Source: a virus (taxonomy: Duplodnaviria; Heunggongvirae; Uroviricota; Caudoviricetes). Taken from it: a stretch of DNA of 23,042 nucleotides. Under the pieces are notes generated by a model that ran no database searches, had not been told where the DNA came from, and was given only the letters and a program-made list of their open reading frames with translations. Made by a program: the position numbers and the translations under genes. Positions within the stretch are counted from its first letter, which is position 1. Each line of letters opens with the position of its first letter. The DNA lies in the IMG/VR virus record IMGVR_UViG_2563366964_000005, positions 1 to 23,042 of that record. The stretch is one strand, 5' to 3'. Shown in pieces: positions 1 through 23,042 of the stretch.

Positions 1-267
1 ATGCGTCTGATATCCCTGGGTGACCTCATCACCAATCCCGGTTCTGGGCGGCTCTCCACCTCCGACACCATCATACTTGGAGCCTTCCTTATCAGCTCCT
101 TTGTGCTCGTCTGGGTCACGGTCACCCGTTCTGAGATTGCGACTGAATTGTACTGGGCTTATCTGGGCGCGTGGGTTGCTCAGAGCCAGGCATCGAAGCA
201 CATGTCCATTAAACGAGCCAGAGAGGTGAACCATGTGGGCGATAACCCTGAAACTTCTCAAAGGTAA
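1..267 (+). CDS. 5'-truncated ORF of unknown function with one strongly hydrophobic segment (IILGAFLISSFVLVWVTV); sits directly upstream of the spanin genes, so possibly a lysis-cassette membrane protein
   Basis: Open frame runs from the window edge to a TAA at 265-267 and overlaps the Rz-like start at 233. No family recognised. Confidence 0.3.
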   Translation: MRLISLGDLITNPGSGRLSTSDTIILGAFLISSFVLVWVTVTRSEIATELYWAYLGAWVAQSQASKHMSIKRAREVNHVGDNPETSQR

Positions 268-862
268 CTGGAAGTCACTTCTGCTAATCGTCGTTCTGTC
301 GGGCGGTGGTGTATGGCTGGGAACGCTCATCACGCAATCGCGGTTGAGTGACCAGGCGCTGGCGTTCAGCAATGAAAAATCGACGCTTATCAGCGAGTTT
401 AACACGCAAAAATCACAGTGGGATCAGGAGCGTATTACCGCCGCGAACCAGTATGCGTCAGACCTTAAAGATGCGCTGGCGGCACAGCAAACCTGGCAGC
501 GTAAGGCTGACGAAATGAGTCGTCAGCTCGCGGAACAGGATGCATCCCATCAACGGGAAGTAAAAGACCTGAAAAAGAGGCTCAAAAATGCAATTAAAAG
601 CGATGGCAATACTTATACCGGTATTGGCCCTGCCAGCCTGCAACTCTGGCGTGAAGCCCTTGGCTACCCCACAGCCCAAACAGTCAACGCTGGTCACTAT
701 CTGCCAGAAACCACCGGCAGCGCTGCTGGTGATACCGGAGATGCCATCAGCGCCAGTGGCGGACTCTCTCCCTCCGGGATAGTTGGCCATAGCGCGGAAT
801 ATGGCAAATGGTGCCTGTCTCTCCGCGATCGTCTGCAAGCTATTAACGATTACTACAGGTGA
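233..862 (+). CDS. Rz-like i-spanin (inner-membrane spanin subunit)
   Basis: N-terminal transmembrane segment (SLLLIVVLSGGGVWLGTLI) followed by charged coiled-coil-like sequence; SD-like GAGG upstream of the ATG; a lipoprotein ORF is embedded in the +1 frame, the hallmark Rz/Rz1 architecture. Confidence 0.7.
   Translation: MWAITLKLLKGNWKSLLLIVVLSGGGVWLGTLITQSRLSDQALAFSNEKSTLISEFNTQKSQWDQERITAANQYASDLKDALAAQQTWQRKADEMSRQLAEQDASHQREVKDLKKRLKNAIKSDGNTYTGIGPASLQLWREALGYPTAQTVNAGHYLPETTGSAAGDTGDAISASGGLSPSGIVGHSAEYGKWCLSLRDRLQAINDYYR
588..782 (+). CDS. Rz1-like o-spanin (outer-membrane lipoprotein) embedded in the Rz-like gene
   Basis: 64 aa, entirely inside 233..862 in a different frame; signal peptide ending in lipobox-like LPAC with Cys18; proline-rich mature part; own SD (AGAGG about 7 nt upstream of ATG). 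Confidence 0.65.
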   Translation: MQLKAMAILIPVLALPACNSGVKPLATPQPKQSTLVTICQKPPAALLVIPEMPSAPVADSLPPG

Positions 863-1122
863 AAGGAGTGGACACGGTAATGACTCTCGACACGGCCTTC
901 CAGATTGCTCTGGGACTGGCCGCACTCTTTGGCGGCATTTTTATTCGCCGCCTGAATCAGGATATTCATGACCTCGAAAAAGCCGTCGAACGCATCCGCG
1001 ACGAGTATCAGCGCCGCGAAGATGCCCGGACGAACTACACAGCAATGATGGATGCGATGAAAGAGCTGCGAGCGGCCATTGAACGCATCGATAACAAACT
1101 CGACAGGAAAGCCGACAAATGA
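859..1122 (+). CDS. small membrane-anchored coiled-coil protein, function unknown (lysis-associated by position)
   Basis: GTG at 859 overlaps the Rz-like stop; alternative ATG at 880 lies downstream of AAGGAG. Predicted N-terminal TM (FQIALGLAALFGGIFI) then charged helical region. Confidence 0.5.
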   Translation: MKGVDTVMTLDTAFQIALGLAALFGGIFIRRLNQDIHDLEKAVERIRDEYQRREDARTNYTAMMDAMKELRAAIERIDNKLDRKADK

Positions 1123-1403
1123 AAGCCAGACAAAAGCGCCGTACTCGCCGTATCCCGATTGCCAGCGATGAGCAGGAAACGCTGAACCGAATCTCTGCTC
1201 AGCTCGATCGTCTGCAGATGCCAGTTAACCCCGATATCCTGGGTGGTATCAACGACAAGCTGGAGCGTATTGACTCACGTTTATCAGCCATTAATGCCGA
1301 TGCAACCCGCCATGGCGCAAAAGCCGGGGCTATCGCCGGTGGACTTACAGGCGGTCTTATTGCTGTAGCCATCCTGTTAATCCGCGCAAAACTGGAGTTA
1401 TGA
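1119..1403 (+). CDS. small tail-anchored membrane protein, function unknown
   Basis: ATGA start/stop overlap with the upstream gene; basic N-terminus, coiled-coil-like middle, C-terminal hydrophobic segment (GAIAGGLTGGLIAVAILLI). Confidence 0.5.
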   Translation: MKARQKRRTRRIPIASDEQETLNRISAQLDRLQMPVNPDILGGINDKLERIDSRLSAINADATRHGAKAGAIAGGLTGGLIAVAILLIRAKLEL

Positions 1404-1906
1404 GTATGGCCCATCCGCAGGAAACACGGGACAGACTGCGACGATCATACATCTTTGGCCAGATGTCACTGGAGATTGCGTCAGCTCAGGCGGGAGTTGC
1501 CTTTGCTACCGCCAGACGCTGGAAGAAAGAAGCTCAGGATGCTGGTGATGACTGGGACAAGCTCAGGGCAGCGCACATCATGGCTGGCAACGGTCTTGAG
1601 GATATTGGCCGCGCCATTCTTACCGGACTGATGACCCAGTATCAGGTGACGCTGGAACTGCTGACAACCGATGCTGATTTGCCACCAGACAAGCGGGTAG
1701 AACTGCTGTCCAGTCTGGCGGATGCCTTCAACAAGGCGGTAGCAGCGAACAAGAAGATACTACCGGAGGTCAGTCAGCTCGCTGTTGCTCTGGATGTGAT
1801 CCAGAAACTGAGCCTCTTTGTCTCTGAACAATACCCGCAGCACCTGGCGGCGTTCGTCGAGATTCTGGAGCCCTTCGGGGGCGAGATGGAGAAACACTAT
1901 GGCTGA
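1400..1906 (+). CDS. terminase small subunit candidate (HTH DNA-binding protein immediately upstream of the large terminase)
   Basis: 168 aa; N-terminal helix-turn-helix-like segment (QMSLEIASAQAGVAFATARRWKK); position before TerL; ATGA overlap with upstream gene. Recognised by recall only. Confidence 0.55.
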   Translation: MSMAHPQETRDRLRRSYIFGQMSLEIASAQAGVAFATARRWKKEAQDAGDDWDKLRAAHIMAGNGLEDIGRAILTGLMTQYQVTLELLTTDADLPPDKRVELLSSLADAFNKAVAANKKILPEVSQLAVALDVIQKLSLFVSEQYPQHLAAFVEILEPFGGEMEKHYG

Positions 1907-2114
1907 TAAATTGATTCGCGTTAACGAAAAAGTGAGTGTCATGGCCAGCACAGTGGCCTCAGTTTACATCGCATCAGGCTACTGCTTTGTCACAACCATC
2001 GACGGTGAACACCATGAACTGTCCTTTATGGGGGATTGTTACCGTACAAAAGAGAGCTTTGAAAAGGCAGTTAATGCCGCTTTAACCGGGGTTTCCTCCT
2101 GTGGCCAGTGGTAA
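1899..2114 (+). CDS. small hypothetical protein (about 71 aa from the ATG at 1899) between the terminase subunit genes
   Basis: The ORF track lists 1818..2114, but the likely start is the ATG at 1899 (MADKLIRVNEK...); overlaps the TerS-like stop and the TerL GTG start. No family recognised. Confidence 0.35.
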   Translation: MADKLIRVNEKVSVMASTVASVYIASGYCFVTTIDGEHHELSFMGDCYRTKESFEKAVNAALTGVSSCGQW

Positions 2115-3747
2115 AAAGCTTTCCAGCAAAGATTTCCTCGCCGAGCTCGCCGAGCTGGGGGCTAGCCTACGTCGGACCATCGAGGCCGAAGATGTTGGCT
2201 TTGATCCTAAACCCTCGGCGATTGAGGTTCGGCGTGCCTGTGTGGCTGACCCCTCCACGGGATTTGAGTATTTCGTGCAGAACTACTTCCCGCATTACGT
2301 GCGTCATACAGCGAAAAGCGAGCTGCATAAATACCTTTATTCCCGCCTTCCGGAACTTATCCAGGCGACAACCGGGCAGAACGACGCCATCGCAGCACCT
2401 CGCGGCGAAGCCAAGTCCACCATCGTGAGCCAGCTGTTTGTTATCTGGTGCATCGTTCTGGCGCTCAAACATTACCCGGTCATCATTATGGACTCGATAG
2501 ACCAGGCATACCCGATGCTGGAAGCTATCAAAGCAGAGCTGCAGTTCAACCCGCGTCTGCTGATGGACTTCCCGGAGGCGACGGGCGGCGGCCGCGTCTG
2601 GCAGGCAGGGACTATCCTCACGCGTAACGATATTAAGGTTCAGGTCGCCGGTAGTGGTAAAAAGCTGCGTGGCCTGCGGCATGGCCCATATCGTCCTGAC
2701 CTTGCTGTACTCGATGATATTGAGAACGACGAACAGGTACGAAACCCCGAACAGCGCGACAAACTTGATAACTGGCTCAAGAAAACCGTTCTGCCGTTGG
2801 GGGGAGCCGGTGCCAAATTTGATGTCGTTTATATCGGCACCATTCTGCATCATGATTCGGTCCTATCCCGCACGCTGAAGAATCCACTGTGGAAACGAGC
2901 CCGCTTTAAAGCGCTCATCAGCTGGCCGCACAATATGGATTTGTGGGACCGCTGGGAAGAGATCCTTCGCAACAATGATGAAGATGGCGAGATGCTGGCA
3001 CAGGCATTCTATCAGCAGCACCGGGCCGAAATGGATGCCGGTGCCGTTGTTTCGTGGGACGCCCGCCCGCTTTATACGCTGATGCTGATTCGTGCGCGTG
3101 ATGGCCACGGCACTTTCGATGCCGAATACCAGAATGACCCGGTTAACGGCGAAGATGCTCCGTTCAATGGCTGTATCAACTTCTGGGTGAACCGTCTGGC
3201 GGAATGGCGCTTTTATGGTGCCTGCGACCCGAGTCTGGGTAAGGCCGGTAACAGTCGTGACCCCTCCGCGCTGCTGGTTGGTGGCTTTAATCGCTTCACC
3301 GGTATTCTGGACGTTGTTGAAGCCCGCATCCGCAAGCGCGTACCCGACCGCATCATTTCCGATGTGATCGAGCTGCAGCGCGAGTACAACTGTCTCATCT
3401 GGGCGGTTGAGTCCGTTCAGTTCCAGGAGTTTCTGCGTACCGAACTGGTGAAACGCTCGGCCATGGCCGGGGTGCCGGTTCCGGCCCGCGCCGTCACCCC
3501 CAGTGCAGATAAATTGCTGCGTATCGAATCCCTGCAGCCGCATATGGCCAATGGCCTCATCCGTCTTCACCCCACCCAAACCACGCTGATTGACCAGCTC
3601 CGGCACTTCCCGAAAGCAGACCATGATGACGGGCCTGATGCCCTGCACATGCTATGGGCGCTGGCAGTGTCTGGCGCGGGTAACTTTGATTTTAAACCGG
3701 CACCGCGCCGCAGCGGCGATCGGTTCGGCTCATCCGGAGGATGGTAA
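2101..3747 (+). CDS. terminase large subunit (ATPase plus nuclease)
   Basis: 548 aa; Walker-A-like APRGEAKST; acidic LAVLDDIEND segment; C-terminal nuclease-like region; located just upstream of the portal gene. GTG start at 2101. Confidence 0.85.
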   Translation: MASGKKLSSKDFLAELAELGASLRRTIEAEDVGFDPKPSAIEVRRACVADPSTGFEYFVQNYFPHYVRHTAKSELHKYLYSRLPELIQATTGQNDAIAAPRGEAKSTIVSQLFVIWCIVLALKHYPVIIMDSIDQAYPMLEAIKAELQFNPRLLMDFPEATGGGRVWQAGTILTRNDIKVQVAGSGKKLRGLRHGPYRPDLAVLDDIENDEQVRNPEQRDKLDNWLKKTVLPLGGAGAKFDVVYIGTILHHDSVLSRTLKNPLWKRARFKALISWPHNMDLWDRWEEILRNNDEDGEMLAQAFYQQHRAEMDAGAVVSWDARPLYTLMLIRARDGHGTFDAEYQNDPVNGEDAPFNGCINFWVNRLAEWRFYGACDPSLGKAGNSRDPSALLVGGFNRFTGILDVVEARIRKRVPDRIISDVIELQREYNCLIWAVESVQFQEFLRTELVKRSAMAGVPVPARAVTPSADKLLRIESLQPHMANGLIRLHPTQTTLIDQLRHFPKADHDDGPDALHMLWALAVSGAGNFDFKPAPRRSGDRFGSSGGW

Positions 3748-3750
3748 TAA

Positions 3751-5331
3751 ATGGTTCAAATCCTTGACCAGTATGGTCGCCCGCTCAACAAAGACGTGCT
3801 GAAAGCCCCTCAGACCGCACGCACCGTGCAGCTGAACCGGGACTGGCCGACGCATCCCTCACGCGGAATGACGATCGCCCGTTTGCCTCGTATCCTGGAG
3901 GCGGCTGAGCGCGGCGATATTTCCGCCCAGGCAGACCTCTTCGAAGATATGGTTGAGCGGGACGGCCATATTTTCTCTGAGATGGCCAAACGCAAGAATG
4001 CGTTGCTGACGCTGGACTGGAGTATCGAACCGCCGCCGAACGCCACCGCCGAAGAGAAGCAACTGGCGGCAATGGTGGCGAGCTGGTTTGCTGACCTGCA
4101 GGAAATGGAAGATATCACTCTCAATGCGGCCGAGGCGATTGGCCACGGTTTTTCCGCTCAGGAGATTGAGAAGTGGGAGCGAGACGGGAATCTGTGGTTG
4201 CCTACCCGAATCAAGTTACGCCCGCATCGCTGGTTCTGCACCACCCCGGATAAAGGTGATGAAATCCGGCTGAATAATGGGTCGATGGACGGCGAAGAAC
4301 TGTGGCCGTTCGGCTGGCTGGTCCATACGCACAATGCTAAATCTGGCTATATCGCCCAGTCCGGCCTGTACCGCGTGCTGGTCTGGCCGTACCTCTTCAA
4401 AAACTACAGCGTACGTGACCTGGCCGAGTTCCTGGAGATATACGGTCTGCCCGCGCGTATCGGTACTTATATCGCCGGGGCCACGCAGGACGAGCAGGAC
4501 AAGCTGATGGAGGCGCTTGTCACGCTTGGCCATAATGCCTCTGGTATTATTCCCGAAGGGGCCAAAATTGAGTTTAAGGAAGCGGCGAACGGCCAGTCTG
4601 ATCCCTTTATGGCCATGATTAGCTGGGCTGAGCGCACTGAATCAAAAGTTATCCTCGGTGGCACGCTGACTTCCCAGGCGGACGGTAAGTCCTCAACCAA
4701 CGCGCTGGGCGTTGTACACAATGAGGTCCGCCATGACCTGTTGACCGCTGATGCTCGCCAGATAGAGGGCTTTTATCGGGGAGTTATTCGCATGTTACTG
4801 GCGATTAACGGGTACGATGTCAGCCCACGCCGCCAGCCCAGACTGGTCTTTGATACCCGCGAGCTGGAAAATATCCAGGTCTTCGCCGAGGGCGTATCAA
4901 AGCTGGTTGGTGCGGGGATGAAGACTATCCCGGTCAGTTGGGTGCATAAAAAGATTGGTATCCCGGAACCGAAAGACAATGAAGCCGTGTTGACGCCTCC
5001 GGCCTCGCCGCTTTCGTTACAGGCACTGACGACTCAGGCAGCGGCTTCTCCGTTCCGTCATTTTACTGCGCTGAGCAGTACCGGTGAGATTACTGACCCT
5101 GCACAGGAGGCGCTGGATAACTCCCTTCAGCCAGGTGCCGCCATTAACCTGGCGATGGAAAAGCTGATCACCCCATTAGTGGCTGCGCTGCAACAAGGCC
5201 AGACGCCTGATGAGGCGATGGACATTATCGCCGCCAGCTATCCACAGCTCGATGATTCGATGCTCCGGCAGCTGCTGCACCAGGCATTGTTCGTGAGTGA
5301 GGTCTGGGGGCGACTCAATGCCGAAAGCTGA
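3751..5331 (+). CDS. portal protein, Mu gp29-like
   Basis: 526 aa; strong SD (GGAGGA) upstream; follows TerL and precedes an F-like gene; sequence character typical of Mu-type portals. Confidence 0.85.
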   Translation: MVQILDQYGRPLNKDVLKAPQTARTVQLNRDWPTHPSRGMTIARLPRILEAAERGDISAQADLFEDMVERDGHIFSEMAKRKNALLTLDWSIEPPPNATAEEKQLAAMVASWFADLQEMEDITLNAAEAIGHGFSAQEIEKWERDGNLWLPTRIKLRPHRWFCTTPDKGDEIRLNNGSMDGEELWPFGWLVHTHNAKSGYIAQSGLYRVLVWPYLFKNYSVRDLAEFLEIYGLPARIGTYIAGATQDEQDKLMEALVTLGHNASGIIPEGAKIEFKEAANGQSDPFMAMISWAERTESKVILGGTLTSQADGKSSTNALGVVHNEVRHDLLTADARQIEGFYRGVIRMLLAINGYDVSPRRQPRLVFDTRELENIQVFAEGVSKLVGAGMKTIPVSWVHKKIGIPEPKDNEAVLTPPASPLSLQALTTQAAASPFRHFTALSSTGEITDPAQEALDNSLQPGAAINLAMEKLITPLVAALQQGQTPDEAMDIIAASYPQLDDSMLRQLLHQALFVSEVWGRLNAES

Positions 5332-6571
5332 TGTTGATCTCGGGTATGCCATTGGTCTGAAGCCGGAAGAAGCCATCCGCTATTTTGAGTCTAAGGGCTA
5401 CGTCATAGGCTTTAACTGGCACGATGTTGAAGCCCGCACCCATGCCACTGAATTCACGGTCGCAGGCGTTCTTAAGCAGGATATTCTGACCGATATTCAC
5501 GGCGCTCTGCAGGCTCATCTGGAGAATGGCGGCACGCTGCGTGACTTCGAACGCCAGCTGACGCCAACCCTGATTCGTAAAGGCTGGCTGGCCGATAAAG
5601 CACGCTTAATCGCAGATGAGGATGGTGTGCTGGAGGGCAAGCAGCTGACACCACGCCGCCTGCGTACCATCTTCGAAACCAACATGCAGGCGGCGTATGG
5701 TGCCGGACGTTATGAAGAGCAGATGGCCAACGCGGAGTTTCGTCCTGTCTGGGAACGTGTGGCCGTCATGGATTTGCGTACCCGACCGCGACACGCGGCA
5801 CTGAACGGTTTTACCGCCCGCTACGATGATCCGGTCTGGCAGTTCATGTATCCGCCCGATGGCTATCATTGCCGCTGCCGTATCCGGGCACGTTCACTGG
5901 CCGAGGCTGAACGTCTTGGGATTGTGCTTAAATCCTGGGAACAGGATATCGTCACCGTCCAGCAGGCGTGGGGGCCCAATGATACCCGAGAGGTTCAGGC
6001 GCTGCGCTTTAACGGTGAGCTTTATACCCCGGATGCGGGCTTTGGTCACAATCCGGGTCAGGGCTGGCTGTCTTCTCTGGGGCAGCGTCTGATGGACCAG
6101 TCCGTCACTGCACCACCCAGAACGGCCGCGCTGGCCATCAGCGAAACACTTTCCGACCCGGCTGTATTATCTTCCGTCAGCGACGATGTACGCCGATGGG
6201 TGGATGCCGTCAGCGTTCGGGGTAAAACCAGAGGTGACCTCAGGCGTGTCGGCGGGGTTTCGCCTGACTTGCTTGACCGCCTTGAAGAGCGCGGTATTCG
6301 CCAGCCGGTCACACTCAGTATCCATGAATCAGACGTCCGTCAGGCTCCGGGGCCGATGTGGTCAGAACTTCCTGCGCTGCTGGCCAGTGACGGGGATGTC
6401 TGGCTCGATGGTGATAATTTAGTGTGGACGATGGTCGCAGACCAGGGGACTCGCGCGGTCCGGGCTGCGCCTGCTGCAGACGGCTGGCGATTGTCACTCG
6501 TCAATGGCGGCGATGTTATCCGTCCACAGGATATTGCTGATGATGCTGTATTACTGAGGCCGAAACCATGA
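5318..6571 (+). CDS. head morphogenesis protein, Mu F-like
   Basis: ORF opens at GTG 5297; preferred start is ATG 5318 downstream of a GGGGG run; overlaps the portal stop; position and sequence fit the F-like minor head protein family. Confidence 0.8.
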   Translation: MPKADVDLGYAIGLKPEEAIRYFESKGYVIGFNWHDVEARTHATEFTVAGVLKQDILTDIHGALQAHLENGGTLRDFERQLTPTLIRKGWLADKARLIADEDGVLEGKQLTPRRLRTIFETNMQAAYGAGRYEEQMANAEFRPVWERVAVMDLRTRPRHAALNGFTARYDDPVWQFMYPPDGYHCRCRIRARSLAEAERLGIVLKSWEQDIVTVQQAWGPNDTREVQALRFNGELYTPDAGFGHNPGQGWLSSLGQRLMDQSVTAPPRTAALAISETLSDPAVLSSVSDDVRRWVDAVSVRGKTRGDLRRVGGVSPDLLDRLEERGIRQPVTLSIHESDVRQAPGPMWSELPALLASDGDVWLDGDNLVWTMVADQGTRAVRAAPAADGWRLSLVNGGDVIRPQDIADDAVLLRPKP

Positions 6572-7113
6572 GTTATACCATTACCTATGATATCGGCGAC
6601 TTCGAACGTTCTCTGGGCGAGCTCATCAATAAGCTGGAGCAGCGTGAGCCGCTGATGCGGGAAATGGCAGCAGCGATGGCCGATGCGGTTGAAGAGAACT
6701 TTGCCCGCGAAGGTCGCCCGGAGTGGATGGGATGGAGTCCGGCATATGCCCGTAAACGTCATGGCGGAAAAATCCTGCAACGTTCTGGCAGGTTGGCCAA
6801 AAGTATTACGCAGTTCAGTACCAACGACGAAGCGGTTGTTGGTACTAACGTGAAATATGCCCGTATTCATCAGGAAGGCGGTGAAATCAGTATTGCCGCC
6901 AGGAGCCAGCGAGCCTATTACCGCCAGTATAAAAATGGGTCGGTTGGTAATCGGTTCGTGAAAAAGTCGCGGTCTAACTTCACCCAGTGGAATACCATTG
7001 GTGCATATAAAATTAAGATGCCCGCACGACCGTTCCTGCACCTGACCGAGGATGACGTCAGCGGGATGGAAACAACCGCTGAAAGCTATCTCCAGCGTAT
7101 TATCGATGGATAA
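6568..7113 (+). CDS. virion morphogenesis protein, Mu G-like
   Basis: 181 aa; ATGA overlap with the F-like gene; position and sequence fit the Mu G family. Confidence 0.75.
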   Translation: MSYTITYDIGDFERSLGELINKLEQREPLMREMAAAMADAVEENFAREGRPEWMGWSPAYARKRHGGKILQRSGRLAKSITQFSTNDEAVVGTNVKYARIHQEGGEISIAARSQRAYYRQYKNGSVGNRFVKKSRSNFTQWNTIGAYKIKMPARPFLHLTEDDVSGMETTAESYLQRIIDG

Positions 7114-7256
7114 GCGTAACGGCGCTGTAAGCCACGCAGACGCGTTTATCGCAAATGTGGTAGAGTGATTCGCCTCATCCCCTGTTAATCGTTTTTAAAA
7201 GGGGTTTAAAAAGCCCTGGCGATATCGTCGGGGGGCTCATTCGATTAACGGGGGAA

Positions 7257-7466
7257 GTGGTGGAAACCTTCAAGGCATTCCTGGATTATTTTACGGTGAC
7301 GCAATGGGTCATCATTGGGATCGGCTTCAGGGTGTTTCTCTGGATTCTCGATCGCCTGACCGACCGTTATTTCGAACGGCGATTCCAGAAGCGCCGCCAG
7401 TCTCTCCGGAATGAGATGACAGAAAAGCAGAAAAGCCCGCCCCACGACAACAGCCCCCACGCTTAA
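7257..7466 (+). CDS. small putative membrane protein (69 aa) in an intergenic insertion
   Basis: GTG start preceded by GGGGGAAG; one hydrophobic helix (VTQWVIIGIGFRVFLWIL) then a basic tail; lies in a ~400 bp gap between otherwise tightly packed genes. A minus-strand ORF (7245..7460) covers the same DNA, so the coding strand is uncertain. Confidence 0.3.
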   Translation: MVETFKAFLDYFTVTQWVIIGIGFRVFLWILDRLTDRYFERRFQKRRQSLRNEMTEKQKSPPHDNSPHA

Positions 7467-7520
7467 TCACTGAACCCCTTCAACTTATTCCCTTTTTAGT
7501 GGTGCTGTACGCTCAGCACC
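7463..7520 (+). promoter_or_regulatory. conserved 18-bp element (CACTGAACCCCTTCAACT, 7468-7485) plus U-rich spacer and perfect 7-bp hairpin (7501-7507/7514-7520) abutting the ATG at 7521; candidate late promoter or translational control site
   Basis: Exact 18/18 repeat of the element at 19256-19273; the same spacing to the start codon; the downstream gene has no SD. Confidence 0.5.
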
Positions 7521-16116: not shown

Positions 16117-17447
16117 GCTGGGAAGATTCATTACAGGATGCGTCGTTCCGTGGCGTGACCTTTGACGTTGTTAACACCCGTGACAGCGCCAGCCGCGATA
16201 CGGCAGTCTACGAGTACCCTTATGTTGATGGCGGTGACGTTGACGACCTGGGGCGCAAACCGCGCAACCTGAGAATAACGTCGTTATTCTGGGGGGATGC
16301 CTATGAAACCCGCCTGCAGTCATTCCTTGCGGCGCTCGATAAGCGCGGTAACGCGGAGTTGATTCACCCCGTCTTCGGTTCAATGCCATATATGCAATGC
16401 ATCGAATACCAGGCATCCCATGAGGCTGAAAATGTGGATTACTGCGTTGTTGAGGTGGTTTTCCTGCAGGCGAAGCCGGAAGTGCCTTTCTTTGGCAGCG
16501 ATAATCCTCTCTCGCAGGCTGACATTATTTTCAACCAGGTGCAGTCCACTCTCGATATGGCGCAGACCGCCATCGATAATGTGCTCGCTCCGCTGAGAAC
16601 AGCCAAAAAATGGATGAAGCGTATCAAGGGGCTGGCGACCACCTCGCTGAATATGGTGACCGTTCTTAAAGGTGAGCTGACTGGTTTTGTCAGCACGACA
16701 ACTGACTTTATCAACTACCCCAAAGCCTATATGAACGATTTGCAGAGCGCTCTCAGCCTGACATCGCTCTCGTCAAAATCTTCGGTGAGCAATAACCCAG
16801 GGTCTTATGCCAGCACGTCATCGGACGTCACTGGCGTGGCCGGGATCATAATGGCGGACTGGAAGAGCGGTAATACTTCATTGCAGGAAGTCGCAGCATT
16901 ATCCGAGAAACTGATTACAGGGCAGACCACCTCGGCCGTGGCAACGCCTTCAGGTTCTTCAGTCAGCGATATTGCCGAGCTGGTAACCGCGACGCGAATT
17001 CAGGTTGCGCTGCAGCTGGCGACTGATGCTTCCGATATTCTTAGCGATGAAAGCGTCATCACATTACTTTCACCGGATGATGTTGAACAGATCGCCGGTG
17101 ATACTCGTAAGGCTATTCAACAGGCTATTGACCTGACCCGCGAACTGTTTGCAGACGACACTCAGGCCGTCAGCTCATCAGTCAGCGCGAGCGGTGTAAC
17201 CTGGCAGCCTGTTGTTAATGGTCTGAAAGATATCGCGCTGGCCGTCCAGGAGCTGGGGACCACCGTCATCACTCAGCGACCACCGCTTACCACCAGAACG
17301 GTTGAAGCAGACTGTAACCTGCATTTGCTCGCTCATCTCTGGTATGCAGACTACAGCCGAGCCAGCGAGCTGCTGCGCCTGAATCCGACGCTACGTAACC
17401 CCAATGCACTGAAAGCGGGAGATGTACTGAATGCCTACTCAAGATAA
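16113..17447 (+). CDS. DNA circularisation protein, Mu N-like
   Basis: 444 aa; GTG start overlapping the tape-measure stop; position and sequence character. Confidence 0.75.
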   Translation: MSWEDSLQDASFRGVTFDVVNTRDSASRDTAVYEYPYVDGGDVDDLGRKPRNLRITSLFWGDAYETRLQSFLAALDKRGNAELIHPVFGSMPYMQCIEYQASHEAENVDYCVVEVVFLQAKPEVPFFGSDNPLSQADIIFNQVQSTLDMAQTAIDNVLAPLRTAKKWMKRIKGLATTSLNMVTVLKGELTGFVSTTTDFINYPKAYMNDLQSALSLTSLSSKSSVSNNPGSYASTSSDVTGVAGIIMADWKSGNTSLQEVAALSEKLITGQTTSAVATPSGSSVSDIAELVTATRIQVALQLATDASDILSDESVITLLSPDDVEQIAGDTRKAIQQAIDLTRELFADDTQAVSSSVSASGVTWQPVVNGLKDIALAVQELGTTVITQRPPLTTRTVEADCNLHLLAHLWYADYSRASELLRLNPTLRNPNALKAGDVLNAYSR

Positions 17448-18636
17448 AAGCTCGCAGGACAAGGTGAGCCTGATTATTGATGGCAAAGTCCACAGTTCCT
17501 GGAGTCGTTATCAGATTGATTCTGATTTTCTGGTGCCCGCTGACGCCTGGAGTGTGACGATGGGGCTACCTGATGGCGTATTCCCGGCCTCAATTGCGCG
17601 GGGCGTGCCTGTGCTGGTTCGCGTAGGGGATGACGTAGTGATGTCCGGTCGTGTGGATACTATTCAACGTCGCGTATCACGCCAGCAGGTATCTCTGGGG
17701 ATTTCTGGCCGCGATGGTTCTGCCGTCCTTGTGGATTGCGCATCTCCCGTATTCACCTCCCGTCAACTGAGCCTGGAAGAAGTTATCGCTCAGGTGGTCA
17801 GGCCGCTCGGGGTACGAAATATCCGTCTGCAGGCTGAGTCGTCGATGCAGAGCGATAAAGTCAGCGTTGAGCCAGGGGAGCGAGCCTGGGACACTCTGGA
17901 ACGCGCCGCTGCCGCCAGAGGGCTCTGGCCATGGTTTGAGCCTGACGGCACGCTGGTTATCGGTGGTCCGGATTACACGGCCGACCCGGTGGCTACTCTG
18001 GTGCTTAACCGTGATGGCCGTGGGAATAATATTCTCGACCTCAGCGATCGCTCATCTGTGAATGGCTCTTTTTCCGAACTGACCGTACTGGCTCAGGGAC
18101 ACGCTCAGGGTTCTAAGTCTTCCTCAGGGACTGAGATTATCGATGTTTACAGTGATGATGGTGACGACGACAGTGACAATGACCTGTTGACGACGGTTGG
18201 TTCCCCCGAGAGTGGTTTCCATGGTCTCCGCAGTGTCGTTCGTGACCCGAGTGTCTCCTTTTACAGACCTCAAATCATGGTTGTGGGTGATGCTGATAAC
18301 CAGGCGCAGGTTGACTATCGGGCTAAAAAAGCCATGGCAGATGCCCGGCTCAGTGGTTATGAGTTAACCGCTGTAGTGAAAGGTCATCGCATGGAGAGCG
18401 GCAAGCTCTGGGCTCCAGGTCAGCGTATTCGTGTACGCAGCGAGCCCCATGGTATCGACGATATTTTCTTTCTGATGGGCCGGGAATTTAGCGGTGGCCG
18501 CCCCGATAACACCGTCACCACGCTCAGGCTTAAAGAGGATGGTATCTGGATACCCGATGCTTATCCTAAAAAACGCAAACTGCGTAAAAGCCGCGCTAAG
18601 GTTAATAAAAAGCTGGAGATTATTGATGTGGAATAA
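17431..18636 (+). CDS. tail/baseplate hub protein, Mu P-like
   Basis: 401 aa; position; contains an acidic DDGDDDSDND tract. Confidence 0.75.
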   Translation: MPTQDKSSQDKVSLIIDGKVHSSWSRYQIDSDFLVPADAWSVTMGLPDGVFPASIARGVPVLVRVGDDVVMSGRVDTIQRRVSRQQVSLGISGRDGSAVLVDCASPVFTSRQLSLEEVIAQVVRPLGVRNIRLQAESSMQSDKVSVEPGERAWDTLERAAAARGLWPWFEPDGTLVIGGPDYTADPVATLVLNRDGRGNNILDLSDRSSVNGSFSELTVLAQGHAQGSKSSSGTEIIDVYSDDGDDDSDNDLLTTVGSPESGFHGLRSVVRDPSVSFYRPQIMVVGDADNQAQVDYRAKKAMADARLSGYELTAVVKGHRMESGKLWAPGQRIRVRSEPHGIDDIFFLMGREFSGGRPDNTVTTLRLKEDGIWIPDAYPKKRKLRKSRAKVNKKLEIIDVE

Positions 18637-19213
18637 AGTGGATCAGCGGATTAATATGGCTTTAAACCGTATCAGAAACGCATTCAGAGGCGTAATAACT
18701 CGCGTTAACAGCGCGGGGCCTGCGCAGACTATTCAGGGCAAGGGGCTTGGCCCTGAACCGTTACAGGATATAGAACTCTTTCAGCATTATGGTTTCACCT
18801 CTAATCCGCTACCTGGCACGATGGCGGTCGTGTTACCAATTAACGGTAAAACCAGCCACGGTATTGTTATTGCGACGGAGCATGGCCGCTATCGTCTGAA
18901 AGAACTGAAACCGGGAGAAGTTGCACTGTATACGGATGAAGGCTGCAATATTGTTCTTAAACGCGGGAAAATTATTGAGGCTAATTGCGATGATTTTATC
19001 GTGAATGCCAAAAATAAATATTCAGTTAATACCGCCGACTATGATGTCAACGCGACAAATAAAGCAAACTTCGATACACCGCTTCTGAAAGCAACGAATG
19101 ACCTTGCTGACGGTACATCCACGCTCAATAAGGTACGTGAAACTTATGACGACCATGACCACGAGCATGGTGGCGATGCAGGAACTACGGATAAACCTAA
19201 TCAGCTGATGTAA
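18626..19213 (+). CDS. baseplate central spike (gpV / Mu gp45-like) with His-rich apex
   Basis: The ORF track lists 18494..19213, but the likely start is the ATG at 18626 (MWNKVDQ...), 7 nt downstream of GGAG. C-terminal DHDHEHGGD resembles metal-binding apex motifs of spike proteins. Confidence 0.7.
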   Translation: MWNKVDQRINMALNRIRNAFRGVITRVNSAGPAQTIQGKGLGPEPLQDIELFQHYGFTSNPLPGTMAVVLPINGKTSHGIVIATEHGRYRLKELKPGEVALYTDEGCNIVLKRGKIIEANCDDFIVNAKNKYSVNTADYDVNATNKANFDTPLLKATNDLADGTSTLNKVRETYDDHDHEHGGDAGTTDKPNQLM

Positions 19214-19248
19214 TTTGTGGTATTTTCCTGTTTACCTTTCTGAAACTA

Positions 19249-19307
19249 ATTAACCCACTGAACCCCTTCAACTCTTACATTATTTCCATTGCCGATACTA
19301 TGTCGGC
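19249..19307 (+). promoter_or_regulatory. second copy of the conserved 18-bp element (19256-19273) plus spacer and perfect 6-bp hairpin (19290-19295/19303-19308) whose 3' arm ends on the A of the ATG at 19308
   Basis: Exact 18/18 repeat of 7468-7485; loop contains TACTAT (19296-19301), a -10-like hexamer about 7 nt upstream of the start codon; no SD. Confidence 0.5.
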
Positions 19308-19658
19308 ATGGAAATGCTAATTGACCCAGTCACCGGCGACTATACCGGTGACAGCACTGACTCCCTGGCCAATGCCGTTTATTTACGGTTAATGACGCCG
19401 CTTGGCTCATGGTGGGCGGCACCATCACTGGGGTCACTTTTGCACACGCTACAGCGGGAAAAAGATACGCCTCGCGTGCGTAAACTCGCCCGCCAGTACG
19501 CAGAGCAGGCGCTTCAGCCTATGCTGGACGATGGCAGGGCCATATCCATTGATATAACGGCAGAACGCTATCAGCCAGGCTGGCTCCTGCTGCTTATCAC
19601 TGTTACGTCTGCCGGTGTTTCACCGCAGACCTGGAAATATCCGGTTAAGGTGAGCTGA
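19308..19658 (+). CDS. baseplate protein, Mu gp46-like (gp25/GPW-type)
   Basis: 116 aa; position between the spike gene and the baseplate J-like gene. Confidence 0.6.
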   Translation: MEMLIDPVTGDYTGDSTDSLANAVYLRLMTPLGSWWAAPSLGSLLHTLQREKDTPRVRKLARQYAEQALQPMLDDGRAISIDITAERYQPGWLLLLITVTSAGVSPQTWKYPVKVS

Positions 19659-20725
19659 TGCCCTTCGTTACTAAAACAACAGCACAAATCCGCGATGAGC
19701 TGTTGCGTGATATTAAAAACCAGCTGCAACTGACTGACGATAAACTGGGTGAAGACAGCGACTGGTTCGTTCGCGCCTCCAGTGTTGCAAGTGTTGCCGA
19801 GGGGCTTTACCAGCATCAGGGCTGGATTGTTCGTCAGATTTTCCCGGATACCGCTGATGCTGAGTATCTCTACCTTCACGCGAGAACCCGAGGGCTTACC
19901 AAGAAACCCGCTAACAGCGCTTCTGGTCCTGCCACCTTTACCGGACAGCCCAACACGACAGCAGCAGCAGGGTTAGTTTTTAAGCGTGACAGCCAGGCAT
20001 GGACAACAACAGCGGAACTGACCATCGGAGCCGATGGCAAAGGCACTGTTAATGCTGTCTCGTCGGCAAAAGGCACCGCCGGTAATACAACCTCAACCAC
20101 CACTGCCATTCTCAGCACGACGCCATCGGGCCTCGACAGTACGGTGACCGTCGGGATGATGTCTGGTGGCACTGACGAAGAGACTGATGCTGAGTTACTG
20201 GCCCGTTTACTCGATGTTATTCGCCGACCGCCTGCAGGCGGCAATAAATATGACTATAAGCGCTGGGCCCTTGAAGTTGCAGGTGTATCAGCTGCGTATG
20301 TCTATCCTCTGCGTCGGGGTCTTGGCACCGTTGATATTGTGATCACCTCTGCCGGTGGTCTGCCGTCTCAGGATGTTATTGATCGTACTCAGGCTCATAT
20401 TGATGACGTACGCCCGGTGACGGCTAAGAACGCCCTGGTTATTGCCCCGACCATTGTCAATTTTGACGTTTCAGTCCAGGTATCTCTGGATGGTCTGACA
20501 CTAGCCGATGCTACTACGCAAATTATCGCTTCTCTTCAGGATGACGACAGTCGCCGTGAACCTGCCGTGCCGTTTATCCGTAGCCAGGCCGGGACACTGA
20601 TATCACTGATTCCAGGAATTACTGACCGCGAATTTATCGCGCCTGCAGCCAATATCTTCCCGGTCGTCAATGAGGAGAAAGTGGAGTGGCTTCGACTCGG
20701 TAATGTGGAGGTTGGATTACTGTGA
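19658..20725 (+). CDS. baseplate J-like protein, Mu gp47-like
   Basis: 355 aa; ATGA overlap with upstream gene; position and size. Confidence 0.8.
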   Translation: MPFVTKTTAQIRDELLRDIKNQLQLTDDKLGEDSDWFVRASSVASVAEGLYQHQGWIVRQIFPDTADAEYLYLHARTRGLTKKPANSASGPATFTGQPNTTAAAGLVFKRDSQAWTTTAELTIGADGKGTVNAVSSAKGTAGNTTSTTTAILSTTPSGLDSTVTVGMMSGGTDEETDAELLARLLDVIRRPPAGGNKYDYKRWALEVAGVSAAYVYPLRRGLGTVDIVITSAGGLPSQDVIDRTQAHIDDVRPVTAKNALVIAPTIVNFDVSVQVSLDGLTLADATTQIIASLQDDDSRREPAVPFIRSQAGTLISLIPGITDREFIAPAANIFPVVNEEKVEWLRLGNVEVGLL

Positions 20726-21294
20726 GCCATTATACCTTACTGAATTTACTGTTACCCAAAGTCAGTTACAGCCCCGGTCAGCCGGTTCTGGCTGCATCTC
20801 TGCAGGCTGAAGCCCGGGTTTTCGACGATGTAGAGAACTCGGCTGAACTTGCTAAAGGGGGCGTCACGCCCTATATGGCCATGAACCTGCTCTCAGACTG
20901 GGAGCGTGTTCTTGGCCTGACAGCTCAGTCCGGGGCCAGCTATCAGCAGCGCCAGCAGCGCGTGCTGGCCAAACTGGCCGAAACGGGCGGACTCAGCATC
21001 CCATACTTCACCCGACTGGCATCCAGCCTTGGATATACCGTCACGATCGATGAACCACAGCCCTTCAGGGCGGGCACTAATCGCGCCGGTGATCGTCTTT
21101 ATGTTGAAGACATTATCTGGGTGTGGGTTGTGAATGTTAAAAACTCCGGAACGCTGGTTTACCGCTTCCGCGCGGGTAATTCTGCCGCTGGTGAACGGCT
21201 TACCTCATTTGGCGACCCGGTTATTGAAGAGGTCTTCCAGGACTTAAAACCGGCTCATACCTTTTGTTATTTCGCCTATCAGGAAAACGCATAA
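20722..21294 (+). CDS. tail/baseplate protein, Mu gp48-like (DUF2313-type)
   Basis: 190 aa; GTG start overlapping upstream stop; sits between the J-like gene and the tail fibre. Confidence 0.7.
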
Positions 21295-22034
21295 TGCAAC
21301 CGTTAATGCCGCCCATTAATACCCCTGACAATCTGTTTCACGATGGGAACCCTACAACGGGGGTTGAAGGGACTATAGTCCCCGCAGAACATCTTAATAA
21401 TGAGCAAGGCTCTATTCGCGATGTTCAAAGCGAGATGATTGCCATTCTTACTGCTGCTGCGATGGAACCAGATTCAACTGCTGGTCAGCTTCTGGCAGCG
21501 TTGAATAAACTCTATGCCCCCGGTAACGATACTCTGGGAGCGCTGGCCTCTCTGGTTGGTGCTGCAAACAAACTCCCGTACTTCACTGGTCCTAAAAACG
21601 CGGCCCTGACAGACCTGACGGCTTTCGCCAGAACGTTGCTTGGTCGTAGCGATGCTGAAGGTGTTCTCTCAGACCTTGGTTTGGGAGAAGCGGCAAAGAG
21701 GAATGTGGGGACAGGAGAAAATCAGGTACCGGATATGAACAGCTTTGGTAACTCATTGACCGCCAATGGATACCAGAAATTACCTGGGGGGATGATTATT
21801 CAATGGGGGAGTTTTTATGTCTCACCAACCGGAGGAAGTGTTGGAACAGTTGATATAACATTACCTGTAGCTTTCCCTGCTGCTTGTCGTTCGGTAAACG
21901 CTCTTATTTCAACTAATGATCCTTCTGCCCGTTCTGTGGGCTTTGATATTGGAAGTACCAACAGAACTAAAATCAGATTTACTTACACTTCTGCTACAAC
22001 AAATTCAATTTACTGGATGGCTGTGGGGTATTAA
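21294..22034 (+). CDS. tail fibre protein (short; constant N-terminal part plus a likely exchangeable C-terminal part)
   Basis: The ORF track lists 21264..22034, but the likely start is the ATG at 21294 (TAATG overlap with upstream stop, AGGAAA SD). N-terminus [20 protein letters not shown]...[11 protein letters not shown] is fibre-like; composition turns AT-rich after about 21690. Confidence 0.7.
21664..21689. other. candidate serine-invertase crossover site (gix/hix-like): TTCTCTCAGACC-TT-GGTTTGGGAGAA
   Basis: 26 bp with 12-bp imperfect inverted half-sites (10/12 symmetric) around a 2-bp core, with the ...ACC-NN-GGT... centre typical of Gin/Hin/Cin/Pin sites as I recall them; located in the tail-fibre gene where composition changes. 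Confidence 0.45.
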
Positions 22035-22036
22035 CT

Positions 22037-22468
22037 ATGGAAAAGACATATTATTTTAATCCCTCTGATTCGGGATTTTATATTTCACCAGATAGCCAAA
22101 CCATTCCTGAGAACGCTACGAAAATAAACTTTACTATTTATTCTGAGTTCGCAGGAGTTGCATGGCCTGATGGTAAAATACTTGGTTCAGATAAAAATGG
22201 TTTTCCAGCATGGCAGGATGCGCCACCACTTACCAGCGAAGAATTAATCTCAATCGCTGAATCAAATAAACAGCGATTAGTTAATCAGGCCAACGAATAC
22301 ATGAACAGTAAACAATGGCCTGGTAAAGCGGCGATTGGTCGTCTGAAAGGTGAGGAACTGGCGCAATATAATTTGTGGCTGGATTATCTGGACGCACTGG
22401 AACTGGTCGATACTTCCAGTGCGCCAGATATTGAATGGCCTACTCCTCCGGCAGTTCAGGCCAGATGA
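22037..22468 (+). CDS. tail fibre assembly protein (chaperone)
   Basis: 143 aa; immediately after the fibre gene; C-terminal DTSSAPDIEWPTPP motif typical of this family. Confidence 0.75.
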   Translation: MEKTYYFNPSDSGFYISPDSQTIPENATKINFTIYSEFAGVAWPDGKILGSDKNGFPAWQDAPPLTSEELISIAESNKQRLVNQANEYMNSKQWPGKAAIGRLKGEELAQYNLWLDYLDALELVDTSSAPDIEWPTPPAVQAR

Positions 22469-23042
22469 CATCCGGCGCGGTACTGGTATCTGTTGCCGTC
22501 ACCGCGTCAATGTAATCCAGCACAGTGTTAAGTCGGGTGGTCTCTGCCTGCATCAGCTTCCGCCCGGCCTGCAATTTCAGTTGAATCAGACTAATGGAAG
22601 CCATTGCAGTATCAATCAGTGACTGACGTTGTGCTTCTGCCGCGTCTACTGCGGCGCTATGCTGTGTCTCAGTATCCGTCACCCATTTCTCACCATCCCA
22701 TTTATCGTATGGCGTTAACGGGGCGATAGTGGTTGTTTTTTCGGGGTAATCACCCGGAGTTGTGATTTCTTTGGCGTCTCCCGTTTCGGTGTTATAGACG
22801 ATTTCACCGCGATGGTCTGGTACATATTCCCATGAGTTAAAATCTGCAGAGCGGCAGATTGCATAACCAGCTTTGTAGGTGCCTGGAGCATCTAAACAGG
22901 AATATGCCGGAATGCCGACACCAACAGCAAGATATTCAGTTGAAGCTGAAATATACTCCCGACTCATGACGTCAAAGTTATAAACAGTAATTTCTCCTGC
23001 CATAGTGGCAATTAATTCACTGTTTAATTCTGCGTTATTCAT
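22440..23042 (-). CDS. second tail fibre assembly protein, opposite orientation (partner of an alternative fibre C-terminus expected beyond the window)
   Basis: 200 aa; HRGEIVY and C-terminal DTSTAPDVIWPELP motifs typical of this family; convergent with and overlapping the + strand chaperone gene by 29 bp; its start codon is at the window edge. Confidence 0.75.
   Translation of the reverse strand: MNNAELNSELIATMAGEITVYNFDVMSREYISASTEYLAVGVGIPAYSCLDAPGTYKAGYAICRSADFNSWEYVPDHRGEIVYNTETGDAKEITTPGDYPEKTTTIAPLTPYDKWDGEKWVTDTETQHSAAVDAAEAQRQSLIDTAMASISLIQLKLQAGRKLMQAETTRLNTVLDYIDAVTATDTSTAPDVIWPELPEE

Follow-up and report, generated by a model that had tools for sequence, protein, structure and literature searches.

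Phages of Gram-negative hosts are usually described as lysing the cell with three components, a holin, an endolysin and a spanin, and work on Mu gp25 and on Lcc6 of phage LambdaSo has recently shown that an additional small membrane protein can be essential. Mu gp25, a releasin of the DUF2730 family, is required for lysis (PMC9239132). In Mu, the interval immediately ahead of the DUF1804 small terminase gene holds gp24, gp25 and gp26 (cf. PMC9239132). DUF2730 proteins that are paired with soluble endolysins are also on record (PMC9239132). In Lcc6 an N-terminal transmembrane domain (TMD) precedes 43 residues in the cytoplasm, and lysis depends on this protein at the holin step (bioRxiv 10.1101/2024.01.23.576932).

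The stretch of DNA analyzed here (23,042 nucleotides, referred to as the window) represents the late operon of a transposable, Mu-like prophage of the Enterobacteriaceae. Genomes of this clade carry MuA/MuB-type transposition genes, GemA, Mor and the Mu portal. A soluble GH19 endolysin, encoded just upstream of the window, is followed by a DUF2644 membrane protein, the Rz/Rz1 pair, ORF80, ORF94 and a DUF1804 small terminase (TerS), and ORF80 is the fourth gene after the endolysin. This order is complete in six complete genomes and in 43 of 72 viral contigs, and most of the remaining contigs have partial versions of it.

The DUF2644-type protein (88 aa; positions 1–267, + strand) matches phrog_1322 (E 1e-18) and falls slightly under the cutoff for Pfam DUF2644 (E 4.5e-4). 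It has a strong hydrophobic segment at residues 23–41, a second weaker one and a charged C-terminus, and its gene lies between those for the endolysin and Rz in most related loci. By position it is the leading candidate for the cassette's holin. The Rz-type i-spanin (209 aa; 233–862, + strand) has lysines before its N-terminal TMD and matches phrog_1403, "Rz-like spanin", over its full length (E 3.5e-29). The Rz1-type o-spanin (64 aa; 588–782, + strand) is read in the +1 frame within Rz and has a signal peptide with a lipobox-like LALPAC end and a proline-rich body; its match to the PHROG spanin families is weak (E 0.009). The packaging genes begin with TerS of the Mu gp27 type (1406–1906, + strand, alternative start at 1400; Pfam DUF1804, E 1.5e-58), which is called from the ATG at 1406 in L003–L008, and continue with the large terminase (2101–3747) and the Mu-type portal (3751–5331). 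Since lysis and packaging genes of Mu-like phages share one operon, position cannot separate a lysis role from a packaging role. A scan for promoters and terminators between the spanin and terminase genes gave none above chance, and the first 5.4 kb had no megablast match in the phage collection.

The initial annotation had placed two small membrane proteins at 859–1403, after Rz/Rz1 and before the terminase genes. Both open reading frames are present there on the + strand, at 859–1122 and 1119–1403, and their placement between the spanins and TerS is as described. The length of 87 aa given for the first protein had to be revised, as its start is almost certainly the ATG at 880, which gives the 80 aa of ORF80 (880–1122). 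An AAGGAG sequence lies ahead of this ATG at 863–868, and all 36 database homologs are 77–85 aa long with alignments that begin at M-T-L-D. The GTG at 859, which merely overlaps the Rz stop codon, is an unlikely start.

ORF80 and ORF94 (94 aa; 1119–1403, + strand) are real genes under purifying selection and not chance ORFs, as judged from their conserved length, low dN/dS and conserved gene order. Length is kept in homologs down to about 44–48% identity, and dN/dS has a median of 0.26 in ORF80 and 0.34 in ORF94, compared with 0.14 for TerS and 0.53 for Rz. The order ORF80, ORF94, TerS was found in 68 of the 72 related viral contigs, and 54 of these 68 loci have a 4-nt ATGA overlap between the first two genes.

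ORF80 appears to be a bitopic inner-membrane protein. The N-terminal TM helix and coiled coil attributed to it earlier agree with a single hydrophobic segment at residues 4–24 and a remainder that is predicted to be one continuous helix. The AF2 model is a single helix spanning residues 3–79 (pLDDT 71; the AlphaFold models of ORF80 and ORF94 consist of single or few helices with pLDDT 61–71). The predicted cytoplasmic helix is 56 residues long and ends in a conserved Y-Q-R-R-E-D ... E-R-I-D-N-K-L-D-R-K-A-D-K motif. The predicted topology is N-out/C-in, as all 136 family members show a positive-inside bias, with means of 0.12 K+R and 1.16 D+E in the N-terminal flank and 3.08 K+R in the 15 residues after the TMD. 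The same charge pattern is found in 118 DUF2730 proteins. A spanin identity for ORF80 was rejected because this bias predicts the opposite of N-in/C-out and a separate Rz/Rz1 pair is present; matches to PHROG spanin families are weak (E 7.8e-4). The label "lipoprotein" carried by phrog_462, the family to which ORF80 belongs, is wrong for this protein, which contains no cysteine and hence no lipobox. Holin-type features, i.e., a TMD, a charged C-terminus and a gene encoded together with the endolysin, formally fit ORF80 and the DUF2644 protein alike and are not discriminating.

The two genes had also been compared with the small lysis-associated genes of the Mu interval. This comparison is apt for ORF80 with respect to the gp25 slot, architecture and topology, but the second protein is unrelated to gp26. 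Like ORF80, Mu gp25 falls in the ∼80–100 aa class, has an N-terminal TMD, a predicted N-out/C-in orientation and a helical cytoplasmic domain, and its gene comes, in Mu-like transposable phages, a few genes after that of the endolysin and one gene ahead of the DUF1804 TerS. The DUF2730 gene lies one gene upstream of TerS in Mu and in five other DUF2730 phages. The two types of protein exclude each other, with a DUF2730 protein in none of the 72 ORF80 loci and an ORF80- or ORF94-type protein in none of the six DUF2730 loci. Both gp25 and ORF80 contain the motif Y-x-[KR]-[KR]-[ED]-[ED] ... L-x-[KR]-[IL]-E-x-K-[IL].

Profile searches of the sort proposed in the initial annotation did not place ORF80 in DUF2730. 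The Pfam model PF10805 gave no match to ORF80 even at E ≤ 1, compared with 50.4 bits for Mu gp25 in the same search, and no match at E ≤ 0.01 to any of 136 ORF80 relatives, and BLASTP of ORF80 against gp25 gave no alignment. Profile-profile comparison gave weak evidence. With hhalign, ORF80 against a 6-sequence DUF2730 profile reached 24–25%; deep profiles reached 78%, confident over the TMD only, with 13% in global mode and 2.6% for reversed controls. The family of gp25, phrog_736, was weakly matched by 3 of the 136 ORF80 family members. The DUF2730 HMM segment "LaktYakreeleklrkrlqeleakia" aligns to ORF80 family members such as "LPETYARRDDLADIKATLRRIEEKLD". At ≥12 bits the DUF2730 HMM recovered 11 of 179 real sequences, compared with 0 of 884 tail-shuffled and 1 of 179 reversed sequences. 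The cross-family motif scores are low (14–18 bits, on the cytoplasmic motif), and one reversed control scored 15.4 bits. ORF80 occupies the gp25 slot with a shared topology and a short shared cytoplasmic motif, and these features make it a candidate homolog of gp25.

The stronger reading, that ORF80 is a true and highly diverged DUF2730 releasin ortholog doing the job of Mu gp25, would draw together the slot, the topology, the mutual exclusivity, the motif and the 78% from hhalign. A gp24-like gene of the DksA zinc-finger type that precedes ORF80 in L060, as gp24 precedes gp25 in Mu, also speaks for it. We consider it quite unlikely, as the Pfam model misses ORF80 and every one of its 136 relatives, ORF80 is shorter than the DUF2730 proteins and lacks their C-terminal half (roughly 45 residues), and the partner endolysin has neither a SAR domain nor the Lys-Lys cytoplasmic tag, although soluble partners are on record for DUF2730 proteins too. 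The settings differ as well: in the present clade the GH19 endolysin is soluble and a candidate holin is present, whereas Mu has a SAR endolysin and lacks a holin. Finally, the ORF80 family is common outside Mu-like phages, whereas phage-borne DUF2730 has been reported in transposable phages only (PMC9239132).

ORF80 matches phrog_462 (E 6.8e-12), as do 135 of its 136 relatives. The family is widespread, with ≥253 clusters at 50% identity, and Pfam has no model for it. Its loci were searched with a 12-sequence subset of the 136-sequence alignment, and endolysins were counted in the IMG/VR loci with six seed sequences of four catalytic types. In non-Mu phages the lysis cassette starts with the family gene. 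An endolysin gene follows 0–1.2 kb downstream on the same strand in 59 of 80 IMG/VR loci, and none of the 80 has an upstream endolysin. The immediate downstream neighbors (n = 77) include 24 endolysins, 10 DUF7940 proteins and 1 GTA holin, and the family gene overlaps the next gene by 4 nt in 48 of 79 cases. In unrelated phages, genes of the family are nearly always neighbors of holin and endolysin genes.

The family includes Kakheti25 gp1 (clade HMM E 4.5e-7 at Z = 1e6, full-length alignment). This protein belongs to phrog_462, is equal in size to ORF80 and has a TMD and the C-terminal motif R-I-E-D-K-[IL]-D-x-K-A-D-K. Its gene opens a cassette that continues with a DUF7940 "holin", a CHAP endolysin, Rz and Rz1. 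In contrast, ORF80 comes after the spanins, and ORF94, to which it is coupled, is absent from Kakheti25-type phages. On one short contig (L091) the neighbors of the family gene do not look lysis-related. A tblastn search with the distant family member P0112 gave no match.

The N-terminus of the GH19 endolysin, MLLTQSQFQKAAG, has a sole hydrophobic stretch that is broken by R and E, and the matching stretch is polar in the ST405 endolysin ortholog. Judged from these sequences, the clade has a GH19 endolysin that lacks a signal-anchor. Releasing a signal-anchored endolysin, the Mu activity cited in the initial annotation, is therefore excluded as the role of ORF80 here. The more general suggestion of a lysis-accessory role fits ORF80, given its gp25-like architecture, its mutual exclusivity with DUF2730 and its lysis-linked family, but lacks support for ORF94. 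Two head-less Mu-like elements (L060 and L064) retain ORF80 together with the lysis genes.

We infer that ORF80 is a holin-step accessory protein in lysis and ORF94 its modulatory membrane partner, a reading to which we give about an even chance. The two would be the last genes of the lysis part of the Mu-like late operon. As the GH19 endolysin is soluble, ORF80 would most likely act at the holin step rather than by extracting a signal-anchored endolysin. At the cytoplasmic membrane it may promote or time hole formation by the holin, probably the DUF2644 protein, and ORF94 would most likely associate with it through contacts between the TMDs and between the cytoplasmic helices. Among proteins studied by experiment, the closest precedent for such a role is LambdaSo Lcc6, which is strictly required for lysis and, compared by description, is likewise small, with an N-terminal TMD (residues 5–22) and a short cytoplasmic tail (bioRxiv 10.1101/2024.01.23.576932). 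Unlike ORF80, Lcc6 is 65 aa long, is encoded far from the lysis cassette and functions together with a pinholin and a SAR endolysin (bioRxiv 10.1101/2024.01.23.576932).

ORF94 has the tail-anchored topology ascribed to it earlier, with a single C-terminal hydrophobic segment at approximately residues 68–88 and 6 residues after it. Its N-terminus is invariant and Arg-rich (MKARQKRRxRR) and is followed by two predicted cytoplasmic helices and then the TMD, which has an invariant glycine zipper (G66, G70, G74, and G78). The ORF94 start overlaps the ORF80 stop (ATGA), the ORF94 stop overlaps or abuts the TerS start, and ORF94 is usually translationally coupled to ORF80. ORF94 is always accompanied by ORF80, and none was seen outside the present Mu-like clade. 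It is missing from L060 and L064, where the whole head module is also missing. A lysis-accessory role had been proposed for ORF94 too; coupling to ORF80 is its one link to lysis, and the two head-less derivatives that keep ORF80 do without it.

ORF94 belongs to phrog_1103 (E 2e-16), whereas Mu gp26 is a winged-helix protein of phrog_436 with no TMD. BLASTP of ORF94 against gp26 gave no alignment, and by these comparisons the two are unrelated. A tblastn search of ORF94 against phages gave no match, probably because of low-complexity filtering, as the PHROG and HMM searches do recover homologs. Pfam and NCBIfam gave sub-threshold coiled-coil and MtrG-type matches for ORF80 and ORF94, which we treat as architecture noise; the MtrG models matched ORF94 with E 0.0023 (Pfam) and 6e-4 (NCBIfam), none at the curated cutoff. 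XhlA of PBSX, MtrG and DUF883-type proteins likewise have a helical cytoplasmic domain ahead of a single C-terminal TMD, and ORF94 is set apart from them by its Arg-rich N-terminus and glycine zipper. XhlA is lysis-associated.

The glycine zipper invites a reading in which ORF94 is itself a holin or pinholin-like depolarizer, with ORF80 as its antiholin or co-holin (cf. XhlA/XhlB) and the DUF2644 protein otherwise employed. Zippers of the GxxxG type are typical of homo-oligomerizing, channel-forming helices, and the invariant GxxxGxxxGxxxG lies in the only TMD of ORF94. The translational coupling of the two genes, the classical holin position of ORF80 relatives directly before endolysins, and weak PHROG matches to XhlA-type "hemolysin" families (phrog_937, E 0.003 for ORF80 and 4.6e-5 for its best relative) point the same way. 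However, most non-Mu cassettes also encode a further holin-like protein of class II, with two TMDs (DUF7940, Phage_holin_10 or small unnamed proteins), so the ORF80-type protein is not the sole holin candidate there. In the present clade the soluble GH19 endolysin needs large holes, and the two-segment DUF2644 protein occupies the canonical site between endolysin and spanins. ORF94 has a TMD and a cassette location as expected for a holin but almost no C-terminal tail, and it is absent from the head-less elements, which must still lyse. A hole-forming pair therefore seems improbable to us.

A low probability also attaches to the idea that ORF94 functions in head assembly or DNA packaging, e.g., by tethering TerS or DNA to the membrane, and that ORF80 of this clade possibly does so too. 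ORF94 would then be a functional substitute for gp26, the winged-helix protein found in its slot in Mu. ORF94 always comes directly before TerS, with its stop codon ≤3 nt from the TerS start in most loci, its invariant Arg-rich N-terminus could bind nucleic acid, and it is gone exactly where the whole head module is gone (L060 and L064). Yet ORF94 shows no similarity to gp26 or any packaging protein, a membrane anchor is unusual for packaging factors, and the gene is coupled to ORF80, a member of a lysis-linked family. Moreover, L060 and L064 may represent one lineage in which the deletion ended where it did by accident.

A defense or superinfection-exclusion function for ORF80, as implied by its match to the PADLOC model PDLC02886 "DpdH" (E 1.7e-27, 80/80 positions), is hardly credible and was rejected on gene context and model length, as canonical DpdH is described as BrxC-like and a model of 80 positions cannot represent it, six genomes have no dpd genes near ORF80, and ORF80 is embedded in the late lysis/packaging operon through overlapping stop and start codons.

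The comparison corrects the "lipoprotein" (PHROGs) and "DpdH" (PADLOC) labels of the ORF80 family, which are now spreading through phage and defense-system pipelines. If ORF80 is releasin-like, cultured phages that carry the family (Septimatrevirus, ST405-OXA48phi1.1, and VW-6B) are open to direct genetic tests. Such factors would then be widespread rather than a peculiarity of Mu, and would act with soluble as well as with signal-anchored endolysins. A broader proposal, which is unlikely but conceivable, is that a single superfamily of N-out/C-in membrane proteins with a coiled cytoplasmic part has the DUF2730 releasins and the much larger ORF80/phrog_462 family as its two branches. This superfamily might represent a general and overlooked fourth lysis component in phages of Gram-negative hosts, needed at the holin/membrane step even with a canonical holin and a soluble endolysin, and may act in the present clade as a heterodimer with ORF94.

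ORF80, the first of two small membrane-protein genes between the spanins and the terminase, very probably encodes an accessory protein of the lysis cassette that is an analogue of the Mu releasin gp25, and ORF94, the second, encodes a conserved clade-specific partner. The window, the late region of a Mu-like transposable prophage, carries from its first base, on the plus strand, genes for an 88-aa DUF2644-type membrane protein (1–267, ATG start, between endolysin and spanins), the Rz i-spanin (233–862) with the Rz1 lipoprotein embedded in it (588–782), ORF80 (859/880–1122), ORF94 (1119–1403), the DUF1804 small terminase TerS (1400/1406–1906), a small variable ORF of 69 aa between the terminase genes (1899–2108), the large terminase (2101–3747) and a Mu-type portal (3751–5331), followed by MuF, protease/scaffold, capsid, sheath, tape measure, baseplate and tail-fibre genes. 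The placement of the two genes after Rz/Rz1 and before the terminase genes, as read in the initial annotation, is borne out by this map. The identical 80-aa ORF80 product occurs in many complete Enterobacteriaceae genomes (1190 blocks of the indexed genome collection). Six such genomes have MuA/MuB-type transposition genes, GemA, a Mor-like gene and a 216-aa GH19 endolysin upstream, and the end of the endolysin gene directly precedes the DUF2644 gene.

The slot between the terminase genes differs among otherwise near-identical prophages (the 69-aa ORF in the window, a 144-aa ORF in L004, both a 72-aa ORF and a 171-aa minus-strand gene in L005, and also a minus-strand gene in VW-6B) and is probably a moron insertion hot spot. 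At the far end lie a tail-fibre gene (21264–22034), a tail-fibre assembly gene (22037–22468, plus strand) and then, on the minus strand, a second assembly gene (22440–23042). These genes are arranged as in a Mu G-segment-type invertible host-range cassette, and the window ends inside it.

Both ORF80 and ORF94 are genuine genes. Every one of the 36 close and mid-distance ORF80 homologues is 77–85 aa long and begins with M-T-L-D, and the start is therefore ATG 880, giving 80 aa; AAGGAG lies ahead of it at 863–868. The alternative start GTG 859, from which an 87-aa protein had been called, merely overlaps the Rz stop, and the homologue N-termini point to ATG 880. Apart from this codon, the earlier description of the two proteins holds. 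ORF80 has a single hydrophobic segment (residues 4–24), and its AlphaFold model is one helix (residues 3–79, pLDDT 71). ORF94 has a basic N-terminus, two predicted cytoplasmic helices and a C-terminal hydrophobic helix (residues ~68–88) followed by six residues; both the N-terminal MKARQKRRxRR and a GxxxGxxxGxxxG zipper in the transmembrane domain (TMD) are invariant. Its homologues are mostly 94 aa, with variants of 75–104 aa in more distant phages. Median pairwise dN/dS over ~65 distinct alleles was 0.26 for ORF80 and 0.34 for ORF94, compared with 0.14 for TerS and 0.53 for Rz.

The two genes travel as a unit. The order ORF80 > ORF94 > TerS was found in 68 of 72 related IMG/VR contigs, with the ORF80 stop and ORF94 start overlapping as ATGA in 54 of these 68; the ORF94 stop and the TerS start are no more than 3 nt apart in most loci. 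A sequence scan found no promoter-like or terminator-like signal above chance among the spanins, ORF80, ORF94 and terminase. The same pair sits in the same place in three cultured phages, Klebsiella ST405-OXA48phi1.1, Klebsiella Kp4852-3 and Pseudomonas VW-6B. ORF94 is confined to the Mu-like clade having ORF80: every locus recovered by an ORF94-seeded scan also has ORF80 (the 10 most divergent complete loci were re-annotated, the rest being the same contigs as in the ORF80 set).

The ORF80 family reaches much further. Searching 1.84 billion representative proteins with a profile gave 253 clusters at E ≤ 0.001; among the best 150, almost all are 56–121 aa and most match end to end. Distant members occur in non-Mu-like phages. 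Three of five such loci looked up have an M15 peptidase endolysin immediately downstream, and among these look-ups a Phage_holin_10 gene then follows in one and a DUF7940 gene in another. We sampled this distant branch by an IMG/VR pattern scan (80 loci, out of >469 relatives). The immediate downstream neighbour is an endolysin in 24/77 cases (GH108, phage lysozyme, M15_4 or M15_3, four Pfam types unrelated to one another), a DUF7940 protein in 10/77 and a GTA holin in 1/77, and many of the unnamed small neighbours have two TMDs and are class II holin-like. Local iterative searches seeded with known endolysins located a same-strand endolysin 0–1.2 kb downstream in 59 of the 80 loci, several of the others being truncated contigs, and an upstream one in none of the 80. 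A 4-nt overlap with the next gene was seen for 48 of 79 distant members.

Family members are also found in cultured phages, namely Kakheti25, PA73-type phages, Burkholderia KL1 and Stenotrophomonas DLP1/DLP2. The Septimatrevirus gene order is gp1 > holin > endolysin > Rz > Rz1 > TerS, which we verified in Kakheti25 and PAC1 and took for DLP1/DLP2 from the literature, where the annotation of the family member is repeated without a function being given (PMC4559383). Kakheti25 gp1 was found at full length by an HMM of the Mu-like clade only (E 4.5e-7, Z = 1e6); the neighbouring gp2 and gp3 are a DUF7940 protein and a CHAP enzyme, respectively. DUF7940 corresponds (Pfam E 1.4e-24) to the two-TMD protein that Septimatrevirus phage annotations call a holin, and is probably a class II holin family. 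It is the commonest non-endolysin neighbour of ORF80-family genes (e.g., in the related loci L174, 265–531; L092, 1442–1672; L088, 5658–5867).

In Mu, the interval from the spanins to the DUF1804 small terminase holds gp24 (a zinc-finger protein), gp25 (DUF2730, the releasin) and gp26, and the order gp25 > gp26-like > TerS is common to five further DUF2730 phages examined. Gp25 is a membrane-tethered cytoplasmic protein needed for release of the Mu signal-anchor (SAR) endolysin; it helps diverse SAR endolysins, and a generic action was concluded for it (PMC9239132). Phage DUF2730 proteins all have N-out/C-in TMDs and map within five genes of an endolysin, many of these endolysins lacking SAR domains (PMC9239132). 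Profile searches against Mu lysis proteins, proposed in the initial annotation, did not assign ORF80 to DUF2730 and showed no relation of ORF94 to gp26. The Pfam DUF2730 profile matches gp25 and does not match ORF80 at any threshold, BLASTP of ORF80 against gp25 gave nothing, and the two fall into phrog_462 and phrog_736, respectively. Across 136 scanned family members, 135 match phrog_462, three weakly match phrog_736 and none match Pfam DUF2730. Gp26 is a soluble phrog_436 protein, and neither BLASTP nor PHROG placement shows kinship with ORF94.

Deeper comparison leaves ORF80 possibly a distant relative of the releasin. Against a six-sequence DUF2730 profile the family scored 24–25% profile-profile probability; deep profiles (179 family members vs 118 DUF2730 proteins) gave 78% (reversed controls 2.6%), where the confident part of the alignment is the TMD only and global mode gives 13%. 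The post-TMD segment of the DUF2730 HMM, LaktYakreeleklrkrlqeleakia, aligns gap-free to LPETYARRDDLADIKATLRRIEEKLD in some family members. This HMM reached ≥12 bits for 11/179 real family sequences, compared with 0/884 with shuffled cytoplasmic tails and 1/179 reversed. Judged from sequence, the two families appear to share a motif and a possible distant relationship, not a demonstrated homology. Their predicted topology signal is unambiguous and identical, with an N-flank nearly devoid of K/R and basic residues after the TMD (136/136 and 118/118). The two are mutually exclusive in the Mu-like loci examined (DUF2730 in 0/72 ORF80 loci; 0/6 in reverse), and in the contig L060 a gp24-like zinc-finger gene precedes ORF80 just as gp24 precedes gp25 in Mu.

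The idea that the small proteins release a signal-anchored endolysin fails here. The GH19 endolysin of the prophage clade has no N-terminal TMD; its sole hydrophobic stretch includes R and E residues, and the ST405 orthologue is polar over the corresponding part. Related ORF80-carrying Mu-like phages have GH108, GH19-like or amidase endolysins, the former two without an evident SAR domain. Extraction of a SAR endolysin therefore does not apply, and ORF80 is neither a DUF2730 member nor acting on such an enzyme. The many holin and endolysin types beside the family argue that ORF80 would act generically, at the cytoplasmic membrane or on the holin step, and not by recognition of a single partner. 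[quoted passage not shown] From this argument and the gp25 and Lcc6 precedents we propose that ORF80 is a releasin-like holin-step accessory, a reading we hold with evenly balanced confidence; confidence in any specific mechanism is lower than in the general statement. The DUF2644 protein, which has a strong hydrophobic segment, a weak one and a charged C-terminus, is the best holin candidate and, by position and topology only, the likely holin of the clade; we found no published literature on DUF2644.

The related IMG/VR loci L060 and L064 are Mu-like elements in which ORF80 is directly followed by Gp37 and tail sheath genes, while ORF94, both terminase subunits, portal, MuF, protease and capsid are missing. 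Both appear to be head-less, tailocin-like derivatives of a transposable phage. Gp37 is tail terminator-like, and in L064 the sheath comes next; L064 (1–10240) also retains MuB/DUF3164 early genes (L060 region, 876–4280). ORF80 is retained with the lysis genes, which fits it being a lysis gene. The initial lysis-accessory reading is partly supported: it very probably holds for ORF80, whose family is lysis-linked, and is conjectural for ORF94. ORF94 may be packaging-associated, as it was lost together with the head module, or it may be a dispensable modulator of ORF80. The glycine zipper in its TMD also allows a further rival reading, as a hole-forming protein.

Two database labels of ORF80 mislead. 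The phrog_462 label "lipoprotein", carried into RefSeq for Kakheti25, KL1, DLP1/2 and others, cannot apply because ORF80 has neither a cysteine nor a lipobox; its hydrophobic segment is a membrane anchor. PADLOC-DB PDLC02886 "DpdH" matches ORF80 over its whole length (E 1.7e-27). We regard this label as an artefact since the model has 80 positions only, descriptions of canonical DpdH call it BrxC-like, and the ORF80 neighbourhoods of six genomes contain no dpd genes. The model looks mislabelled and could yield spurious Dpd calls in genomes with this prophage. The ORF80 family is large, has no Pfam name, carries wrong labels in other resources and can be tested directly in cultured phages.

Follow-up and report, generated by a model that had tools for sequence, protein, structure and literature searches.

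A Composite G–I Spacer in Mu-like Prophages Carries a Small Gene Related to the Phage 21 Pinholin

The gap that separates the G-like and I-like genes of the Mu-like phage studied here is, from the comparison of related prophage sequences, a composite of three modules: a conserved non-coding block (7114-~7230), a small gene (7260-7466) and the late promoter of the I operon (7468-7520). It holds conserved control DNA together with a real small gene; this gene is a member of a known family rather than a recent foreign acquisition. Origin of the gap in one insertion is rejected. This organization is seen in the anatomy and conservation of the gap, in the coding signature and homology of the small gene and in the repeated geometry of the promoter. 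An unexplained gap thus becomes a map of three functional modules for an enterobacterial Mu-like prophage clade. The product of the small gene is a homolog of the S (pinholin) family of phage 21 that lacks the first transmembrane domain (TMD1). Our best guess is that it is an accessory lysis or membrane protein. The more specific account, in which the three modules are combined with an accessory role of the small gene in lysis timing, is put forward tentatively, with a probability somewhat short of even.

Layout of the G–I Gap

Coordinates refer to the window, the whole stretch of 23,042 nucleotides that was analysed (IMG/VR record IMGVR_UViG_2563366964_000005), and are compiled in Table 1. 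The genes around the gap overlap or abut their neighbors, and the long interruption of an otherwise packed head module, to which the initial annotation had drawn attention, is real: the G stop codon ends at position 7113 and gene I starts at 7521, leaving 407 bp (7114-7520) in between. Its reading as an insertion of about 400 bp has to be restricted. Relatives devoid of the small ORF keep both ends of the gap, ~115 bp on the 5' side and ~55 bp on the 3' side, and the segment that differs between the two types of gap covers ~230 bp, roughly 7231-7461. The comparison with related Mu-like prophages that had been proposed shows that the small gene is variably present, the gap measuring 367-420 bp in relatives with the ORF and 222-233 bp in those without it. 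The I-protein tree suggests that the ~230-bp variable segment is ancestral and was then lost in some lineages. No terminator-like site was found on the + strand in 6500-8000, whether upstream of the ORF (after G) or downstream of it (before I); an Rfam scan over 6900-7700 yielded zero matches, and no close match to the spacer DNA was found in complete E. coli genomes and GenBank phages.

Table 1. Features of the G–I gap, its borders and the related late promoter in the window.
Feature	Position	Strand	Basis or remark
G-like virion morphogenesis gene	6568..7113	+	PF05069 at 2.2e-27, phrog_26; left gap border
Conserved non-coding block; candidate equivalent of the central strong gyrase site (SGS)	7114..7230	.	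Conservation and position
Extended -10-like motif TGTGGTAGAGTGATTCG	7156..7172	+	TG 7158-7159, TAGAGT 7161-7166
Long-range 14-bp stem (7177-7190 with 7242-7255)	7177..7255	+	Predicted fold
A/T-rich quasi-palindrome CGTTTTTAAAAGGGGTTTAAAAAG	7190..7213	.	Most conserved non-coding motif
Small gene, 68 aa; alternative GTG start at 7257 (69 aa)	7260..7466	+	Coding signature, homology
18-bp putative late-activator (Mor/C-family) element CACTGAACCCCTTCAACT	7468-7485	+	Exact repeats, promoter geometry
Inverted repeat GGTGCTG / CAGCACC, loop formed by the -10 hexamer TACGCT (7508-7513)	7501..7520	+	Fold z -3.8
I-like head protease/scaffold gene	7521..8639	+	PF10123 at 2.5e-94; right gap border
Twin late promoter before the gp46-like baseplate gene	19256..19310	+	Element 19256-19273, z -5.35

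Coding Status and History of the Small Gene

The ORF that had been noticed in the gap (7257..7466, 69 aa, with one hydrophobic segment and a basic tail) is present and offers two GTG start codons, at 7257 (69 aa) and at 7260 (68 aa). Relative to its ortholog in lineage L011, differences are distributed 18/10/29 over the three codon positions, with pN 0.30 versus pS 0.83. Lower pN than pS and a third-position bias are found in each informative pair across five lineages (pN/pS 0.29-0.71, values that are uncorrected and in which pS is saturated); the copies of the window and of L010 differ by two bases only. Codon-level conservation, whose lack had been named as an argument against a functional ORF, is thus found across the five lineages, and by these signatures 7260-7466 is a genuine + strand gene, accessory and variably present among related Mu-like prophages. 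An antisense ORF at 7245-7460 is open in both clades. It was rejected because its substitution pattern gives omega near 1, changes falling mostly at its first codon position. Database annotation can be corrected on both strands: the window-type protein is listed as 'hypothetical protein', and in E. coli FDAARGOS_1303 it is the antisense frame that PGAP has annotated.

Intact ORFs of 60-69 aa occupy the G–I gap of L010, L011, L032, L033 and L034. Their length and the motifs FKAFLDYF and LT(D/N)RYF are retained across a divergence of the I proteins that reaches, at its extreme among lineages bearing the small gene, 55-57% identity. The small gene is old rather than recently inserted, since it is found at the same position in five lineages with far-diverged I proteins. 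In the I tree the lineages with the ORF form a paraphyletic group, and the gene appears to be ancestral with two or more losses. The G+C content of the ORF (0.531) is close to that of the window (0.538), in contrast to the low-GC moron slot of the same phage, which extends from the Mor-family gene to lys in L024/L025 (0.36-0.40).

The gene is missing from L019-L021 and from a Klebsiella phage, and several other copies are altered. The stop codon is lost through an additional C (+1) in P0002, L005 and L006, the tail is changed in L014, L018 is frameshifted and P0003 is frameshifted/truncated; the first 47 residues are spared by most frameshifts. A search for ORF remnants in the ORF-less spacers gave two short matches (p 0.002 and p 0.016) whose order is wrong; scrambled remnants of the gene may persist in L021.

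Homology and Topology of the Small Protein

The assignment of the small protein as a TMD1-less homolog of the phage 21 S family (PF04971, Phage_holin_2_1) comes from several sequence comparisons. The copy of the window scores 16.0 bits against PF04971 (E 0.012), which is below the Pfam gathering score of 26, its residues 4-47 aligning to positions 20-63 of the 64 of the profile. The positional orthologs reach 34.5-37.2 bits against the same cut-off (35.3 for one of them). Alignment of the G–I family with S21-type holins by hhalign gives 98.4% and E 5e-15, the phi80 holin is matched by BLASTP at E 3e-8, and tblastn finds 454 phage records (best E 7e-7), 30/30 of the listed annotated matches lying on holin/lysis S genes. 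Searches of PADLOC and NCBIfam with the small protein returned no match and no defence family.

The likeness to phage 21 S (S21-68/S21-71) starts at the end of TMD1 and continues through the aromatic patch, the loop, TMD2 and the basic carboxyl terminal tail, corresponding to about residues 18-68 of S21-68; the proteins of both groups have 60-70 aa. Shared residues include Q/W before the helix, IG, and LT(N/D)xYF followed by a basic cluster. In contrast to S21, the SAR-type timing domain TMD1 is missing and a single hydrophobic segment, followed by the basic tail, stands in place of two TMDs. With a net charge of -1 on the amino side of this segment and +4 on the carboxyl side, the protein is predicted to be a single-pass membrane protein with an N-out/C-in orientation. 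Moreover, its gene is found in a Mu-like phage, ~7 kb away from the lysis cassette.

A zipper of small residues (G/S) in TMD2 underlies the pinhole packing in S21. The glycine-zipper positions are lost in the small protein: they read G, R, W in the copy of the window, which has an Arg in the middle of the helix, and G, G, K in the L011 type. Family members differ widely in the TMD core but keep the flanking motifs. Formation of an S21-like pinhole is doubtful because of these zipper positions and of the mid-helix Arg. The endolysin of this phage, in addition, is soluble and a pinhole would not release it. Engineered truncations of S21-68 (such as S21 18-68 and 24-68) provide an experimental parallel, the small protein likewise beginning near residue 18 and keeping the aromatic patch. 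Truncated S21 still forms pores with the aromatic patch, which partly stabilizes them; TMD2 is sufficient and the carboxyl tail dispensable (bioRxiv 10.1101/2021.04.20.440580). The last property fits the natural tail frameshift variants P0002 and L014. The constructs retain the native TMD2, however, whereas in the small protein the TMD core is divergent and contains a charged residue, which leaves pore formation uncertain. The small protein is a natural single-helix derivative of the best-studied pinholin, found outside any lysis cassette and with its aromatic patch kept. It offers a direct test case for the action of holin relatives reduced to TMD2, be it as timer, antiholin or decoy, in phages in which the control of lysis is still a matter of debate.

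Two paralogs, P0014 and P0018, also lack TMD1 and are encoded antisense inside lambdoid lysis cassettes, beside a canonical PF04971 holin. P0018 carries its own TATAAT promoter and a GAGG Shine-Dalgarno sequence. Their orientation against the late operon, together with the TATAAT promoter of one of them, suggests expression in the lysogen.

Late Promoter of the I Operon

The 18-bp element that had been noticed at the 3' end of the gap starts one base past the stop codon of the small gene, and its repetition is exact: the sequence at 7468-7485 is identical to 19256-19273, with 0 matches expected by chance. A third exact copy is found at 2025-2042 of the near-identical prophage L025, ahead of the endolysin gene, and the element is kept ahead of I and ahead of lys in all relatives. 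Relative to the inferred start site and with the -10 hexamer at 7508-7513, it spans -52 to -35 (centre ~-43.5 to -44.5), and a TTGACA-like -35 hexamer is missing. The spacing between element and -10 hexamer is fixed at 22 nt, the hexamers being AATACT, TACGCT and TACTAT. The gene coding a Mor-family activator (PF08765) lies outside the window; it is found upstream, in L025 at 1213-1647. These sequence features identify 7468-7520 as a Mor/C-type late promoter of the I operon.

The same geometry characterizes the C sites of Mu, including the C-dependent late promoter P_I of its own G–I region, in which the activator binds an imperfect dyad of 16-19 bp with its centre near -43.5 and a -10, but not a -35, can be recognized (PMC2582627). 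A hairpin just upstream of the I start is likewise common to both phages. The sequence of the activator element is unlike that of Mu, and Mu I has a leader and a Shine-Dalgarno sequence, whereas here the -10 hexamer lies 7 nt from the ATG.

The inverted repeat that displays the -10 hexamer in its loop adjoins the I start codon, and a Shine-Dalgarno sequence is missing. The T, A and T in the TAnnnT of this promoter are shared without exception by 9 lineages, which differ in its middle bases; in the hairpin, 82.5% of the compared cells pair, but covariation is not above that of shuffles. The promoter of the baseplate gene repeats the arrangement, with the -10 hexamer TACTAT (19296-19301) in the loop of a hairpin at 19290-19308 and the ATG at 19308. 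The I transcript probably begins at the start codon of I; with the predicted start at 7520/7521 the I mRNA would be leaderless. The I and baseplate operons may be expressed as leaderless mRNAs from promoters whose -10 is held in a hairpin loop. The fixed geometry from promoter to ATG makes them a testable case of leaderless late-gene expression.

Conserved Non-coding Block and Candidate Gyrase Site

The block 7114-~7230 is common to all relatives, both ORF-bearing and ORF-less (222-233-bp gaps). It begins directly 3' of G; in Mu, likewise, the gyrase cut is annotated 20 nt past the G stop. Its centre lies at 48.3-49.0% of five prophage contigs, as compared to 48.7% for the Mu SGS. The two phages therefore share the G/I position at the centre of the genome, and both have a segment rich in A/T tracts just past G. 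The Mu spacer differs in being gene-free and 196 bp long, and sequence similarity between the two is weak and not significant. Sites of the Mu type are characterized by phased A/T tracts in an arm of ~100 bp to the right of the point of cleavage. The 10-11-bp A/T phasing of the block ranks in the top 0.3-1.1% of the window, and that of the Mu right arm in the top 0.13-1.3% of Mu, neither of them being the top-ranked site of its genome.

[quoted passage not shown] Its 22 bases CGTTTTTAAAAGCGGTTTAAAA are identical in L011, L021, L034 and the Klebsiella phage ST405-OXA48phi1.1, whose I protein is 55% identical and which is devoid of the small gene; in the window the centre reads G for C. A nhmmer match to Mu at 17930-17905, tied best among weak Mu matches, has E=1 and is not significant alone. 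The initial annotation had described the reverse-strand 8-mer AAGGGGTT at 7199-7206 as a partial match to the 18-bp late element. The 8-mer is there, but it is not a copy of that element because it belongs to the conserved palindrome and other lineages read AAGCGGTT instead.

A scan with the 133-bp gyrase consensus, using crude exact or S/W matching, was discarded because it missed the Mu SGS in Mu, the positive control. The published gyrase-motif matrix is Table DS10 of PMC6379681. The most likely function of the block, to which we assign about an even chance, is that of a strong gyrase site; binding of gyrase is suggested by analogy with Mu. The block is accordingly a candidate second natural strong gyrase site to compare with that of Mu.

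The block may also provide a weak extended -10 promoter. The TGgTAGAGT sequence at 7158-7166 reported in the initial annotation occurs once in the window and was not called by a two-hexamer promoter scan. TGnTAGAGT is nearly invariant in the window, L011, L019-L021, L032 and L034 lineages. Its occurrence does not follow that of the ORF: it is kept in the ORF-less L019-L021 and absent from the ORF-bearing L033; it is also missing from the Klebsiella phage. TGTGGTAGAGTGATTCG is retained as a candidate for either a promoter of the small gene or the core of the gyrase site. In a transcript begun near 7173, the downstream 14-bp stem is predicted to bury the Shine-Dalgarno sequence GGGGGA of the small gene (MFE -39.4 kcal/mol, z -3.1; z -4.0 in a second fold test). 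This stem is strong only in the clade of the window, partial in L032 and missing in L011, L033 and L034.

Role of the Small Protein and Alternative Explanations

In the account that we prefer, the small gene would be transcribed by read-through of the first late operon, which runs from lys to G. Such late co-transcription is plausible: the gene is on the late strand, and a search of 6500-8000 gave no + strand terminator. Its translation would be weak, owing to the GTG start and to the predicted occlusion of the Shine-Dalgarno sequence. The protein could then build up in the inner membrane, self-associate via its TMD2-like helix and disturb the membrane potential or the triggering of the holin, acting as an accessory lysis-timing factor alongside the lysis cassette of the phage. 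That cassette, situated upstream of and at window positions 1-1400 (~6-7 kb from the small gene), codes for a soluble GH19 endolysin without a SAR domain, a 2-TMD DUF2644 holin candidate and spanins, and the same DUF2644/GH19 cassette is found in ORF-less relatives. The small gene would be dispensable, in agreement with its having been lost or frameshifted in some relatives. Several observations count against this account: gene-less relatives and Mu lyse without the small gene, the gene is frameshifted in L018 and P0003, its TMD core is divergent with an Arg in the helix, the window copy stays under the Pfam cut-off, the orientation of the lambdoid paralogs points to lysogenic expression, and the conserved extended -10-like motif could drive expression in the lysogen. 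Mu itself reportedly has no holin.

A parallel in concept is offered by the mycobacteriophage LysF1b/LysA2b and P1 LydC/LydD proteins, extra small membrane proteins encoded far from the cassette. These single-TMD holin-like lysis regulators, encoded among structural genes, modulate lysis (PMC13056207, bioRxiv 10.64898/2026.08.27.747656, PMC9025707). Their sequences are unrelated to that of the small protein and their hosts are different.

Attribution of the small gene to a moron expressed from the prophage, already evoked in the initial annotation, is a rather unlikely alternative. Transcribed in the lysogen from the extended -10 at 7158-7166, the gene would code for an anti-phage membrane protein operating by superinfection exclusion, by abortive infection, or as a dominant-negative decoy joining lambdoid S21-type holins in their assemblies so as to block or mistime lysis by lambdoid phages. 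The targets of such a decoy are common in enterobacterial lambdoid and Stx phages, and a TMD core that has diverged from the pinhole motif between conserved flanking motifs would suit it. TGnTAGAGT lies ~90 nt upstream of the gene, the stem sequestering the Shine-Dalgarno sequence would limit a potentially toxic protein, and the antisense P0014/P0018 in lambdoid cassettes, P0018 with its own TATAAT and GAGG, have the classic layout of lysogen-expressed genes. Variable presence and a G–I gap documented as a cargo slot (PMC3993853) are the elements of the moron proposal that stand. The promoter-like motif, however, is as conserved in ORF-less relatives and missing in the ORF-bearing L033; the gene is oriented like the late genes; and deviant GC, present in a real moron slot of the same phage, an own terminator (none on the + strand in 6500-8000), recent insertion and a match to a defence family (zero in PADLOC) all fail to appear.

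The cargo slot also invites comparison with the Pseudomonas Mu-like phages of the JBD30, DMS3 and MP29 group, in which the G homolog and the protease/scaffold gene likewise flank the accessory genes of the anti-CRISPR locus (PMC3993853). By this analogy the small ORF could be anti-CRISPR or other soluble anti-defence cargo, to which we assign an almost negligible probability. The Pseudomonas locus has a strong early promoter and codes for soluble Acr proteins and an Aca repressor, whereas here a lone protein of holin ancestry, basic and predicted to be membrane-embedded, is found with no regulator gene. The gap has no aca-type HTH gene, the stop codon of the small gene being followed one base on by the late-promoter element. 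Scarcely better placed, and exceedingly unlikely, is an addiction module resembling type I toxin-antitoxin systems, in which a holin-like toxin, its translation repressed by mRNA structure and by an antisense RNA, would stabilize the prophage. The small, hydrophobic, holin-related protein, the burial of its Shine-Dalgarno sequence in the 14-bp stem, a weak - strand promoter-like site at 7312-7285 and a - strand hairpin followed by a T-run near 7246-7216 would agree with such a module. But the - strand fold does not exceed shuffled sequences in stability (z -0.33), the L011 clade does not keep the - strand -35, the accompanying -10 falls on conserved codons, the sequestering stem is missing in three of the five lineages, and no Rfam match was found in 6900-7700. 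It is very unlikely, finally, that the ORF is a non-functional, decaying fragment of a captured lambdoid holin and that only the non-coding elements of the gap matter. The frequent frame-disrupting variants (P0002, L005, L006, P0003, L018, L014), the losses in L019-L021 and the Klebsiella phage, the possible scrambled remnants in L021 and the sub-threshold Pfam score of the window copy point in that direction; lower pN than pS and a third-position bias in every informative pair of the five lineages, the ORF length and motifs kept down to 55-57% I-protein identity, and the first 47 residues left untouched by most frameshifts argue against it.

The TMD1-less S21 paralogs found in the G–I gap of enterobacterial Mu-like prophages and antisense in lambdoid lysis cassettes could also, in a speculative and improbable proposal, form a distinct, undescribed class of lysis-interference proteins. 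Made in the lysogen, they would co-assemble with TMD2 of the S21-type pinholins of competing or co-resident lambdoid/Stx phages. If so, these proteins would block or mistime the lysis of rivals, a form of inter-phage warfare at the holin step.

Organization of the G–I spacer

Pfam calls (Table) identify the window as the late gene region of a Mu-like prophage. A spacer of 407 bp, lying between the end of G (7113) and the start of I (7521), separates the virion morphogenesis gene from the head protease/scaffold gene in a head module whose adjoining genes otherwise overlap or abut. The initial annotation had singled out this long gap and described it as one insertion of about 400 bp carrying a small membrane ORF, an extended -10-like sequence (TGgTAGAGT) and, at the 3' end of the ORF, the 18-bp element CACTGAACCCCTTCAACT. 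These features are all found at their places; the single insertion, on the other hand, resolves into three modules. Relatives were gathered through the I protein and the small protein, and their G–I spacers were measured and aligned. Presence of the ORF varies among these Mu-like relatives, as had been anticipated: spacers with a homolog, which belong to the window clade and to the L011 clade (I proteins 84-86% identical to that of the window), span 367-408 bp versus 222-233 bp for those without. The latter are the 222-bp spacers of prophages L019, L020, L021 and L009 (I 76-80% identical) and the 233-bp spacer of Klebsiella phage ST405-OXA48phi1.1 (I 55% identical). The first ~115 bp and the last ~55 bp (7466-7520) are common to all compared spacers, the ORF-less ones included, and the difference is confined to ~230 bp in the middle. 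The corresponding spacer of Mu has 196 bp.

Table. Coordinates of features in the window and at the lys promoter of the near-identical prophage L025
Feature	Position	Remarks
DUF2644 protein	1-267	two TMD; holin candidate
i-spanin-like gene	233-862	N-terminal TM segment, predicted coiled coil
o-spanin, embedded out of frame	588-782	lipoprotein ORF, lipobox LPAC
GH19 endolysin		soluble, no SAR domain; phage's own lysis cassette
87-aa protein		membrane-tethered; lysis cassette
F gene	5297-6571	Pfam
G gene	6568-7113	PF05069
Conserved 5' block	7114-~7230	candidate gyrase site
TGTGGTAGAGTGATTCG	7156-7172	5' block
TGgTAGAGT	7158-7166	extended -10-like
14-bp stem	7177-7190/7242-7255	window clade
Quasi-palindrome CGTTTTTAAAAGGGGTTTAAAAAG	7190-7213	5' block
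AAGGGGTT	7199-7206	centre of palindrome
Small gene	7260-7466 (+)	68 aa; 69 aa from GTG 7257
CACTGAACCCCTTCAACT	7468-7485	before I
Inverted repeat	7501-7520	before I
-10-like hexamer TACGCT	7508-7513	before I
I gene	7521-8639	PF10123
T gene	9058-9966	Pfam
gp45 gene	18494-19213	Pfam
CACTGAACCCCTTCAACT	19256-19273	before gp46
Inverted repeat	19290-19308	before gp46
-10-like hexamer TACTAT	19296-19301	before gp46
gp46 gene	19308-19658	Pfam
Baseplate_J gene	19658-20725	Pfam
-10-like hexamer AATACT		before lys (L025)

The small protein is related to S21 holins

The middle module very probably holds a real gene descended from the phage-21 S pinholin (S21) family. Its L011-type ortholog scores 35.3 bits against PF04971 (Phage_holin_2_1, 'Bacteriophage P21 holin S'; cut-off 26), residues 11-54 aligning to positions 20-63 of 64, while the window protein reaches 16 bits on the same stretch, under the cut-off. 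PHROG holin families agree with the Pfam assignment, and the NCBI name of the L011 type is 'phage holin'. The ortholog matched 454 records of GenBank phages in tblastn (best E 7e-7), the annotated matches listed falling on holin/lysis S genes in 30 of 30 cases (phi80 gp18, mEp460, Stx phages). The window protein itself is 29% identical to the phi80 holin over 49 aa (pairwise E 3e-8), and hhalign relates the G–I family to S21-type holins at 98.4% (E 5e-15, template columns 12-67 of 74).

In comparison with S21-68 the small protein lacks TMD1, starting in the alignment at the equivalent of residue ~18, and keeps the aromatic patch (FKAFLDYF vs YWFLQLLD), followed by the loop, by a helix resembling TMD2 and by the basic tail. 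The charges flanking its one hydrophobic segment (N side, net -1; C side, net +4) predict an N-out/C-in topology. Family members conserve the flanking motifs and vary in the helix core, where the window copy has an Arg. Truncations of S21-68 retaining the aromatic patch still form pores, and its TMD2 is sufficient for transient pores, the C-tail being dispensable (bioRxiv 10.1101/2021.04.20.440580).

The ORF is conserved at the codon level, a property whose lack would have counted against it for the initial annotation. Window and L011 clade differ over 46 alignable codons at 18/10/29 sites of codon positions 1/2/3 (pN 0.30, pS 0.83), and third-position excess with pN<pS recurs in every informative pair across five lineages; the window and L010 copies differ by two bases only. 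The open antisense frame has an omega near 1. In E. coli FDAARGOS_1303 (L026 2253-2486, NZ_CP070045.1) RefSeq/PGAP places a 77-aa hypothetical protein antisense to the holin-like gene; this annotation is probably wrong, since the substitution pattern favours the + strand frame.

Searched with a profile, 1.84 billion representative proteins yielded only 17 matches, among them three further short relatives (P0011, P0012 and P0013) that each lie between G and I of another Mu-like prophage. The prophage carrying P0013 (L033 ~4229-4730) has an intact small ORF and an I frame of 167 codons versus ~370 in other relatives, which may reflect a frameshift or a decaying prophage. ORF-bearing lineages are paraphyletic in the I-protein tree, where the Klebsiella phage, itself ORF-less, forms a pair with L032, and L019-L021 fall among ORF-bearing clades. 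Together with the G–I position in five lineages and a GC content equal to that of the phage, this points to a gene that appears old in the clade and lost at least twice, with the caveat of mosaic recombination.

Lysis context and possible role of the small gene

The phage has a lysis cassette of its own, which is also present in ORF-less relatives; the G–I gene is thus accessory and not the main holin. In this cassette the i-spanin-like gene and the ORF embedded in it form an Rz/Rz1-type embedded spanin pair adjoining the DUF2644 holin candidate. Two TMD1-less S21 relatives, P0014 (L035 4001-4213) and P0018 (L036 4001-4183), lie reversed between lysozyme and Rz of lambdoid prophages that also carry a canonical PF04971 holin of 70-72 aa; P0018 comes with a TATAAT promoter and a GAGG SD of its own. 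The PF04971 family and the non-coding elements of the spacer are of already known kinds. The TMD1-less architecture, its fixed place in the G–I spacer of one enterobacterial Mu-like prophage clade and the antisense paralogs within the lysis cassettes of lambdoid prophages are new, no description of them having been found in the searched literature.

The small gene runs in the direction of the late genes, and no terminator was found on either side of it. A 14-bp stem predicted for the window clade (z -3.1 to -4.0) would make the SD of the gene inaccessible; three other lineages do not conserve this stem. Our preferred explanation, which combines the three modules, is tentative as a whole; with slightly more reserve we propose the specific role of the gene, whose product would be a single-pass membrane protein, co-transcribed late and translated weakly, that tunes lysis timing. 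The main alternative, though rather unlikely, is that the gene is expressed in the lysogen and targets other phages, perhaps by serving as a decoy for S21-type holins; the paralogs in lambdoid prophages and the divergence of the helix core lend it weight. It is opposed by a GC content that does not deviate, by the lack of a terminator and by the promoter-like motif, which is not specific to the ORF because ORF-less L019-L021 keep it and ORF-bearing L033 lacks it.

Frame-disrupting variants occur (P0002, L005, L006; P0003; L018; L014), most of them sparing the first 47 residues; a decaying remnant nevertheless seems improbable, and a type I toxin-antitoxin module very improbable. The slot between G and I is the one occupied by anti-CRISPR genes in Pseudomonas Mu-like phages (PMC3993853), but here the gap has no aca gene and codes for a holin-derived membrane protein, so that anti-CRISPR-like cargo is hardly to be expected.

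The conserved 5' block

The 5' module begins right after G and features CTGTAAG, GACGCGTT, TGTGGTAGAGTGATTCG and the quasi-palindrome CGTTTTTAAAAGGGGTTTAAAAAG, the last two each unique in the window. The palindrome core is the same even in the Klebsiella phage, the central base excepted. A partial reverse-strand copy of the 18-bp element had been reported here: AAGGGGTT is indeed present, but it is the centre of this conserved A/T palindrome, reads AAGCGGTT in other lineages and was rejected as a second copy of the late element.

[quoted passage not shown] In five prophage contigs the centre of the block falls at 48.3-49.0% of the length, versus 48.7% for the Mu SGS. By A/T phasing at 10-11 bp the block ranks among the top 0.3-1.1% of the window, and the Mu right arm among the top 0.13-1.3% of the Mu genome. 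In an nhmmer search with the block as profile, the Mu right arm (17930-17905) tied for best among weak Mu matches at a non-significant E=1. A central gyrase site is the likeliest identity of the block, at about an even chance; the extended -10-like motif may belong to this site or act as a promoter.

Probable late promoters preceding I, gp46 and lys

We are confident in reading the 3' module as a late promoter of the Mor/C type. The two copies of CACTGAACCCCTTCAACT in the window are identical (chance expectation, 0 matches), and a third exact copy is found in L025, 59 nt 5' of the endolysin start and with a Mor-family gene (PF08765) just upstream. The spacing from element to -10 is exactly 22 nt at all three promoters, so the element spans -52..-35 with its centre near -43.5; no -35 hexamer is present at these late promoters. 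Across nine lineages the hexamer of the I promoter has an invariant T, A and final T and variable middle bases, and lys promoters of relatives keep (A/G)ATACT at the same offset.

The -10 hexamer lies 7 nt upstream of the ATG of I and 6 nt upstream of that of gp46, within the loop of an inverted repeat directly adjoining the start codon (fold z -3.8 and -5.35, respectively), and neither ATG is preceded by a Shine-Dalgarno sequence. This arrangement predicts leaderless or nearly leaderless mRNAs for the I and gp46 operons. The inverted repeat keeps its pairing in 82.5% of cells, with covariation not above shuffles. The lys promoter differs (L025 2065-2103), having a leader of ~24 nt that opens in a strong hairpin containing the SD. 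Distant Mu-like phages also show a hairpin directly before the I start: an Sp18-like O157:H7 prophage (L029 2050-2228; CCGGC-TTATGCT-GCCGG-A-ATG, with TATGCT in the loop) and Mu (L023 2000-2056; CTGCTCA-N10-TGAGCAG, then an SD).

Mu has two activator genes of this type (mor, C), whereas a single Mor/C-family gene is seen in L025 (1-2100, ~1.2 kb upstream covered), located between gemA, which it directly follows, and the lysis genes. The stretch from the Mor-family gene to the lys promoter contains a low-GC cargo slot (36% in L024 1500-2009 and 40% in L025 1656-2030 versus 53.5% for the phage), which codes for different signal-peptide proteins, of 169 and 124 aa, in these near-identical prophages.

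Follow-up and report, generated by a model that had tools for sequence, protein, structure and literature searches.

We found that the gap between the phage genes gp45 and gp46 carries what is best read as a late promoter of the Mor/C type, from which a leaderless gp46 mRNA would be made, overlapped by a hairpin that would silence RNA reading through from upstream; we put the probability of this reading as a whole at about 0.6. The gap is 94 bp long and lies in a stretch of 23,042 nucleotides, the whole of which is called the window here; it holds the second copy of an 18-bp box, a -10-like hexamer and the hairpin. The anatomy of the site, its conservation among related prophages, the covariation of the hairpin arms and the presence of an activator gene in the prophage speak for this reading, whose steps would be binding of the activator to the box, transcription from the start codon, translation of the leaderless message and silencing of the read-through RNA. 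A preliminary description of the site had proposed an internal late promoter in the baseplate gene block, as in Mu, and this is supported, as a prediction, by a Mor/C gene, three boxes and a fixed spacing.

Putative activator boxes and a Mor-family gene in a Mu-like prophage

Pfam and PHROG matches place the window in a Mu-like transposable prophage, of which it forms the late region. The matches include a DUF1804 protein (1400-1906) that occupies the position of the small terminase gene of Mu, a homologue of Mu F, the virion morphogenesis protein G (6568-7113), the I protease/scaffold gene (7521-8639, + strand), the baseplate hub gene gp44 (17431-18636), gp45, which ends at 19213, and gp47 (19658-20725), which is followed by gp48 and the tail fibre genes. 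Between gp45 and gp47 lies gp46 (19308-19658, + strand; Pfam GP46, phrog_180), which encodes a baseplate wedge protein and is the predicted first gene of a distal tail transcript. The rest of the prophage was recovered by exact-protein look-ups, which led to contigs virtually identical to the window; one of these, contig L082, shows 2 differences from the window in 10,862 bases. To the left of the window, L082 carries the repressor, ner, the transposase genes A and B, gemA and a Mor-family gene, and a 152-codon ORF separates the Mor-family gene from a GH19 lysozyme gene (L082 9128-9778). The right end of the prophage, located by a look-up with gp47, consists of gp48, the tail fibre genes, an invertible tail fibre segment and a Gin-like invertase, followed by host genes. 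The prophage is inserted at three different chromosomal sites. A megablast search with positions 18400-20800 gave no match in the phage collection or in complete E. coli genomes.

The 18-mer CACTGAACCCCTTCAACT at 19256-19273 (+ strand) had been described as the second copy of an element found elsewhere in the window, and it is an exact one; the other copy is at 7468-7485 (+ strand), upstream of the I protease/scaffold gene, which is the position of PI in Mu. The 18-mer occurs exactly twice in the window, with 0 occurrences expected by chance. When up to three mismatches were allowed, no further match was found in the window, and 100 shuffled sequences gave 0 matches. A third box, TACTGAACCCCTTCAACT, is found at 9052-9069 of L082, 58 nt upstream of the lysozyme ATG, and the three full-length insertions contain no additional box further right. 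The phage therefore has three boxes in all, heading lys, I and gp46, and the Klebsiella phage ST405-OXA48phi1.1 has boxes at the same three positions. The core of the box is the dyad CTGAA-N4-TTCAG. In copy 2, the dyad reads CTGAA-CCCC-TTCAA and spans 19258-19271, with its centre between 19264 and 19265, and perfect dyad forms, CTGAACCCCTTCAG and CGGAACCCCTTCCG, are present in relatives.

The Mor-family gene at 8157-8591 of L082 matches Pfam Mor (PF08765) with 40.5 bits against a cut-off of 24.9. Its product has weak similarity to both Mu C and Mu Mor, with 27-29% identity over the DNA-binding half. The gene lies between gemA and lys, as in Mu; in contrast to Mu, which has Mor plus C, one Mor/C gene was detected here. 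The box is probably bound by the Mor/C-family activator that the prophage itself encodes. The box does not match the Mu C consensus, which is TTAT-N5-6-ATAA (PMC12867686), and so falls outside the set of sites recognised by Mu C; this departure is expected since the activator itself has diverged from Mu C.

Box, -10 and start codon at fixed distances

The box upstream of gp46 is followed by a pyrimidine-rich spacer of 22 bp (19274-19295, + strand) and then by the -10-like hexamer TACTAT (19296-19301, + strand), which is separated by 6 nt from the A of the gp46 ATG. The same spacing of 22 bp between box and -10 is found at all three copies, the hexamer being TACGCT at copy 1 (7508-7513, + strand) and AATACT at the lysozyme copy. 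From the dyad centre at 19264/19265 to the first T of TACTAT at 19296, the distance is 31.5 bp. By geometry only, transcription is predicted to start on the + strand at 19308, the A of the gp46 AUG, which is the seventh nucleotide after the -10. With the start at A19308, the dyad centre would fall at -43.5, which is also the centre of the 16-bp imperfect dyad to which Mu C binds (PMC2582627). When the published oligonucleotides of Mu promoters (PMC4461284) were mapped onto the Mu genome, the -10 of Plys was found to be TAGACT at -12 to -7, with the box centre 31.5 bp from its first base. Thus, the distance from the box centre to the -10 is the same at the gp46 site and at Mu Plys.

The spacer includes CTTACA (19274-19279), which had been proposed as a -35 element. 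Its position 16 bp upstream of TACTAT is as described, but the role as a -35 does not hold. CTTACA matches TTGACA at 4 of 6 positions and is absent at copy 1 and at the lysozyme copy, and the best -35 match across 53 related sites is mostly 2-3 of 6. A generic sigma-70 scan called no + strand promoter at the gp46 site. The lack of conservation of CTTACA fits an activator-dependent promoter without a -35, and late promoters of Mu have a -10 and no -35 (PMC2582627). The gp46 site has this layout of Mu-type late promoters, with a -10 and without a -35. We conclude that the gp46 site is very probably an activator-dependent late promoter, and that its transcription start probably lies at or next to the AUG.

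In order to compare the site with its counterparts, a search with the sheath protein was used to collect 80 related prophage loci, each with 10 kb of flanking DNA on both sides. Matches to the box were counted when they had at most two mismatches, a non-coding context and an ORF start 28-46 nt downstream. Among the 80 loci, 59 such matches were on the coding strand and 1 was on the opposite strand. Curation left 53 sites, which come from about 37 Mu-like prophages and phages whose hosts belong to several bacterial classes. Among these hosts are Trabulsiella, Pectobacterium, Symbiopectobacterium, Citrobacter, Xenorhabdus and Photorhabdus as well as Chromobacterium, Aquitalea, Vogesella, Cupriavidus, Gallionella, Undibacterium, Duganella, Denitromonas and Desulfovibrio, and one Klebsiella phage is also included. 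The sites precede I and gp46, with an extra site before N in some betaproteobacterial phages. Positions C1, G3, A4, T11 and C12 of the dyad are invariant in the 53 sites. In addition, the half-sites and the CCCC spacer keep their sequence from one bacterial class to another, which is the pattern expected of protein-DNA recognition.

The distance from the box to the start codon is also constrained, being 38, 39 or 40 nt at 17, 18 and 16 of the 53 sites, respectively. The start codon is ATG in 52 of the 53, whereas other genes in the window often start with GTG or TTG; in the Klebsiella phage ST405-OXA48phi1.1, the gp46 start at the corresponding position is GTG, which counts against the reading favoured here. 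At the predicted start itself, C is found at -1 in 48 sites and A at +1 in 52. A -10-like pattern, xAxxxT, falls within the expected window of four offsets in 51 of 53 sites, compared to 1-10 of 53 in windows shifted by 4-20 nt, and it ends 6-7 nt before the ATG in 49 sites. The pattern is also present at sites that have no hairpin and at sites where the loop is large, and where its A and T close the loop, the orientation is always A...T. The xAxxxT pattern is thus no mere by-product of the hairpin. The earlier suggestion that transcription starts at or next to the AUG is supported as a prediction, as the spacing of box, -10 and ATG is fixed in the 53 sites.

Predicted hairpins at the translation starts

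The preliminary description had noted a hairpin formed by TGCCGA (19290-19295) and TCGGCA (19303-19308), with TACTAT (19296-19301) in its loop and with its last A serving as the A of the ATG. These features are all present, and only the extent has to be revised, since the stem is longer than described. RNAfold predicts a hairpin at 19281-19316 (+ strand) with 16 pairs, one bulged U and a 3-nt loop. Its folding energy is -19.3 kcal/mol (z = -4.95), and 0 of 200 shuffled sequences fold as well. In the predicted fold, the gp46 AUG (19308-19310) and the next two codons are all within the 3' arm. Copy 1 has the same layout as copy 2, with the box, 22 bp, TACGCT in the loop and the ATG in the 3' arm; its hairpin (7494-7526, + strand; -15.1 kcal/mol, z = -3.9) contains the gene I ATG (7521) in the 3' arm. 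The z-scores of the folds range from -3.9 to -5.9. There were no matches to Rfam in the window at the gathering score. In addition, gp46 has no Shine-Dalgarno (SD) sequence; the anti-SD duplex has an energy of -1.7 kcal/mol, compared to a median of -8.25 for the other genes in the window. Across the 53 related sites, too, an SD is not conserved.

Of the 53 sites, 35 have a clear hairpin. In 25 of these, the stem includes the A of the AUG, and in the other 10 the 3' arm stops 1-3 nt short of the AUG. In an alignment anchored at the ATG, one consensus structure could not be placed, since the centre of the hairpin shifts by 1-2 nt between lineages, and covariation was scored per site. The mean stem score was 7.3 for a site's own arms, 4.5 when arms were swapped between sites and 4.0 for shuffled sequence. 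The hexamers of the 3' arm comprise 32 different sequences, and several types of Watson-Crick pair occur at each stem position. The stems thus vary in sequence while each arm matches its own partner, which indicates that structure is conserved here and not a protein-binding sequence. These results show that the hairpin arms covary across relatives. Among the non-canonical pairs in the stems, 9 are G.T, 3 are A.C and 12 are of another kind, and folding is better for the + strand than for the - strand; the G.T excess and the better fold of the + strand are suggestive and point weakly to a sense RNA as the folded molecule. In the remaining 18 sites, the hairpin is weak or missing while the geometry of box, -10 and ATG is retained, which indicates that the hairpin comes on top of the promoter and is not an essential part of it.

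The lysozyme copy is built differently and helps to choose between the possible models. Here, the -10 AATACT is outside the hairpin, immediately 5' of the stem, and therefore a -10 in the loop is not the feature that the promoters share. The 3' arm of the lysozyme hairpin, GGATGGCGTC, holds the SD sequence (AGGA) and abuts the ATG, and the predicted start, 7 nt after the -10, falls within the 5' arm. The RNA that reads through from upstream folds with -24.4 kcal/mol (z = -4.5), whereas the RNA from the predicted start, in which the SD is left unpaired, folds with -6.8 kcal/mol (z about 0). Viral contigs with related lysozymes keep the hairpin, with one compensatory change from G-C to A-T and two G.U pairs, all on the + strand. 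The three promoters share one arrangement, in which the translation start is covered by the 3' arm and RNA begun at the predicted transcription start would lose the 5' arm.

This common feature leads to the following proposal. The Mor-like activator would bind the dyad about 43.5 bp upstream of the start and let the host sigma-70 RNA polymerase use the weak -10 TACTAT, and transcription would begin at the A of the gp46 AUG or 1 nt earlier. The gp46 mRNA born at this promoter would be leaderless, its 5' end would be unstructured according to the predicted fold, and it would be translated. The hairpin needs both arms, and it should therefore form only on RNA that was started upstream of the promoter. 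On such RNA, which would carry both arms, the AUG would be buried and there would be no SD, and gp46 would not be initiated. The first gene of the unit would be translated only from late-promoter transcripts, and the same device would head the lysis, the head (I) and the distal tail (gp46) units. A terminator scan found no terminator-like site on the + strand upstream of the three promoters, and read-through is therefore to be expected, notably from the mor operon into the lysis genes. We regard the silencing of read-through RNA by the hairpin as an even bet.

Another possible role for the hairpins is at the 3' end of the upstream transcript, as a stabiliser or a processing site, with the overlap with the promoter being due to the short gap between the genes. 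The hairpins are stable and sit at operon boundaries, and as there is no U-tract terminator, read-through RNA would be available for processing. With this role alone, there would be no explanation for a 3' arm that overlaps the start codon or ends next to it in 35 of 35 clear hairpins, nor for a predicted start that eliminates the 5' arm at each of three promoters of different build. We therefore consider it unlikely that 3'-end stabilisation or processing accounts for the hairpins.

In the Mu com-mom module, a hairpin that occludes the start codon is opened by the RNA-binding zinc-finger protein Com. The box and the hairpin could act in a similar way at the RNA level, with a phage translational activator opening the hairpin and with no promoter at the site. 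The layout matches, as a conserved sequence lies directly 5' of the hairpin in which the start codon is sequestered; the element always occupies the sense strand, and the dyad could itself form a small stem with a CCCC loop. However, such a mechanism explains neither why xAxxxT keeps its distance from the box in 51 of 53 sites, among them sites without a hairpin, nor why the spacing between box and hexamer equals that of Mu Plys. Moreover, the phage encodes a DNA-binding activator of the Mor/C type, the conservation of the half-sites and the CCCC spacer across classes suits protein-DNA recognition, and the right end of the prophage lacks a com-mom module. An RNA-level mechanism is accordingly quite improbable.

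It is just as improbable that the palindrome acts as DNA. In that case, negative supercoiling or unwinding by the activator would extrude a stem-loop in which the -10 is single-stranded, which would aid open complex formation; the hairpin promoters of phage N4 are a loose parallel. At the I and gp46 promoters, the -10 forms the centre of the palindrome, and A(-11) and T(-7) are often the pair that closes the loop. Against this, the lysozyme promoter and its relatives have the -10 outside the palindrome and keep the link with the ribosome-binding site, and several lineages retain the promoter geometry without any palindrome. The tolerated non-Watson-Crick pairs, mostly G.T on the + strand, and the better folding of the + strand compared to the - strand also argue against extruded DNA. 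Finally, a chance repeat without function, for which only the small size of the element speaks, can be dismissed, as a second copy arose in 0 of 100 shuffles and about 37 prophages and phages from several classes carry the element at the same junctions between genes, with a strand bias of 59:1.

Significance and comparison with known systems

The Mor/C promoter class of Mu and the hairpin logic of T4 are already known; what is new is their combination, together with the predicted leaderless geometry and a distinct box that is widely conserved. In the literature, we found no description of the box or of leaderless late mRNAs in Mu-like phages, and accounts in subscription journals may exist. 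A broader proposal, to which we give slightly less than an even chance, is that a large and phylogenetically broad clade of Mu-like phages expresses late operons from activator-dependent promoters that start at the AUG, with leaderless mRNAs for the head protease and baseplate proteins and with translation gated by hairpins. If true, this would be a general case of promoter-gated translation, in which the translation of the first late gene is set by the promoter where the RNA originates, and a natural case of abundant leaderless mRNAs of structural genes in Enterobacterales. That a phage of enteric bacteria makes leaderless mRNAs for its structural late genes is an unusual prediction, and one that can be tested directly. 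In addition, CTGAA-N4-TTCAG is a candidate recognition site for a widespread and unstudied branch of the Mor/C family, which now attracts interest because it binds as a tetramer and makes use of the sliding clamp. In practice, the box together with the distance of 38-40 nt to the ATG can be used to annotate the starts of late operons and the true start codons in Mu-like prophages.

As in the phage described here, the late promoters of Mu have several boxes that head late units, including lys and I. The arrangements differ in the tail genes, where the promoter lies between gp45 and gp46 here and Mu PP lies inside gene N. They also differ in the 5' end of the messages. The Mu transcripts from Plys and PI have leaders of about 24 nt with an SD, whereas the start predicted here for gp46 is the AUG itself. 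A leaderless PI transcript in Mu was considered and ruled out, as the ATGATG next to its start belongs to a short out-of-frame ORF and gene I begins about 25 nt downstream. Furthermore, the hairpin here is built around the -10, and nothing comparable is found in Mu. The leaderless design thus has no experimental precedent within the Mu family, which counts against the reading that we favour.

Leaderless mRNAs are usually poorly translated in E. coli, and this sits oddly with the scaffold/protease and baseplate genes as their proposed users, which is another point against the proposed leaderless late promoter. A leaderless mRNA is nevertheless used by a temperate phage in the case of lambda cI transcribed from PRM. 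The lambda cI transcript begins at the A of the AUG, has no SD and strictly requires the AUG, and the same is predicted here. Unlike lambda cI, the leaderless messages here would be those of late structural operons, made from a promoter predicted to depend on an activator.

The gp46 site shares with Mu com-mom a hairpin that occludes the start codon and adjoins a conserved element. The two differ in how the hairpin is overcome, as it is opened by a protein in Mu com-mom and is most likely bypassed through the choice of promoter here; neither com nor mom was found at the right end of the prophage.

The proposed hairpin logic is known from T4. In the T4 genes e, soc, 49 and I-TevI, transcripts initiated upstream fold into a hairpin that hides the SD and/or the AUG, and this early read-through RNA is silent in translation (PMC3014915). 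The 5' part of the hairpin is encoded by DNA that also contains the late promoter, and the late transcripts, which do not have that part, are translated (PMC3014915). The logic of T4 gene e would be shared by the promoters predicted here, and the lysozyme copy is its close formal parallel. The promoter type is different, being served by sigma-70 and a Mor/C activator here and by gp55 and gp33 in T4. In addition, two of the three promoters are predicted to yield late RNA that lacks a leader altogether, unlike in T4. If the proposed mechanism is correct, the trick of placing a promoter inside an inhibitory hairpin would extend from T4 to an unrelated group of phages and another type of promoter, which suggests a convergent solution for keeping lysis and assembly genes silent on read-through RNA.

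The lysozyme-gene copy of the box and the Mor-family activator

A third copy of the 18-bp box, the putative Mor/C-type activator site, is found with a downstream hairpin before the GH19 lysozyme gene in L082 (9052-9128), a contig near-identical to the window that extends further left, so that this copy lies outside the window (L082 9769 corresponds to window position 1). This copy is followed by AATACT and then by a hairpin of 10-11 bp with the arms GACGCCATCC/GGATGGCGTC, and the SD of the lysozyme gene is sequestered in this predicted structure. The layout of box, AATACT and hairpin is kept in the IMG/VR contigs L087-L100, with compensatory and G.U changes.

The sole Mor-family activator of the prophage (L082 8157-8591) ends in ...EQGKLF, which resembles QPDLF, the C-terminal clamp-binding motif of Mu C (PMC12867686). 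The Mor-like ORF of Klebsiella phage ST405-OXA48phi1.1 (L081, MK388859.1), a Mor-family gene at 8304-8774 (PF08765 at 30 bits) that is unannotated in the GenBank record, ends in ...QGSLF. At 29750-29802 of the same phage, gp46 is positioned at the predicted +1 and has a GTG start codon, the sole non-ATG start among the 53 curated sites.

The G-I intergenic region

Between genes G and I, the window contains an A/T-tract motif, CGTTTTTAAAAGGGGTTTAAAAAGCC (7180-7215), which is common to the window, Klebsiella phage ST405-OXA48phi1.1 and a Trabulsiella prophage. Since the strong gyrase site of Mu (cut at 17879/17880, TTTTTTAAAACGCGCC...TTTTTAAACC) occupies the same G-I gap, the motif may be the equivalent of that site. 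Downstream of it, at 7257-7466, lies an ORF of 69 codons that begins with GTG and encodes a hydrophobic stretch; its stop codon ends 1 nt upstream of the box before gene I. This ORF had no match in Pfam or PHROG; of the four near-identical contigs, two, L082 and L085, have it called as a gene. In Mu itself (L086), an inverted repeat, CTGCTCA/TGAGCAG, straddles the mapped start region of PI (18010-18056), and a short out-of-frame ATGATG ORF is found upstream of gene I.

The tail fibre region and integration sites

The tail fibre assembly protein (window 22037-22468) is 100% identical to the one in an unrelated E. coli e14-like element, which adjoins icd and pin; the collection lists this protein in about 2,000 blocks. 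An ORF in the opposite orientation at 22440-23042 and a downstream Gin-like invertase (L169-L171) indicate that the tail fibre region (window 22037-23042) is an invertible, horizontally exchanged host-range cassette.

The right flanks in L169, L170 and L171 place the prophage at three different chromosomal sites, neighboured by hyf/hyc-like, Qin-like (dicB, relBE, hokD) and fixABC-like genes; such a distribution fits a transposable phage that is active and has Escherichia-like hosts. However, when 5,426 complete genomes of E. coli were searched by megablast with a 2.4-kb query (window 18400-20800), no match was returned.

Predicted tail promoter positions in relatives, compared with Mu

In betaproteobacterial relatives, a further unit of box, -10, hairpin and ATG is found after the tape-measure gene, at the head of the next gene, which is in the position of Mu N (L049 14641, L050 14093, L066 14588, L068 4347, L071 14647, L073 14501 and L032 15441). 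L049 and L050 therefore each have three predicted promoters in the structural region, before I, N and gp46. The tail promoter is thus mobile in its position within the family; that of Mu is inside gene N.

Follow-up and report, generated by a model that had tools for sequence, protein, structure and literature searches.

Invertible fibre segments have long been known from phages Mu and P1 and from the e14 element, and the invertase Hin acts on a promoter rather than on a fibre gene. In Mu, the G segment and the invertase Gin follow gp47/gp48 as the last module before the right end, in the order constant fibre part (Sc), site, Sv-U, opposite-strand U'-Sv', site and invertase. The Fis/enhancer-dependent invertases, which include Hin, Gin, Cin and Pin, have been defined as a group, and their enhancer of 65 bp is separated from a crossover site by about 100 bp (PMC3798978). 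The P segment of e14 has been inverted experimentally by PinE, PinQ and PinR at the same repeats that are found in the locus described here, with PinQ and PinR of other prophages flipping it in trans and dominating over PinE (PMC12529663).

We analyzed a stretch of 23,042 nucleotides, hereafter the window, which derives from contig KE136832.1 of Escherichia coli KTE40, assembly GCA_000408025.1, and is filled by a Mu-like late region of complete appearance. The contig continues beyond the window end, and features located there are given in the coordinates of a source-contig stretch (L003) that shares 11,749 bases with the window, all identical (window coordinate = L003 + 11293). The prophage is Mu-like, of the transposable-phage type, its host is E. 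coli KTE40 and the switch is at its right end, in the position and with the layout of the G segment and gin in Mu. The earlier note had proposed that this end has the layout of the Mu G, P1 C and e14 P inversion systems, and the proposal held up when the partner site, the silent fibre C-terminus and the invertase were all located. A non-random site with a partner site, a silent C-terminus and an invertase on the same contig supports the view that the end of the KTE40 prophage very probably carries a working-type invertible host-range switch. The features of the locus are listed in Table 1.

Table 1. Features of the KTE40 switch region, in window coordinates unless marked L003.
Feature	Position	Strand	Remarks
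Baseplate gene, Mu gp48 / YmfQ family, 190 aa	20722..21294	+	PF10076 Phage_Mu_Gp48; ORF list
Tail-fibre gene, current configuration, 246 aa	21294..22034	+	ORF; PF21882; ATG 21294, stop at 22034
Constant fibre part (Sc), outside invertible segment	21294..21675	+	Identity to the prophage L021
Left 26-bp crossover site, TTCTCTCAGACC TT GGTTTGGGAGAA	21664-21689		Core TT 21676-21677
Invertible segment, window part	21676..23042		Extends to window-equivalent 23535 (L003 12242)
Variable fibre C-terminus now expressed (Sv)	21678..22034	+	Gp53-like_C
Tail-fibre assembly chaperone for expressed C-terminus, 143 aa	22037..22468	+	Caudo_TAP
Second, convergent chaperone (silent set), 200 aa	22440..23042	-	Caudo_TAP_N + Caudo_TAP; ATG is the final three bases of the window
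Silent fibre C-terminus	L003 11749-12241	-	Tail-collar (Collar) domain
Right (partner) site, TTCTCCCAAACC AA CCTTTTATGGAT	L003 12229-12254		Inverted relative to left site
Serine recombinase (invertase), Resolvase-family, 186 aa	L003 12339-12899	+	97 bp from right site

Crossover sites and the invertible segment

The left site had been described in the earlier note as a 26-bp sequence inside the fibre gene with 10/12 symmetric halves around a 2-bp core, and both its coordinates and its symmetry were confirmed; the two mismatches between the half-sites are at positions 6 and 9. Searches of the window with up to three mismatches returned this site alone and gave matches in none of 100 shuffles, and the same result was obtained with a loose gix/pix-type consensus (sole match in the window, 0/100 shuffles). 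The site is in-frame within the fibre ORF, where it provides codons for ...SDLGLGE. A chance palindrome was rejected as an explanation on the basis of this uniqueness, the shuffles and the partner site at the other homology boundary. A turn to AT-rich composition had been placed exactly at the site. The drop in G+C is real, from 0.50-0.55 directly upstream to 0.36-0.40 in the following 100-500 bases; however, it is gradual over about 150 bases, without a sharp step.

Beyond position 23042 we found, besides the invertase gene, the two other elements that an inversion system of this kind was expected to have there, namely an inverted copy of the 26-bp site and, on the minus strand, an alternative C-terminus for the fibre that contains a Collar domain. 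The two sites share a 15-bp perfect inverted repeat, which consists of the inner half, the core and one adjacent base, and the cores TT and AA are one dinucleotide in inverted orientation. The 26-bp sites of Mu and KTE40 both have an AACC NN GGTTT centre. The prophage ends at L003 13005, 106 bp past the invertase gene and within the host gene ybiW; no com/mom genes, a feature of Mu at this place, were found after the invertase.

Upstream, the 3' end of the baseplate gene overlaps the start of the fibre gene in TAATG. The constant N-terminus of the fibre extends for about 128 residues as far as the core, and the Gp53-like C-terminus is fused to it. After ...SDLGL, at least six unrelated C-termini are found among relatives whose N-terminus is 98-100% identical, and relatives that are about 72% identical in this part include the Collar-form fusion ...LGLGEGSALPVG. 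Apart from E. coli KTE40, one SRA run is the only known source of the exact 246-aa fibre protein. ORFs and domains agree with the earlier reading of a fibre C-terminus and chaperone on the plus strand, facing a second chaperone on the minus strand that starts at the window end. Neither the fibre nor the chaperones were assigned to a family by NCBIfam, whose hits to the invertase were all below cutoff.

Measured core to core, the segment is 1860 bp. In the present state it encodes the end of the 246-aa fibre followed by the 143-aa chaperone, and inversion in silico produced a Collar fibre of 291 aa whose gene overlaps, in TAATG, that of the 200-aa chaperone behind it, with the fibre in frame in both orientations. 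The mechanism proposed for this arrangement is that the local small serine invertase would bind the two 26-bp sites and cut at the 2-bp cores, after which the DNA would be rotated by 180 degrees and religated so that the 1860 bp between the cores flips. The constant N-terminus would thereby be fused either to the Gp53-like C-terminus, as in the window, or in frame to the tail-collar C-terminus, each with its own chaperone downstream. As the fibre tip differs by orientation, a lysogen population should release virions of two receptor specificities, and the two fibres would be expected to give different host ranges. The suggestion that the cassette is a compact variant is correct relative to Mu (1860 bp compared with about 3.06 kb for the G segment, and fibres of 246 and 291 aa compared with 504 aa for the annotated Mu S fibre), but the segment is the known P segment of e14, with precisely its length, and not a new design.

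Relation to the e14 P segment

Aligned with the P segment that e14 carries in strain RM10466, the KTE40 segment shows a single mismatch over the 1860 bp that both measure core to core, and similarity to e14 fell to background outside both cores. The inner half-sites, the core, the two chaperones and the two fibre C-termini are all as in e14, in which the genes are named stfP/tfaP/tfaE/stfE, the fibres are 215 and 260 aa and the counterpart of the 143-aa chaperone is annotated as a tail fiber assembly protein. The inner half and core of the left site are identical to the P-segment repeat TTGGTTTGGGAGAAGG, which was defined experimentally (PMC12529663), and the same inner half-site and core are found in the Citrobacter phage Omnitron and in a P2-like prophage. 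The e14 cassette is carried by a P2-like prophage as well, at 99.1%. Among E. coli genomes, both orientations are represented by e14 copies at one chromosomal place.

The upstream baseplate module of e14 is Mu-like (gp44-gp48), as in KTE40; e14 and KTE40 differ in Sc, in the outer halves of the sites and in the invertase. We rejected the possibility that the prophage is e14: the flanks are unrelated past the cores, the combination of e14 constant part and pinE-mcrA flanks is absent, and a full Mu-like late region is inserted in ybiW, in contrast to the icd-integrated remnant that is e14. A cassette nearly identical to that of e14 between foreign flanks identifies the system as the e14 P cassette in a foreign Mu-like backbone and as a known kind of switch.

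The flanks themselves have two different affinities. The left backbone and a second E. coli prophage (L021) are 99.93% identical, with the identity ending 5 bases past the core and unrelated sequence beyond, and the right end with the invertase matches a Citrobacter prophage, the invertase protein at 100%. At high identity the KTE40 backbone is in no complete E. coli genome, in which the sole match was 72.7%, and the constant-side half of the site gave no match in a scan of species-representative genomes. In the explanation favoured here, the P cassette was inserted between the Sc and the invertase that belong to this phage, through recombination at the cores or no more than about 2 bases away from them. 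With 1 difference from e14 in 1860 bases, the graft is recent. One conceivable route is inversion twice in succession, each time between a site of one prophage and a site of another on the same chromosome, which would swap their cassettes.

The invertase and its regulatory signature

The invertase matched the structure of Gin invertase with E = 3e-55 and that of gamma-delta resolvase with 3e-21, and it retains the catalytic serine S9, R42, the GR minor-groove motif (G138-R139) and the STLYK recognition helix. It is about 50% identical to Gin. The nearest enzymes among sequenced phages are phi80 PinL and those of mEp237, HK225 and Omnitron (72-73% identity), and two features link KTE40 to the phi80 PinL-type invertases, namely the motif GRYNFRNILSAAQYESDL in helix E and TTCTCCCAAACC AA CCTTT as the site on the invertase side. 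Omnitron has the full switch layout of KTE40. Our literature search found no experimental work on this phi80 PinL-like clade.

An internal Fis-bound enhancer had been expected in the invertase gene. The Gin-like enzyme is present; however, no enhancer was recognised in its gene. The element sought was 60-65 bp long with two Fis sites in the 5' part of the gene, and it was placed by fitting the published size and distance (PMC3798978) to a conserved Fis-like pair, that is, two Fis sites 48 bp apart. By a crude consensus with a background of 0.26 per kb, this pair is kept at +30/+78 in four of four Gin-type genes, with a summed score of 16.4, and lost in four of four KTE40-clade genes, where the sum is 10.0-11.4. 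With the same crude consensus, no alternative pair above background was found in the first 300 nt of the clade genes; an enhancer may be located elsewhere.

Residues associated with Fis and the enhancer were also compared. The helix-B triad that contacts enhancer DNA (Hin K47, R/K48 and R/K51) is K, K, E in KTE40, so that one of the three basic residues is missing, and K, R, A in Omnitron, phi80 and mEp237; all three are basic in Gin, PinE and the enzyme of FDAARGOS_1303, and in the P2-like ST866 enzyme the triad reads N, R, R. The Fis-contact patch on helix 1 of the DNA-binding domain (Hin Q151, R154 and L155), which is Q, R, L in four of four Gin-type enzymes, is lost in KTE40, where two of the three residues differ (A, R, E), and reads E, R, L in Omnitron and E, E, R in phi80 and mEp237. 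At the dimer-locking positions of helix E, in Hin numbering, KTE40 has N105, R107, I109 and I88, and does not have F105, M109 and the F88 pocket of Hin. Substitution of the helix-E dimer-locking residues of Hin leads to Fis-independent activity, and F105N and F88I are gain-of-function substitutions in that enzyme (PMC4513852); in KTE40 those residues sit in a different background.

The enzyme class and the site architecture are shared with Hin/H of Salmonella, Cin/C of P1 and Min of p15B, and core cleavage and subunit rotation are presumably shared as well (PMC3798978, PMC4513852). In contrast, most of the Fis-dependence residues of those systems are not conserved in the KTE40 invertase, and their in-gene enhancer was not recognised by the crude consensus. 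The missing Fis-contact patch, enhancer-contact residue and Fis-site pair, together with the equivalents of F105N and F88I, lead to a reading of Fis-independence, and the sequence of the clade suggests regulation unlike the textbook Fis/enhancer mechanism. The broader combined proposal, that a widespread PinL-like clade works free of the Fis/enhancer checkpoint (or with another activator) and that the e14 cassette was grafted by the invertases themselves, is tentative and in our judgement rather doubtful. If the clade is indeed regulated differently, it would offer insight into serine invertase control and a simpler tool for engineered inversion. If the graft was made by invertases, invertible segments would be portable host-range modules traded by site-specific recombination.

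Alternative readings and wider relevance

The switch could be present with hybrid sites that suit the local PinL-type enzyme poorly, in which case flipping would be performed in trans by PinE, PinQ or PinR. Precedent comes from K-12, in which PinQ and PinR of other prophages invert the e14 P segment (PMC12529663); moreover, PinE and the local enzyme share no more than 53% identity, and the invertase-side outer half of the right site matches the inner half at only 5/12 positions, compared with 8/12 in functional e14. Yet this weak half-site is kept at 11/12 bases in a C. freundii relative with a 100% identical invertase, and its CCTTT is kept in all four members of the invertase clade. The conserved recognition helix and GR motif also speak for the local enzyme, and the inner half-site TTCTCCCAAACC adjoins the same clade in Omnitron, phi80 and mEp237, which marks it as a cognate sequence. 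We consider action in trans unlikely, and flipping in KTE40 itself would presumably be carried out by the local invertase.

Another view is that the cassette was acquired by recombination and inversion has since ceased, as in phi80, where pinL lies beside decayed collar-fibre fragments. Unlike KTE40, both phi80 and mEp237 combine this invertase clade with pseudogene remnants of the segment and one remaining site, and in the FDAARGOS_1303 relative one site-like sequence stands alone, without a partner. The exact flipped 291-aa fibre was not present among the roughly 15 billion proteins of one collection, and the flipped junction had no match in species-representative genomes. Both orientations are known for the identical cassette in e14; for the KTE40 prophage itself these searches gave no flipped copy, and the chimera is known from two datasets only, one assembly and one SRA run. 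Against a frozen state, however, nothing in the switch is broken or out of frame, be it the two sites, the two C-termini, the two chaperones or the invertase. Selection on the invertase is indicated by the presence of its exact protein on about 468 contigs from Enterobacterales. With the recent date of the graft, this leaves the view highly improbable. The least credible reading takes the palindrome as a mere coding motif (DLGLGE) of short tail fibres without a recombination role. A conserved protein junction is indeed common to many fibres, but this explanation, to which we give practically no weight, is refuted by the inverted partner site exactly at the other homology boundary, the adjoining invertase gene, the two orientations of e14 and the inversion shown experimentally at these repeats (PMC12529663).

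The working switch favoured here adds nothing new in principle, as its cassette is already that of e14. It does provide a clean natural case of a host-range cassette moved into an unrelated backbone with its boundaries precisely at the recombination cores, and the P2-like copy and the variety of other C-termini on the same backbone indicate that such modules move freely among enterobacterial phages. A recent link has been drawn between the e14 cassette and defence against phage T2 (PMC12529663), so the copy of this cassette in a second prophage could matter for the phage resistance of the host. An invertible switch also explains why assemblies of such prophages frequently break at this point.

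Sites and genes of the tail-fibre switch

An exact look-up of the fibre protein identified the source of the window as E. coli KTE40 (GCA_000408025.1, contig KE136832.1). The KTE40 locus L003, which extends past the window end, was identical to the window across 11,749 shared bases (window coordinate = L003 + 11293). The window starts ~74 bases from the start of the contig. The flanking sequence supported the interpretation of the region as an invertible tail-fibre switch, and the features described by the earlier note within the window were all borne out. The predicted 26-bp left site in the fibre gene, with a 2-bp core, reads TTCTCTCAGACC TT GGTTTGGGAGAA; its half-sites are identical at 10/12 positions and it lies in frame within the 246-aa ORF. 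Composition turns AT-rich at this site, with G+C of 0.50-0.55 before and 0.36-0.40 after it, and analysis of ORFs and domains confirmed a fibre C-terminus and plus-strand chaperone followed by a minus-strand chaperone starting at the window end. No second copy of the left site with ≤3 mismatches was found elsewhere in the window, and the left site was the sole match in the window to a loose gix/pix-type consensus; for both searches, 0/100 dinucleotide-preserving shuffles used as controls gave a match. The convergent chaperone genes share a 29-base overlap at their 3' ends (22440-22468), exactly as in e14, and an 18-nt imperfect inverted repeat on either side of it (22378-22395 / 22504-22521, 83% complementary) mirrors the likeness of the two chaperone C-termini.

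Features of the KTE40 switch and matches of the locus to other prophages
Feature	Coordinates	Strand	Remarks
Tail-fibre ORF, 246 aa	window, ATG 21294, stop at 22034	+	Gp53-like C-terminal domain
Left site	window 21664-21689		
Chaperone gene, 143 aa	window 22037-22468	+	Caudo_TAP
Second chaperone gene, 200 aa	window 22440-23042	-	convergent; start codon is last window triplet
ORF with phage tail-collar domain	L003 11749-12241	-	
Right site, TTCTCCCAAACC AA CCTTTTATGGAT	L003 12229-12254		
Resolvase-family gene, 186 aa	L003 12339-12899		
Match to L021 (another E. coli prophage)	L003 9000-10389		99.93%; ends 5 bases beyond core, unrelated cassette follows
Match to L001 (e14)	L003 10372-12247		99.7%; site to site
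Match to L022 (C. freundii prophage)	L003 12223-13005		92.7%; invertase protein 100% identical; reaches prophage end

Past 23042, the anticipated alternative minus-strand fibre C-terminus, inverted partner site and serine invertase gene were likewise present. Together with the left site, a stretch of the right site (its inner half, its core and one neighbouring base) makes up a 15-bp perfect inverted repeat, and the invertase matched Gin. In-silico inversion of the 1860 bp core to core fused 132 fibre residues (~128 constant ones that end at the core, then GLGE, which the inner half-sites of the two segment ends encode in the same way) in frame to the Collar C-terminus. The resulting protein has 291 aa, and the 200-aa chaperone comes next via a TAATG overlap. 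The TT (left) and AA (right) cores are one dinucleotide in inverted orientation; in the established mechanism of serine invertases, the same core dinucleotide is required to religate after 180-degree rotation (PMC3798978, PMC4513852). The KTE40 invertase would rotate the DNA by 180 degrees between the cores and religate it, exchanging C-terminus and chaperone together. Database searches with the predicted fibre, flipped junction and constant-side half-site revealed no flipped copy of exactly this prophage; given how rare the prophage is, this negative result carries little weight.

An e14 cassette in a Mu-like prophage

Judged from its sequence, the KTE40 system consists of the e14 P cassette carried by a Mu-like prophage with a PinL-type invertase, and the switch belongs to an already known kind of system. 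The earlier note had suggested a compact variant; the small size was confirmed, but it is that of e14's segment and not a new design. In a Megablast search of 5426 complete E. coli genomes, matches of up to 99.9% identity started at window 21673-21676, inside the left site, and none reached upstream of it. Ungapped comparison with e14 of strain RM10466 revealed 1 mismatch across the 1860 bp core to core, and identity just outside both cores was at background (26-34% over 60-200 bases). The same cassette occurs in opposite orientations in RM10466 and 00-3076, between the e14 baseplate genes and pinE-mcrA, and both orientation states were seen among ten more contexts of the identical chaperone. 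The e14 P segment repeats, TTGGTTTGGGAGAAGG / CCTTCTCCCAAACCAA, are the inner half-sites of the KTE40 prophage. In a 2025 study, inversion of the K-12 P segment at these repeats by PinE, PinQ and PinR was demonstrated by experiment; the authors also reported that T2 adsorption is blocked by an inversion product and that the inverted form is present in 33% of 562 E. coli genome sequences (PMC12529663).

Upstream of the switch, the window comprises a Mu-like phage late region. Positions 1-21294 hold a contiguous late operon (DUF1804, Mu portal, Mu F, gpG, protease I, gpT head protein, gp37, sheath, tube, tape measure, DNA-circularisation protein and gp44-gp48), in which a 548-aa protein with no Pfam match is the probable large terminase. 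At >73% identity, this operon was found in no complete E. coli RefSeq genome. The switch holds the position that the G segment and gin occupy in Mu. Host ybiW homology begins at L003 13006, 27 nt ahead of the normal ybiW stop, and similarity to the Citrobacter prophage ends at L003 13005, which makes the invertase the final gene of the phage. The prophage right end at 13005, ...CGCCGCGCTACA, finishes in CA like that of Mu; unlike in Mu, com/mom do not follow the invertase. The insertion yields an 832-aa ORF call replacing the 810-aa ybiW gene. Several TTTTGCAC / GTGCAAAA repeats in the final 100 bp of the prophage (within L003 12900-13010, window-equivalent 24193-24303) may be transposase-binding sites.

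The same cassette (99.1%) was also found in a P2-like prophage of E. coli ST866 (L008 4368-7479), within a P2-type tail module (gpV, W, J, I and an H-like 366-aa collar fibre). This prophage, a third backbone for one cassette, has its own 192-aa recombinase, whose residue at the 'always lysine' position of helix B (Hin K47) is Asn. Omnitron and the Citrobacter relative carry complete switches, and phi80 and mEp237 retain only one site plus fibre pseudogene fragments. In phi80 (L005 3733-3924, 3916-3941), an intact-looking invertase-side site, TTCTCCCAAACC AA CCTTTCAAATAT, lies beside pinL and the pseudogene fragments of the fibre cassette; the annotated pinL is C-terminally truncated compared with mEp237 and lacks the STLYK recognition helix. 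The sole related backbone among complete E. coli genomes was FDAARGOS_1303 (L009 9902-11963), whose fibre is 338 aa long and which encodes one chaperone and a Gin-type recombinase. Its single site-like sequence is TTCTCACATACC TT GGAATTGAAAGG (L009 10272-10297); no partner site or second cassette was found in this backbone, and its switch looks locked or decayed.

The invertase and its Fis/enhancer features

The KTE40 invertase matched the Gin crystal-structure sequence over residues 1-185 (E = 3e-55) and gamma-delta resolvase (E = 3e-21), and it retains the catalytic Ser, Arg42, the Gly-Arg minor-groove motif and the STLYK recognition helix. In its sites and predicted chemistry it clearly resembles a Gin-type invertase. 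It shares only 53% identity with PinE and ~50% with Gin, and 72-73% with the enzymes of phi80 (PinL), mEp237, HK225 and Citrobacter phage Omnitron. McLean et al. reported that, among invertases, only the Fis/enhancer-dependent ones conserve Hin K47, R/K48 and R/K51 plus Q151, R154 and L155 (PMC3798978). At these positions, which vary across its clade, the KTE40 enzyme reads K, K, E and A, R, E; Gin-type enzymes all have Q, R, L, and their helix-B triad is basic except in ST866 (N at position 47). Helix E reads YNFRNILSAAQY in the KTE40 clade versus FFFHVMGALAEM in Gin-type enzymes. The residue equivalent to Hin-105 is Asn in the clade, and in the KTE40 enzyme Hin-88 is additionally replaced by Ile; Hin F105N and F88I are gain-of-function, Fis-independent substitutions (PMC4513852).

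A pair of Fis-like 15-mers centred at +30/+78 is kept in 4/4 Gin-type genes. The pair is 48 bp apart and spans 63 bp, and in Mu ~95 bp separate its nearer centre from the gixR core, in agreement with the enhancer described in the literature, which measures 65 bp and lies ~100 bp away from a site (PMC3798978). It was lost in 4/4 KTE40-clade genes, with no alternative above background; this is a lead and not a finding, because the Fis score, a consensus count, is crude and an enhancer could lie elsewhere. Loss of Fis/enhancer features in the clade is accordingly proposed as a lead, and the KTE40 enzyme is not assigned to the Fis/enhancer-dependent subfamily as a demonstrated member.

Mosaic structure and origin of the cassette

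Comparison with L021, L001 and L022 placed the recombination joints at the crossover sites. The outer half-site TTCTCTCAGACC is common to KTE40, L021 and L022, and the KTE40 outer half-site CCTTTTATGGAT is the counterpart of CCTTTTGTGGAT in L022; outer half-sites go with the backbone and inner half-sites with the cassette. Proteins with a 98-100% identical constant N-terminus have at least six unrelated C-termini, all diverging directly after ...SDLGL. The Collar form was found in relatives ~72% identical. The chimeric 246-aa fibre is known from KTE40 and one SRA run only, and the graft is therefore probably recent.

The joints fall within ~2 bases of the cores, which fits an exchange of cassettes catalysed by an invertase: with two prophages on one chromosome, two successive inversions between their sites would exchange the cassettes. 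Identical joints would, however, result from recombination through the conserved repeats of 12-16 bp, and for this reason we only infer the invertase-catalysed exchange.

Dozens of database proteins with the constant N-terminus are 'partial' at 125-131 aa, which shows that assemblies break systematically at or just past the crossover site; contigs L021, L023 and L004 terminate inside the cassette. Such breaks are expected if cultures mix orientations or a genome repeats cassette copies.
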